64,000 bases of DNA from an uncultured cyanobacterium (GTDB taxonomy: Bacteria; Cyanobacteriota; Cyanobacteriia; Cyanobacteriales; CAWCAG01). A model generated the notes under the pieces. It searched no databases and was not told the DNA's origin. It worked only from the letters and a program-made list of their open reading frames with translations. The position numbers and the translations under genes are program-made. Shown here in pieces: positions 1-64,000 of the stretch (position 1 is its first letter; each line of letters opens with the position of its first letter). The stretch lies in assembly GCA_963803805.1 (NCBI GenBank), contig CAWDOD010000011.1, positions 64,001 to 128,000 on the forward strand, in the 5' to 3' direction.

Positions 1-110
1 CAAGTGAAATTATCCAGTTGGTACAAGATGTTAAGAAGGAAATGGCAAATGAAAGGGATTATTGTTCTGAGCAATTAATGGTTGAAGAGGAAATAGAAAC
101 TAATTTATGA
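1..110 (+). CDS. 3' end of a small protein (...SEIIQLVQDVKKEMANERDYCSEQLMVEEEIETNL*), probable antitoxin of the downstream PIN gene; truncated by the window edge
   Basis: Open frame from position 3 to TGA 108-110; the stop overlaps ATG 107-109 (ATGA coupling) in front of a PIN-domain gene. Confidence 0.55.
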   Translation, partial: SEIIQLVQDVKKEMANERDYCSEQLMVEEEIETNL

Positions 111-564
111 TGGACTTGCCCACTTGCATTTTTTGGATACTAATGTTTATATTATTGGTGCAATTGAGGCAGTAAGTTATGAACGTGAAATTCTTAACTG
201 GCTTGGTTGGGAAGGTAAAATATCAGAATCTGAATTGGTTGAGGTAGTAGTATCAGAGGAGGTGTTTGAGCAAATTTTGCGTGTAGCTAAACGTTTGCGA
301 AACAAAGATTGGGGTGGTGATTTGTTGAGTCGTCTTTGGACAAATTTTAATCTTTGCTATGTGATACTTGATGATCATGAGTATACCCAAATATTAAACA
401 CAGGCATAATACCACGTGAAGATATAGGAGTTTACTTAACGGCTCAAGGTGGAAATGCTCAATGTTTTGTCTCTTCTAATCATAAGTTAATTCGCGCTTT
501 AGTAACAGAAACAGGAGAGTTTGAGTGTTTGACACCAGAAGAATTTGTTAATCAATATTTTTAG
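107..564 (+). CDS. PIN-domain (VapC-like) ribonuclease toxin; natural start probably ATG 107/110 with a 1-nt loss in the T6 run 129-134
   Basis: FLDTNV N-terminal motif, SEEVFEQI, EDIGVYLTA, FVSSN typical of PIN folds; ORF-track start 124 is a TTG only 3 codons before the motif. Confidence 0.75.
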
Positions 565-755
565 ATAGAAAAGAGACTTTCTTTCCTTTGGTTGTATCGC
601 CGTTTGATGGTATTATTTTATAAGGGGAAATAGATGCTTCGTTTCAGAAAATTGCAAATATTCCCATTATCTAAAATAATTTTACACTGTCAAGGGAAAA
701 ATAAGGTAAAATTCGAGAAAAAAAACGTAAATTTTTGTAAAGTTTAGATGTGATA

Positions 756-882
756 TATAGCAATTCTATAACTTGTGAGGTGCGGCCTAGATTGTGGTTT
801 TTTGCTAATAGCTAGTTGCTAGTTGCTAGTTGAAAATATGGAAACAGACTAAATGTACCTCATGAGTCTGAGAAACGCTATA
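756..882. mobile_element. MITE-like small dispersed element with imperfect terminal inverted repeats and internal (GCTAGTT)n
   Basis: Left TATAGCAATTCTATAACTTGTGAGGTGC vs reverse complement of right end TATAGCGTTTCTCAGACTCATGAGGTAC (20/28 identical). Confidence 0.6.
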
Positions 883-1083
883 AAGTTCTTTTGCCCATAC
901 TGCTGGATATGGTTGATTAGACTTGCTTTAAAACATTTGCCCACCATTACCAAAGGTTCCCTTTAAATCGCAATTGTTAAAGTTCGTTTCGTTTGAGTAT
1001 TTATCTCCTCGAAGCAGAGAAATCCTTCTTGAGTGCAATCATTAAAATGCGACTCAACTTCAACTATAATCTTGATTTGACTT

Positions 1084-2484
1084 ATGAAATTTCCCTACCA
1101 ACTAACTCTTCCCGGTATTCTTGTCCTTTCTTTATCTACTGGGATTTTCGTTAACCAACCTTCAGTTGCTGCTGCAAAAGTAGAAATTGCTGAAACGATG
1201 ACAGCAGAAGATTTCCTCTCCGAAGGTATAGAATTATTTGAACAGGAACGTTATGAAGAAGCGATCGCATCCTTCGCCAAAGCTGTAGAGATTAAGCCTA
1301 ATTACTATCAAGCTTGGTATCTTCACGGTGTTGTCCTAGATATGTCAGGAAAGTTCTCAGAGGCATTAGTTTCCCTCGACAAAGCGATAGAGATTAAAGC
1401 TGACTTTCATTATGCTTGGCGTAGTCGCGGTATTGTTCTAAACAAGTTAGAAAGATACGAGGAAGCATTAGCTTCATATAGCAAAGCGATAGAAATTAAA
1501 CCAGACTACTATCAAGCTTGGTACAATCGCGGCAATGCCCTATATAAGTTAAAAGATTATCAGCAAGCAGTAGCATCCTTCGACAAAGCTTTAGAAATTA
1601 AACCAGACTACTATCAAGCTTGGGACAGTCGCGGCAATGCCCTATATAAGTTAAAAGATTATCAGCAAGCAGTAGCTTCTTATGACAAAGTTTTAGAAAT
1701 TACACCTGACGATCACGTAACTTGGTACAATCGCGCCATTGCCTTAGATAATTTAGAACAATATGAAGAGGCGATCGCCTCTTATGATAGAGCTTTAGAA
1801 ATTGTACCCAACAACTTTATTGCTTGGTATCGTCGTGGCATCTCCTTAGATATGGTGGGGAACCCTTCAGAAGCATTAGTTTCCCTTGACAAAGCTGTAG
1901 AAATTAAACCCGATTATCATTATGCTTGGTATAGTCGCGGTATTGTGCTAGAAAATTTAGAACAATATGAGGAGGCATTAGCTTCGTACAACAAAGCGAT
2001 AGAAATTAAACCTGACTATCATTATGTTTGGTACAATCGCGGTTTAATTTTATCTGACTTAGAAAAGTACTCTGAAGCAGTTGCTTCTTTTGGTCAAGCT
2101 GTAGAAATTAAACCTGACTATTATCAAGCTTGGTATCGTCGTGGTGTTTCTTTAGAAGAGTTAGAACAATACGAGGAGGCATTAGTATCATACAACAAAG
2201 CTGTAGAGATTAAACCTGACTATTATCAAGCTTGGAATAATCGCGGCATTGCTCTAGGGAAGTTAGGCAAATACTCTGAAGCATTAGCATCCTTTGAGAA
2301 AACTTTGGAAATTGAACCCAATAACTATATAGTTTGGTATAATCGCGGTCTTGCCTTGGAGAATTTAGAACAATACTCCGAAGCATTAGCATCTTATGAT
2401 AAAGCTTTAGAGATTCAGCCTGGTTATCAAGCAGCAATTAATAATCGCAGAATTCTCTTGGAACAACTAGAAAGTAGAAAATAG
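1084..2484 (+). CDS. Secreted/periplasmic tetratricopeptide repeat protein (~12 TPRs)
   Basis: Hydrophobic N-terminal signal ending AAA; 34-aa repeats AWxxRG..L..L..Y.EA..S..KA.EI.PD. Confidence 0.93.
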   Translation: MKFPYQLTLPGILVLSLSTGIFVNQPSVAAAKVEIAETMTAEDFLSEGIELFEQERYEEAIASFAKAVEIKPNYYQAWYLHGVVLDMSGKFSEALVSLDKAIEIKADFHYAWRSRGIVLNKLERYEEALASYSKAIEIKPDYYQAWYNRGNALYKLKDYQQAVASFDKALEIKPDYYQAWDSRGNALYKLKDYQQAVASYDKVLEITPDDHVTWYNRAIALDNLEQYEEAIASYDRALEIVPNNFIAWYRRGISLDMVGNPSEALVSLDKAVEIKPDYHYAWYSRGIVLENLEQYEEALASYNKAIEIKPDYHYVWYNRGLILSDLEKYSEAVASFGQAVEIKPDYYQAWYRRGVSLEELEQYEEALVSYNKAVEIKPDYYQAWNNRGIALGKLGKYSEALASFEKTLEIEPNNYIVWYNRGLALENLEQYSEALASYDKALEIQPGYQAAINNRRILLEQLESRK

Positions 2485-2533
2485 GGGGGGCGAAAAAGAA
2501 GATATTCGTTAATTTGAGTCTATCTCAAATATT

Positions 2534-2565
2534 TGCCCACCACTGCCTATTAATTTTGGTGGGCA
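2534..2565. repeat. REP-like palindrome / possible terminator downstream of the TPR gene
   Basis: TGCCCACCA (2534-2542) ... TGGTGGGCA (2557-2565). Confidence 0.5.
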
Positions 2566-2878
2566 GACATAGCCAAATCACGGTATTTTGTCAAATAAAC
2601 TTTTTGGGTGTGACATTAATTAATGGAGCGTAATGATATTTTTTTAGGTCTTTGCAGAAAAAATGAGTTTGATAATCACCTTAAATCAAGCTTTGAGAAG
2701 AGAAGCTTTGATCTTAGTTATAAAAACCCTAAAATAACATGAGGTAATAATAGCTCAAAAGGCGCAATTGTGTAAATAAGGGTCTTGACAAAAGCAAATT
2801 ATTTATCTTTGTAAAGTTTGTTTTTCCAATCAATACGGGCAATAAGGTACAACAAAACTAATATGAGGTGTAGGTGCG

Positions 2879-5800
2879 TTAATGTTCAAACAATCCCATC
2901 GAACAAATAATCTGAGGTTCTTGTTTTCTTCCTTCTTCATGAATAAGGCAAAGACGATCATCTAAATACAATGCAACTACCAACTCTGCTAACTGCTGAT
3001 CATCCACACCACTTTTTAAGGAACGATTCAGCCGATCAATCGCCGACTGCCTCAAAGGATATTGATAAATTTGGTTAATCGCCTTTAGCAAATCTTGAGT
3101 TGCAAACAACGTCCCCTTCACCTGGGTACTATAACGCTTCAACCTCTCGTAACTGCGGAACCTTGCCCCCGAAGGACGGCCCAATTGCCCTCCGGTACTA
3201 GCTTCTGTATCAATAATAAACTTACTCCCCTGGCTAACCAAATCATGATGTTGGGGATGATGGGGAAAAGCGGGGGTATCAGGATGACAAGCCGCTGCCC
3301 GGAGAATTGCAAACTGAGATTCGGTAACGCTTTCCCCTGCTTTGTTAATCCAAGCCAAAGCATCATTACCTTCAGCCGTTTTCATATAAAGTAAAACCCC
3401 TTCGGGGTGAGTTGGGGTAGGGTTATGGTGACGGGTAGCATAAACAACGTTGTTGAGATTTTCAATTATCTTTTTCAAAGCCGGGTTTGCATCAACGGCA
3501 TTTTTCCAAATTTGGTAAGCTTCTGAGGTTAAATCCACCTCCGTATCCTCCTCACCATCCAGAATCCCCGACTTTTCATGATAAAGATCCAACATAACTT
3601 GTTCATCTAGATCATCTTCAAAAAAAGCTTCATCAGTACCAACAACCTCAGCATTCTCCTTTAACCGTTGCCGCAAACGACTCCGCAAACGAATCACTTC
3701 TTCTACCCCTTCAGCCGGGAGGAAAGAGTAACAGAGGATTTTTGCTGCTGCTTGCCCAAAACGATCAACCCTTCCCGCCCTTTGAATTAAGCGGATTATC
3801 GCCCAAGGCAAGTCATAATTAACAACGATGGCGCAATCTTGAAGATTCAACCCCTCACTAAGGACATCTGTAGCGATTAAAATGCGTAACTGATCCTCTT
3901 CTGGTAGAGATTTACCATTACTTTGGGGACTAAACTGCCAGGCTGTCGCAGCGGGATTTGTAGAGTTTCCTGTCACCCCAGCAACCCTTTTAACACCGCG
4001 TTTTTGCATTTCCGTGGTAAGATAATTCACCGTATCAGCAAACTGACTAAAAATAAGCACTTTTTCTTGGGGATGGGTGGTGCAAAGTAAATCAATTAAA
4101 ACTTGTAGCTTCTCATCTTGATCAGCTTGCCAGTTACGGCAACTTGATAGCAACTTCAGCAAAGTCAAACAATCAGCCCGTAAATCTTTCTTTAAAGAAG
4201 CTTTGAATAACTGGGGGCGAATCCATTTAAAACGCTTCTGATAACGGGTAGCATATTCTTGATAAACCTGTGCCGCACGTTGTAAATATTCCTCTTCTGT
4301 TGCCGTTACAAAGGTTGCACTCAGATCACTAACCTCCTCATCCTCCCATTGAGAAAAGAGAGTGTCATCATCACTTTGCTGAGGATCGAGAAGACTAGCA
4401 TCTTGGGAACCGATGGGTAAAGGAAGCTGACGGGCGATTCCATACAGAAAAATATAGTTACGGAGAAGATGGCGATCAATCGACTGCAAAAAGGCAATAC
4501 CACTACTTTCTAAGCGTTTAAAAAGATTGGTACGACAAAAACCCATCAAACGTTTACCACCACGGGATAAATCTTTAATTTGCCCCAACTCTTCCCCCGT
4601 CATCCCCTTACCTTTAGCTGATTTTGGGGAAACTGCATAGTTACCTAAACCATAGCGGGGTAAATTCAACTCACCCAGGGTAGTAACCATCTCCTCAGAA
4701 TACAACCTACCATTCTTCGTTGAGTCGAAAGTCAAAGTTTGGGGTTTGCGTAAAGGAAAATAAGATTTAGAACCATCAGGATATTCTAAATACTTGCGCC
4801 CCGTAGCATCTTCTTTAGCATAGTTATTTTCAATAAAACTGCGAGTCCGTCGCACCATATAATGGCGCATTAATTCTCGCCAATCATCGGCATATTCACT
4901 CTTTTCAAAAGCAGCCAGGGAACGAACCGGGGCTTGATGTTTGCGACTAAATTCAATTTCTCCCCCCATCTCCTTCAATAATTTTTCTGGGCGAGTTCCC
5001 AAGTCTTGATCTTCACCAATAAACAGGCGTAATTGACTAGATAAATCCAAATAAGTCTTATTATAAGGAGTTGCAGTAAGTAAAATGCAACGGCTTTCAT
5101 TGAGGGCAATATATTCTGCGATCGCCCGATAACGTTTCCCCTGGCGATTCCGCAAATTATGACTCTCATCAATTAAAACAACCCGATAACGCCTTTCTTG
5201 AGGGAGTTCTGTTTGTACTCTACTCAAAGATAGTACTTTGCCACGAAGCTGATAATTATAAACATACTCTTGCCACATCGGTACTAAATTTTTTGGACAA
5301 ATAATCAGCGTCTCTAAAAAAAAGTCCTCTTCTAAAATTTTCGCCAAAGTCGCCGCAATGCGAGTCTTACCCAAACCCACCACATCCCCAACTAAAACCC
5401 CACCCCGACGATTAAGATGCCGGGCAGCAATTTTTACGGCTGCTTTTTGAAACTCAAATAACTCCCCGCTAACACTACGAGGAATACGATATTCCGCTAA
5501 ACCTGCCCTCGCTTCTGAAGATAAATGATAAGCAATCTTAAGATAAATATAATAAGGCGGAAGCAACTTTTCTCGCGCCCAACTCTCTTCTATAGCTGCA
5601 ATAATCTCCTCAGAAACATCAATACACCACCTATCCTCCCACCTCGCCTCAAACCACCTTTGTAGCTTTTGACAAGCATCATGATCAAGGATATCAACAT
5701 TCAATTCCCCCTGATTTTGCAAACCTGATAAAGTGAGATTGCTACTACCCAAAAAACCGATTGTCGGGTTATTGAGATCATCACGATGAATTAAATAAAG

Positions 5801-6223
5801 TTTGGCATGGAGAGGATAGCGGAGGAAAAACTTAACCCTAACCTTCTTTTCTTGAAGCTGCTTTTGCAGTTGCCGCAAAGCCTGTTCATCTTTATTTGTC
5901 GGTACACCCCAAGTTAACTGTTGACAAAAATCCTGGGCAATTTGTTTTTTCCACCGCAGTACCTGACGATTATCAAGCCCGCCATAATCATTCCCCAGTG
6001 CCAAACTACGATGTACCTCAGTTTCTGGTAATCTTTGCATACCAATGAGGAGGCGACAACAAGAATCTTTAGTCCCCGCAAAATGTTCAATTTTATCAGC
6101 AATTTTCTGCCAACCTCGAAGATTAAAATAACCAACGCAAAAGTCTGCCCCCTTTGATATATCAAGGGTAGGGCGTAAAATTGGGAGCAGATGTTGTTCA
6201 ATATTATCAAAAATGCGCGTCAT
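2879..6223 (-). CDS. Phospholipase-D-like (HKD) nuclease fused to SNF2/SF2 helicase; restriction/defence-type protein
   Basis: HAKLYL...GSSNLT (PLD nuclease), GDVVGLGKT (Walker A), LIDESHN (DExH), LTATP, KVLIFSQF, ATDVLSEGLNLQ, QRAGRVDR. Confidence 0.88.
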   Translation of the reverse strand: MTRIFDNIEQHLLPILRPTLDISKGADFCVGYFNLRGWQKIADKIEHFAGTKDSCCRLLIGMQRLPETEVHRSLALGNDYGGLDNRQVLRWKKQIAQDFCQQLTWGVPTNKDEQALRQLQKQLQEKKVRVKFFLRYPLHAKLYLIHRDDLNNPTIGFLGSSNLTLSGLQNQGELNVDILDHDACQKLQRWFEARWEDRWCIDVSEEIIAAIEESWAREKLLPPYYIYLKIAYHLSSEARAGLAEYRIPRSVSGELFEFQKAAVKIAARHLNRRGGVLVGDVVGLGKTRIAATLAKILEEDFFLETLIICPKNLVPMWQEYVYNYQLRGKVLSLSRVQTELPQERRYRVVLIDESHNLRNRQGKRYRAIAEYIALNESRCILLTATPYNKTYLDLSSQLRLFIGEDQDLGTRPEKLLKEMGGEIEFSRKHQAPVRSLAAFEKSEYADDWRELMRHYMVRRTRSFIENNYAKEDATGRKYLEYPDGSKSYFPLRKPQTLTFDSTKNGRLYSEEMVTTLGELNLPRYGLGNYAVSPKSAKGKGMTGEELGQIKDLSRGGKRLMGFCRTNLFKRLESSGIAFLQSIDRHLLRNYIFLYGIARQLPLPIGSQDASLLDPQQSDDDTLFSQWEDEEVSDLSATFVTATEEEYLQRAAQVYQEYATRYQKRFKWIRPQLFKASLKKDLRADCLTLLKLLSSCRNWQADQDEKLQVLIDLLCTTHPQEKVLIFSQFADTVNYLTTEMQKRGVKRVAGVTGNSTNPAATAWQFSPQSNGKSLPEEDQLRILIATDVLSEGLNLQDCAIVVNYDLPWAIIRLIQRAGRVDRFGQAAAKILCYSFLPAEGVEEVIRLRSRLRQRLKENAEVVGTDEAFFEDDLDEQVMLDLYHEKSGILDGEEDTEVDLTSEAYQIWKNAVDANPALKKIIENLNNVVYATRHHNPTPTHPEGVLLYMKTAEGNDALAWINKAGESVTESQFAILRAAACHPDTPAFPHHPQHHDLVSQGSKFIIDTEASTGGQLGRPSGARFRSYERLKRYSTQVKGTLFATQDLLKAINQIYQYPLRQSAIDRLNRSLKSGVDDQQLAELVVALYLDDRLCLIHEEGRKQEPQIICSMGLFEH

Positions 6224-6270
6224 GTTGAAAAAGAGAAAAAGTCTAAGGAGAGTCTTGAAAGATACTTCAA

Positions 6271-6306
6271 ATTGGGGACGTGATCTTTGTTAATCGCGTC
6301 CCCAAT
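6271..6306. terminator. Strong hairpin 48 nt upstream of the helicase start
   Basis: ATTGGGGACG...CGTCCCCAAT 10-bp perfect stem, extendable. Confidence 0.5.
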
Positions 6307-6402
6307 ATATAGCACTATGGAATTAAGTTAGAACTTCTCTAAATTTAAGATTATTTAACTTGCTTCTAAGTACAGACTGCGCTAGACAACTTAAACAGAT
6401 CA

Positions 6403-6684
6403 TCAAAGATATAGTTGAGCGATACCAGTGATATTGTCTGCACTGTATCCAGAGGCGATCGCATGGATAAAAGTTTGTTGAGTCGCTGCTGCTATGGGTA
6501 ACTTACCACCATTAGACATCTCCGATAATTAAAAATCAAATCAATTCTCATACCGAAATTATCAATTCTTGTTACCGTTCCCCGTTCCCTGTTCCCCGTT
6601 CCCTCTTTTCCGGAGATGTCTATTGGTTTGAGCCGTTTTCACTGCATAACTCAAATCTTTTTCTACCAATTCAATGGGAAACAT
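6403..6684 (-). pseudogene. C-terminal fragment of an NAD(P)-dependent beta-hydroxyacid dehydrogenase family gene, split by a MITE
   Basis: MFPIELVEKDLSYAVKTAQT|GGKLPIAAATQQTFIHAIASGYSADNITGIAQLYL* reads in one frame once the element is removed. Confidence 0.7.
6513..6622. mobile_element. MITE with perfect 12-bp inverted ends and internal CC(G/T)GTTC-type heptamers
   Basis: TAGACATCTCCG (6513-6524) / CGGAGATGTCTA (6611-6622); excision restores the interrupted frame. Confidence 0.8.
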
Positions 6685-6797
6685 ATGTTCCCCTCAAAGT
6701 TAGATTGTTTATCGATTTTCTTAAGCAGAATTTTTTAAAATAGCGATCGCCATACTTTTTAAAACTCAAGTTAAACCGTACTGGAGGCTTATCGCTT

Positions 6798-6899
6798 ATG
6801 AAATTAGCCCAACTCAAACAGGAAGTCTATGAATGCTGGGAAGACTTGAGTAACTTTCAAGACGCCCTCCTTCAGCCAGAAAACTTTAAGTCAGATTAG
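6798..6899 (+). pseudogene. 33-aa ORF (MKLAQLKQEVYECWEDLSNFQDALLQPENFKSD), probably the truncated start of a small hypothetical gene
   Basis: GGAGG RBS at 6783-6787, ATG 6798, TAG 6897-6899. Confidence 0.35.
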
Positions 6900-6950
6900 C
6901 AGCTTTTTCTTCTAGTAATTCAATAGCATCATTATCGAAAATGCGTGTCA

Positions 6951-7047
6951 TAAGCTGTCAGGCATTTAATTTACTTATTAGGTTTGATGGGGGGATAGGG
7001 CTTATTTCCTAGTTCAGTAATACACAGTTTAAATGCACATCAGCTTA
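6951..7047. mobile_element. Second MITE-like element
   Basis: TAAGCTGTCAGGCATTTAA vs reverse complement of right end TAAGCTGATGTGCATTTAA (15/19); a related half end recurs at 46438. Confidence 0.6.
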
Positions 7048-7201
7048 CTTTAAAAAGGGGAGCAGAGAGCAGCGCCAAGTAATAATTAATAAGTTTGACC
7101 TAGATACTATTTATTTATCAATTTATTTACTATTAAATTTAGGCTTAAGCTGTAGAAATAATTAGTTACTTCTTAATTTCAAATTATTCCTTTTTTCATT
7201 T

Positions 7202-7621
7202 TTAAGGCAAGGAATAACCTGTTTTTGTACTTACAAAATCAAGCAGTCTTTGATAATCATTAGGATCATTTTGCTTGCTAATAACAATAGGTGTAGCACT
7301 ATCAGGTAGCCAAAAAGTGATTTTATCTCGCTCAGAGTAACAAAAACTACTAATTTTACTCAAATCAATCACAAACTCATTGCGTTCATAAAAGAGCCTC
7401 AACCAAGCCCCACCAAAAGGAGAACCAAAAAGCTGATTTATATATTCAATTACTTGATTATAATCATCTGGGTGGGTATTTTTATTAATAATCACAGGTA
7501 TGGAACTATCAGGTAGCCAAAAAGTTATCCTGCCGTTAGGAGCGCAGACAAAAGAACTGATACGCTCTAGATCGACAACAAATTTTTTGCGCTCATAATC
7601 AACTTTGACCCAGTATGTCAT
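7202..7621 (-). CDS. Hypothetical protein built from two tandem ~65-aa repeats
   Basis: W...YER..FV.DL..ISSF......ITFWLPDS..P..I.K...P.DY occurs twice. Confidence 0.8.
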   Translation of the reverse strand: MTYWVKVDYERKKFVVDLERISSFVCAPNGRITFWLPDSSIPVIINKNTHPDDYNQVIEYINQLFGSPFGGAWLRLFYERNEFVIDLSKISSFCYSERDKITFWLPDSATPIVISKQNDPNDYQRLLDFVSTKTGYSLP

Positions 7622-7777
7622 ACAAAATCAGTGTTTAGTTGCATAGGTTGTTGGTGAGGGCGGGGAGTAGGAAGTCAAGGTAAAAAACTTTATTTCCTAA
7701 TTTCCTACATTTATGGAGCTTTATTTACCAGATTTTGTCTCATAAGAACCCCTAGTCAAAAAGTGAGTTTTTCCTAC

Positions 7778-9526
<1,749 letters not shown>

Positions 9527-9670
9527 CTACCCAGTTAATTGTGCCATAACTGGACAAAGCTGAAAGCCAAGAAGAGCAAAGTCAAAAAGTTCCAGGATTT
9601 TCAGGGGTTTAAATTTCATGTTTGACCATTGTTATTAAAAAAGATCAAAGCTCTCTTAGTTTAGCTTTCC

Positions 9671-10126
9671 TTATGGGGAGTCGTTACCTTGAGAATTACG
9701 ATAACCATAAAAATCAATACGATATTCAGATATGCTAACTCCAGTTTGTTTCTCAATCTGCTCTAACAAATCCTGGGGCAATTCTACATAAACATCAATA
9801 ATTTGCTGGGTATCTAAGCAATTAACGTGGCTATGAGCATCGCTGACGTTGCCATAAAGCCTACCATCACAACGCTCTAAACACTCAATAATTCCTTGGC
9901 TTGATAAAGCCTCCAAATTCTGATATACAGAAGTATGACCAACGTTTTTCCCTTGTTGGTTCAAGCGATCATATATTGCCCGTGCAGAAAGATGTTCTTG
10001 TTCTTGCCAAAGTAGCTCTAAAATATAGCGACGCTGGCGACTCAGGCGCATACCGAGATCCTGACACCTCTCAAAAGCATCTTCTAGGGATTTAATTTGT
10101 TGTAGTTGTGCGCCTTCAGCATTCAT
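9671..10126 (-). CDS. furC: Fur-family regulator, FurC/PerR type
   Basis: GMRLSRQRRYILELLW, HLSARAIY, GHTSVYQNLEAL, HSHVNCLDT resemble Anabaena FurC. Confidence 0.88.
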   Translation of the reverse strand: MNAEGAQLQQIKSLEDAFERCQDLGMRLSRQRRYILELLWQEQEHLSARAIYDRLNQQGKNVGHTSVYQNLEALSSQGIIECLERCDGRLYGNVSDAHSHVNCLDTQQIIDVYVELPQDLLEQIEKQTGVSISEYRIDFYGYRNSQGNDSP

Positions 10127-10290
10127 TGGCCAGGCTCCCGCCTCGATTTTTTATGTTTACAGATGTAGTTGTAGACAAGTATTCTAAACACCTTGACATT
10201 TTCTATTTTAGCCTGAATACTCAAAACTCGCCTTTCCCAAGGTTGAGGCAATTCTATTTGTCTAAATTTTGGCTTTGGCTTTAATTTATG

Positions 10291-10926
10291 TTAAATGATA
10301 ACTGATGTTCCTAACAAACAAGCACGCTCAAAATTAGCTCCCCCTAATATTGCTCCTTCTAGTTCAGCGCAAAGTAAGTTAGCTCCAGCTAGGTTTGCTC
10401 CAGCTAGGTTTGCCCCACGCAAGTCGGCTTCTTCTAAGTTTGCTTCACTCAAACTAGCACCCTGTAAGTCAGCTTGGTTGAGATTTACCCCTTTCAGGTT
10501 CGCGTTGCTGAGGTTGACTCCCCTTAAGTCGGCTCCTCGCAAATCTACCCCTTGCAGGTTAGCTCTGGTTAAGTTCGCTCCACTTAAAAATGCTCCGGCT
10601 AAAGAAGCATTGACTAACTTTGCCCCCATTAAGTTAGCCCCTCGCAAATTACCACCCCGCAAATCAGCACGACTCAAATCTGCTTGCATTAAATTAGAAC
10701 CTAACAAATTGCCTCGCAAGTCAGTCCCTATTAATCTAGCCCCAAGTAAATTAGCCCCATCAAAACGAGCGCCTTTGAGGTTAGAGTAAGAAAAATCTGT
10801 ACCGACTAAATTAGCTCCAGATAAGTTAACCTTTTCTAACTGATGTTCGCAAAGCTCCTCATCTTCTAAATCTATGCCCGGAAATTGTTTTTCTTGGCCA
10901 GCTTTAATTGTTTCTAGATTGGTCAT
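10291..10926 (-). CDS. Pentapeptide repeat protein
   Basis: A(D/N)LxG repeats throughout. Confidence 0.95.
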   Translation of the reverse strand: MTNLETIKAGQEKQFPGIDLEDEELCEHQLEKVNLSGANLVGTDFSYSNLKGARFDGANLLGARLIGTDLRGNLLGSNLMQADLSRADLRGGNLRGANLMGAKLVNASLAGAFLSGANLTRANLQGVDLRGADLRGVNLSNANLKGVNLNQADLQGASLSEANLEEADLRGANLAGANLAGANLLCAELEGAILGGANFERACLLGTSVII

Positions 10927-10934
10927 TGATAGTA

Positions 10935-12291
10935 TTAAAGTGCATATTGAATTTTTTCTTCGGCCTCAGTATCTAGTAACCACATCCCCGCAGCTATTTT
11001 AGGCTGGTTAGCTTGAATGCCCATCCCCTGCTGCATTCCCATCACTAGCAAAGATAGTGCCTCAACTAGTTTAGGGTCGAAAACTTCTCCGGCTTTGTTT
11101 TGACAATCGGCTAAAGCTTGAGATAAGGCTTCTTTTTCGCTGAGGTTAAGGTGATCCTCGTGTTGAGAGAATTGAGTAATTTGCTCACGAAACTCCCTAA
11201 CTAAAGCCAAAATTCTTGATTCTAAGGGGATATTATCATAGGCCAGACCCGCAGGAGCGCCATTGCCATCCCAACGTTCGTATTGATGGGTGATAATTTG
11301 GGCTACGGCTTGGAGTTGGGGCATGATTCTTAAAGCCTCTACTTCTGGCACTAGAGGACAACTAGGAGCCTCATCTTTTGAGGGGACTTGGGTCATCAAA
11401 GCCGGTACAATGCCATAGAGTAAACCAGCTAAGCGCAAACGTTTGATTTGCCAAGCAGGTAAGTCTAACATTTGACCCATATTTTCTGCCAAAGCTGATA
11501 CTTCTGCTGCTGCTATGGGGTGATTTGAGGGATTGATTAATTGCGCCATACGCAAGAAGGCTTGCATTTCGTTGGAGAGGAGGTTATCATCCAATTCGGC
11601 AGAAAAAGCTTGTGCTAGGGGTTCTTCGAGCTTTTCCTGGCTAGTTTGGAGATAGGTTACTACACGAGAAACCACCTTTCCCAAATCATTACGTGGCTGT
11701 TTACCAAATTCTGCGGCGATCGCTTCTTACTTTAGCACTTAATTGACTAGCTAATTTTTGATTATATTTGTCAAGATGAGCGATCGTAATCTCTATGGTT
11801 TCCTTAACTAATTCTGGCTCAAAAGTCCAAAGACCGTAAAATTTACGCTCTAAATCTTCCTGGGGTTGCCCAGAAACACCATAGTCTTCCTCCGATAGTT
11901 CTTGACACAAAACCATTGCGGTATACTGAGCTGACATAATCATCAAATGCCATTCCTGGGCTACCGGATCATCGGTTTCCAAACTGACTAAACTAACATT
12001 ATCTTTCTGACTAGTAGGATGTTCAGCAAAACCGGCATTGGGTGCAGCCATAATCACAACTTGAGAAGACTTATCCGCCAGCCCCCCGTAACGTTCTGCT
12101 TCTTGAAGATACCATTTACCCTGCTGGAAAGCAGTAATCATAATTGGAGAACTATCAGATTCTAAAATAAAGTCCTCTAAAGCATGGCAGAGGGCGACTA
12201 AAGTATTTTTGTAATAAACTCCAAAATTGCGAGGTTCTCCGCTTTTTTGATGGGCAGTTTTTAATTTTTCTAATATTGAGCCTTGCAGCAT
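10935..12291 (-). pseudogene. DICT sensory domain + degenerate HD-GYP-type protein, split by a +1 frameshift near 11727 (real or sequencing error)
   Basis: ORF 11701-12291 is DICT-like (YYKNTLVALCHALED, QEWHL); ORF 10935-11684 is HD-GYP-like (HQYERWDGNGAP..IPLESRIL); removing one A joins them as AKV-EAIAAEFGKQPRNDLGKVV. Confidence 0.8.
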
Positions 12292-12432
12292 ATCGGTTGA
12301 TGGTTGTTAGTTGATTTAGAGTTCCTCTGTGAAGTCAGGGGAAAGGGTAAGAGTGAAAGGGGGGTTAGATTTGACTCCTTAGTATCTTTATAAGTAAATT
12401 GCTTTTTGATGGATTCAAGAAGTCTAGTGTTT

Positions 12433-14007
12433 CTATGAAACTTTGGCTAGTTGTTTTTCTGGCTTTACAGGGGCGCTCAAAGCTGTTTCCAGCTCCGTTT
12501 TACCTAAGTTCTCTTCGAGAATCTGCATCACCTCGCGACCAAAATCATTGGGGTTTTGTTGCCAAGCTTGGAGGCATACTTCTCCAAAAAAGGAACCTAA
12601 AGGTTCAGGGTTCCAAAGCAGTTTTTTAGCAGTCCAAGGCATTAAGCTCATAGGATTATAGCCAGGTTTGATGATGTCATTTTTGAAGGCATATTCTTCT
12701 AAGTGAGTATGGGGTTGTAACCCAATAAAGAAGATGGCAGGTTCAACTTTGTCTACCCCAAAGATATTTTCTAATTCTCGGTGATAGGCGATGGTTTGGC
12801 TAATGGTTTCAGGACGTTCGTCAATGACGTTGAAAGAGTAGTTGACAGAAACTATGTCATTGAAACCTGCTGCTTTCAAGTCCCGACAATTTTCTAGTAC
12901 AGTACGTAGGTTATAACCCATACGCATCTTTCTTACCAACTCCTGGGAACCGCTAGTGATGCCAATTTCAAAATAATTCATCCCTGTTTGTACCATCAAC
13001 TTGCACAACTCAGGGGTAAGATTATCAGCGCGAATATAAGCTGCCCAATGAATATCTTTCATCCCAGAAGCAAGAATTTTTTCTAACAATTCAATGGCAT
13101 CAGGAATAAACTTGCGGGCAGGAATAAATTGTGCGTCAGTGAACCAGAAATTACGAATGCCTAGCTCATAAAGTTGACGCATTTCTTTGACTACTTCATC
13201 AGCAGGGTTGATGCGTACCTGTTTACCTTCTACTACGGTATAAATACAATAGCAACAGTTATGGGGACAGCCACGCTTGGTTTGTACACCAATATAAAAG
13301 TCATTTTCCTGGAGATAGTAACTAAACTCCGGCCAAATCTTAGCTATATAATCGTAGTCACAAGCAGATTTTTCAATGGGTTCGGGCCATTCATGAATCA
13401 GGCGATCGCGGGGTTGCGTTTCCCCCACAACGTAGCACCTTTCCCCCTGGATATCTTGCCCTTTGAGCAGTTTTTCTAATAAAGTTTCCCCTTCTCCTAC
13501 AGAAACAATGGTTCCTTTTGGCAGTTGAGTTTTCATTTGTTCATAGAAAACACTAACCGCACCACCTCCAACTACAGCTTGGGCTTCAGGATGGTGCTTT
13601 CTTGCTCTTTTTAAACCCCGTTTAATTAGACCCTCGTTACGCCACAATTCACCGTAATAGGCACTAGCAACCTTTAACCCTCCTAAAGCTCCACGCAGCT
13701 TGATGAAGGGATTTTTAGCATAGTAAAGCTCGAAAGCATTTTGTAAAGGATTTCCCCCTCTACCCCCTACAGGAGCATAAATTTGGATATCGCGCCAAGA
13801 AAAAACCAATAGGGTAGGTTGAAACTCATCTATATAGTTATCTAAGGATGTTGCAAAATCTAGAGGCGGCACTGTACCCATATCGAAAATACGTTGCTCT
13901 ACCTCTGAGAATAGTTTGTGGATGTGGTCAGCTAAGTAAACTACGCCAATGGGGAAAATTGGGTTACAAGGTAAGCGAACATATAAAATCTTTTTTTCAT
14001 TTTTCAT
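12433..14007 (-). CDS. B12-binding-type radical SAM protein (cyanobacterial PSII high-light acclimation radical SAM family)
   Basis: RGCPHNCCYC (CxxxCxxC); N-terminus ILYVRLPCNPIFPIGVVYLADH; start set at MKNEKK. Confidence 0.88.
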   Translation of the reverse strand: MKNEKKILYVRLPCNPIFPIGVVYLADHIHKLFSEVEQRIFDMGTVPPLDFATSLDNYIDEFQPTLLVFSWRDIQIYAPVGGRGGNPLQNAFELYYAKNPFIKLRGALGGLKVASAYYGELWRNEGLIKRGLKRARKHHPEAQAVVGGGAVSVFYEQMKTQLPKGTIVSVGEGETLLEKLLKGQDIQGERCYVVGETQPRDRLIHEWPEPIEKSACDYDYIAKIWPEFSYYLQENDFYIGVQTKRGCPHNCCYCIYTVVEGKQVRINPADEVVKEMRQLYELGIRNFWFTDAQFIPARKFIPDAIELLEKILASGMKDIHWAAYIRADNLTPELCKLMVQTGMNYFEIGITSGSQELVRKMRMGYNLRTVLENCRDLKAAGFNDIVSVNYSFNVIDERPETISQTIAYHRELENIFGVDKVEPAIFFIGLQPHTHLEEYAFKNDIIKPGYNPMSLMPWTAKKLLWNPEPLGSFFGEVCLQAWQQNPNDFGREVMQILEENLGKTELETALSAPVKPEKQLAKVS

Positions 14008-14508
14008 TATTTTTAAAAGTGTTTTGTTAGTTAGAATCAAGAAATTTTAAGATCATTTAAGACAATATCCTTCTTAAGGATGATATAGTTTAATCTTGAT
14101 TGCCATAGGGAGTGTTATTCAGCATCAATAGCAACTGATATTTAGAAATTCACCTGAGAAAAAGGCAAGAATTATGAGAGTCTTTTTCATATAACTTAAC
14201 TTTAGCGTCATCAACCCTCGCTATCAACTAATTGGTTTTTTTTAGTGAAATAAAAATTATTTTTCTTAGCTCAAGCAAGCTCCATTAGGGACTCACTAAG
14301 CTGAGTTATAGCAAGCTTATGAATGTAGGAAGCCTATTTCCCTAAGAATTTCTTCAAAAGAGTCAAAAACAAATCATATTACCATATAAACCTATTTTTT
14401 TTGTAATAGGTAAATTCTGATTGGTATTAGGATTTACAGCCAGTCGGGATCAGTGAGTGTTAGCTTAGGAAGCGTAGTCTTTATAAAAAACAAAATTTAT
14501 CAGTTGCT

Positions 14509-14892
14509 ATGGCTCAGATTCTTGATCCTCTCCCCCAAAATGAGACAGACAGTGTACTTTGCTGCTATGTCAATGCTACTAGCCAAATTCAAATAGCCAG
14601 AATTACTAATATTGCTAATTGGTATTTTGAACGAGTAGTTTTTCCTGGACAACGCTTAGTATTTGAAGCCTTGCCACAAGCTTTATTAGAAATTCATTCC
14701 GGAGCAATGGCCAGCGCCATTCTTTCTGATACTATTCCCTGTGAGCGTTTGTGTGTAGATGAAGGTGACTTTGCTAGTCAAGAAAATTCTTCTCTATCAA
14801 ACCAGGAAAAAAGCGATAATAAAGCTCCTGTAGCCCCTAACCTTACTCAACAAAACCAATTCACAGAAGCTTTGGTTACAGCTAACGCTTGA
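14509..14892 (+). CDS. DUF1830-type conserved cyanobacterial protein
   Basis: LCCYVNATSQIQIARITNIANWYFERVVFPGQRLVFEA. Confidence 0.85.
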   Translation: MAQILDPLPQNETDSVLCCYVNATSQIQIARITNIANWYFERVVFPGQRLVFEALPQALLEIHSGAMASAILSDTIPCERLCVDEGDFASQENSSLSNQEKSDNKAPVAPNLTQQNQFTEALVTANA

Positions 14893-14933
14893 TATTTTAG
14901 ATAACCAAATAAATAACAAAAATAGTTAATATT

Positions 14934-14963
14934 AAAGGGTTGTCTTTGAGGGCAACCCTTTTT
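14934..14963 (+). terminator. Rho-independent terminator
   Basis: AAAGGGTTGTCT-TTGA-GGGCAACCCTTTTT. Confidence 0.75.
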
Positions 14964-15025
14964 AATAGCAAGCAAAGATAATAAACTAGGTAAAAATGAA
15001 GTCTCAGGATCGTTGAGGACGCAAA

Positions 15026-15460
15026 TTGAATTTACCTTCTTTTCTCTGGCTTTGGAAAATTGCAGCTTGGTCAATGGGTTTATCAAGCTTAGCCTATTTA
15101 ATACTAAGCATAAGCGGTTTTTGGCTATTTAACAGCAGAACAACTAAACGCCCCCGCCCTTCTTGGTTGCGCCCTTTCCACTACATCATCGGCACTATCC
15201 TGGTATCCTTAGTACTACTGCTACTAGCCATCGGTTTAGTGGGAACAGTAGGTCACTATGGAAATTTAGGACATTCTTGGCATTTAGCAGCAGGACTGAT
15301 AGTAGTTGCTTTGGTTTTGCTTTCAGCAGGAAGCGCAACTCAAATCAACCGCAAATCTTGGGCGAGAGCGCTCCATATAGGTACTAACCTTACTCTCTTC
15401 TGGGCTTTTTTATGGGTAAGTTTAACAGGATGGAGCGTAGTCCAGAAATATTTGCCTTAA
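15026..15460 (+). CDS. DUF4079-like 4-TM membrane protein with His residues (cytochrome b561-like)
   Basis: Four hydrophobic segments; LRPFH, GHSWH, ARALH. Confidence 0.8.
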   Translation: MNLPSFLWLWKIAAWSMGLSSLAYLILSISGFWLFNSRTTKRPRPSWLRPFHYIIGTILVSLVLLLLAIGLVGTVGHYGNLGHSWHLAAGLIVVALVLLSAGSATQINRKSWARALHIGTNLTLFWAFLWVSLTGWSVVQKYLP

Positions 15461-15596
15461 AGTCACTTGATAATAGAGAACGGGGAAAAATCAGTCCTTT
15501 GTGAGCTTAGTCAGCTATTTCATTATTAATCTATATGTAAGGAAAAGGGAGTTATTGTTAAAATAAGAAATTAAAGAGGGATAGAGGAAACAACTA

Positions 15597-15965
15597 GTGA
15601 ACAAAACAGTAATTGGAGCTATCTTAATTGCGTCAGCCCTAGCTATAGTTATAGGCTCAGCTTTAGGATTTTTGCGCCCTAACAATCGCTTTAGTAGAAG
15701 TTCTAATCAAATTGCTCCTGATGAAAATGTTGAATCTACAGAGCAAGCACCACAGTCTCCTGAAGCGACAGAGCAACAACCAACTACGACAGAAGATCCA
15801 GCAGCAGTTGCTCAACAACCCAACGCCACAGATCCAGCAGTTAACCCCGAACCTGTAATTAATCCTGAACCAACGGTTGCTCCTGCCCCTGTAGTAACTC
15901 CTTCCCCTGTCGTTGCCCCTCCACCAGTGGTAGAGGAGCAACAACCAGTAAGAGCATTGTGGTAA
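15597..15965 (+). CDS. Membrane-anchored Pro/Glu-rich protein ending in PVRALW
   Basis: GTG start after GAGG RBS, N-terminal TM helix, low-complexity linker. Confidence 0.75.
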   Translation: MNKTVIGAILIASALAIVIGSALGFLRPNNRFSRSSNQIAPDENVESTEQAPQSPEATEQQPTTTEDPAAVAQQPNATDPAVNPEPVINPEPTVAPAPVVTPSPVVAPPPVVEEQQPVRALW

Positions 15966-16142
15966 CTTTATATATATATTTCCGTAAGAGAAAGAAAGTA
16001 TGAATTGAGCATCTTGAATTGGCTCCAAATTCATGCTTTCTGCTTTTTATCAAACCTAATTTATCAAAAACTGATACCACTCTAAGTAGCTAGATATTTT
16101 TCCTCTACTAGCAACTGAGCAATTAGCAACTACTTTTAAATT

Positions 16143-16973
16143 ATGCCTTCCCTGACCATTCCTTCCGCCGCAACTTTACGCCAAGATGACCGACTAACTA
16201 TCGCTGGACGTAGCTTTTCCTCCCGTTTAATGACAGGTACGGGTAAGTATACTAGTATAGAACAGATGCAAGCAAGCGTTATTGCTAGTAAGTGTGAAAT
16301 AATTACCGTTGCGGTGCGACGAGTGCAAACCAAAGCGCCGGGACATGAAGGGTTGGCAGAGGCATTAGATTGGCAGAAAGTGTGGATGTTGCCTAATACC
16401 GCTGGTTGTAAAACTGCTGAAGAAGCAGTTAGGGTAGCCCGTTTAGGGCGAGAAATGGCAAAATTGTTAGGTCAAGAAGATAATAATTTTGTCAAATTAG
16501 AGGTAATTCCTGATCCTAAATACTTACTTCCTGATCCTATTGGTACTTTAGAAGCAGCAGAACAGTTAATCAAAGAAGACTTTGCTGTGTTACCTTACAT
16601 CAATGCAGATCCTGTTTTAGCTAAGCGTTTAGAGGAAGCCGGTTGTGTGACAGTGATGCCTTTAGGTTCTCCCATTGGTTCAGGACAGGGCATTAAAAAT
16701 GCTGCTAATATTAAAATCATTATTGAAGAAGCGAAAATTCCAGTGGTAGTAGATGCAGGCATTGGTAGCCCTAGCGAAGCTGCTTATGGGATGGAGTTAG
16801 GGGCAGATGCTTTATTGATTAATAGTGCGATCGCCTTAGCAAAAAATCCTGTAGCTATGGCTAAAGCGATGGGTTTAGCAACAGAAGCAGGAAGGTTAGC
16901 ATATTTATCAGGACGCATCCCCATTAAGGCCTATGCTACCGCTAGTTCTCCTCTAACAGGAACAGTAGTTTGA
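16143..16973 (+). CDS. thiG: Thiazole synthase
   Basis: [42 protein letters not shown]. Confidence 0.97.
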
Positions 16974-17232
16974 TAGTTAGTCGTCCCTGAATAACTAATT
17001 AAATCCTGCGATCGCAAGAGTTTGAACCTCGAAAAGTAGCTCAGAAATTGCAAGCAAATGCTCAACCCCTTACAAAATCTGGAGAAAGTTCTCTGCTTAG
17101 GAGGTGTTCAAATGGAAATTTTCCAATTGGAGTTAACCTGCAATGCCTCGCAGAGCCTCTATGACATGCTAATTGGTGATCAAGCACCTCAAAATACAGG
17201 GGGTTTTTCAGGGACGACTAGTTACCGTTACG

Positions 17233-17415
17233 TTAACCCACGGCAAAATTAGAATATTCTCTAATTTTAGGGGAAAGAAATCGTTTTAGGATTTCTTTCT
17301 CACTAATCCCCTCGGCTAATAAGTCTAGAGCAATTCCATCCTCAGAACTATCTCGTTGAATCCATAGTTTTCGGTCAATAATGTCAATATGGATAATACA
17401 ACCATGAATCCTCAT
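17233..17415 (-). pseudogene. xisI: C-terminal half of an XisI-family protein
   Basis: RIHGCIIHIDII..KLWIQRD..EDGIA.DLL..GI...I...F..P..R.Y..FAVG; N-terminal half absent. Confidence 0.75.
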
Positions 17416-17416
17416 A

Positions 17417-18094
17417 TTATCTTCTCCGTCTTGAGGAATAAGAATAGTTATAATCTTCCTTCAATTGACTGCTAACTTGGGCGAAAACGTTTCTTTGTAG
17501 ATAAGGATAGGCTCCCACCCAGAGGTTGAGATTAGGGAGATAAACATCTGTTACCGCCGCTATACGGCTTAAATCTGGCTGTTTAGACAAGACAACTAAT
17601 TCTGCTACCTGTCCTGGTTTTATGCCCTTATGCAAGCGTTTGAGAGGGGCTTGGATAAGTTCTTGAAAACCGCTTTCATCTGCCACCTCTATATTAATTC
17701 GGCGTTCTCTATTTTCGACAATTACCAATTCTCCACGATTATTAACCGTTTCTTCTTCACCAATTAATTCGTCGGTAACAAAAACATCGGTAACACGACC
17801 ACGCCAAAAGCCACTATAAGGGAATTTACGATAAGCAGCGTTGCGTCTGCTAGCCCAATAAACAGGCGACCATAGCCAATATAAACCAACAATGGGACCA
17901 AGAATTATCTTTAAGCCTCCAACATTGTCTCCTAAAAAAGTACTCAATAACCAAACTACTAGAACCCCAATTACAGAAATTAGGACTCTCCTTAAAATGT
18001 CTCGCGCCTTACCCAAAACATTGGCATATTGGCTGCCAGTAGCAATGAGAGGAATAATTTGCTCAAATTTCTCCCGTGTCAAGGGAACCAGCAT
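17417..18094 (-). CDS. Conserved cyanobacterial 2-TM membrane protein
   Basis: MLVPLTREKFEQIIPLIATG, two TM helices, GFWRGRV. Confidence 0.8.
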   Translation of the reverse strand: MLVPLTREKFEQIIPLIATGSQYANVLGKARDILRRVLISVIGVLVVWLLSTFLGDNVGGLKIILGPIVGLYWLWSPVYWASRRNAAYRKFPYSGFWRGRVTDVFVTDELIGEEETVNNRGELVIVENRERRINIEVADESGFQELIQAPLKRLHKGIKPGQVAELVVLSKQPDLSRIAAVTDVYLPNLNLWVGAYPYLQRNVFAQVSSQLKEDYNYSYSSRRRR

Positions 18095-18216
18095 AAGATT
18101 TTGTCCTTACTTAGGAAAAACACTATAAACTCAGAAATCCTTAGTTTATCCTAATCTAAACTTTTACTTTACTATCTATGAGAAGGGCCTAGGCAAATGA
18201 ACGAGTTGCTTGTCGT

Positions 18217-19989
18217 TCACTTCCAACCTAACTGACGCAAAATTGGTACTAACAAATAGTGACTTACTCCTAGAGATAAACATAAACTGATGATTAACAA
18301 AATAAACAAAATTATACTTTGAATAAAATCTAACCACAAAGGGCCAGCGAATGAAAGAATATCTTGCAGTACATCCACAGGCAAAAAGCCTAGTTTGACG
18401 CAACTTGCTAGCATTGTCCAACTTCCTAAGCCCCCTACAAAAATATGGGCCAGGCGATGGCTAGATAAACCTAAACCAAGGGTAAGGGAAACTGCTGTTG
18501 CAGAAACTAATACCAGAAAGCGTTCTCCCATAGTTAAGGGAGTTGCTTGCCACAACAGCCAGCCCATACCGTAACCCATCATAGCTAATAAGCCAGATAA
18601 TAAGAAACGGCGACGCTGGCCGAATCCACCGGGTAAAGTCAAGCCCCAAGCTGCCCCTAACCCTGCCATAGCAAAGATAATTGCCTCTGCACCTTCGTTG
18701 ATTACTCCTCCGGGAAAAAGAGTGCTAGCTAGCAAATCCACCCTGCTACCTAAAACTGTAGCGTAGGTCAATACAAAGCCAATGGTAGCGCCAATGCTGG
18801 TTCCTAAGATGCCAAAAATAATTTCTCCAATGGTATCAATTAAACCAACAGTAGTTCCCCAAGCTAAGTCCCAAGTTAAGCGTAATAATTTTTTGATTGC
18901 TTTACCTATCCCAGCAACAAGATTTCCAGATTGCTGAGTAATTTGTTGCCCAACTTGTTGAGTAAACTGAGTTAAGGCTGGTGGGGCAACTATTAAGGTA
19001 GGGGCAGGGGAGTGGTTGGGTACTGGTTTGGGTAGCCTATTTAGACGTTGGCTAATTTCTTCTGTACTGGGTCTTTGGCGGCCATCTACACGAACTATAT
19101 CATCAAGAAGATTAGCTAGTTCATCTCCAACTTGTGCTTCTTGTCGCCACTGCAATTCCCCGCTCATGATATCTTCTAATTCCAGGGGATGTTTCCCTGT
19201 GAGTAAATGAATGGCAGTACGTCCTAAAGCATAAAAATCTGTTGCTGGTGCGACTCGATGCCCGGCAATTTGTTCCGGAGGACTATAACCAGAGGAAAAT
19301 AAACGGGTGGAAGTGTTGTTTATTTCTCCTTGTACCAAACCTGTATGTTTCGCACCACCAAAATCGATTAATACTAATTGCGCCATAGCAATGGCAGTAG
19401 AAGAGAGAGGAGGAATGGTTTGATTAGGGAGGTGTTGCCTTGGGGGTGAAGGGGTACGCAACATTAAGTTAGACGGCTTGATATCGCGATGAATGATTTG
19501 GCGTTGATGTAGTTCCTGTAAAATCTCGATTCCCTGGCATAACCAGTTATAAACTAATGCTTCTGGGCAGCCTTGGGGATACCTATCTAAAATATCTTCT
19601 AAGGTTTGACCATTAATTTTTTCCATTACTAAGCAAGGTAGTTGAGAGGTGCGATTGCCACCTTGTTGAATATAAAAATAGCCTTCTCTTTCTACTTTAG
19701 GAATACCGGGATGATTTAAACTAGCCATAACTTCTGCTTCTTGCTCAAATAATTGCCTAGCTTTAGGAGAAGTTACCGTAAGCACTTTGAGAACTTTTTC
19801 CTGTTGAGTCTGAAGATCCCATACTGCATAAATTGACGCAAATCCTCCTGCCCCCAATCTTTTGAGAGGGAGATAGCGATTATGCAAACACAAAGATGTA
19901 CCGCAAGTGGTACAAAAGCGATTGTTTCCCGCTTGCTCGCGCCTATGACAATCAGGATTAATACAGTAGAGGGCATTAGTAACAGACAT
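18217..19989 (-). CDS. Ser/Thr protein kinase with 4-Cys N-terminal prefix and multi-TM C-terminus
   Basis: YCINPDC..FCTTCG, LGAGGF, IHRDIKPSN, DFG, GYSPPEQ; hydrophobic Gly-rich C-terminus. Confidence 0.93.
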   Translation of the reverse strand: MSVTNALYCINPDCHRREQAGNNRFCTTCGTSLCLHNRYLPLKRLGAGGFASIYAVWDLQTQQEKVLKVLTVTSPKARQLFEQEAEVMASLNHPGIPKVEREGYFYIQQGGNRTSQLPCLVMEKINGQTLEDILDRYPQGCPEALVYNWLCQGIEILQELHQRQIIHRDIKPSNLMLRTPSPPRQHLPNQTIPPLSSTAIAMAQLVLIDFGGAKHTGLVQGEINNTSTRLFSSGYSPPEQIAGHRVAPATDFYALGRTAIHLLTGKHPLELEDIMSGELQWRQEAQVGDELANLLDDIVRVDGRQRPSTEEISQRLNRLPKPVPNHSPAPTLIVAPPALTQFTQQVGQQITQQSGNLVAGIGKAIKKLLRLTWDLAWGTTVGLIDTIGEIIFGILGTSIGATIGFVLTYATVLGSRVDLLASTLFPGGVINEGAEAIIFAMAGLGAAWGLTLPGGFGQRRRFLLSGLLAMMGYGMGWLLWQATPLTMGERFLVLVSATAVSLTLGLGLSSHRLAHIFVGGLGSWTMLASCVKLGFLPVDVLQDILSFAGPLWLDFIQSIILFILLIISLCLSLGVSHYLLVPILRQLGWK

Positions 19990-20222
19990 ACAAAGGGAAG
20001 AGGAAAGTTACAGGTTAAGAAGTTGCAGTTACATACTTCCTAACTACTATCCTAGAAGACAAGTTACTAAAGTTGATTTTACTTGACTAGTGGTCTGTCG
20101 ATTTTCAATTGACGGGTCAAGGATAAACTTTAATCGTAAAAATTATCCTCCATCTTCAAACCATTCTAATTTTTTAGTAAATCTTGATTATATTTCAAAT
20201 TCTCGCAAATAAGTACAGGTCT

Positions 20223-20561
20223 TTATTCTGCTAAATCACTTCTTTGTTGTAAAGTTTGCTCTAAATATTTTATTCTCTTTTCCTGCTCAGAAAGCCTTTC
20301 TTGTTTAGAGTTTAGTTCGTCTTCTAATTCATTAATTCTTTTATTTTTACTTAGGCTTTTGAGCTTTCTTTTTACCACTTGCGGTAGAGAAAACAAAAAA
20401 CCAACTAAAATACCTGCTCCTAAAGTTAAAAGTAGGAATAGCGCCAAAGGACCTTGAAACTGCCAAATAATAAAATTAATAGTAACACCTACAGGATTTT
20501 GTAGAGCGAAAAATACCGAGATTATGGCAATAATCACAGCTAAGACAAGTAAACTTTGCAT
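20223..20561 (-). CDS. LapA-like (DUF1049) membrane protein with coiled-coil tail
   Basis: FALQN..V.INF..W....PLAL motif, two TMs. Confidence 0.8.
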   Translation of the reverse strand: MQSLLVLAVIIAIISVFFALQNPVGVTINFIIWQFQGPLALFLLLTLGAGILVGFLFSLPQVVKRKLKSLSKNKRINELEDELNSKQERLSEQEKRIKYLEQTLQQRSDLAE

Positions 20562-20582
20562 TCAATTATTCCTTTTTAATCT

Positions 20583-21311
20583 TTAAATTTGAATATCACT
20601 ATCCTCGATTTTATCATCATCTTTATTTGGTTCTACTGGTGCTTTAAACCTATCTTGTACTTTGTCTGTAGCTGATTCTGCTGCATCTTGTAATTGCTCT
20701 ACTACTCTTCTTGGTAAGCCAATAACAGTTTGTAAATCTTTTTTTGTTTTAGCAAAATCTTCTTGGAGATAATCCTTAAAGTCCTCAATTTTGTGGTTTA
20801 CTCCTTCTTGGTATAAGTGGGGATTTTCTAAGGCAGTTTCTAAAACAATAACTCTTTTCTCTCCCACACTAGAAATTGCTACAGGAGTAAGTACATATAA
20901 GCCTTCAGCAACTCCGCGCCAACCGCTAGAAGCAAACAGATAGCCAATAATTTCTCCAGTTTCTCGAACAAATAAATAATCTACTAAGTTACCGACCTTA
21001 CTTCCTCCATCTGTCCAAATTTCATGACCGATTAATATCTCATTTTTTTCTGGTTTCTGATTAGTTTTTTCTTCTGTTGGCAAATTAACGATAATGCCAT
21101 CTTCACCAATTTTTTCTACTTGCTGCCAAGGAACTAAGTCTTTATGAATACCAAGCAAACCAGATTTGCAAATTAAACCAAGTACACGATGGGCTTGAGG
21201 ATCTAGCCAGATTTTTTCTACGTTACCAATTTTATCTGTGGTGCGGCGGTTTAAGACTAAGCGATTGAGTAATTCGCTATGTTTAGTGACTTCAGGTTGC
21301 TTGTTCATCAT
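20583..21311 (-). CDS. PRC-barrel domain protein
   Basis: Two PRC-barrel-like repeats (ELLNRLV..IGNV; LIGHEIWTDGG.KVG). Confidence 0.8.
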   Translation of the reverse strand: MMNKQPEVTKHSELLNRLVLNRRTTDKIGNVEKIWLDPQAHRVLGLICKSGLLGIHKDLVPWQQVEKIGEDGIIVNLPTEEKTNQKPEKNEILIGHEIWTDGGSKVGNLVDYLFVRETGEIIGYLFASSGWRGVAEGLYVLTPVAISSVGEKRVIVLETALENPHLYQEGVNHKIEDFKDYLQEDFAKTKKDLQTVIGLPRRVVEQLQDAAESATDKVQDRFKAPVEPNKDDDKIEDSDIQI

Positions 21312-21505
21312 AAATATTTTGTGTTGGGAAGAATAAATTGTCGTTTCAGGAGGTTAAAAGTTAATCAATTTACTTCATTTGTTCTTGATAATTAAATAAT
21401 ACCAATTCCTGAAAATCAAGGTTTCCAAAGCTATCTGCAAAGTCTCTTCTTGTAATAAAGACCAAAGGTGGTTTCTGTTGTCTTATTGCAAAACCCCAAG
21501 AATAA

Positions 21506-23320
21506 TTAAGCCGGGATAGTAATTTTCTTTTCCCCAGCTAAAGCAAAAGCCCCATGAACCGCTTTTAAAGCAATGGCTCCCTGTTCTTCGTCTACCACAC
21601 AGCTAATTTTAATTTCTGAGGTAGTAATCATTTGAATATTGATTTTCTCTTTAGCTAAAGCGGCAAACATCTTTGCTGCTACCCCCGGTTGCCCTACCAT
21701 ACCAGAACCAACAATGCTGACTTTAGCGATTTTAGTATCTACCGAAATTTCCCCACACTGAAGTTCTTTTGCTACAGCTTGTAAGGTTTTTTGAGCAGCT
21801 TGGGCATCTGGTTGGGCTACGGTACAAGCAATGTCACGACAAGGAACTCCATTTATAATCCGGCAGCGTTGGGATTGAATAATCATATCCACGCTAATAT
21901 TTTCCTTCGCTAGCAAACTAAACACCTTTGCTGCCATGCCAGGTTGATCTGGGATGTGGCGAACAGCAAGACGGGCTTGGTTGAGATCAAGAGCAACTCC
22001 CCTCACTGGGACTAGTTGTCCTTTTTCCTGGGTAGGTTGAGTTTGCCGAATTGCAGAACTATTAATTTCAAAAGCACAACACAGAGCAGTAGCCGCGCGA
22101 TCGCTATCTTCTTGGTTAATAATACAGCTAACTTTCACTTCTGAAGTGGAGATCATTTCGATGTTAACTCCAGCTTCTGCCAGTGCGGTAAACATCTTAG
22201 CAGCAATACCCGGACGACCAATCATTCCTGCCCCAGAAATGGTAATTTTGGCAATACCTCGCTCTACCATTACCTCCGCTTCATTGTTGCTAGTACTTAT
22301 TTGAGAACGTAAAGCTGGGGCAATTGCTTCAGAAACAGCCTCTGCTTTGTTGAGAACTGCTTTAACCACAGTGAAGGCAATATCATTACTATTCCCTTCA
22401 TGAATAGATTGAATAATTAAATCTACATCAACATTTTGCTCAGAAATTTCCCCAAATAATTGAGCGGCGATACCTGGGCGATCTGGAACTCGCAAAAGAG
22501 CAACTTTAGCTTGATCTGTATCCAATTCCACCCCATCCACCGCTTTGGTAATTTCCAAACCTACTAAAGAACGAGGCTTAGGGGTGGGGGAAACCACTTT
22601 GGTTCCTGGTTCATCACTCCAACTTGAAAGTACTAACAGAGGAACACCATAATTACGGGCAATTTCTACCGCACGAGGATGCAAAACCTTGGCTCCTAAA
22701 CTGGCTAACTCTAACATCTCATCACAGGTAATTTGTTCTAACAACCTTGCTGACGGTACAATTCGTGGATCAGTGGTAAGAATACCAGGGACATCGGTAT
22801 AAATTTGGCAACAATCAGCTTTTAAGGAGGCTGCTAAAGCAACAGCAGTGGTATCAGAACCTCCTCTTCCCAGGGTGGTAATCTCTAATTCTTCTTTACT
22901 GGTTATACCCTGAAAACCAGCCACCACCAAGACTTTCCCCTCTCCTAAATGGCGCTGCATTCTTTGGGTATTAATTTCTAAAATTCGAGCGCGACTATGG
23001 GCTGCCTCTGTCACTATACCAACTTGAGCGCCAGTGAGGGAGATAGCAGGCTGTCCCAATTCTTGCAAAGCCATACTTAGTAAGGCAATAGAAACCTGTT
23101 CCCCCGTGGACAGAAGCATATCCATTTCCCGGCGATTGGGATGACTAGCAATTTGTTGGGCTAAACTAACTAAGGTATTAGTGGTTTTTCCCATGGCAGA
23201 AACCACTACTACCACTGAGTTGCCACCTTGAACTGTTTTGCAGATCCGTTGAGCAACTGCTTGAATCCTTTCTACCGAACCAACGGAAGTACCACCGTAT
23301 TTTTGGACGATTAGAGCCAT
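21506..23320 (-). CDS. lysC: Aspartate kinase (cyanobacterial type, four ACT domains)
   Basis: VQKYGGTSVG, TLGRGGSDTTA, YTDVPG, ACT repeats ending ISTSE/ITTSE. Confidence 0.97.
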   Translation of the reverse strand: MALIVQKYGGTSVGSVERIQAVAQRICKTVQGGNSVVVVVSAMGKTTNTLVSLAQQIASHPNRREMDMLLSTGEQVSIALLSMALQELGQPAISLTGAQVGIVTEAAHSRARILEINTQRMQRHLGEGKVLVVAGFQGITSKEELEITTLGRGGSDTTAVALAASLKADCCQIYTDVPGILTTDPRIVPSARLLEQITCDEMLELASLGAKVLHPRAVEIARNYGVPLLVLSSWSDEPGTKVVSPTPKPRSLVGLEITKAVDGVELDTDQAKVALLRVPDRPGIAAQLFGEISEQNVDVDLIIQSIHEGNSNDIAFTVVKAVLNKAEAVSEAIAPALRSQISTSNNEAEVMVERGIAKITISGAGMIGRPGIAAKMFTALAEAGVNIEMISTSEVKVSCIINQEDSDRAATALCCAFEINSSAIRQTQPTQEKGQLVPVRGVALDLNQARLAVRHIPDQPGMAAKVFSLLAKENISVDMIIQSQRCRIINGVPCRDIACTVAQPDAQAAQKTLQAVAKELQCGEISVDTKIAKVSIVGSGMVGQPGVAAKMFAALAKEKINIQMITTSEIKISCVVDEEQGAIALKAVHGAFALAGEKKITIPA

Positions 23321-23332
23321 GATCTAGGAATA

Positions 23333-23609
23333 ACGAGATGTGCAACTTAAAATGGAGCAGAAAAATCTTACTGATGTATAGTGGGAAATGATTAACTTGT
23401 ACCCTTAATCAGTGAGACTATGTTTGATATAGAAGAGTTTATCATAGCTGTCTATGTTGAGATTAACGGGGTGACGGGGTGAAAACTATTATTCTATTGA
23501 TGCGATGTGCAACTCTTTTGAAACCCTTGTGGTGATAGGTTTCCAGGAAAGATGATTTTCTCGAAACCGACGGCGATACGATGCTATCGTTTAAAGTTGT
23601 GCAAGACGT
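23333..23609 (+). mobile_element. IS982-like remnant: inverted-repeat ends plus the first codons of a transposase
   Basis: ACGAGATGTGCAACTT (23333), ATGCGATGTGCAACTC (23500), inverse AAGTTGTGCAAGACGT (23594); MFDIEEFIIAVY at 23420. Confidence 0.55.
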
Positions 23610-23850
23610 ACTTAGATTTTAATATTAGTGTACTTGCCAAATTTTTATAGTCATGTCCGAACTACAGCTTACAAGGATTGGTTTATAGAGCGATTAGTAG
23701 ATTGGAAGTTATTCAATTTCCCTAATCTTCAAAACTACGATGCTTTTTCATGTCTCATTTGAAAACGCTATATTACCTGTTGTGACGAGGAAGTAGGGAG
23801 TAATCTTAAAGATGTAACAATGCCTTTTCACCCCCTACTTCACTGTATAA

Positions 23851-24933
23851 TTAAGCAATTGTCACCTCATTAGATAAATAAACATTTTGAATCGCGTGAA
23901 ACAACTTAACTCCTTCTACCAAGGGGCGTTGAAAGGTTTTTCTACCAGAAATTAAACCACAACCACCAGCACGTTTATTAATTACCGCAGTACGTACAGC
24001 GTTAGCAAAATCGTTATCCCCAGAGGAACCACCAGAATTAATTAAACCACTACGCCCTGCGTAGCAATTGAGTACTTGGTAGCGAGTTAAATCAATAGGA
24101 TGCTCACTTGTGAGGCTATTGTAAACTCTCTCATCTGTTCTACCATATTTTTCTCCTGTCGCTTTAGCCACTGCACCGTAACCGCCATTGCATTCAGGTA
24201 GTTTCTGCTTGATAATATCAGCTTCAATGGTTACTCCCAAATGGTTGGCTTGTCCAGTTAAATCCGCCGCTAAATGGTAGTCTAGATCTTGTTTAAAGAC
24301 ATTGTTGCGTAGGTAACACCAAAGAATTGTCGCCATCCCTAATTCATGTGCCTGGGCAAAAGCTTGACTAACTTCTTGGATTTGACGGGATGATTCTGGT
24401 GAACCAAAATAAATAGTTGCCCCAACTGCTACAGCCCCCAAATTCCAGGCTTGTTTGACAGAGGCGAACATAATTTGATCTGAGGGATTAGGATAAGTTA
24501 GTAACTCGTTATGATTTAGTTTGACGATAAAGGGGAGACGATGGGCATATTGGCGAGATACCATTCCCAACACTCCTAAAGTAGTGGCAACAGCATTACA
24601 ACCTCCCTCTAAAGCTAATTTGATTATGTTTTCAGGGTCAAAATAAATTGGGTTGGGGGCAAAAGAAGCGGCGGCTGAATGTTCTATGCCCTGATCTACA
24701 GGCAAAATGGAGAGATAACCTGTGTTTGCAAGTCTCCCTGTAGAATAGAGTTGCTGTAAACTACGAAGTACTTGCGGATTGCGATCGCTGCGAACAAAAA
24801 CCCGTTCGATAAAGTCTTTTCCTGGTAAGTTTAGGGATTCTTGAGGAACTTTAGCTTCATAAGTCAACAAATCTTCAGCTTCATCACCTAAATATGAGGC
24901 AACGGAACGAGAATCTAATTGAGTAGCAACCAT
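23851..24933 (-). CDS. fbaB: Class I fructose-bisphosphate aldolase (DhnA type)
   Basis: [36 protein letters not shown]. Confidence 0.95.
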
Positions 24934-25043
24934 AATCTTGAATTGATAATTGATAATTAACAATTTATTCTAGCTAGTTTAATGATATGTTGTTTTAATT
25001 CGTAACAGCTTATAATTTTTTTATCATTTCATAGCTAATAAAA

Positions 25044-25499
25044 ATGCGATCAGGGCTAACTTTAGTTAAAGGTATAGTGAAACAAGGTCATCAAGTAGCA
25101 TCAGGAATAGCTGAAGATAGTCCTTATAATCAAGGTACTATTAAAATGCAATTACCGTTTTTCCAAGAATTAGGACTTGATCTGAGCGGTTATTATTTAG
25201 GTACATTGAATATTTCCATCGCACCCCACAGTTTTGAAATAAAGCAACCGAAATATACCTTCAAAAACGTTAAATGGCATCCTGATTATCCCGCAGAAGA
25301 TTTTTCTTTTTCTCCTTCTCAAGTGATTGTTGAAAATATTAATTATTCAGGGTTTATATATTATCCCCATCCCGAAACTAAAATTGGTCATTTCCAAGAT
25401 GACTCTATTTTAGAAGCGATCACTTTACCAATACCGAATCTCAATTATGGTGATTCCCTACAGTTAGCAATTGAGCAAAGAGAGATTTTCATCCACTGA
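25044..25499 (+). CDS. Conserved hypothetical protein with CTP-dependent riboflavin-kinase-like motifs
   Basis: KGIVKQGHQVASG and YLGTLNI resemble the GxVxSGxG / PGTLN motifs of archaeal RFK. Confidence 0.65.
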   Translation: MRSGLTLVKGIVKQGHQVASGIAEDSPYNQGTIKMQLPFFQELGLDLSGYYLGTLNISIAPHSFEIKQPKYTFKNVKWHPDYPAEDFSFSPSQVIVENINYSGFIYYPHPETKIGHFQDDSILEAITLPIPNLNYGDSLQLAIEQREIFIH

Positions 25500-25609
25500 T
25501 ATTAATATAAGCCGTTACACATTTCCAAAACATATGGTTAAACTAGCTAAAATAAACTGTAGTTCTTTCCTCTTAACCATTACCTTAGCGATCCCCTACA
25601 AAAATTCAG

Positions 25610-26665
25610 TTAATCAGCTAATTGTGAATAGCGATGGTTATCAACCTTATCAAAAGTCCCATTGTAAACAAAGTTTCTTACCATATCGGCTTTAAAGAAA
25701 TCGTGGGGGAAACCGAGTTCAATTTTGCTTACTTCATCTAGTTGTTTTAGCTGTTCTGCTGACAATTTAACATCAACACATTTAAGATTGTCTTCTACGT
25801 GGGCTACTTTTCTCGCCCCAACAATAGGAATTACTCCTTTACTCAACAACCAACTGAGGGCAACTTGTGAGGAACTTTTCCCTGTTTTTTCGGCAACTTC
25901 ATCCACTTCTTTGGCAATATTCAGGTTGCGATCACTTTTATCAACAAACCCCTCCATCATTTCACTATCTAAACGTCTTTCTTCGCCAGATTGATTACCT
26001 TTACTGTACTTTCCTGTTAACCAACCACTAGCTAAAGGCGACCAGGCAGTAACACCAATATCAAGAGTGTGAGCCATTGGTAATAATTCTCGTTCGGGCG
26101 CTCTTTGTATTAAGCTATATTCAATTTGTAGACCAATAAATTGTGTCCATCCTCGTAATTCAGCCAAGGTATTACATTGAGAAACAACCCAAGCAGGAGC
26201 ATCAGAAATACCAATATATAATATTTTTCCTGCTCGAATTAAATCATCAAAAGCTCGCATAACTTCTTCTGGTGGGGTCATAAAGTCCCAAGTATGCAAC
26301 CATAAAATATCAATATAATCAGTATTCAAACGCTTAAGACTGCCTTCAACTGATTGCACCATACTTTTACGTTGATTACCACTACCATTAGGATTGCCAT
26401 CCCCTAAACCATTGGTATATTTGGTTGCTAGTACAACAGCATCTCGTTGAGAAGCAATAAATTCACCAAGAAACTTCTCACTTGTACCATTGGTGTAGAT
26501 ATTAGCAGTATCAATAAAATTACCACCAGCTTCTAGGAAAGCATGGTAAATCTTTTTACTTTCTTCTTTTGATGAACCCCAGCCCCAATCTTCACCAAAA
26601 GTCATTGTCCCAAGACAGAGTTCAGATACTCTTAGTCCACTTTTTCCAAGCAATTTATAACGCAT
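25610..26665 (-). CDS. Aldo/keto reductase
   Basis: VSELCLGTMTFG, FIDTANIY, LATKY, SLKRLNTDYID, WSPLASG. Confidence 0.95.
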   Translation of the reverse strand: MRYKLLGKSGLRVSELCLGTMTFGEDWGWGSSKEESKKIYHAFLEAGGNFIDTANIYTNGTSEKFLGEFIASQRDAVVLATKYTNGLGDGNPNGSGNQRKSMVQSVEGSLKRLNTDYIDILWLHTWDFMTPPEEVMRAFDDLIRAGKILYIGISDAPAWVVSQCNTLAELRGWTQFIGLQIEYSLIQRAPERELLPMAHTLDIGVTAWSPLASGWLTGKYSKGNQSGEERRLDSEMMEGFVDKSDRNLNIAKEVDEVAEKTGKSSSQVALSWLLSKGVIPIVGARKVAHVEDNLKCVDVKLSAEQLKQLDEVSKIELGFPHDFFKADMVRNFVYNGTFDKVDNHRYSQLAD

Positions 26666-26755
26666 TATTTTTCTCCTTTATAGCTAAGCTGTCAGTAAAG
26701 CGGAGGCGGCCCCGCGTTGGCGTAAGAAGCAAAGGAACTCGCACCAAGCAAATTA

Positions 26756-26935
26756 ACTGGCAAAACTAGTTATATCGAGTGGTTTAACAACACCTTGAGA
26801 CAGGACGTTGGGCCCTTAGTGCGTAAGACTCTATCATTTTCCAAAAAGCTCAGTAATCATATCGCTGCTATCTGGTATTTCGGGCATCACTATAATACTT
26901 CTCTGTGTTCTTGACCGTTACTATTCAGGACTACC
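26756..26935 (+). mobile_element. IS1-family transposase 3' remnant with probable right end
   Basis: TGKTSYIEWFNNTLRQDVGPLVRKTLSFSKKLSNHIAAIWYFGHHYN* (stop 26912-26914), then ...CAGGACTACC end. Confidence 0.8.
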
Positions 26936-26937
26936 CA

Positions 26938-27264
26938 TTAAGCTTCTTCGTCTGTTTCAATTTTTTTCCCAGGAGAAGCATTATAGATGGCATCTAATTG
27001 TTCTCTAGCATCATCAACATTAACAGAACGCATTACTAAAAGTGGCTCGTTTATTGGCTGACCTCTTTCATCCAATAATTCTGGGTGAGGTACAGTTTTA
27101 GCCATTCTATTTCCAGATGGACCATTATTGCTGTTATTAGAGTTGGGCTTATAAGTATAGCGTCGGTTTGATTCAGCCGTTAAGTTAATTAAGTTACTAA
27201 TTAGGTTGCTAATGGCGAAAAAAGCAATAACTGTAAAGGCAAGAATGTAAAGTATATGTAACAT
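26938..27264 (-). CDS. DUF2973-type protein
   Basis: N-terminal TM; PHPELLD..G....EPLLVMRS. Confidence 0.85.
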   Translation of the reverse strand: MLHILYILAFTVIAFFAISNLISNLINLTAESNRRYTYKPNSNNSNNGPSGNRMAKTVPHPELLDERGQPINEPLLVMRSVNVDDAREQLDAIYNASPGKKIETDEEA

Positions 27265-27360
27265 TATTGTGATCCTCTCAGTGGAGTAGTTTTATTGACG
27301 AAAGTTTATTAAAAAGAGCCAGCAAAAAAGTTAGAGATTACTTTGGTATTGGCAAGTAGT

Positions 27361-27687
27361 TTAATCATAGGCTTGTTCTTGGTGAGAGCGCCATCTTTGT
27401 GATATTTGCCAGCATTCAGCTACTAATTGATGCCAAGGTACAAGGGTGGCTGTTTCAATGCCAGCTTGGCCGTCAGTTGCCTGTAATAACATCTGAGCAA
27501 CACTAACTTCTTGTTGAGCGCGAGAGAGTCGTGCTAGCAAATTAGTTCGCTCTTCATTGCTAAGAAAAGAAATTTCTTTTGCTTCTAATAAAGATTGCGA
27601 ACGAGAAAACCAATACTGAAAATCTTCGAGTAGAGGTCTAAGGACTGTTTTGAGCAGTTCGTTTTCAGGAAAATGAGAAGGCGACAT
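27361..27687 (-). CDS. DUF2605-type protein
   Basis: LLKTVL.PLLEDFQYWF.RS; PWHQLV.ECW; adjacent to the DUF2973-type gene. Confidence 0.85.
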   Translation of the reverse strand: MSPSHFPENELLKTVLRPLLEDFQYWFSRSQSLLEAKEISFLSNEERTNLLARLSRAQQEVSVAQMLLQATDGQAGIETATLVPWHQLVAECWQISQRWRSHQEQAYD

Positions 27688-27845
27688 TTATATAAAGCAG
27701 CTTACTATCTAAGTCTACATATTAGCGTTATTTACAATCTTTAATATTTATTACTTGGATTTTTGAGGGCAATATGCTAAAAAGCCTCTAAATGTAGGGC
27801 AAGCTTAAAACTTGCCTCACATTTAGAGGCCTTTTGTGCAACAAT

Positions 27846-28043
27846 TTAATTATTATTATTGTTGCCGTTGTTATCATTGTTATCATCACCGGCGGCATTA
27901 CCTGTACCAGTTTTTCTTCCTCCACCGTTACCGTAACGCTTACCTCCTCGGGTAAAACGTTTGTTGCGATTTTTCCTAAATTTGCGAGCATAGGCTTTAT
28001 TGCGCTCAGCTTTTTCTTTTTTTAGGTTTCTACGTTTTGACAT
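27846..28043 (-). CDS. Small, very basic protein with a Gly/Asn/Asp tail
   Basis: GAGG RBS before ATG; MSKRRNLKKEKAERNKAYARKFRK. Confidence 0.7.
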   Translation of the reverse strand: MSKRRNLKKEKAERNKAYARKFRKNRNKRFTRGGKRYGNGGGRKTGTGNAAGDDNNDNNGNNNNN

Positions 28044-28064
28044 TATGACCTCATTGACACGACA

Positions 28065-28119
28065 AAGCGCCTTCAGCTTTGGCTCGTTAGATTAACTCCC
28101 AAGCGTTTCTGAGGCGCTT
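28065..28119 (-). promoter_or_regulatory. Structured 5' leader stem of the basic-protein gene
   Basis: Minus strand AAGCGCCT-CAG ... CTG-A-AGGCGCTT (11 bp, one bulge). Confidence 0.5.
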
Positions 28120-28199
28120 ATTGAATTTAGACTTTATTACTATTAAATTGCTGTTGTGGTCTAAAAACTCTGGGGTATTTCTAAATAAATCTTCAACTC

Positions 28200-28515
28200 G
28201 CGACATACTCCTACACTAGCTTTTTAAGTATAGTGTAGGCTTCTTACCAACTCCACCCAGCAGTATTTCATGATTGAGATACTCCACGAACGGATGCTCG
28301 ATAAGCTTTATTAACGACACGTAATGCCCTACCGCACCGGATTTAAAATCAAAGGCTTATTGGCTTATGGGCGTTAGTGAACTCAAACCCGTTTCTCTAT
28401 TCTACGGTATGTTTGATGTACTTTGAGGGTTTTTTATAAGATATCTACGCCCAACTAGCCTATCCACCCCGACACCAATATCAAAAGATTACGATGCGGG
28501 GCTTCCGGCGTTAAG
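28200..28515 (-). mobile_element. Non-autonomous IS200/IS605-family element (both ends plus tnpB 3' tail; candidate omega/reRNA)
   Basis: Left end GAAGCCCCGC..GTCGGGG hairpin; right end GAAGCCTACACTA..TAGTGTAGGAGTATGTCGC; internal GCG GTA GGG CAT (AVGH), resembling the tnpB C-terminal tail. Confidence 0.7.
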
Positions 28516-28794
28516 CTAAAACCTATTGTTTTTTCTGCGGTTGTCTCTATCTTCCCTCGGTCTGGCTTTGTTGACACGTAACTGTCTATTCATCCATTCT
28601 GCCCCATCAAGTTCGGCTATGGCTTTGTCTTCTTGGCTTTCTTCTTCCATTTCCACAAAAGCAAAACCACGAACTCGGCCTGTTTCCCTATCTTTTGGTA
28701 TGACAACGCTCTTAACAGAACCGTATTCTGCAAAAACTTCGGACAGGTCTTCTTCTTTGACCTGGTAAGATAGGTTGCCTATGTAAATTGTCAC
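28516..28794 (-). CDS. rbp: RRM RNA-binding protein (Rbp family)
   Basis: IYIGNL (RNP2), RGFAFVEM (RNP1), LRVNKA. Confidence 0.95.
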   Translation of the reverse strand: MTIYIGNLSYQVKEEDLSEVFAEYGSVKSVVIPKDRETGRVRGFAFVEMEEESQEDKAIAELDGAEWMNRQLRVNKARPREDRDNRRKNNRF

Positions 28795-29027
28795 TAATGC
28801 TTCTCCGTCTGAAATACTGGCTTAGATAAAGGTCGGCTGGAGATAATTTAGAAACTCTAATTAGGCTAGCCCGTTATAATTTCTAGAAAAGTCTCTTGGC
28901 TATATAGGGTTTCCCAACCGCTAGCTAGTCCGAACTAAAATCTATTTTCGTACTAACTATAGCATATTTAGGCTAGTGTAAAACTGAGTTGAAAATCGGT
29001 TCGAGAATAGAGTTTCTAAGGAAATTT

Positions 29028-29378
29028 TCATCCCCCGCTAATCTTTGCTTTATAGCCTAATTTTTGCAAAAACTGGCAAATTTTTTCTTTATGGTCGCCT
29101 TGAATTTCTAAAGTATTATCCTTGAAGGTTCCACCGCTACCACAATGACTTTTTAATTGCTTGAGTAAAGTAGTTAGGGTTTCTGATGTACTTTGGAATC
29201 CCTCAATAATAGTGACTGTTTTACCTTTACGCCCTTTGCGAGTAGATTGTACCCGCAAGTTCTGTTGATTAGGAGGTAAATCTGGTTTACCCCGTTCTAA
29301 GGCTGCTGGCTGGCTAGCTTCACCAAATTCTTGGTAAGCAATTCGTTGGTTAGAAGAAGATTTACGCTTTTTGCTCAT
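29028..29378 (-). CDS. Translation initiation factor SUI1 family (YciH-like)
   Basis: RKGRKGKTVT, LK..CGSGGT.KD..LEIQGDH. Confidence 0.93.
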   Translation of the reverse strand: MSKKRKSSSNQRIAYQEFGEASQPAALERGKPDLPPNQQNLRVQSTRKGRKGKTVTIIEGFQSTSETLTTLLKQLKSHCGSGGTFKDNTLEIQGDHKEKICQFLQKLGYKAKISGG

Positions 29379-29455
29379 ATAAGGTTGGTTGGTTATTCCC
29401 GCTTCGCCAATAGATTTATAATTAAACCTGTCGTAATAGTATTTTGCCTTAAATT

Positions 29456-30697
29456 GTGAGCGCCACTACCAACACTGCGGTTTATACCGATTCCCAACAA
29501 CCCGATGCTTTAGGAAGATTTGGTCGTTTTGGAGGTAAGTATGTACCGGAAACCTTAATGCCGGCTTTAAGCGAGTTAGAATCTGCTTATAGTCAATATC
29601 GCCAAGATCCTGACTTTATGAAGGAATTACAGGGGCTACTGCGAGATTATGTCGGTAGACCTAGCCCTTTATATTTTGCCCAACGCTTGAGCGATCGCTA
29701 CGCTAAATCTGATGCTACAGGGCCGCAAATTTATCTTAAAAGAGAAGATTTAAACCATACCGGGGCCCATAAAATTAATAATGCTTTAGCTCAAGTTTTG
29801 TTAGCTAAGCGTATGGGTAAGCAGCGTATTATAGCTGAAACTGGTGCAGGGCAGCATGGCGTGGCTACAGCAACAGTCTGCGCCCGCTTTGGCTTGGAAT
29901 GTATTATTTATATGGGGGAACAGGATATGGAACGCCAAGCCCTCAATGTTTTTCGGATGCGACTGCTAGATGCGAAGGTGCAACCTGTAACCGCAGGTAC
30001 TGGTACTCTCAAAGATGCTACTTCTGAAGCGATTCGGGATTGGGTAACCAATGTGGAGAATACCCATTATATTCTCGGCTCTGTGGCTGGACCTCATCCT
30101 TATCCGAGAATGGTTAGGGATTTTCATGCTGTTATTGGTCAAGAGACTCGCCAGCAATGTCAGGAAAAGTGGGGGGGGCTACCTGATATTCTCATGGCTT
30201 GTGTGGGCGGAGGTTCTAATGCCATGGGCTTATTTGCTGAGTTTGTTAAAGATACCTCTGTGAGGATGATCGGTGTCGAAGCAGCAGGAGAAGGTACGGA
30301 AACAGAGAAACACGCTGCTACTCTCACCAAAGGTCGTCCAGGGGTGTTACACGGAGCCATGAGCTATTTATTACAGGATACTGAAGGTCAAGTCATTGAA
30401 GCTCATTCTATTAGTGCCGGATTGGATTACCCTGGAGTGGGACCAGAACATAGTTATCTCAAGGATACCCAACGGGCAGAATACTATAGCGTTACTGATG
30501 CTGAAGCAGTGGATGCTTTTGTGCGAGTATCAAAGTTGGAAGGAATTATCCCTGCTTTAGAAACTGCCCATGCTTTTGCTTATTTAGAAGCTCTTTGCCC
30601 CCAATTACCAGGCAGTCCTAAAATCGTTATTAATTGTTCGGGGCGAGGTGATAAGGATGTGAGGACGGTGGCGAAGTATTTAGGAAAGGAATGGTAA
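29456..30697 (+). CDS. trpB: Tryptophan synthase beta chain
   Basis: [49 protein letters not shown]. Confidence 0.98.
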
Positions 30698-30764
30698 TTT
30701 AGAACAGGGAGGGGGGAGCAGGATTAAAACAATCTTTTTGTATAGCTATTTAGTTATTCTGTGC

Positions 30765-31397
30765 ATGAAATTAGAAAATTTTCAGGTCTGTGATCGTGAT
30801 CTTGATGAACCTACTTTAGAAAAGTATTTGGACTCTCAAGAAATTGCTGTAGATACAGAGACGATGGGGTTAGTTCCTCAGCGTGATCGCCTTTGTTTGG
30901 TACAATTGTGTGGGCCTCAAGGTTATGTCACAGCTATTCGTATTGAGCAGGGACAGAAGGAAGCACCTCATTTAAAACAGTTAATGGAAGCTGTGGGGGT
31001 AACTAAAATCTTTCATTTTGCTCGCTTCGATATTGCTCAATTACAATCTAGCTTGGGCATCTCAACTCATCCTCTTTTTTGTACCAAAATAGCTAGTAAG
31101 CTAGCTCGTACCTATACTTCTAGCCACGGACTAAAGAGCTTAGTTCAGGATTTAGAGCAAGTTGAGTTGGATAAAAGCGCTCAAAGTTCTGATTGGGGAA
31201 ATGCAGCTAACCTTTCTGATGAACAACTCAATTATGCGGCCAATGATGTCCGTTATTTGATTAGTTTACAGCAGAAATTAATTAGTATGCTACAAAGAGA
31301 AAAACGTTGGGAATTAGCTAAACAATGCTTTGCTTGCGTGCCAGTATTTGCTTCTTTAGATTTACTTCATTACCAAGGTATTTTTGACCATAGATAG
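30765..31397 (+). CDS. RNase D-like 3'-5' exonuclease
   Basis: AVDTET, FHFARFD, CTKIAS, SSDW, YAANDV (DEDDy); start set at MKLENF. Confidence 0.9.
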   Translation: MKLENFQVCDRDLDEPTLEKYLDSQEIAVDTETMGLVPQRDRLCLVQLCGPQGYVTAIRIEQGQKEAPHLKQLMEAVGVTKIFHFARFDIAQLQSSLGISTHPLFCTKIASKLARTYTSSHGLKSLVQDLEQVELDKSAQSSDWGNAANLSDEQLNYAANDVRYLISLQQKLISMLQREKRWELAKQCFACVPVFASLDLLHYQGIFDHR

Positions 31398-31486
31398 GTA
31401 GCTAAAATTATCAATAAATAGGCAACAAAAATATTAGCCTCCTAACTACGCTTAAAATAATCTAGCTTCACAGGAGAAGTTGAGGG

Positions 31487-34400
31487 ATGAAGCTTAGCTT
31501 AAAGTTGACCCGTACTTTTATTATTATTTGTATTGCTATTATCTTTGTTGCCTTGGGGAGTTCGATTTTATTCACTACCTTCACCCAAGATAGGCAAGAG
31601 AATAAGTTAAATCCTCCCCCAGTCGAACTTACTCAAAAATGGCAGTATCGACTAGGAGATTCTCCTGTGAATGAGGATGAAATTCCCATTTGGACTTTGG
31701 AAAAGGACTCTATTTCCCTCTGGCAAGCCTTTGAGGTTCCTGGCAAGTTGAAGATTAATCCAGGAGAAAAATTTGTTTGGTTACGAACTACCTTGCCAGA
31801 GCAAACCTGGCCTTATCCTGGTCTTTATATTCGCGGTATTCCTAACTTATTGCAGACTTATATTGAGGAGAGGTTGAGCTATATTTATTATGAATTAAAT
31901 CAAGATAGCAATTTACAGCTTAAGGAAGAAAAATGGCCTGTTGTTCCTGTTGGAGATGATTTTCAAAATAAGTCTCTCTTTTTTAAGGTTTATGTCGGCA
32001 ATCGCCAAACCCTCAAAGTTGGTTTCTTTGGCAGTACTCTAATTGGCTCCCAACCAGAATTAGTTAAGAGGTTTGTTAACCAAAGTTTAGGCAAGCTAAT
32101 TCTCGGCTGTCTATTTGTTTTTTGTGGTTTTGTACCTTTACTATTTGCTTTAGTTAAAACGACAGAATCTCTCTATTTATCTTTCGGTGTTTTAACTTTT
32201 GTCATTGGTATTTATACAATTTCTGGATCAGAATTAGCTCGCTTTTTGGTTTACCATCCCTCGCTATGGTCATTTCTCCATTATACTAGCTTTCATCTTA
32301 TACCTTGCATTGTTATTGTCTTTTTTGAGCAGGTTTTCGGTTCGGGCTATAAAAATATTATTCGCAAATTATGGCAGATTCAGCTAGCTTATACAGCTTG
32401 CGTATTAGTTTTAGCTAGTAGCGGTTTGGTGGCTTGGTATTATACTTTTTACCCAACGCAGATTTTGGGTATTGTTAGTGCCTTGGTTTTGATTTTTACA
32501 GCTTTAAAAACCCAAGATAGAGACAGTATAGAAGTAAATTTATTTACCACTGGTTTCACAATATTTTTAATCACTGTTATTCATGATATTTTAAGCTATG
32601 TTTTCTTGTCTTTCCCTTGGTATTTAACTATCTATCCTTGGGGAATGTTTGTTTTTATCATCTTCTTAGCCTTCATTTTAGAAAGACGTTTCACAGAGGC
32701 AAAAAAACAACTACAAAAGTATGCTGTAGAAATGGAAGTAAAAAATACAGCTTTGCAGCGTTTAGACAAGCTTAAAGATGATTTCTTAGCTAACACTTCC
32801 CACGAACTAAGAACACCCCTTAATGGCATTATTGGCCTAGCTGAATCTTTAGTAGATGGAGTAACAGGGAAACTTCCTAATCAAACTTTATTTAACCTCT
32901 CACTAATTATTTCTAGTGGCAAAAGACTTACTCAACTAGTTAATGATTTACTTGATTTTTCTAGATTAAAACATCAAAACATTCAATTACAACTTAAAAA
33001 TATTGGTATGCGGGAGATCGCCGAAATAATATTAACAATTTCCCGCAGTTTGGTTGGAGACAAGGACATCAAGTTGATTAATAAAATTTCTCCTGATCTA
33101 CCCCTAGTTATTGCTGATGAAAATCGAGTTCAACAAATTCTTTTTAACTTAGTTGGTAATGCTATTAAGTTTACTGAATCTGGGACAGTAGAGATTAAAG
33201 CTAAAGTTACTGAGCAACATTTATCCATAGCTGTTACTGATACAGGTATTGGTATACCAGCTAATAAATTAAACCGTATCTTCCAGCCTTTTGAGCAAGC
33301 TAACGGCTCAATTTCTAGGCAGTATGGTGGTACAGGTTTAGGTTTAGCTGTAACTAAGCAATTAGTGGAACTTCACCAGGGTGAGATTAAAGTTAGATCA
33401 GTTTTAGGAGAAGGTTCTCGCTTTATTTTCACCCTTCCCCTAGCTACAGAAGTAGAAGAGAAAGATACTCCTCAAGATGAATTTGATAGTTCTCAAGACT
33501 TGTCTCCAATTAGTGGTTTAGTTGTTCATAATAATGAAGAAGACGCAATTGAATCAGAAATTATTGTTAAACCCAATCAAGGACAATTTAAAGTCTTAAT
33601 TGTTGATGACGAACAGGTTAATCGTCAAGTTCTAACCAATCATCTTTCTCTTCATAATTATGCAATTACTCAAGTTGTTAATGGGGAAGAAACCCTTGAT
33701 TTAATTAATCAAGGCTTCAAGCCAGATATCATTTTACTTGATGTTATGATGCCCAAAATTACTGGATACGAAGTATGCCAGCAAATTCGTCAAACTTACT
33801 CCGCAGCAGAGTTGCCAATTATTTTATTGACTGCTAAAAATCAAGTCTCTGATTTGGTAGAAGGCTTTTTATATGGGGCTAACGACTATATGGCTAAGCC
33901 TATTTCTAAAAATGAGTTATTAGCAAGAATGAAAACTCATATTCAGCTTGCAAAAATTAATGTTGCTACTAGTCGTTTTGTACCTCACGAGTTTTTGGAA
34001 TTTTTAGGTAAAGAGAGTATTTCTGATGTTAAATTAGGGGATCAAGTTCAGCAAGAGATGACTATTCTTTTTTCTGATATTCGTTCTTTTACCACTATCT
34101 CAGAAAGAATGTCTCCGAAAGAAAACTTTGACTTCCTCAATGCCTATTTAAGTAAAGTTGGGCCAGTTATTCGTAATCATCAAGGCTTTATTGATAAATA
34201 TATTGGCGATGCGATTATGGCCCTATTTCCTGAAAGCAGCGATGATGCTTTACAAGCAGCTATGGCGATGCAAAAACAGGTGGAGGTTTACAACGAAGAA
34301 AGTATTAGCAAAGGCTATCCTCGCATTAATATTGGCATCGGTTTACATTCTGGAACTTTGATGTTAGGAACTATTGGCGAACAAGAACGAATGGAAAGTA

Positions 34401-34798
34401 CAGTGATTTCTGATGCTGTTAATTTAGCTTCTCGCTTAGAAGGATTAACTAAGAGTTACGGCGCTAGTTTATTGGTTTCAGAACATACTATTTTCAACCT
34501 TGAAGAACCTGAAAAATATGCCAGCAGATTTTTAGGCAGGGTAAGGGTAAAAGGCAAAAGGGAACCAGTGGGGGTGTTTGAAATTTATGAAGCAGATCCT
34601 GAAGCTCTTAAGGAATTTAAAACTAAAACTCGTGCTAGTTTTGAACAAGCAGTTATTTTTTATTACCAAGAACAATTTGCTCAAGCTTGGTACGCTTTTA
34701 AGGAATTATTACAAGAAAACGTCCAAGATCGGGTTTTACAAGCCTACGTTAAGCGTTGTGAGAAAATTTTGCGCCACAAGGGGGAGGAAACTTTTTAA
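31487..34798 (+). CDS. Membrane hybrid sensor: extracytoplasmic domain + 7TM + HisKA/HATPase + receiver + class III adenylate cyclase
   Basis: FLANTSHELRTPLNG, NAIKFT, DTGIG, GTGLGL; LIVDD..LLDVMMP; FSDIRSFT, DKYIGDAIMA, TVISDAVNLASRLE. Confidence 0.93.
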   Translation: MKLSLKLTRTFIIICIAIIFVALGSSILFTTFTQDRQENKLNPPPVELTQKWQYRLGDSPVNEDEIPIWTLEKDSISLWQAFEVPGKLKINPGEKFVWLRTTLPEQTWPYPGLYIRGIPNLLQTYIEERLSYIYYELNQDSNLQLKEEKWPVVPVGDDFQNKSLFFKVYVGNRQTLKVGFFGSTLIGSQPELVKRFVNQSLGKLILGCLFVFCGFVPLLFALVKTTESLYLSFGVLTFVIGIYTISGSELARFLVYHPSLWSFLHYTSFHLIPCIVIVFFEQVFGSGYKNIIRKLWQIQLAYTACVLVLASSGLVAWYYTFYPTQILGIVSALVLIFTALKTQDRDSIEVNLFTTGFTIFLITVIHDILSYVFLSFPWYLTIYPWGMFVFIIFLAFILERRFTEAKKQLQKYAVEMEVKNTALQRLDKLKDDFLANTSHELRTPLNGIIGLAESLVDGVTGKLPNQTLFNLSLIISSGKRLTQLVNDLLDFSRLKHQNIQLQLKNIGMREIAEIILTISRSLVGDKDIKLINKISPDLPLVIADENRVQQILFNLVGNAIKFTESGTVEIKAKVTEQHLSIAVTDTGIGIPANKLNRIFQPFEQANGSISRQYGGTGLGLAVTKQLVELHQGEIKVRSVLGEGSRFIFTLPLATEVEEKDTPQDEFDSSQDLSPISGLVVHNNEEDAIESEIIVKPNQGQFKVLIVDDEQVNRQVLTNHLSLHNYAITQVVNGEETLDLINQGFKPDIILLDVMMPKITGYEVCQQIRQTYSAAELPIILLTAKNQVSDLVEGFLYGANDYMAKPISKNELLARMKTHIQLAKINVATSRFVPHEFLEFLGKESISDVKLGDQVQQEMTILFSDIRSFTTISERMSPKENFDFLNAYLSKVGPVIRNHQGFIDKYIGDAIMALFPESSDDALQAAMAMQKQVEVYNEESISKGYPRINIGIGLHSGTLMLGTIGEQERMESTVISDAVNLASRLEGLTKSYGASLLVSEHTIFNLEEPEKYASRFLGRVRVKGKREPVGVFEIYEADPEALKEFKTKTRASFEQAVIFYYQEQFAQAWYAFKELLQENVQDRVLQAYVKRCEKILRHKGEETF

Positions 34799-34857
34799 GT
34801 AATTAAGTGGAAAACTAGCGAAAGGAGAAATATTAAGATTCCTTGTCTTAAGGGAAT

Positions 34858-34894
34858 TATGAAAAGATTATGAGATTATGAGATAATTATGAAA
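34858..34894 (+). promoter_or_regulatory. Two tandem ManR-type boxes (TATGA-N6-TATGA) upstream of mntC
   Basis: TATGAAAAGATTATGAGA (34858-34875) and TATGAGATAATTATGAAA (34877-34894). Confidence 0.7.
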
Positions 34895-34925
34895 GACAGA
34901 ATTATTTGCATAAAATTTAGTCTTC

Positions 34926-35912
34926 ATGGCAAAACCTTTATTTTTAAAAGGGTGGATATTAATCTCTGGGATAGTTTTAACTTTGTGCTTAGCAGGTTGT
35001 AATGCTTCTAGGGAGATAACTTCTCCATCAACTGAGTCTGATCGTTCTGGAGTAGCTACAGATCAAGGCACAGATACTCAAGGAAAAAAGGAAGTAGTTA
35101 CTACCTTTACTATCCTTGCAGATATGGCTCGTAATGTAGCTGGAGATAAGCTACAAGTAGATTCTATCACTCGCATCGGAGCAGAAATTCACGGTTATGA
35201 ACCAACCCCTAGTGACATCATCAAAGCTGAAAATGCAGACTTGATTCTCTACAATGGTATGGATTTGGAGAGGTGGTTTGAACAGTTTTACAATAATTTA
35301 GATGATGTGCCTTCGGTACTTCTTACAGAAGGAATAGAAGCAATGCCCATTGCGGAAGGGCCTTATGAAGATAAGCCGAATCCTCATGCTTGGATGTCTC
35401 CACAAAACGCTTTAATCTATGTAGAAAATATTCGCAAGGCCTTTGTAGAAATTGATCCTGACAATGCAGCTACTTACAATGCTAATGCAGCAGCCTATAG
35501 TGAAAAGCTGAAGGACATTGACAAAAAACTGCAAAGAAATTTAGACCGTTTGCAGTCAAACCAGCGTTATTTAGTCAGTTGCGAGGGGGCATTTTCTTAC
35601 CTTGCCAGGGATTATGAACTCGAAGAGATTTATATGTGGCCTATTAACGCCGAACAACAGTCTACTCCAAAGCAGATTCAAGGGGTGATTGAAAAAGTTA
35701 AAGAGAATTCTATTCCTACAGTGTTCTGTGAAAGTACCGTTAGTAGTAAAAGCCAAGAAGAAGTTGCTAAGGAAACTGGGGCAAGGTTTGGAGGCAATCT
35801 TTATGTTGATTCTCTCTCTACTAAAGATGGCCCTGTACCCACTTTTCTCGACTTATTAGAATATGATGCCCAAACTATTACAAATGGGCTTTTGGTTAGT
35901 GATGCCTTGTGA
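34926..35912 (+). CDS. mntC: Mn ABC transporter substrate-binding lipoprotein
   Basis: Lipobox LAGC, EIHGYEPTP, NPHAWMSP, CEGAFSY, LYVDSL. Confidence 0.92.
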   Translation: MAKPLFLKGWILISGIVLTLCLAGCNASREITSPSTESDRSGVATDQGTDTQGKKEVVTTFTILADMARNVAGDKLQVDSITRIGAEIHGYEPTPSDIIKAENADLILYNGMDLERWFEQFYNNLDDVPSVLLTEGIEAMPIAEGPYEDKPNPHAWMSPQNALIYVENIRKAFVEIDPDNAATYNANAAAYSEKLKDIDKKLQRNLDRLQSNQRYLVSCEGAFSYLARDYELEEIYMWPINAEQQSTPKQIQGVIEKVKENSIPTVFCESTVSSKSQEEVAKETGARFGGNLYVDSLSTKDGPVPTFLDLLEYDAQTITNGLLVSDAL

Positions 35913-36017
35913 TAATAGCAAACAGTGAGGGAGGGTTCTGTTAAATCTCTATTGTTATCTGCAATCTCTGACATCAGACTGATAAATCTTTAATGTTCAA
36001 TGTTTAATGTTAATGAT

Positions 36018-36785
36018 ATGACTCAAACTTTAGGAATAACTGTTAATAATCTTAGTATCACTTATAACAATGCCCGTCTTGCTCTTTATGATACTAGTTG
36101 CTATATTCAACCGGGTACAATTACTGGCTTAGTAGGACCTAATGGCGGTGGTAAATCCACTTTGTTTAAGGCCATTATGGGCTTTTTAGAACCTAATCAA
36201 GGGTGCATTAGAGTTGAGGGTTTGCCCATTGCTAAAGCACAGAAGAAACAAATGATGGCTTATGTTCCTCAAGCTGATGAGGTGGATTGGAACTTTCCGG
36301 TAAGTGTCTCAGATGTTGTGATGATGGGGCGCTACGGCTATATGAATATTTTACGCATTCCCCAAGTTAAGGATCGCCGTTTAGTACAAGAAAGTTTGGC
36401 ACGAGTAGGAATGACAGAGTTTCGTGATCGCCAAATTGGAGAACTTTCTGGGGGACAGAAGAAACGGGCTTTTTTAGCTAGGGCATTAGCCCAAGAAAGT
36501 AGGATTATGTTGTTAGATGAACCTTTTACTGGGGTAGATATCAACACCGAAAAAAGCATCATTGATTTATTGCTACAATTGCGAGATGCAGGACATACTA
36601 TTTTAGTTTCTACCCATGATTTGGCCTCAATTTCTACCTTTTGCGATCGCGTCATTTTGCTTAACCAAACTATCCTTGCTGCTGGTACAACAGAAGAAGT
36701 TTTTACTAAAGATAATTTAGCTATGACTTTCGGCGGTTTGCCTACAACCAGCATTAGGGATCGTCTTAAATGTCAAGAAGAATAG
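36018..36785 (+). CDS. mntA: Mn ABC transporter ATP-binding protein
   Basis: GPNGGGKST, LSGGQKKR, LLDEP, STHD. Confidence 0.9.
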   Translation: MTQTLGITVNNLSITYNNARLALYDTSCYIQPGTITGLVGPNGGGKSTLFKAIMGFLEPNQGCIRVEGLPIAKAQKKQMMAYVPQADEVDWNFPVSVSDVVMMGRYGYMNILRIPQVKDRRLVQESLARVGMTEFRDRQIGELSGGQKKRAFLARALAQESRIMLLDEPFTGVDINTEKSIIDLLLQLRDAGHTILVSTHDLASISTFCDRVILLNQTILAAGTTEEVFTKDNLAMTFGGLPTTSIRDRLKCQEE

Positions 36786-36845
36786 GGAAAGTTGAAATTA
36801 TTGAGTTACGACAATAAGATTATTTGATTGAATTGTAACTCTTTA

Positions 36846-36870
36846 AAAACTTGCTCTTTGAGCAAGTTTT
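36846..36870. terminator. Bidirectional Rho-independent terminator after mntA
   Basis: AAAACTTGCTC-TTT-GAGCAAGTTTT. Confidence 0.75.
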
Positions 36871-36972
36871 GGTTCATTATTCACCATGTAAAATAATAAA
36901 TAAAGGTAATAATACATCACTTTTTAAGTAAGTGCAGTATGGTTAACTAATTATGAACATAGGCTGAAGAAA

Positions 36973-38124
36973 CTAACCCATAACCATTAATAATTTCTCA
37001 ATCTCTTCGGGTAAAGTGAAATAATGAACACAGGCGCGAATACAATCAGGATCGGCAATAGTTCTGAGTAGGAAACCTTGCTTTTCTAACTCTTGAACAA
37101 AGGTTTGATGAGATTTCCCCTCTGTGATCTCGAAAGAAACTAAACCTGCTTCGGGAGGGAAATTAGACAAACATCTTACTCCTTTTATTTTCCTTAAGCC
37201 TTCCCAAAGATACTTACTTAACTCACAGATTTTCTCATGACGTTTTTGAGGAGTTCCCCAAGTAGAATGAATGGCGATCGCCTCTTGTAAGCCAAGATAC
37301 TGAGGATAGGCAGAAGTTGCCACCTCATAACGCTGCCCATCGTTTTTCCAACCTGTGGGTTGTCCCTTTTGATCAACCTCTACCCCCCGCCAACCGATGA
37401 AGGTAGGAGCAAGGCTAGATTGAGTTTCTGGACGTACATACAGCCCTCCCACACCCTGGGGGCCACACAGCCATTTATGTCCTGTGAAGGCATAAAAATC
37501 TGCTTCTAACTCCGTTAAATTTAAGGGCAAACAACCCACAGATTGGGCAGCATCAACCAAAACCCTCACTGGTTTTTCCCCTGGATAGTTATGGCAAAGT
37601 TGAACAATTTCTTTCAAAGGTAAAACCTGCCCTGTATTCCATAACAAATGGCTTAATACCACTAAACGGGTTTTCGGAGTTAAATATTGGGCAATTAATT
37701 CTGTAGGATTACCTTCATTAAGGGTTGCCATGAGGGGAAAAACAACCATTTCCACCCCAAAACGGCGACAAATTTCTTGCACTGCTGCAATCACCCCAGG
37801 ATGTTCACAATCGCTAATCACAATGCCGTCCCCTGGTTGCCAATCTAAACCCCAAAGGGCAATATTACAACCTGCTGTCACATTTTCTGTTAAGGTAATT
37901 GCCTCTAGCGGTGAATTCAATTCAGTAGCGATCGCCTCTCTAGTTGCCGTAACTTGTTCTTTAATCCAACCATTAATCTTGATACCAAAAGGCCCTTCTT
38001 GATCGATATATTCATAGCCCCTGATAATTGTCCGAAAAGCGGTTTTAGGCAGGGGCCCCTGTCCCCCAAAATTAAAGTAAACTTTATTAGCAAGGGCAGG
38101 AAAGTTTTGTCGATATTGTTCCAT
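36973..38124 (-). CDS. PLP-dependent class V aminotransferase, cysteine/cystine lyase (C-DES-like)
   Basis: YFNFGGQGP, SHLLWNTG, DAAQSVG, FTGHKW; start set at MEQYRQ (the longer ORF runs through heptamer repeats). Confidence 0.88.
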   Translation of the reverse strand: MEQYRQNFPALANKVYFNFGGQGPLPKTAFRTIIRGYEYIDQEGPFGIKINGWIKEQVTATREAIATELNSPLEAITLTENVTAGCNIALWGLDWQPGDGIVISDCEHPGVIAAVQEICRRFGVEMVVFPLMATLNEGNPTELIAQYLTPKTRLVVLSHLLWNTGQVLPLKEIVQLCHNYPGEKPVRVLVDAAQSVGCLPLNLTELEADFYAFTGHKWLCGPQGVGGLYVRPETQSSLAPTFIGWRGVEVDQKGQPTGWKNDGQRYEVATSAYPQYLGLQEAIAIHSTWGTPQKRHEKICELSKYLWEGLRKIKGVRCLSNFPPEAGLVSFEITEGKSHQTFVQELEKQGFLLRTIADPDCIRACVHYFTLPEEIEKLLMVMG

Positions 38125-38230
38125 GAAAGAATAAGTAATAAGTGATAAGTAATTAACTAATAAACTAATAAGTAACAATATTATTGCAAAGGCGCTCTCT
38201 CCACCAGCCCCACTACCCCTACTTCCCCAG

Positions 38231-39472
38231 ATGCTCCCACTGCCACTCATCTTAACCATACTACTCGCCTTCTACGTCGCTTGGAACTTGGGGGCTAACG
38301 ATGTCGCTAATTCCATGGGAACCTCCGTTGGTTCCAAAGCCCTTACCTTAACCCAAGCCATTATCATTGCTGGGGTGCTAGAGTTTACTGGTGCAGTGCT
38401 TTTTGGTCAAAAAGTATCTGCTACCTTAGCTACAGAAGTAGCCAATCCTGAACTTTTTGCTGCAAACCCCCAAGTATTTTTAGTGGGGATGATTTCTGTG
38501 TTGATCGCCGTGGGAACCTGGCTGCAAATCGCCACTAGCAAAGGTTTACCCGTCGCCACATCCCATGCTGTAGTGGGTGCGATCGCCGGGTTTAGTTGGT
38601 TAGCTGTAGGAGTTGATGCTATAGCTTGGAGAAGCATTGGTATTATTAGCCTTGCTTGGGTTATTACCCCGGTGGTTAGTGGTATTGTTGCTGCTTTGTT
38701 CTACAGCATAATTAAGCAAGGCATATTAGATCACGATGATTCTTTAGCTGCCCTAGAAGAATGGATTCCTTGGTTGAGTGCCATTCTTCTAACAGTATTT
38801 GGTGTCATTGTTTTACCAAGTTTGTTCGATCAACCAATATTTACCTCCCTGCCATTACCAACCCATGATTTTTCTCTAGCAACAGGGGCGATCGCCGCAT
38901 TGGGGCTAAGTTTATTTAGCTGGGATAGTTTAGCTAAATTGCGAGTTCAAAAGCAGGACAACTTAGTAGAAAAGCAACTTGGTAAATTCCAGGTTTTAAG
39001 CGCCTGTTTCGTTGCCTTTGCCCATGGTTCCAACGATGTTGGCAATGCGATCGCCCCTTTAGCAGTGATCGCCTATATTTTTAAAACCAATACTGTTCCC
39101 ATCAACAACCTAGACGTACCGGAGTGGATTCTTATTCTAGGGGGCTTAGGCATCGTCGCCGGGTTAGCCATACAGGGTAAAAATGTCATTACTACCGTGG
39201 GTGAAGATATTATCCCTTTACAACCAAGTAGTGGGTTTTGCGCTGAGATTGCCACGGCTGCTACCATTTTAGTAGCTTCTCGCTTAGGTTTACCGGTATC
39301 TACTTCCCATGCCCTGGTAGGTGGTGTTGTTGGTATTGGTTTATTACAAAACTGGCGTAAAGTTCGTTTCCAAACTCTCAAATCTGTAGCTTTTGCTTGG
39401 TTGTTCACTCTTCCTTTTTCAGGTATTTTGGCAGCTATTTGCTTTGTAATTTTACGTTATTTCTTTTTATAA
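38231..39472 (+). CDS. PiT-family inorganic phosphate transporter
   Basis: GANDVANSMGT and HGSNDVGNAI signatures, LPVSTSH. Confidence 0.93.
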   Translation: MLPLPLILTILLAFYVAWNLGANDVANSMGTSVGSKALTLTQAIIIAGVLEFTGAVLFGQKVSATLATEVANPELFAANPQVFLVGMISVLIAVGTWLQIATSKGLPVATSHAVVGAIAGFSWLAVGVDAIAWRSIGIISLAWVITPVVSGIVAALFYSIIKQGILDHDDSLAALEEWIPWLSAILLTVFGVIVLPSLFDQPIFTSLPLPTHDFSLATGAIAALGLSLFSWDSLAKLRVQKQDNLVEKQLGKFQVLSACFVAFAHGSNDVGNAIAPLAVIAYIFKTNTVPINNLDVPEWILILGGLGIVAGLAIQGKNVITTVGEDIIPLQPSSGFCAEIATAATILVASRLGLPVSTSHALVGGVVGIGLLQNWRKVRFQTLKSVAFAWLFTLPFSGILAAICFVILRYFFL

Positions 39473-39563
39473 AATCTGGCATAAGTACAAATAAACCAAT
39501 TACTCTTTCCTATTCCCTCTTAAGAAACAACAGGGGAAGAAGAATAACCAGCTTTACAGCTTA

Positions 39564-40145
39564 TTAACAACACCATTGCTGAATAAACCAATCAATAACT
39601 AAACAAAGCTTTTCCTCTTGCGGTTCATAATACTTTTCGGTTGTAGCGAGGGGAAAAAAGTAACCGATTGAGTATAAAAACACTTCCAAATCCCGCTCTA
39701 AATCATCAATCTGGAAGACATATTTTTTCATACCTTCTTGTAATATTCCTAACACATTATTCCTTACCAACTTACCTTGTTCTTGCTGTAGTTTTGGTTG
39801 AAGTTGCATCACAGCCCTCGCCAATTCAGCAGAGTGAGATCCCCCTAGTCGTTCTTCTTGTACAGCCCGAAAGCGGTTGATTAGATAGTCCTTAAGTTTC
39901 TCGTCGGCAGGTTTGGATGAGTTTAAGATCCCCTCAGTAGCTGCTAAATGTTGTTGGGCATAAGCTTCAACAGTGGCAATGAGAATCTCGTTTTTATTCT
40001 TGAAGTATAGATACAAAGTCCCTACAGCAATACCAGCATCTTTGGCAATTTCTTTCATTGTCGTTTTCTGAACACCGTAGTGGTAAAGACGCTGTTTTGC
40101 TGCTTGCAAGATAGCTTCTCGCTTGGCGGCATCAAGTTTTTGCAT
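39564..40145 (-). CDS. TetR/AcrR-family regulator
   Basis: TTMKEIAKDAGIAVGTLYLYFKNK HTH; start set at MQKLD. Confidence 0.92.
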   Translation of the reverse strand: MQKLDAAKREAILQAAKQRLYHYGVQKTTMKEIAKDAGIAVGTLYLYFKNKNEILIATVEAYAQQHLAATEGILNSSKPADEKLKDYLINRFRAVQEERLGGSHSAELARAVMQLQPKLQQEQGKLVRNNVLGILQEGMKKYVFQIDDLERDLEVFLYSIGYFFPLATTEKYYEPQEEKLCLVIDWFIQQWCC

Positions 40146-40152
40146 AGATTGG

Positions 40153-41069
40153 TTAAAGTTTTTTTCGCAGTTTAACTTTAATGCCATATTTCGGACGCAA
40201 AGTAAATCTGGGGTCTATTTCTATTGGTTGTTGAGGAACTAATTCTATGGCAAAACGTTGAGCGATCGCCGCGAGAATAATTGTTGCTTCCATGACAGCA
40301 AAGCTTTTACCAATACAGATATGTTCCCCTCCACCAAAAGGGAAGTAAGCAAACTTTGGCCTACTATTAACTTCATTAGGTAAAAAGCGCTCTGGATCAA
40401 ATTTATCTGGATTTGGCCAAAATTCAGGATGCCGGAAAATCAAACAATGGGCAATATTAAAAATTGTTCCTTTGGGAACGAAATAACCCTCAATCTCATC
40501 ATCCTCCCTTGCTATTCTGGGTTGTCCTAAACCGGGAGGATAAAGGCGCAAAGATTCATCAAAGACTCGCCGCTAATATCTAAGCTAAACAAAGTAAAAC
40601 TAACAATCTTTAAGGTCAATCGCATCATCTCAGCAGCAATATCTATAACTGTCTCATCAGGCTTTTCTGCCCATTCTTGCAGCAAAGATTCTGTGGAATT
40701 AACCATTGTCGAACTCAATTTAGCAATCTGCTTTTGATGGAAAGCCGGTTGCATTAAACGCCGATGCTGCAACCAAAATTCCCCTTCTGTGGTAAAAATC
40801 CCTTGACCAACTACTAAACTCATCGGCTTTTTAAAGACATCTGGCTTGCTGTATAGTTTCTGATGAGTAGAAAGTATATGTTCAGCATGGTTAGGATGGG
40901 CAGCTATGTAAAGAGTTAAACCAGGCATAGCCTGCAAGCGTACCAAGTCCCCATATTTTCGCCAAATACTGTTAAGGTATTCCAAAGGTTGATATTGAAA
41001 TTTTTGGGAAAGCTGAAATACTTGGTATCCTGATGGCCCTGGGGGTAATTGATGCTGAGTTTTTAACAT
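40153..41069 (-). pseudogene. Cytochrome P450 with a large out-of-frame internal deletion
   Basis: N-part LPPGP, W.QHRRLMQPAF; C-part ESLRLYPP (ExxR), FDPERF, FPFGGGEHICIG (heme Cys); F-J helices incl. I-helix absent; junction ~40564-40568. Confidence 0.85.
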
Positions 41070-41079
41070 AATGATTCAA

Positions 41080-41113
41080 AATGAATAATGAACAAAATAA
41101 TACATTATTCATT
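41080..41113. promoter_or_regulatory. Palindromic operator, probably bound by the TetR protein
   Basis: AATGAATAATG-N12-CATTATTCATT perfect 11-bp inverted repeat, 11 nt upstream of the P450 ATG. Confidence 0.65.
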
Positions 41114-41216
41114 CTCGCAATATTATTATAAATTTTGCAACTGACAGGCGACCCAATTTAAACTCTGATTTGCAGATAATGTTTAGACAACTTGCCATTG
41201 TTATTAGGCATCATTG

Positions 41217-41242
41217 ATAACTCATAACTCATAACTCATAAC
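41217..41242. repeat. Heptamer tandem repeat (ATAACTC)n, STRR-like; similar tracts at ~811-831, 38131-38175, 57860-57889, 60546-60570
   Basis: ataactc ataactc ataactc ataac. Confidence 0.7.
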
Positions 41243-41276
41243 TGTAGGGCTTGCCCTTGTCGGAGACATCATTGAT

Positions 41277-42146
41277 ATGCAAGGTTTTTTAAACTTAAAT
41301 AAGCCTCCTGGCTTTACCTCCCACGACTGTGTTGCCAAGGTGCGGCGACTATTACAAACCAAAAAAGTTGGCCATGGCGGCACTTTAGATCCTGCGGCTA
41401 CAGGAGTATTGCCCATTGCAGTAGGTAAAGCAACCCGGTTATTGCAATTTCTGCCCCCAGAAAAAGCTTATCGGGCTAAAATCCGCTTGGGCTTACAGAC
41501 AGACACTGATGATCTTGAAGGAGAGGTTATTGCTACCCATTCTGCTTTGCACTTAACTTTAGCAGCAGTGGAAGCAGTTTTAGGACAATTCACTGGAGAA
41601 ATTGCCCAAATCCCCCCTACTTACAGTGCCATCAAACGTCAAGGAAAAAAGCTCTATGAGTTAGCTAGGAAGGGTGATAAAGTAGAGGTTGCACCCAGAA
41701 TGGTTGAAATTGACAAAATTGAAGTTTTAGCTTGGCAGCCGGGAGAAAAGCCAGAGTTAGAAGTTGCGATCACCTGTGGCCCTGGGACTTATATAAGGGC
41801 GATCGCCAGGGACTTAGGAAACTTACTTCAAGTTGGTGGTACTTTAGCTAACTTGGTACGAACACAGAGTTGTGGTTTACAGTTAGCACAAAGCGTAACT
41901 TTTGCAGAATTAGAAGCCGGAAATCAGCAGTTAATTCCTCCTGATGTAGCACTCAGACATTTACCCAAACTAACTTTATCAACCCCAAAAGCCCAGGGTT
42001 GGTGTCAGGGACAAAAGATTAGCTTAGAACCAGAGGAGCAGATAAATTTGAGTCCGTTTTATCGAGTTCATAGTCAACAGGGAGGCTTTTTAGGTATAGC
42101 AGAAATAATTGAGCATCAGCTTAAACCAAAAATCGTCTTCTCTTGA
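41277..42146 (+). CDS. truB: tRNA pseudouridine(55) synthase
   Basis: KVGHGGTLDP.ATGVL, PPTYSAIK..GKKLYELAR, GTYIRAIARD. Confidence 0.96.
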   Translation: MQGFLNLNKPPGFTSHDCVAKVRRLLQTKKVGHGGTLDPAATGVLPIAVGKATRLLQFLPPEKAYRAKIRLGLQTDTDDLEGEVIATHSALHLTLAAVEAVLGQFTGEIAQIPPTYSAIKRQGKKLYELARKGDKVEVAPRMVEIDKIEVLAWQPGEKPELEVAITCGPGTYIRAIARDLGNLLQVGGTLANLVRTQSCGLQLAQSVTFAELEAGNQQLIPPDVALRHLPKLTLSTPKAQGWCQGQKISLEPEEQINLSPFYRVHSQQGGFLGIAEIIEHQLKPKIVFS

Positions 42147-42269
42147 GCTTTTTGACCCAATGACTATTCTCTAGTCCCTTCTAAACTTAACTTGCTGCTA
42201 GCATAGTTTTACCTCTGGGTGAGAAAATAATTCCCTACCGCCTCTGCTTTTTTTGCTACCACAATCGCC

Positions 42270-43475
42270 ATGAGTTTAAATTGGATTACCCCTGCTAAAC
42301 GTGTTGCTGCCTTACCACCCTACGTTTTCGCCCGTCTGGATGAATTAAAAGCCCGGGCCAGAGAACAGGGTTTAGACTTGATAGATTTAGGTATGGGCAA
42401 CCCCGATGGTTCTCCCCCTCAACCAGTTATTGATGCGGCGATCGCCGCTTTACAAACACCAAGTAATCATGGCTATCCTCCTTTTGAAGGTACTGCCAGT
42501 TTCCGCCAGGCAATTACCTCTTGGTATAAGCGTTGCTACGACGTTAATCTTGATCCTGACGGAGAGGCTTTACCTTTAATTGGTTCTAAGGAAGGATTAA
42601 CTCACCTAGCCCTTGCTTATATTAATCCAGGAGATTTGGTTTTAGTTCCCAGTCCTGCTTATCCGGCCCATTTTCGTGGCCCTTTAATTGCTGGAGGGCG
42701 TTTACATCAACTCCTCCTTACTGAAGAAAATGATTGGTTAATTGACTTAGCTGCTATTCCTGATTCCATTGCTGAAGAAGCCAAAATTCTTTACTTCAAC
42801 TATCCCAGCAATCCTACCACTGCCACTGCACCAAGAGAGTTTTTTGAGGAGATGGTTGCTTTTGCCCGCCGCTACGAAATTCTTTTAGTTCATGATCTTT
42901 GTTATGCTGAGTTGGCCTTTGACGGTTATCAACCTACCAGTTTGTTAGAAATTCCTGGGGCTAAAGATATTGGTGTGGAGTTTCATACCCTTTCTAAAAC
43001 CTACAATATGGCAGGTTGGCGGGTTGGTTTTGTGGTGGGAAATAACCAGATTATTCAAGGGTTGCGGACTCTAAAAACTAACTTAGATTACGGTATCTTC
43101 GCGGCGATCCAAACTGCGGCCGAAACGGCTTTACAGTTACCGGATGTTTATATTAAAAAAGTACAAGAACGTTACAGTACTCGCCGGGATTTTGTGATTC
43201 AAGGTTTAGGGGAATTAGGCTGGCAAATTCCTAAATCTAAAGCAACTATGTATCTTTGGGTAAAAAGTCCTGTAGGAATTAGTTCTACCGATTTTGCTTT
43301 AAAAGTTTTACAGAATACTGGAGTAGTGGTAACTCCCGGTAATGCCTTCGGTGATGGGGGAGAAGGCTATGTCAGGATTAGTTTAATTGCTGATTGCGAT
43401 CGCTTGGGAGAAGCTATAAACCGCCTCAAGAAAGCAGGATTTCGTTACAGATTTGAGGAGGCGGTAGAAGCTTAA
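42270..43475 (+). CDS. PLP-dependent class I/II aminotransferase (aspartate / LL-DAP aminotransferase-like)
   Basis: DLGMGNPD, NYPSNPT, HDLCY, TLSKTYNMAGWRVG. Confidence 0.9.
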   Translation: MSLNWITPAKRVAALPPYVFARLDELKARAREQGLDLIDLGMGNPDGSPPQPVIDAAIAALQTPSNHGYPPFEGTASFRQAITSWYKRCYDVNLDPDGEALPLIGSKEGLTHLALAYINPGDLVLVPSPAYPAHFRGPLIAGGRLHQLLLTEENDWLIDLAAIPDSIAEEAKILYFNYPSNPTTATAPREFFEEMVAFARRYEILLVHDLCYAELAFDGYQPTSLLEIPGAKDIGVEFHTLSKTYNMAGWRVGFVVGNNQIIQGLRTLKTNLDYGIFAAIQTAAETALQLPDVYIKKVQERYSTRRDFVIQGLGELGWQIPKSKATMYLWVKSPVGISSTDFALKVLQNTGVVVTPGNAFGDGGEGYVRISLIADCDRLGEAINRLKKAGFRYRFEEAVEA

Positions 43476-43525
43476 GGTTTATTGTCAATCGATGGGTGAA
43501 GGTAAAGCTTTTTCTAGCTTCCTAC

Positions 43526-43756
43526 TTAACGGGATAGATTTTTGCTGTCGTAAGCATCCAAGCTATAGATAGGAACACGAACGGCATAATTTACTTCTTG
43601 TCCGGTGATAGATTTTGACAATTGTTCAAAACCAGAGGAGTTCCAGTTGCGGTTGTGGATAGGCTTAGACTGTTCTCCTCTGAAGTAAGCTTGAGTTCCT
43701 AAGACCGCAGCAGCAACCCAACCAATGACAAATAGTGCAGTTAAAATAGTTAGCAT
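43526..43756 (-). CDS. Small single-TM cyanobacterial protein (Psb35-related-like)
   Basis: GW.AA..LGTQAYFRGEQSKPIH.RNW motif; GGAG RBS. Confidence 0.75.
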   Translation of the reverse strand: MLTILTALFVIGWVAAAVLGTQAYFRGEQSKPIHNRNWNSSGFEQLSKSITGQEVNYAVRVPIYSLDAYDSKNLSR

Positions 43757-43791
43757 TAATTTTGCTCCTGAAAGCTTTTATTTTTTCTCTT

Positions 43792-43809
43792 AATGTAAAC
43801 TATTGTAAC
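43792..43809 (-). promoter_or_regulatory. HLR1 (RpaB-binding) direct repeat
   Basis: Minus strand GTTACAAT-AG-TTTACATT, exact fit to (G/T)TTACA(T/A)(T/A)-N2-(G/T)TTACA(T/A)(T/A). Confidence 0.7.
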
Positions 43810-43848
43810 TAACATTTTAAGGTTTGTAAATAAGAGTTGACTTTTTTC

Positions 43849-45666
43849 TCATTTTCCTTTGCAAGCTTTTACTTGATCGTTAAAAATCCAGCCTCGGCTA
43901 CCGTCAACCATCTCAACTTGGACAAAGGCATTTTGAGTTTCTACTAAGGCAACTTCAGTACCCTTACTAAGGGTCTTTCCCGTATCTGCTTCCCTAGAAG
44001 GTTTGTCAAAAACCCTAGCAATACTCCCTCCTACCGGAGAAATCACTCGGCAATTTTCGGGAGTAATGGGTGAGTTTGTTTCCGAGTCAGTTTTCTGATC
44101 TGAAGTCTCTTCAAGGGAGGAAATAGACTGGCTAGGTTGATTACTAAACATTAAGTTCCATCCCAAAATACTACCAACTATAGCGATCGCCGCTACTGCC
44201 AAGCCAGTTGTTCCCCAAATCAGTAACTTGTTTTCAGGGGAATTAGCGGTGGGAAGTTGAGTAATTAAAGGTAATGGAGAAGAAACTGCAATGGTTTTAT
44301 CTTCTCTAACTGGAGTTTCCTGAGAGGGTGTTAAGGTGGTTGCTACGGCTTGAGGGGGTGTAATCTGTGGTGGTTCAACAGATTGTTCTTCTTGAACTGC
44401 ATCTAACTGCTTGAGACTAATTTCTGTGACCTGAAAATCCACCTGTCCTAACCGAAAAGTACTACCTTTATTGAGAGGCAATTCTCCTACAGGTAAAGAC
44501 TGTCCATTCACTATTAAAGGATTACTTTCCCTTAAGGAACGAATGAAAAAACTATCTTGCTGAGGCTGGACAAAAATTTCTGCATGGAGTCCTGAAACTG
44601 TAGCATCAGACAAAACCAAATCGCATAAACTAGGATTGCGCCCCAAACGGAAAGTGCCAGGAGTTTTACTAAGTTGCCCTTCTCGAATAACCTGCTTCTT
44701 GGGTTCTCCTGCCTCCACCCAACTGAGAGTTAACTCTTTTATATGGTTGTTATGGCTAGGCGGATCAACAACAGCAATAGGAACAGGATGAGAAGGTATG
44801 TAATCTCTGGCTATTTGTACTGTAGGCATATTGTGGGGGCTTGCTAACTGTTGAACTGCTTGTAAGGCCTCTAATGCCGTTTCATAGCGGTCTTTGAAGT
44901 GATAGCGTACCATCTTAGTTAATACGGCAGCCAAACCAGCACTTACTGGCACTAATTGTCGCCAAAGTAGTTCTCCTGTATGAGGATCTTCTGGTATTTG
45001 GTAAGGATGAACACCAGTTAGGGCTTGAATACCGATAGTCCCTAAAGAATAAATATCGCTGTTGGGGCGGGGACTACCTCTTCCTTGTTCAGTGGACATA
45101 TAACCAGGAGTACCTACGGTAACAGAAACACTTACTGAACCAGCTTCTAAAGCATTTGGGTTGCGTATTTGTTTAATTGCCCCAAAATCGATGAGAACTA
45201 ACTTACTGTTAGAAGCCCTGCGAATCAGGTTATCTGGTTTGATATCTCGATGAATAACTGATTGTCCGTGGATAAAAACGAGAATTTGCAGAATTTCTTG
45301 TAGTAACTCAATTACTTGACTCTCTGGCCACTGTTGTCCTGGTAATAATTCTTCATTCAGGGTATGTCCTTCAATATATTCTTGTGCTAAATAAAATTCT
45401 TGGTCTTCTTCAAAGTAAGCTAAAAGTCTGGGAATATGATGATATTCTCCCAGTTTCTCTAATATCTCTGCTTCTTTATGAAATAACTTTCTAGCAGTTT
45501 CTAAAATTTGAAAATCATTGCTAGCAGGTTTGAGATGTTTAAGTACACATTTAGGGTTACTCGGTCGGTGAGTATCTTCAACAATATAGGTTTTGCCAAA
45601 ACCTCCAGAACCGAGGGCTTGTAAAACTCTATAATGCCCAGCTAACAATTCACCTATCATATTCAA
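43849..45666 (-). CDS. Ser/Thr kinase with FHA domain, TM helix and C-terminal SH3b-like domain
   Basis: LGSGGFG, IHRDIKPDN, DFG; FHA LGRNP..D..VSGLHA..NPL.VNG; TM; GSRGWI. Confidence 0.9.
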   Translation of the reverse strand: MNMIGELLAGHYRVLQALGSGGFGKTYIVEDTHRPSNPKCVLKHLKPASNDFQILETARKLFHKEAEILEKLGEYHHIPRLLAYFEEDQEFYLAQEYIEGHTLNEELLPGQQWPESQVIELLQEILQILVFIHGQSVIHRDIKPDNLIRRASNSKLVLIDFGAIKQIRNPNALEAGSVSVSVTVGTPGYMSTEQGRGSPRPNSDIYSLGTIGIQALTGVHPYQIPEDPHTGELLWRQLVPVSAGLAAVLTKMVRYHFKDRYETALEALQAVQQLASPHNMPTVQIARDYIPSHPVPIAVVDPPSHNNHIKELTLSWVEAGEPKKQVIREGQLSKTPGTFRLGRNPSLCDLVLSDATVSGLHAEIFVQPQQDSFFIRSLRESNPLIVNGQSLPVGELPLNKGSTFRLGQVDFQVTEISLKQLDAVQEEQSVEPPQITPPQAVATTLTPSQETPVREDKTIAVSSPLPLITQLPTANSPENKLLIWGTTGLAVAAIAIVGSILGWNLMFSNQPSQSISSLEETSDQKTDSETNSPITPENCRVISPVGGSIARVFDKPSREADTGKTLSKGTEVALVETQNAFVQVEMVDGSRGWIFNDQVKACKGK

Positions 45667-46259
45667 TATTGCCTGGTATAAATAGTACCTACGGTAAGTT
45701 TATCTTGACAGATTTAGTAGATAAATAGGTAGATTTTTATACTAATATAATTTCTTGCTTCCTCTCCTAGTTTAGTTTATTAGGGAGTAGATTATTACGT
45801 TTTTTCGGAATAAAGTTTTTTCGACGAGAAAATAAAAATACATGGGTATTTAAGTATCTATAGCTATGCTCACTACCCTTGATTTGCCGATTTTCAACTA
45901 CTTAACTGAAGAACTTTACTTGCTATATATATATAGGTGATTATTTTAGATATCTTTTCAGAAAGACCTTTCTACAAAGTGACGAAGTTTTTACTTAAAT
46001 AATTAACTTACCTTAAGTAAGATTAATCTTCTAAAATTATTTTGAGCAGAGACAAAATTTATCTAAAAAGAACTTTTTAGCCACTTTTCTACTTTCTTGT
46101 CATTAAAAACACCATCAAAAATAAACTTATACAAAATAAACATATGCGAAAACGCGATCGCAAACACAGCCCTCCCATACTAAATATAGAGGTTCAAATT
46201 GATCTGTTAGTTTATCTGACAGCAAGGAGACTTTCTGGTAGAACCAAATCACCCCCCAT

Positions 46260-46295
46260 ATCCTCCTCTTATACTCTTAAGAGGAGGATTTTTTT
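46260..46295 (+). terminator. Terminator-like hairpin in the long spacer upstream of the RND gene
   Basis: ATCCTCCTCTTA-N6-TAAGAGGAGGAT followed by a T run. Confidence 0.6.
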
Positions 46296-46603
46296 ATTTC
46301 TTCTTAGCCTTCAACAATAACAAGCCGTACAATAAATAGTTGTGAGCAACATAGTAGGTTGGGTTAGACCTTAGACAGAACACAAATTAAGAAACAGTTC
46401 TTTTTGTGGTCATCCAACAATCCCACCCAAAAGAAGTTAAGCTGTTAAGCATTTCAATTAGCCATTAGCTATAGAATGGAGATTATCACGTTGTTCTAAA
46501 ACAAATTTAGCAACAATCAAATATAGACAAGTATTTTTAGCGGCTGTATCAGCTAGTAAATTCCAAAACAACCTCCCTACCAAACTAATCAGCAACTAAA
46601 ATT

Positions 46604-49600
46604 ATGTTTGTTGACTTTTTTATCAGAAGGCCTGTATTTACCACCGTTTGCTCCTTAATTATCATTTTGGTGGGGGCTGTTAGCATACCAACCTTACCCG
46701 TAGCCCAATATCCTGACATTAGCCCCAAACAAGTTAACGTTACTGCGAATTACAATGGTGCTGATGCACAAACCGTAGAAAATGCTGTCACCACAATTTT
46801 AGAGCGGCAAATTAACGGTGTGGAAGGGATGCGCTACATGACTTCCAGTAGTAGTAATAACGGCAGCAGCAATATTACTATTACCTTTGAACCAGGACGA
46901 GATCAAGATATTGCGGCAGTTGATGTCCAAAACCGCGTTTCTGTTGCTGAACCTCAACTGCCAGAAACCGTAAATCAAACAGGAGTAACAGTCAGTAAAC
47001 AATCTAGTAACATTCTGATGGGGTTTGGACTCTATACAGAAGAAGGGGAATACGATAACGTATTTTTGAGTAACTACGCCGACCTTTATATGGTGGATGC
47101 TCTCAAAAGAGTAAACGGTGTGGGCAATGTCCGGATTTTTGGGGAACGCAAATATGCTATGCGTCTGTGGTTAGATCCGCAACGTTTAGCCAGTCGTAAT
47201 TTAACAGGACAAGATGTAGTAAATGCCCTACGGGAACAAAATATTCAAGTGGGTGCAGGAAGCATTGGGCAGCAACCAGCACCGGAAGATCAGCAATTCC
47301 AGATTGATTTGCGGGCAGTTAGTCGTCTTACGGATGTTGCTGAGTTTGAAGATATTATTTTAGAAACAGGGGAAGATGGCAGTTTAGTCAAGCTTAAAGA
47401 TGTAGGGCGAGCAGAATTAGGAGCAGAAAACTATAGTACCTTCTTGCGCTTTCGTGGGAAAGAAGCAGTTGGTTTAGGGATTTACCAAGTTCCTGGTAGT
47501 AATGCTTTGGAAGTGGGACAGGCTGTTAAAGCAGAAATGAAACGCCTTGCTTTAGATTTTCCCCCAGGAATGCAGTATGACATTGGTTTTGATACCACTG
47601 CTTTTGTAGAAGAATCTTTAACTAGGGTGGTTTGGACACTCATACAAGCAGTCGGGTTAGTGGTTTTGGTGATTTTTATCTTTTTACAAGACTGGCGCAC
47701 CACCATTATTCCCGCCATCACTATTCCAATAGCTTTAATTGGTACTTTTGCTTTTGTTAAAGTTTTTAACTTCTCCATCAACAGCTTAACTTTATTCGGT
47801 CTTACCCTCGCCACAGGGATGGTGGTAGACGATGCCATTGTGGTAGTGGAGGATATTGCTAATAAAATTCAAAACCAAGGCATGAAACCTCGCCAAGCAG
47901 CTATGGCTTCCATGCACGAGTTAGTGGGGGCGGTAATTGCAACTTCCTTGGTGTTAATGGCTGTTTTTATCCCCGTCGCCTTTTTTCCTGGTACAACAGG
48001 GGCATTGTACCGTCAATTTGCTTTAACTATCGCCTTTGCCATCGCCCTTTCCACCTTCAATGCCCTTACCCTAACTCCTACCCTTGCCGGTTTATTATTA
48101 CGGCCTAAACCCAGGAGTAGGGGCTGGCTGGGGAGAATTTTCCATCAGTTTAATCGCTTCTTAGATTGGGTACAAAAACGCTATCGCCACATAATTGATG
48201 TTCTTACCCATTTCAAAACAATTGTGGTGCTAGTTTTTACTGTTTTTTTAGCCCTGACAGTTTGGTTTTATACTGTTGTCCCTTCTGCGTTCCTTCCTGA
48301 TGAAGATCAGGGTTACTTTATTACCATTATTCAAGGCCCAGAAGGAGTTTCTCTTAATTACACCAGCGATGTAATGCAGCAAATTGAAAAAGTGATTTTA
48401 CCCATAGATGAAGTCAAAGCTACCTTTGCTGTCGGTGGGTTTGGCTTTAGTGGTAGTACTGCTAATAGCGCCATCATTTTTACAACCCTCATACCTTGGG
48501 GAGAACGTACTGGGGCTGAACAATCAGCCCAGGCTATTATTAGTAAAGTTCAAGGTTCCATTGCTAACATCACTGAAGCAAGGATATTACCGGTTAATCC
48601 CCCAGCTATTCGTGGTTTAGGTAGTTTTGGAGGTTTCCAATTCCAACTCCAAGATCGTCGAGGCAATTCAGGTTTAGATGCCTTAATTGCTAATATGGGT
48701 AAGTTACTGGGGGCCGCTAACGAAAACCCCAATCTCCAAGCGGTGTTTAGTACCTATGCAGCCAACACTCCTCAACTACTCATTGATGTTAACCGCAATC
48801 TGGCTAAAGCTTTGGATGTGGATATTGACGATATCTTTAATACCCTACAAACCTATTTGGGTTCTCGCTATGTCAATGACTTCACCTTAGATCAGCGCAC
48901 TTATCGAGTTTATGTCCAAGCAGACCAACAATATCGCTCCAATCCTGAAGATATCAATCAACTCTACGTCCGTTCTAATCGTGATGAGATGATTCCTTTA
49001 AGTAATTTAGTCACTATCACACCGCAAACAGGAGCGCAAACCATTAACCACTATAACCTCTTTCGTTCCATAGAAATTAACGGTGGTGCGGCCCCCGGTA
49101 AAAGTTCTGGGGATGCCATCACAGCTATGAAACAAGTTGCTACTCAGGTTTTGCCCCCCGGTTTAGGTTATGAATGGTCTGGTACTTCCTTAGAAGAGAT
49201 TGAATCTGGTGGGCAAGCACCTATCATTTTTAGTTTAGGGCTAGTATTGGTTTTCCTCGTCCTAGCGGCTCAATACGAAAGCTATGTAGACCCGATTATT
49301 ATTATGCTATCAGTTCCCCTCGCTGTATTCGGAGCGCTTTTGGCACAATTTCTTCGGGGAATGCCTAACGATGTTTACTGTCAAATTGGTTTAGTAATGT
49401 TGATTGGTTTAGCTAGTAAAAACTCGATTTTAATTGTTGAGTTTGCTAACCAACTCAGGGAACAAGGCTCAAGCATTACCAAAGCAGCCGTAGAAGCAGC
49501 ACAACAGCGTCTACGTCCCATTCTCATGACAGCGATTTCTACCCTAAGTAGTATTTTCCCTTTAACCATCGCTAGCGGTGCAGGGGCCGCTAGCCGTCAA

Positions 49601-49792
49601 TCCCTTGGTACAGCAGTGTTTGGTGGTATGTTCGTAGCTACTTTCTTAAGCCTGTTCGTTGTCCCCATTATTTATATTGTCATCGAATCATTAAGCGATC
49701 GCTTCTTTAATTCCGAATCCCACCAACAAAAAGCTACTAAGAAGGAAAAGCCTAAGCCTAAACCAGAAATGACAGGAGTTTCAGGGAAGTAA
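46604..49792 (+). CDS. RND efflux permease (HAE1/AcrB family)
   Basis: FFIRRPVF, GMVVDDAIVVVE, IGLASKNSILIVEFA, RLRPILMT. Confidence 0.96.
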   Translation: MFVDFFIRRPVFTTVCSLIIILVGAVSIPTLPVAQYPDISPKQVNVTANYNGADAQTVENAVTTILERQINGVEGMRYMTSSSSNNGSSNITITFEPGRDQDIAAVDVQNRVSVAEPQLPETVNQTGVTVSKQSSNILMGFGLYTEEGEYDNVFLSNYADLYMVDALKRVNGVGNVRIFGERKYAMRLWLDPQRLASRNLTGQDVVNALREQNIQVGAGSIGQQPAPEDQQFQIDLRAVSRLTDVAEFEDIILETGEDGSLVKLKDVGRAELGAENYSTFLRFRGKEAVGLGIYQVPGSNALEVGQAVKAEMKRLALDFPPGMQYDIGFDTTAFVEESLTRVVWTLIQAVGLVVLVIFIFLQDWRTTIIPAITIPIALIGTFAFVKVFNFSINSLTLFGLTLATGMVVDDAIVVVEDIANKIQNQGMKPRQAAMASMHELVGAVIATSLVLMAVFIPVAFFPGTTGALYRQFALTIAFAIALSTFNALTLTPTLAGLLLRPKPRSRGWLGRIFHQFNRFLDWVQKRYRHIIDVLTHFKTIVVLVFTVFLALTVWFYTVVPSAFLPDEDQGYFITIIQGPEGVSLNYTSDVMQQIEKVILPIDEVKATFAVGGFGFSGSTANSAIIFTTLIPWGERTGAEQSAQAIISKVQGSIANITEARILPVNPPAIRGLGSFGGFQFQLQDRRGNSGLDALIANMGKLLGAANENPNLQAVFSTYAANTPQLLIDVNRNLAKALDVDIDDIFNTLQTYLGSRYVNDFTLDQRTYRVYVQADQQYRSNPEDINQLYVRSNRDEMIPLSNLVTITPQTGAQTINHYNLFRSIEINGGAAPGKSSGDAITAMKQVATQVLPPGLGYEWSGTSLEEIESGGQAPIIFSLGLVLVFLVLAAQYESYVDPIIIMLSVPLAVFGALLAQFLRGMPNDVYCQIGLVMLIGLASKNSILIVEFANQLREQGSSITKAAVEAAQQRLRPILMTAISTLSSIFPLTIASGAGAASRQSLGTAVFGGMFVATFLSLFVVPIIYIVIESLSDRFFNSESHQQKATKKEKPKPKPEMTGVSGK

Positions 49793-49962
49793 TTTGGGAG
49801 ACGGGGAGATCAGGAGATGAGGATGTCAAGGAACAACATTAAATAAGTAAACGTCAATAAAGAGCTAGTAACTACTAGAGTTTTCATTAAAAACATTAGA
49901 ATTTAAGTGGACTTAATATCACTTTTGCTTTCGCCAAGAAATTTCAACTTTTGAACTGTTAT

Positions 49963-50490
49963 ATGAACAACCTGGTATTAAATTCCAAGCAAAAACTTTT
50001 CCGACCAACTATCATAGCCTCCCTAATCGCCTTAGCCGGGATAGGAAGTACTTTTTTGGTTGCTAAAGGGGCGATCGCCCAATCTTCTCCGCCAATTTTT
50101 GAAAATGTCATTATCGCTCCTGGATTTGATCCAGAAACCGTTAAAATCAGAGGTATTAGTGGTGGTCCAGTATCTGCTAGCAGTGTGGCTGGTAGATTAG
50201 AAACTGATACAGGGCCTTGTGTTGGCTTTATTGACGAACAACCAGATCATACTCTAACCCTAACTCAGTTCTTTAACTTCCTCAGTCTCCAAGTCAAAAG
50301 CTCTGGGGATACAACTTTAATTGTACAAGGGCCAGGAGGTAGTTGGTGTAACGACGATGCCACAGGGCAAAATCCTGGTATTTCCGGTCAATGGCTAGAA
50401 GGTATTTACAAAATTTGGATTGGTTCTTACAAAGATCAATCTGCTCAAGAAGTTGAGTATCATCCTTATGTTATTTATATTTCTGAGTAA
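49963..50490 (+). CDS. Secreted hypothetical protein (PPC-like beta domain)
   Basis: Signal peptide ending AIA-Q; CVGFI...PDH, DTTL.V.GP...WCNDD, G.Y.IWIGS. Confidence 0.75.
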   Translation: MNNLVLNSKQKLFRPTIIASLIALAGIGSTFLVAKGAIAQSSPPIFENVIIAPGFDPETVKIRGISGGPVSASSVAGRLETDTGPCVGFIDEQPDHTLTLTQFFNFLSLQVKSSGDTTLIVQGPGGSWCNDDATGQNPGISGQWLEGIYKIWIGSYKDQSAQEVEYHPYVIYISE

Positions 50491-50515
50491 TGAAAACAAT
50501 TAGCTATTAGCTACT

Positions 50516-51850
50516 TCAAACACTATCAGTAACACTACTAAATTTAAAAGCCTTAACCTTAACTCCCGGAACCACTGTATTACCAAAACGTTGCACCCGA
50601 CTAACAGCTTCTACATTGGCTAGCATTTCTGGCAAAAGCTGATTGAAGCGCAAATTCTTAATGGGATAGGCGATTTTACCATCCTCAATCCAAAATGTAC
50701 CATCGCGAGTCATTCCGGTAACTTCTAAGGTACGAGGATTAACATAACGCACATACCAGGCTCGATTAACAAAGATTCCTCTTTCTGTTTGGGCAATTAA
50801 GTCGGCGTTACTCTGGTTGGAACCCTCCATAACAATGGGATAAAGGCCTCCTGTGGGTTTTTGCCCCTTAAGTTGCCCCCAATAACGACTGTAACCTAGG
50901 GTTTTGGGGATACCATCTTGGATAATTGTTAAAGGATTATTGCTCAAACCATCTTGAAAAAAAGTACTTCCTTGAATCAAAGCATGGCAAGGATCTCGCT
51001 TTACCTGTACCAATGGACTAAATATTTGTTCCCCTAAGCGGTTGCCAGAACCATCTTTACCAGCCATGAATGAACGCCCCTCATCTGCTGCCCTAGCATC
51101 TAAGTTCCAAGTTACCCAAGGTAACAGAGAGGCGAATGCTGCCCCGTTGAAAACTACGGGATAGACTCCTGGAGAAATATCGCGGGGATGGCGGGAAGCT
51201 AAGGCCCTTTCTATAACCTCTTCGGTAATTTTCTCAATGGGTAAATTAGCAATGGCAAAGCTGGTATTATGTCCCCAACTAGAACCATCACCACTTTTAG
51301 CAGTGAAACTAAAATCTGCTTCTGTGGTGCGATCGCAAGCCCTTAATCCTTGAGAATTACCCACTGCTTTAATGTATGTATCACTGCTCAGGGTTCCAGA
51401 ACCCTTAACTCCCACTTTAGCGCTCATCGCACAAACTCGCTTCACCATTTTTCCCTTAGTTAAGGGAGAAAGAATTGCTGTTCTCTGATCAAAAGCAGGG
51501 GTACGGTTTTCGTAAGTTTGGGGAGGGAGTAACTCAACCCATTCCGGATCTTCCGGGGCAAATTGGGCTAAATCTTCAGAACGTTGAATCGCTTGGGAAA
51601 TCGCGGCTTCATCAAGTTCTGTGGTAGAAGCAGAAGCACTACACTTACCAAAATAACTAGTAATTTCTAAGGTGAAGCGATCCCGATTAATATTCTGGCT
51701 AATTTGATTTTCGCAAAAGCGACTGAGGGTAGATGCGTTCTGAGTTAACTTAACAAAAACACCTTCAGCTTGGGATTTTTTAATAGTTGTATCTATGAGG
51801 CTTAAAGCTTCATCTTTTCCTAAAAGTGTTGGGGCTAGGGCTATACTCAC
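50516..51850 (-). CDS. TldD/PmbA family protein (PmbA/TldE-like, no HExxH)
   Basis: SRF.ENQISQN, RAADEGRSF, TGMTRDGTF.IE.G.I..P.KNLRFN. Confidence 0.9.
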   Translation of the reverse strand: MSIALAPTLLGKDEALSLIDTTIKKSQAEGVFVKLTQNASTLSRFCENQISQNINRDRFTLEITSYFGKCSASASTTELDEAAISQAIQRSEDLAQFAPEDPEWVELLPPQTYENRTPAFDQRTAILSPLTKGKMVKRVCAMSAKVGVKGSGTLSSDTYIKAVGNSQGLRACDRTTEADFSFTAKSGDGSSWGHNTSFAIANLPIEKITEEVIERALASRHPRDISPGVYPVVFNGAAFASLLPWVTWNLDARAADEGRSFMAGKDGSGNRLGEQIFSPLVQVKRDPCHALIQGSTFFQDGLSNNPLTIIQDGIPKTLGYSRYWGQLKGQKPTGGLYPIVMEGSNQSNADLIAQTERGIFVNRAWYVRYVNPRTLEVTGMTRDGTFWIEDGKIAYPIKNLRFNQLLPEMLANVEAVSRVQRFGNTVVPGVKVKAFKFSSVTDSV

Positions 51851-52058
51851 TTTTCAATTCTCCCAAGTCTTGGAATTTGTCAGAACTTACGCACCAATTA
51901 AAATCTGTAAGGCAAGCATTGCCCAGCTTACAATATATTGGTTACACCATTAGCATATTAGCAATGACGAGAATTAAATGAAGAAGCTATTTGTCATTCC
52001 CCTGCTATTTTTAATAGCTTGCTTGTGTGCTGGTTTATAAGGAAGGAAAACTAATTAC

Positions 52059-53480
52059 TTACCTGACAACAGAATGAATCTTCAAAAAATTCGTTCCCTT
52101 CGCTTTTTGTACCGGAGAACCACCTAAAATCAGTAAAGTATCCCCCGATGCAGCTAATTTACGTTGCACTAAAAGCCCTTCAGCCAACTGAATAAAATCT
52201 TCAATCACATCCACCTGTTCCTCAACTAACAAAGGTTTCACTCCCCAAAATAGGTTCAAGCGGTGATAAATATTTTGATGGGGAGTAAAAGCAACCACCA
52301 AACTATTAGGACGTTCTGCTGCTGCTAGTCTGGCAGTATAACCTGTGGTAGTAAAAGCGGCGATGCAACGTAAATCAAGAACTTGATCAATGGTATTCAA
52401 AGCTTCGCTTAAAGCATGGGTAGTATCATTTTCTGCCGGGGGATGATTGGTGAATTGCGTATTTCTTTCTACTTCTTTAGCAATGCGTACCATCATTTTC
52501 ACTGCTTTAACGGGGTATTTCCCCACCGCAGATTCACCAGAAAGCATCACTGCATCAGTGCCATCAATAATAGCATTCGCAACATCATTAGCTTCAGCAC
52601 GGGTAGGATTAGGATTGTGCATCATACTCTCTAGCATTTGCGTAGCAGTAATCACAGGAATACCTTTTTGGTTGCACATCTTAATCATTTGCTTTTGCAA
52701 CATTGGCACTTTTTCCGGTTTCATTTCCACCCCCAAGTCTCCCCTTGCCACCATTAAGCCGTCGCACTCCTCAACAATGCTAGCTAAATTGTTAATAGCT
52801 TGAGGTTTTTCAATTTTGGCGATGACAGGTATATCTACACCCTTAACAGCGAGAATTTTTTTCAAAATCTGAATATCTTCTGCCTTACGAACAAAACTCA
52901 AAGAAATCCAATCTACCCCTTGGGATAAACCAAATTCTAAATCTTGTTTATCTTTATCTGTTAAGGAAGGCAAGCGTAGATTTAAACTTGGTAAGTTAAC
53001 TCCTTTACGACTTTTAAGAGTACCTCCTTCAATTACCCGGCATTGCACGGCTTCCCCAATGATTTTTTCTATTTTTAACTCTAAAAGTCCATCATCTAAA
53101 AGAATCTGCGCCCCAACTTCCGCTTCTTCTGCTAAAAAAGGATAATCAATAGCAACAGTATTTTCTTGATCTATAAAGTTAGAAAGAGGAACTAAAGTAA
53201 CTAAATTTTCTTCCTCCAACTCTATTTCCCCGGCTGGCAAATTGCCAACCCGAATTTTTGGTCCTTGTAAATCTTGAAGAATAGTGACCACAGTATCAAG
53301 TTCTGCTGATACTGAACGTAACAAAGAAATAGTTTTAGCATGGTTTTCATAGCTACCATGGGAGAAATTCAAACGAGCTACACTCATACCAGCTTCGATT
53401 AACTGTTTAATAACTTGTCTAGAGTTGCTAGCAGGGCCAATGGTAGCAACGATTTTGGTACGGTGAGTTAAAGGTTTCAT
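52059..53480 (-). CDS. pyk: Pyruvate kinase
   Basis: [51 protein letters not shown]. Confidence 0.97.
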
Positions 53481-53701
53481 GGTTACTCTAAATAAATTTG
53501 CCATTACTAATCCCTTGGTCAGTTAAGCATTTAACTAAAATTAATATTGTATTGAGAAAAACCTTCGGCCAAGAGAATAACCTGATGGTGTTTGAAAAAG
53601 GAAGTAAATCCGTAGAAACCCTCTTTTCTACAGTGAAGAAAAATTGCTATAAAAGGTTTATATTCTATTTGTATAAAAAACTTTTTCTTAATAAAACTTT
53701 C

Positions 53702-54478
53702 ATGAAGATTATTAAACAAACTACTCAGCAATTAAAGATAAGTGATTCGATTTCCTCTCTATTATTTGACTTATTATGGGGGGCAGCATTCAGTAGCTTA
53801 CCCTTGGTGATGGGGTGGCTGACAATGAACAACTCTGGAGTAACTAACCTCAATTGTCAACGTGTCCAGTCAGCGCAAGTAAACTGCCACCTAACAAGTT
53901 CCAAATTAATGGGCTTAACCACCGCAGAAAATCGCGTTTTAAGCGGAGTAAAAGGGACAGTTCTAGAAGCAAAAGGTCGTGAAAACAAACAAGAAGAAAG
54001 TAAGTTTTTTTTAGTCGCAGACCAAGGTAAAGTTCCTGTAAAAATTGAACAGATTGATGCCAGCAAAGTTAATAGTTTAATCGCTAGTCATCAAAAAGGG
54101 CTTTTGAAAATAAAACATGACGATCGCCTTTTCTTAGTAGCCTTTTTCCCCTTAGCGGCAATTTTTGTGGCTATTAATTTACAGCATCTTCTGACTCTAA
54201 AAATTTATTCTTGTAATTTTGATTTTACTTCAAGGAAATTAATATTTCAGGGTCAAAACTTGATTAGTAAAGACTATCAAGAATATGCTCTAGAAGATAT
54301 ACTCAACATCACATTAACAAGAGAGATAGATTCTAGAGGAGACAACTTATATCAAGCAAAATTAATTTTAGCAACAGGGGATAGCTTACCTTTATCTTCT
54401 CCAAGTATTGACTCTATTAATGCTCAAGAAATTGTCGATCAAGTGAGCAACTTTCTCAAACCTTTAAGGGATATTTGA
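53702..54478 (+). CDS. Hypothetical 2-TM membrane protein
   Basis: MKIIKQT start, two TMs, L.CQR.....V.C motif. Confidence 0.7.
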   Translation: MKIIKQTTQQLKISDSISSLLFDLLWGAAFSSLPLVMGWLTMNNSGVTNLNCQRVQSAQVNCHLTSSKLMGLTTAENRVLSGVKGTVLEAKGRENKQEESKFFLVADQGKVPVKIEQIDASKVNSLIASHQKGLLKIKHDDRLFLVAFFPLAAIFVAINLQHLLTLKIYSCNFDFTSRKLIFQGQNLISKDYQEYALEDILNITLTREIDSRGDNLYQAKLILATGDSLPLSSPSIDSINAQEIVDQVSNFLKPLRDI

Positions 54479-54523
54479 TAAATTTACCCTAGTATTAGTA
54501 GCTTGTAAAAAATCTGATTCAGA

Positions 54524-55693
54524 ATGAAAACAAAAGTAATCGGCTTAATAAGTGGTACTTCCGTAGATGGAATTGATGCTGCTTTAGTAGAAATCTCTGG
54601 CTTAGATTTAGACATTGAAGTTGAGTTATTAGCAGGAGAAACCTACCCCTATCCAACTAGCTTAAGGGAACAGATTCTCACAGTATGTGCTGGAAAAAAG
54701 CTGTCTGTAGAAGAGTTGGCAACCTTAGATGACGAAATTGCCACTCAATTTGCCCAAGCAGCCCAAAAGATTCAAGGTAAGGGCCAAACTGCTGACTTAA
54801 TTGGTTCCCACGGGCAAACAATCTTCCACCGCCCCCCCAACAGAGAACAAGCTACCCTTGGTTACAGCTTACAAATTGGTAGGGGAAGTGTAATTGCTAA
54901 TTTTACAGGCATCCCCACCGTTAGCAACTTCCGAGTAGCAGACATCGCTGCGGGGGGAGAAGGTGCGCCTCTTGTCTCTAAGGTAGATGCCTGTTTGTTA
55001 AGTCATCAAGCCCAGTATAGATGCGTTCAGAACTTGGGAGGCATTGGCAATGTAACCTACCTGCCAGCCCGTCAGGAACCTAACTGGCTTGAGCAAGTTT
55101 GTGGTTGGGATACAGGGCCAGGTAATGCTTTATTGGATCTAGCAGTACAAAGGTTGACTAAAGGCGCTCAAAGTTACGATGATGATGGTAGTTGGGCCGC
55201 TAGAGGGCAACCTTGTCAAGAGTTAGTTGACAATTGGTTACAAGCAGAGTTCTTTCGACAACCCCCTCCTAAATCTACAGGGAGAGAACTATTCAGCCCC
55301 ACTTACCTAGAAAAATGTTGGCAAGATGCCCAAGCTAAACAGTTAAGTGATGAAGATTGGTTAGCTACCTTAACCGAACTAACAGTCGCTTCTGTAGTTC
55401 ACAGCTATCAAAACTTTCTTCCTAAAATGCCAGAGGAGATCTTACTTTGTGGAGGAGGTTCTCGCAATAGCTATCTCAAGAATCGCCTAGCCAATCAATT
55501 AAAACCTGCTGCTGTCTCAACTACTGAAGAAGCAGGAATAAACACGGATTTCAAAGAAGCGATCGCCTTTGCTGTCTTGGCTTACTGGCGCTCTCAAAAC
55601 TCCTTTCCGGGTAATTTACCCAAGGTTACGGGGGCTAATCAACCGATGTTGTTGGGGGAAATCCATCTTCCTCTCTTCTCCCAAGTGTTATAA
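54524..55693 (+). CDS. anmK: Anhydro-N-acetylmuramic acid kinase
   Basis: [51 protein letters not shown]. Confidence 0.96.
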
Positions 55694-55838
55694 GCTCACA
55701 AAGAGTAATCTATCCCTGAAGAAAGTGTAGTTATACTTGAACATACTAGAACTTTTTTTCTCTCCCTTATTGACCAGGGATGGTTAAACTGGTTTTTAGA
55801 AACGGTAGTACAAAGATCGTCAATAATGGATACAAGCT

Positions 55839-56282
55839 GTGGGTCACACCTTTTTAATGGAGCCAGGACGATGGACACTCCAGGGAAATTGGCTGGAGAC
55901 TGAAGGAATGCCAATTATGGTCAAAGGTAGAACAATAGTTGCTTGGGGTCAGGATAACTGGTTCACCATGGTAACAAAATTAGTTTTTCCTGATACTGAT
56001 CGCTCTGGCATCTCTTTTCAATATCGAGGACGTTTGGATCGAGGAGCAAGACAATATACCTATGTGCTGCAACAAAGTCTTTTAGGTCGTATTGAAGGGG
56101 AAGGTTGGATTTGTCCTGAATCTGTGGTACAGCGTTATTGGGTATTAAATGACAATAAGAGGCGTAGTGGCTTTGAGACTTTTTATCGACTTAATAACAA
56201 TAGCTATCATCTCACCAGTAGTATTTTAGTAGGTCACAGTCTAAGTAGCACCATGGAAGCTACCCTAGAAAGACAGACCTAA
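55839..56282 (+). CDS. Conserved hypothetical beta-rich protein upstream of spkA
   Basis: Intact 147-aa ORF with GTG start, co-oriented with spkA. Confidence 0.75.
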   Translation: MGHTFLMEPGRWTLQGNWLETEGMPIMVKGRTIVAWGQDNWFTMVTKLVFPDTDRSGISFQYRGRLDRGARQYTYVLQQSLLGRIEGEGWICPESVVQRYWVLNDNKRRSGFETFYRLNNNSYHLTSSILVGHSLSSTMEATLERQT

Positions 56283-56355
56283 AAAGTTCTCAGGTTTCAC
56301 TCGCAACTTCATTCTTACCTCTTGTCCCTGTGACATTGCGATCGGAGTTTAATTT

Positions 56356-57852
56356 ATGACTAAAGACCCCAATCAAGGTCGCCGACTATCTAACCGCTAT
56401 CAACTCATTGAGATGGTAGGTAAAGGGGCTATGGGTCGAGTTTACCTGGCAGAGGACAATTTGCTTGGTGGTGTGACTGTTGCGGTTAAATTTCTCTCCC
56501 ACGCTTTGTTGAACAAGAAAATGAAAGAACGCTTCTTAAGAGAAGCAAAAATCTCTGCTTTGTTGGCAGAAAAAACTATTCATATTGTTCGTGTGCGGGA
56601 TTATGGGGTTGATGAAGACGAAATTCCTTTCTATGTTATGGAATTTTTGCAAGGAGACAGTTTAAGCGAACTAATCAAGGCTCAACCCTTCACCCTGCCA
56701 AGGTTTTTAAAATTAGCACGACAAATGTGTTTAGGTTTACAGCCTGCTCACCAAGGAATTCTTTTTGATAAAGAACAAGTAACAATCATTCATAGAGATA
56801 TTAAACCTAGCAACGTTTTAGTGATTCAAGATAGTACTTTAGGAGAACTAGTCAAGATTCTCGATTTTGGTATCGCTAAGCTAATCCAATCTGGTGGGGC
56901 CCAAACTCAATCCTTTATGGGTACTTTAGCTTATTGTTCCCCCGAACAAATGGAAGGCAAGGAACTAGATAATCGTTCTGATATCTATAGTTTGGGGGTA
57001 ATGATGTATGAAATGTTAACTGGGGATATGCCCATTATCCCAGAAACCCATAGCTTCGGTGGTTGGTACAAAGCCCATCACCGTAACCCCCCAAAACCTT
57101 TTAAAGCTGAGGTAAAAATCCCCCCTGTGTTGGGGGAATTGATCCTAAGTTGCTTAGCAAAAGACCCTAGAAAGCGTCCCCAAACCGTAGAAGATATTTT
57201 AAAAGCCCTAGAACCTTTAGAAAAACGCTTCAGCAACAATCTTAAACTCGGTCAGCGCATTGATGCTACCTTATCTGGGGTCAAAATCGAGACTCCCCTC
57301 TCACCAGAAGATATCTGTTTACGTACCACTTGGCCAGAAGATAAGCCCAACAAAAAAATAGTTTTTCCCCGTCTCATTCGCACAGAGTCTGAAGTGTTAG
57401 TGACTCTTTGGGTTATGTTGGAACAGCAGGATATTAATAATCGCCTCTTTAGTACTCGCTACAATCAATTTCTCTGTTTAATGGCTCCTCATCCCATGTT
57501 GCTATGGATTAGTGTTCTTTATAACCACAACTATGGCCCTCGTTGGTTGCGCTGCTACCTCGATCTTAAAACAGCTAACGGTCAGAAAATAGCTCGTTTA
57601 TTGGGTAAAGTAGGCTACTATCGCATCCTCTTTTTTGCTTTAGAAGACTACCAACGCTGTAAGAGTGTGATGAAATTCACCATTGACCCCAACCAATGCC
57701 AAAGGTTAATTGATTGGGCTAATGCCAGTCATACCGTAAGATCCGCAGCACAACCTAATATTAGTAGACAGGCTTTGCAAAAAGAGTTTGAGAGACTTAA
57801 ACCAAAGATACAGCTTAAGCTAGAATCTATTCAAACTAATCCTAATCTTTGA
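56356..57852 (+). CDS. spkA: Ser/Thr protein kinase SpkA-like
   Basis: GAMGRVY..ED.LLGGVTVAVKFLS.ALLN..MKERF, FMGTLAYCSPEQMEGKELD resemble Synechocystis SpkA. Confidence 0.85.
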   Translation: MTKDPNQGRRLSNRYQLIEMVGKGAMGRVYLAEDNLLGGVTVAVKFLSHALLNKKMKERFLREAKISALLAEKTIHIVRVRDYGVDEDEIPFYVMEFLQGDSLSELIKAQPFTLPRFLKLARQMCLGLQPAHQGILFDKEQVTIIHRDIKPSNVLVIQDSTLGELVKILDFGIAKLIQSGGAQTQSFMGTLAYCSPEQMEGKELDNRSDIYSLGVMMYEMLTGDMPIIPETHSFGGWYKAHHRNPPKPFKAEVKIPPVLGELILSCLAKDPRKRPQTVEDILKALEPLEKRFSNNLKLGQRIDATLSGVKIETPLSPEDICLRTTWPEDKPNKKIVFPRLIRTESEVLVTLWVMLEQQDINNRLFSTRYNQFLCLMAPHPMLLWISVLYNHNYGPRWLRCYLDLKTANGQKIARLLGKVGYYRILFFALEDYQRCKSVMKFTIDPNQCQRLIDWANASHTVRSAAQPNISRQALQKEFERLKPKIQLKLESIQTNPNL

Positions 57853-57930
57853 GGTAATGGCTAATTGCTAGTTGCTAGTTGCTAGTTGCTCAGTGATAAA
57901 TGTTTAATAATAAATGATAAATGAAATGGT

Positions 57931-60264
57931 ATGACTGTTGATAAAGTACGTAAAGTTCGTAAATATCGTACCAAAAGAATTGTTGGGGGGAAGCGTCGCG
58001 GAGTTCCCCCTTGGGCTGTAAAGTTCGGAGTTGCCATGACCCTATTAACAACCGTAGGTATTATGGTTGGGGGGGCTTGGTTAAGTTTGATGCTGATTAT
58101 TAATCCTGATTCTGTAGTTTGGCTAAATCGCTACTTACCAGAATGGACGCGCATTCCTTTAGATGTTTCTAACCCTCCTCAAACCTTGGCAGAAATTAAG
58201 CTAGAAGCTAGGGAAGCACAATTACGCTTGGGAGAGGCTTTTAAGTTGGATTCAGAAGTACTTTTTCCTTTATGGCGTAAGCAAGTTAATTGCCAAACCA
58301 ACTGTGAGAAAATTGTTGAATTGAGGGTTTATCAACCTGTCGAGGGAACGAAGAAAGAAGCACAAAAATATCGCTTAGTGAGGGCATTAGATGTACCGAA
58401 AGTAGAAGAAATTGCGGCGATCGCACCTTTGAGAGAATTAGAAAAAGAAGGTTTTGCTACCACTCGTTCCTTACCTTTTCGCCAGCTTAGTGAGTTACCG
58501 GATTCTCCTCCTTCGGGGGTTTGGCTTAACCTAAGCGGAGAATTTGTCCGCACGGATACTAAGCTGCTTTATGGTTATATTTTCCACTATAACCCCAACT
58601 CCATGCACCTTAGCCCCCTGATGGAATGGTCAACTACTACAGGCAAAATTCCCCAATGGCAAGAAGTGACAGGGGGAAATGAAAGTACCCAGGAATTATT
58701 AATCAATCAAAGCGTTGGCTTAGAACCAAAATTTAAGGTCTTTCACCTTAAACCTCGTAACTTTGCCCCTGATCCCATTAGTTTAGAAGAAATTTCTTTG
58801 CGGGAACCGGCTATTGATAAGCCAGCATTGAAAAAAGAATATCAGCAGGTTTTTGCCTTAAGTAGCGATGGTTTATGGTCACCTGCTTTAAAAAGGTTCC
58901 AAACTTTAAAAGATAAAGCCACCCCAGAAGAATGGAATCCCCAAGCCCAAGAACAATTAGATGTGATTGCTTTACACGCCAAAATCACTAAAGAACAGTG
59001 CGAAAAACCTTGGGCTAGTCCTAGCCAACAAATTTTAGCTTGCTTAATTGATGGCCGTTTAAAAGATTCTTTGGATTTGTTTCAAGTTTCCCTGAATGAA
59101 ACCACTGCCCCAGAAATTACTACTCTCCTCAAAACTGATTCAGGAAGACTCTGGAAGCGGGTACAAGCGGCCTTAGAGGTTAATCCTCAAGATTTTGAAG
59201 CGAAGGCTTGGGGGGCGCTAATTTTGGCTAGTCAACAGGATAGAAAACGGGCGATTTCTTGGCTAGAAGAGTTACCCCAAAATCAGCCAGAAACCTTAGC
59301 AAAAATTAAAATTATCCTTGACCAATTAGATAATGTTGCTATCTCCGTCAAGAATACCCCTATGGTTAGCTTAACAGCTAGCAGAATTATTGGTTTGGCT
59401 CAAAGGGTAGAAAGTATTGACTCTCAAGCCTGGCTACCCTATCCTGATCCAGTACTTCTGCCTTTAGAAGGACAGCAGGTTTGGTATCAAATTCAAGTTT
59501 CTACCTTTAACAATGGCAGTGGTTGGCAAAAACCACCTTTTTCCAACCTGCAACCGCCCCAAGGTAACTCAGGAAGGGAGTTGGCCAAGCAATTGGGTTT
59601 GGAGATAGATTCTAGTATTGAGATTGCTGCTTGGACTCAAGGAGGTCAAAGACAGTCTATCTTAGGAGCAGTTAAAGCAGTGCAGTTTAATGGAGGAGTG
59701 CTTAAGTTGCTGGCGGTGGGAGACAATCTTGCTAACCTCAATCCAGGAACCATCAGTCCTAACCGTCGTCCCTTTGCCCATAGCGTTTCTGCTTTAAACT
59801 GGTTAGAACCTGGTTCTGTTAGTCTAGCGGATCTTCATCAAATGCAACCAGAGTGGGTAGCTAAGTTGCTTCCTGCTATTTGGCGAGATTTGCAAGCTAG
59901 TGGTAAAGTTGCCTCTGGAGAAGCCCCCAAGGTGGCAGAATTGTTATCTCAAATTGGCCACTGGTCTATTCGCCCCGTAGATTTAACTGGAAATGACCAG
60001 CCAGAAGCAATTTTAACTTTATACGAAGAAGCTTCAGGAAATCTCAATAATTTAGCAACCTCTCCTGATGCCGCGAAAAAGCCCCGTACCATGATTATTT
60101 CCGATGGGGGGAGGGTTATTTATAGCGAGTTCACCAAAAATCAAGGTAATTCTTGGCTGGCGATCGCCGATTTAGGAGAAAAAGGCAGTTCCGGGTTAGT
60201 TGTTGATAATGGTAAAGATTATTTTCTTAAACGTTGGTCTGCAAATACTCAGGGGTTTGAGTAG
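57931..60264 (+). CDS. Large membrane-anchored hypothetical protein
   Basis: 777-aa ORF; basic N-terminus plus TM; DLTGNDQPE loop near the C-terminus. Confidence 0.8.
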   Translation: MTVDKVRKVRKYRTKRIVGGKRRGVPPWAVKFGVAMTLLTTVGIMVGGAWLSLMLIINPDSVVWLNRYLPEWTRIPLDVSNPPQTLAEIKLEAREAQLRLGEAFKLDSEVLFPLWRKQVNCQTNCEKIVELRVYQPVEGTKKEAQKYRLVRALDVPKVEEIAAIAPLRELEKEGFATTRSLPFRQLSELPDSPPSGVWLNLSGEFVRTDTKLLYGYIFHYNPNSMHLSPLMEWSTTTGKIPQWQEVTGGNESTQELLINQSVGLEPKFKVFHLKPRNFAPDPISLEEISLREPAIDKPALKKEYQQVFALSSDGLWSPALKRFQTLKDKATPEEWNPQAQEQLDVIALHAKITKEQCEKPWASPSQQILACLIDGRLKDSLDLFQVSLNETTAPEITTLLKTDSGRLWKRVQAALEVNPQDFEAKAWGALILASQQDRKRAISWLEELPQNQPETLAKIKIILDQLDNVAISVKNTPMVSLTASRIIGLAQRVESIDSQAWLPYPDPVLLPLEGQQVWYQIQVSTFNNGSGWQKPPFSNLQPPQGNSGRELAKQLGLEIDSSIEIAAWTQGGQRQSILGAVKAVQFNGGVLKLLAVGDNLANLNPGTISPNRRPFAHSVSALNWLEPGSVSLADLHQMQPEWVAKLLPAIWRDLQASGKVASGEAPKVAELLSQIGHWSIRPVDLTGNDQPEAILTLYEEASGNLNNLATSPDAAKKPRTMIISDGGRVIYSEFTKNQGNSWLAIADLGEKGSSGLVVDNGKDYFLKRWSANTQGFE

Positions 60265-60302
60265 AATTAAGGCAAGGGAAAATATAACTCAGGGAAATAA
60301 TC

Positions 60303-60548
60303 TTGGCGATTAAACCACAAAATAAAAAGGTTATTGATTCTGATACAAAGTTTGCTTTATTGGTTTTTGGGATTCCTATTGCTGGTCTAATTTACTGTGG
60401 CTTAGGTATCACAGCGATGGTTTCTTTTCCTTTCCTGAGACAACACGCTCTAATTTCCGGCGGACTCTTTATTTTTACTCCCTTTAGTGTTGCTGCTTCG
60501 ATTTGGATTAGGGCTTCGGCGAAAGCTTATAGGAAGACGGGAAAGTAA
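60303..60548 (+). CDS. Small 2-TM hypothetical protein
   Basis: Two hydrophobic helices, basic C-terminus. Confidence 0.65.
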   Translation: MAIKPQNKKVIDSDTKFALLVFGIPIAGLIYCGLGITAMVSFPFLRQHALISGGLFIFTPFSVAASIWIRASAKAYRKTGK

Positions 60549-60595
60549 TAAGTGATAAGTAATAAGTAATACCATTAGCTACTAGCAATTAGCCA

Positions 60596-61288
60596 CTAGC
60601 CTTGAACAACAAGATAACTAAGCCTATCAATTTTTCCTCCCACAGCTACCGCACCGAAATAATCTTTTCCTAATTGAATATCTTCCAAAAACCAACCAGG
60701 CATATTAATTAATTTTGCTGGTTCTTTTGGTAGCAAAGAAACTTCTACTTCCTCTAAACCTCCTCCTAAACCTTCTCCTGTTGCTTTTAAATAAGCTTCT
60801 TTGCGAGTCCAAGCACGAAAGAAAGCTTGCTTTTGTTCTTGCGGTGGTAAACTTTTGATAATATCTTGTTCCCTCGGTGAAAAGAAACGTTGGGCAATTT
60901 TTTCTACAGGTTTTGTTGCCTTAAATTCTTCAACATCAATGCCCACAGGAAGGTTTTTGGTTATGGCATAAAGAGCTAAATCCCCAGAATGGGAGAGGTT
61001 AAAATGCAGTTGTTCCCCTTTTAAATATGGTTTACCTCGCTCTCCATAACTGAATTGTAGTTGCTTTGGTTCAATGTCTAAATAAGCACCAAGGATTTTT
61101 CTCAACATTCCCCGACAAGCAGTAAAGCGGAAAGAATCTTTAGGGAAATGAAAGCGTTTTGCCTTTTGTTGTTCTTCTGGGCAAAGTAGTTGAGATAATT
61201 CTGGTATCTGATCTGAAAATTGATTTAGCCAAAAACGCCAAATGTGAAGATTGTTATCAGGTAAGACCAATTTACTAGCAAGCTGCAT
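60596..61288 (-). CDS. Sfp/HetI-type 4'-phosphopantetheinyl transferase
   Basis: GKP.L, FNLSHS, VGIDVE, WTRKEAYLKATGEGL; start set at MQLASK. Confidence 0.93.
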   Translation of the reverse strand: MQLASKLVLPDNNLHIWRFWLNQFSDQIPELSQLLCPEEQQKAKRFHFPKDSFRFTACRGMLRKILGAYLDIEPKQLQFSYGERGKPYLKGEQLHFNLSHSGDLALYAITKNLPVGIDVEEFKATKPVEKIAQRFFSPREQDIIKSLPPQEQKQAFFRAWTRKEAYLKATGEGLGGGLEEVEVSLLPKEPAKLINMPGWFLEDIQLGKDYFGAVAVGGKIDRLSYLVVQG

Positions 61289-61596
61289 TTTAAGGTTGTA
61301 TGGCAATTCTAGGGTGAGATTTGAACAAAGAGTTAAATGTTTTAGGGAAATTAGGGAATAGTCAACAGGGAAAAAATAACGCAATTACACCTCAAATTAG
61401 TTGGGATTTTCTGTTGATAGGCGATCGCAGATTAACAGACATGAGAAAAGTTCTCACTTCCTCTACTCCTTTTCCCTATAAATAACCTATGTTCCTAAAG
61501 TGAAGTTGGTATAATGTACACAAATTTCTGCTGTGATGCTAGCTAATTTAGCTCAAAAAGTTTGCTAAGCTGATAATTCTTTATGCCTGAGCGGTT

Positions 61597-62154
61597 ATGA
61601 CCCAGACTATCACCAAAACCCCAACCTTAGAAGAATTTTTACAACGAGAAGAAACTAAACCAGCTTCGGAGTTTATTAATGGTCAAATTATTCAAAAATC
61701 TATGCCACAAGGAGAACATAGTCGTTTGCAGTATAAAATTTGTACTGCTGTCAACAATATAACTGAACCCGCTAAAATCGCTTTGGCTTTTCCTGAGTTG
61801 CGTTGTACTTTGGGTAATCAATCTATTGTTCCCGATGCAACGGTATTTCGCTGGTCAAGAATTCCCCGTACTGCTTCTGGAAAAATTGCTAATCGTTTTG
61901 AGATTCATCCTGATTGGTCAATAGAAATTTTATCCCCAGGTCAAAATTTTTCTAAGGTGTTGGGTAAACTTTTGCACTGTTCTATTCAAGGTACAGAGTT
62001 GGGTTGGTTAGTTAACTCAACAGAAGAGAGTATTTTGGTTGTACATCCTCAACAAAGGGTGCAGTTGTTACAAGGAAATGAGGTTTTACCTGTATTGAAT
62101 GGGGTGGAGTTAGAGTTAAAGGTTGAGGACGTTTTTGCTTGGTTACAAATTTAG
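61597..62154 (+). CDS. Uma2-family (DUF820) endonuclease-like protein
   Basis: TLEEFL...ETKPASE, FPELRC, VPD, PDWSIEILSP. Confidence 0.92.
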   Translation: MTQTITKTPTLEEFLQREETKPASEFINGQIIQKSMPQGEHSRLQYKICTAVNNITEPAKIALAFPELRCTLGNQSIVPDATVFRWSRIPRTASGKIANRFEIHPDWSIEILSPGQNFSKVLGKLLHCSIQGTELGWLVNSTEESILVVHPQQRVQLLQGNEVLPVLNGVELELKVEDVFAWLQI

Positions 62155-62264
62155 TTCTAGAGAACTCCAATAAATAAAATAGCCTCACCAAGTATACTAT
62201 TTTAGTAACTAGCCATTAGCCATTCTGAAAACGCTTTTTAAAAGGCATTTTTAACTCTTTTAAG

Positions 62265-62393
62265 TTATTGATTAAAAACCGTCTGTCTTGGTTGGGGATA
62301 GTAGGGATTTTTAGAAACTCCTCCTTTGCTAGTATCTTCCTCTTCTTCGGTAATTTCTTCAGTAACAATCCAGATTGTTTCTGGTTCTGACAT
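62265..62393 (-). pseudogene. Truncated N-terminus resembling cyanobacterial Pepco (trypsin-co-occurring) proteins
   Basis: MSEPETIWIVTEEITEEEEDTSKGG...; stops after 42 aa. Confidence 0.45.
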
Positions 62394-62495
62394 AGTATTT
62401 AACTAGGAATGTGGATATTTTTATTGTAAAGGGATGGAGGGAAGGGAGAAGATAAGCAAGTCTAAATTGAGTATCAAAAAAAAATTGCCAATACA

Positions 62496-62577
62496 GGACT
62501 TACGCAGCTACACCATATATAGATTCAAAGGTGCGTTACGCTAACACACCCTGCCAATAGAGGCTTTGCGTAAGTCC
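62496..62577. mobile_element. MITE/REP-type element with 11-bp inverted ends
   Basis: GGACTTACGCA / TGCGTAAGTCC; internal GGTGCGTTACGCTAACACACC palindrome; half copy at 51881. Confidence 0.7.
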
Positions 62578-62628
62578 CACAATATTTTTTATATCAGCAT
62601 CAGCTTGAAATCTAACTTGAGCCATCAT
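62578..62628 (-). pseudogene. N-terminal stub of a DUF5615-type PIN-like protein running into the MITE
   Basis: MMAQVRFQADADIKNIV. Confidence 0.5.
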
Positions 62629-62885
62629 ACTTTCTGCGAAGACTTTAACAGACATAGATTTAATATGAAATAGTTTAAATATCTTGTCGCTACAGTTCCA
62701 CATTAGTTAACTTAGGGGAGATTAGGGAAAAATAAATTTAGAACTTGTGAAAAATTAAGGGAGTTTATTTTTTTGATGAAGATTGAATAAAGTGCAGACA
62801 AGCTTTTCAAGCCTGTGACACAATTGTGGAGGATACCAAACCTCCCCAGCCAATCCACCGAAGTTTACCTTTAATTCTGGGAGTC

Positions 62886-64000
62886 ATGAAGATGACCGAA
62901 AGCCCTACAAATTCGACAGTTAGGGAAGACCAACAACCTGCTACAATAGTAGAGTTATTGCGCAATAAAGCAGCTCAGCAAGGCGACCAGCTAGCCTATA
63001 CATTTTTAATCGATGGTAAAAGAGAAGGGGACTGTGTAACCTATTCCCAACTCGATGCCCAAGCTAGAGCGATCGCCGCTTATCTGCAAAAGAATCAAGT
63101 TAAAGGAGAACGGGCGCTCCTCCTTTATCCTCAAGGTATTGAGGTGGTAGCTGCTTTTTGTGGCTGTCTCTATGCTGGGGTCATTGCTATCCCCGTCCCT
63201 CCCCCAGAATCTGGGCGTATGAAGCGCACTTTACCGAGATTAAGGTCAATTGTCAAAGATGCCCGCGCTTCTCTTGTTTTGACCACAGAAAGGATTTTGG
63301 AAACCATTGTTAATGTTCAGGAGGAGTTTCCTGAATTTGAGACAATGGAATGGATCGACACAGAAAAAATTGACTATCAGTTAGGGGAGAAATGGCAAGA
63401 TCCTCAAATAGATAAAGAGGCGATCGCCTATCTCCAATATACTTCTGGTTCTACTTCCACTCCCAAAGGGGTAATGCTCACCCACGGTAACTTAGTCTTC
63501 CACTGCGGCAACCTACAAAAAGCCTGTGGTTACGACGATAGTAGCATTACGGTTACTTGGATGCCCTATTTCCATGATTATGGGTTGGTAGAAGGGTTGA
63601 TGGTTCCTTTATTTAATGGAACTCCTTGTTACATCATGTCCCCCTTCGCCTTTGTGAAGCGTCCTTTGCGGTGGTTGCAAAGTATTAGTAAGTATAAGGC
63701 TACCCATAGCCAAGCCCCCAACTTTGCCTATGACCTTTCAGTACGCAAAATCAAACCGAAACAACTAGAAACTTTAGATTTGAGTTGTTGGGAAGCAGCA
63801 GGAAACGCGGCGGAACCCATTAACCCCAAGGTTATGGAAAATTTTTACCAAACCTTCGCCCCAACTGGTTTTCGCTGGAATGCCTTTGCCCCTGCCTATG
63901 GTTTAGCCGAAGCAACCTTGTTAGTTTCTACTAAACCTAAATTAACAGAACCTGTCATTGGTTACTTTGACTCTCAAGCCTTGGAACGGGATAAAATTAT
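62886..64000 (+). CDS. Fatty acyl-AMP ligase (FAAL) / PKS-NRPS loading module, truncated by the window edge
   Basis: GGAG RBS; AYTFLIDG, RALLLYPQG, GCLYAGVIAIP, YLQYTSGSTSTPKGV, WMPYFHDYGL, PNFAYDL, NAAEPI, PAYGLAEATL; not in the ORF track because no stop codon is in the window. Confidence 0.92.
   Translation, partial: MKMTESPTNSTVREDQQPATIVELLRNKAAQQGDQLAYTFLIDGKREGDCVTYSQLDAQARAIAAYLQKNQVKGERALLLYPQGIEVVAAFCGCLYAGVIAIPVPPPESGRMKRTLPRLRSIVKDARASLVLTTERILETIVNVQEEFPEFETMEWIDTEKIDYQLGEKWQDPQIDKEAIAYLQYTSGSTSTPKGVMLTHGNLVFHCGNLQKACGYDDSSITVTWMPYFHDYGLVEGLMVPLFNGTPCYIMSPFAFVKRPLRWLQSISKYKATHSQAPNFAYDLSVRKIKPKQLETLDLSCWEAAGNAAEPINPKVMENFYQTFAPTGFRWNAFAPAYGLAEATLLVSTKPKLTEPVIGYFDSQALERDKI

Follow-up and report, generated by a model that had tools for sequence, protein, structure and literature searches.

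A 316-bp stretch that encodes no protein, set between two genes of an uncultured cyanobacterium, raises the question of whether it is a working guide-RNA locus, a transposon relic or a piece of regulatory DNA. An initial annotation had read it as a protein-less IS200/IS605 mini-element whose RNA, with a guide taken from the flanking DNA, could be loaded in trans by a TnpB or TldR encoded elsewhere. All positions given here refer to the window, the whole 64-kb stretch of DNA that was analysed; the genome under study (G000) is a 5.3-Mb assembly, 97.4% complete, in 11 contigs. Upstream of the stretch lies rbp, the gene for an RRM-type RNA-binding protein (28794 to 28516, minus strand; PF00076, E 2.8e-22), and downstream lies a very basic 65-aa ORF (28043..27846, minus strand), which is conserved in a sister species of the same genus (G001) and has no Pfam match. 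The small ORF has a lysine/arginine-rich N-terminal half and an Asn/Asp-rich tail.

In the cycle described in PMC10055086, a Y1 transposase excises an element scarlessly and the guide of the omega-RNA is the flank beyond the right end; TnpB then cleaves the resealed empty site beside the target motif, and the element is put back by homologous repair. Derivatives of IS200/IS605 elements that contain no ORF are termed palindrome-associated transposable elements (PATEs), with PATE-like examples reported from Geobacillus stearothermophilus and for Clostridioides IStrons (PMC10055086; bioRxiv 10.1101/2023.11.20.567912). PATEs are described as often encoding omega-RNAs that need a TnpB supplied in trans by other elements (PMC10055086), and standalone omega-RNAs are presented in PMC10691335, with reference to the 2021 OMEGA paper, as mobilised, effector-less RNAs which work in trans with compatible effectors.

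A search of the closest two genomes with positions 28900..27780 as the query recovered both flanks in G001 at ~90% identity, the two blocks abutting one another. By MAFFT alignment exactly 28515..28200 (316 bp, read on the minus strand) is missing from the orthologous site of G001, so the boundaries of this ORF-less insertion are not arbitrary, and those drawn in the initial annotation are the true ones. The empty site in G001 reads ...TTCTAG/GAGTTGAAGATTTATTTAG (in a longer reading ...CGGTTCTAG/GAGTTGAAGATTTATTTAG; a slash marks the junction), and the occupied site in the window reads ...AGGTTTTAG/CTTAACGCC...GTATGTCGC/GAGTTGAAG. There is no target duplication, with zero repeated bases at either junction. 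The insertion lies directly 3' of TTTAG (28520..28516, minus strand), a motif which takes in the rbp stop codon TAG (28518..28516), and TTAG precedes the junction in 25 of 25 cases, a count that comprises the recognisable left ends of relatives and of the present copy. The element contains no ORF longer than 40 aa, the longest ORFs overlapping it being 34–40 aa, one of which is the remnant frame of tnpB. Chance or artefact as the source of the 316-bp feature is ruled out by the empty site together with the score of the RNA model described below. The parts of the locus are as follows.

28200..28515, minus strand: the whole mini-element; missing at the orthologous site in G001, no target duplication, no ORF >40 aa.
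28516..28520, minus strand: target or transposon-adjacent motif TTTAG, including the rbp stop TAG; 25 left-end junctions follow TTAG.
28442..28515, minus strand: left end CTTAACGCCGGAAGCC with subterminal imperfect hairpin; 75–87% identity to left ends of full-length tnpB elements.
28391..28435, minus strand: promoter-like block with the −10-like hexamer TAGAAT (28404..28399); recognised from its sequence and a 94% identical stretch in G301, activity predicted.
28336..28390, minus strand: leader, from the −10 to the scaffold; small GGG...CCC stem, junction ...TCCGGT directly before GCGG.
28200..28335, minus strand: omega-RNA scaffold, made up of the tnpB 3' remnant and the right end; covariance model R1, positions 1–111, 101.5 bits.
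28216..28335, minus strand: remnant of the tnpB reading frame (AVGHYVSLIKLIEHPFVEYLNHEILLGGVGKKPTLYLKS, then a stop); collinear with full-length TnpB C-termini.
28210..28239, minus strand: right-end hairpin CCTACACTA-N12-TAGTGTAGG, with GAAGCC before it; supported by folding, and the stem covaries in the family.
28200..28203, minus strand: terminal tetranucleotide TCGC (TCAC in the family, in 37/37 and 31/31 relatives).
28184..28199, minus strand: would-be 16-nt guide GAGTTGAAGATTTATT, native flank; matches the empty site in G001, guide role suggested by its position only.

Both ends of the element are homologous to the ends of elements with a full-length tnpB. At the left, GAAGCC (28505..28500, minus strand) is followed by the imperfect hairpin CCCCGCA...TG(T)CGGGG (28501..28457, with one bulged T), which folds as DNA at −10.4 kcal/mol (z −1.7). 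In 25 other genomes of 400 there are sequences with 75–87% identity to the first 58–74 nt of the element, and these homologues stand directly upstream of full-length tnpB genes in L020 (433 aa), L119 (416 aa), L115 (441 aa) and L116 (423 aa), the L020 protein having HTH, OrfB_IS605 and TNB domains. Sequences similar to the right half (element positions ~165–316) occur in 9 of 61 relatives and, across the order, in 43 of 401 genomes (G000 itself being counted in both), with no non-self match extending past position 314 of 316. This match is often the 3' end of a full-length tnpB, encoding 408–478 aa in L021, L034, L031, L025, L037 and L036, and 417–428 aa in L074 and L059. The C-termini of full-length TnpB proteins (...NRAVGHSVLKAHRVSEAIAGVGEKPTLY...) are collinear with the frame remnant in the element, AVGHYVSLIKL...GGVGKKPTLYLKS and a stop, whose DNA opens with GCGGTAGGGCAT at 28335 on the minus strand.

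From left to right the element thus carries a hairpin-bearing left end, a block resembling a promoter, a short leader, the final 39 codons of tnpB and a right end. The right-end hairpin (28239..28210) is well formed as DNA (z −3.0; 2 of 200 shuffles were as good) and is followed by the terminus AGTATGTCGC (28209..28200, minus strand). In this terminus the final tetranucleotide is TCGC, against TCAC in all 37 right ends of relatives found with a pattern that allowed either base, and in all 31 rows of the alignment from which the RNA model was built. The initial annotation was accordingly sound in its description: the rbp stop, GAAGCC with its hairpin, TAGAAT, GCGGTAGGGCAT, the CCTACACTA/TAGTGTAGG hairpin and AGTATGTCGC are all present on the minus strand, the left end, the promoter-like block and the complete omega-RNA-sized portion from the tnpB 3' end to the right end are all retained in an element that encodes no protein, and TCGC is indeed the exception. 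By its sequence, the mini-element is a PATE-type member of the IS200/IS605 family, derived from tnpB-only elements and carrying a standalone omega-RNA module.

As a separate observation, the two ends have different nearest relatives. The left end (28442–28515) is closest to elements with the '...NSRIGCEA...' subtype of TnpB C-terminus and scaffold (L020, L119), and the right half (28200–28335) belongs to the '...GVGKKPTL...' subtype; the ends of the element may come from two sublineages.

The scaffold was modelled from relatives only. Alignment A2 holds 31 right-end regions, with the present copy left out, and is the basis of covariance model R1. Its RNAalifold consensus structure has six helices with 25 pairs, of which 15 change on both sides. 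Paired cells amount to 97.4%, compared with 41.9–45.3% when the partners are slid by 1–3 columns, and none of 500 shuffles reached the observed covariation score; relatedness among the A2 rows inflates the covariation figures and leaves the slid controls unaffected. R1 matched the present copy from end to end (28335..28200, 101.5 bits, E 1.9e-24), the sole match in the 64-kb window, and the match ends at 28200, which is the insertion boundary. Across 75 loci R1 gave 76 matches of 19–135 bits, and among copies with an intact tnpB the scores were 115.3 (L034), 113.3 (L025), 103.5 (L074), 94.7 (L021), 94.2 (L031), 77.7 (L059), 76.9 (L020) and 70.1 (L036). The 136-nt RNA by itself folds at −38 kcal/mol (z −1.7). 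Rfam (E up to 10, positions 27500–29500) gave eight weak matches, all below the gathering scores and none inside the element.

Judged by its model score, which is mid-range, the scaffold is not decayed beyond the range of its family; decay had been named in the initial annotation as grounds against a guide-RNA role, and the score lies within the 70–135 bits of copies with an intact tnpB. In the present copy 24 of the 25 pairs are standard. The exception is a C to A change at a family-invariant position, which turns a G-C pair (31/31 rows) into G-A and breaks one pair of the first hairpin. Together with the change from TCAC to TCGC this makes two substitutions at family-invariant positions, which fit relaxed constraint. 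The good preservation of the rest would be accounted for either by a recent insertion or by continuing constraint.

Related cyanobacteria have ORF-less versions of ~300 bp in multiple copies, with the same junction. When a 601-nt sequence that includes one mini-element served as the query, it recovered 57 matches in G355 and 82 in G200 (E up to 1e-6), many of which span the whole ~310 bp in alignment A1. Twelve mini-elements were examined, namely the present one, two from G001, one from G002 and others from four further genera, and in 12/12 the motif (T/C/G)CCGG(T/C) stands immediately before GCGG, at a point where full-length elements have coding sequence. The junction shared by all of these points to one ancestral deletion. 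A hexamer that matches TATAAT at five or more of its six positions lies 69–91 nt upstream of the scaffold in 10 of the 12, and full-length elements have a similar −10 shortly before the start of tnpB, so it is reasonable to suppose, on a predicted promoter activity, that the deletion joined the element promoter to the RNA scaffold.

The two congeneric genomes differ in the mini-elements they carry. For one of those in G001 (L027) the corresponding site in G000 is cleanly empty (9 nt where G001 has 294), and the G000 copy is missing from G001, which argues that mini-elements have been inserted or precisely excised since the two species diverged. A second G001 mini-element (L013) lacks a clean empty counterpart, for G000 has unrelated sequence there, 208 nt against 380 nt in G001. 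At E up to 0.001, model R1 has seven matches in G001, 12 in G002 and nine in G006, all sister genomes, and the left end of the full-length G001 element L021 matches those of the mini-elements in the same genome. Topic searches of the literature, which covered main articles and used no sequence motifs, found no published description of this cyanobacterial mini-element family.

Many family members (L052, L076, L079, L082, L059, L100) also carry a ~25-nt insert that begins TTCGCG(N)AGCG and has a small GC hairpin, and which sits in the scaffold loop, in the loop of the right-end hairpin or in the left half, and which is missing entirely from other members. A diverged version of it lies at 28262–28292 (minus strand) in the window. 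The insert has the look of a very small mobile repeat, nested in the elements and tolerated by the omega-RNA.

The partners that the mini-element would need were sought in G000. A PF07282 profile search of the assembly found one TnpB only, a protein of 398 aa encoded by an open frame on a different contig, with OrfB_IS605 and TNB domains. The 433-aa cognate-type TnpB of L020, used as a query, found this resident gene alone, at 45% identity over residues 189–407, and the right end of the resident tnpB, ...GAATCCCCTCGCCTTTAGGCAGGGGAGTGTCAATC, is of a different type from that of the mini-element. No cognate TnpB was found in the G000 assembly (the 97.4% of the genome held in its 11 contigs, as distinct from unassembled DNA or a lost plasmid). 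Nor is there a second copy of the mini-element in G000: of 12 rows at E up to 10, the 11 others are 15–23 nt long with E of at least 1.6. R1 had no further match in this genome beyond a 15.3-bit one at E about 2. The initial annotation had looked to full-length tnpB elements with the same ends and to copies of the same size, and had taken the lack of a cognate tnpB element as telling against a guide-RNA locus; both kinds exist in related genomes, and neither a cognate tnpB nor a second ORF-less copy was found in the G000 assembly.

We consider it most probable (about 0.7) that the locus is a stranded, single-copy, non-autonomous PATE-type relic of the IS200/IS605 family. On this reading one ancestral deletion would have removed nearly all of tnpB in the cyanobacterial ~300-bp lineage, so that the left end, the promoter block of tnpB and a short leader came to adjoin the final ~40 codons of the gene and the right end. 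The present copy would have entered without a scar directly 3' of TTTAG once the two sister species had separated, or the sister would have lost it through precise excision. Given a matching TnpB, the RNA of the element, with the adjacent flank as its guide, would direct a cut of the vacated site TTTAG+GAGTTGAAG..., and homologous repair of the cut site would restore the element. We rate the stranded relic likeliest because no cognate TnpB, without which this scheme cannot run, was found in the assembly, the RNA module being most likely partnerless in G000, and because TCGC in place of TCAC probably also impairs cleavage of the right end by the Y1 transposase. The latter expectation comes from the biochemistry of IS608, where recognition of the terminal tetranucleotide works through base contacts to a guide segment next to the hairpin.

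The element is oriented like rbp and the gene for the small basic protein downstream, and since it lies between them its RNA is probably made as part of the transcript that runs from rbp to the small gene, with or without activity of its own promoter. Between the two genes no terminator-like site was called on the minus strand (both sites that were found are on the plus strand), and a long perfect hairpin with a T-run, a strong site, occurs only after the small gene (27783..27831); the 65-aa gene is probably co-transcribed with rbp. A scan for consensus promoters gave four promoter-like sites against 2.7 expected, none of them inside the element, TAGAAT being uncalled because it has no good −35.

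This arrangement lends itself to a reading in which the insertion has been co-opted in cis, its promoter block driving the 65-aa gene or its structured RNA modulating that gene or the stability of the rbp mRNA. Besides the shared orientation and the position of the terminator-like hairpin, it can draw on the promoter-like block itself, a 34-nt part of which recurs at 94% identity in G301, beside a degenerate left-end fragment (L112:1501-1662). We consider co-option unlikely, however, as the sister species G001 manages without the element, as a search of metagenome contigs and genome contigs for the 24-nt junction of right end and flank found no match and so gave no sign of conservation, and as the promoter, uncalled by the consensus scan, is a predicted one. 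The G301 copy of the 34-nt block lies ~55 nt upstream of a tRNA-His gene, and a similar block in G380 (L127), CCGTAGAATAGAGA, closely precedes a cysteine-synthase-like ORF; such a block may be portable between sites.

That the locus is instead a live mini-transposon, which a Y1 transposase could mobilise in trans and which is for the present between hosts of its TnpB, we hold to be quite unlikely. Both end hairpins are intact, the difference in mini-elements between the two congeneric genomes implies recent movement or excision, and G000 encodes an IS200-like Y1 transposase of 150 aa, the best of three Y1_Tnp matches (91.9, 31.2 and 14.3 bits) and an enzyme whose specificity is unreadable from sequence. 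Yet the terminus carries TCGC where TCAC is invariant among the 37 relatives, the element is present as a single copy, and no GAAGCC-hairpin ends were recognised around the best Y1 gene. Upstream of that gene a ~58-nt direct repeat occurs twice (L106:1885-1942 and L106:2093-2150, on contig C6 of G000), and the ends of this 150-aa Y1 element are unlike those of the mini-element.

A broader reading would treat the ~300-bp cyanobacterial mini-elements as a guide-RNA-only selfish lineage. It would have arisen when a single ancient deletion (...TCCGGY/GCGG...) placed the omega-RNA behind the tnpB promoter and a leader hairpin, and would since have reached several genera with transposase and TnpB both borrowed in trans. 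The present copy would lie in the rbp unit of a genome that lost its cognate TnpB and would remain expressed, serving either the distantly related resident TnpB or, as a structured RNA or promoter module, the adjacent small gene. Taken as a whole, we regard this chain of events as very doubtful.

The working trans-acting guide-RNA locus of the initial annotation, with the RNA loaded by the resident 398-aa TnpB and directed to copies of the flank next to TTAG, fares worst and is in our view highly improbable. It is true that the scaffold is intact, that the resident protein has the expected OrfB_IS605 and TNB domains in an open frame, that its RNA region shares the general layout and helix order of the family as well as the GGGCAU loop of the first hairpin, and that standalone omega-RNAs acting in trans are documented (PMC10691335). 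Against this, the resident protein is only 45% identical to the cognate type, and over part of its length, and its RNA region, which aligns collinearly to R1 with filters off, scores 6.6 bits (E 0.2) as compared with 101.5 bits for the mini-element. A TldR does not offer a way out, since no TldR-like gene (a nuclease-dead TnpB homologue) was found next to the mini-element or elsewhere in G000, and TldR-type domestication is ruled out by the lack of a second TnpB homologue in G000.

The would-be guide does not point to a target either. GAGTTGAAGATTTATT is just native flank, the same bases standing directly after the rbp stop at the empty site in G001, and of 18 sites elsewhere in G000 with up to two mismatches none is preceded by TTAG, so that the idea of a guide with a target beyond its own flank found no support in this genome. 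One other exact copy of the 16-mer exists in G000 (C9:80240-80255, also L003:1501-1516, minus strand), inside a long open frame, where it is preceded by GCATG, not TTAG. With ~0.009 such matches expected from base composition, this copy would be an unlikely coincidence, and we do not treat it as a target. A 35-nt flank query against phage records gave short matches only (E of at least 0.1), to phages of unrelated hosts, which we reject as chance-level.

Set against known systems, the stranded relic involves no new mechanism, as PATEs with omega-RNAs and standalone trans-acting omega-RNAs are both already known. The mini-element resembles PATEs in having no ORF, in its tnpB-homologous ends with subterminal hairpins, in its scarless insertion beside a fixed short motif, and in carrying an omega-RNA region that would need TnpB in trans. 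It differs from them in being single-copy in a genome without a matching tnpB and in its mutated terminal cleavage motif, and its cyanobacterial lineage differs in sharing one deletion junction and a promoter-like block among all the mini-elements examined. Like the standalone omega-RNAs of OMEGA systems presented in PMC10691335, it is an effector-less locus whose scaffold ends at the transposon end and whose guide would come from the flank, but a compatible effector was not found in G000. With cyanobacterial TnpB-only elements (L020, L021, L034, L119), of the IS1341 group as this subgroup is named in the ISfinder-based table of PMC3542288, it has in common the target TTAG, the GAAGCC-plus-hairpin ends, the terminal ...GGGAGTATGTCAC and the same covarying RNA scaffold; unlike them it lacks ~1.2 kb of tnpB and hence encodes no protein. 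The guide RNAs of TldR, as described in PMC10705468, likewise have a TnpB-derived scaffold that could be put to uses beyond transposon homing, whereas G000 has no nuclease-dead TnpB homologue and the guide, among TTAG-preceded sites, matches its own flank only.

The locus provides a cleanly delimited, protein-less IS200/IS605 mini-element with a complete omega-RNA module, for which both an occupied and an empty site are available, and its relatives provide an RNA model, supported by covariation, for a widespread cyanobacterial TnpB family that has the target motif TTAG. If the preferred reading of a stranded relic is correct, guide-RNA modules can outlive their nuclease in a genome, a point relevant to the annotation of 'orphan' structured intergenic RNAs and to the mining of TnpB/omega-RNA pairs.
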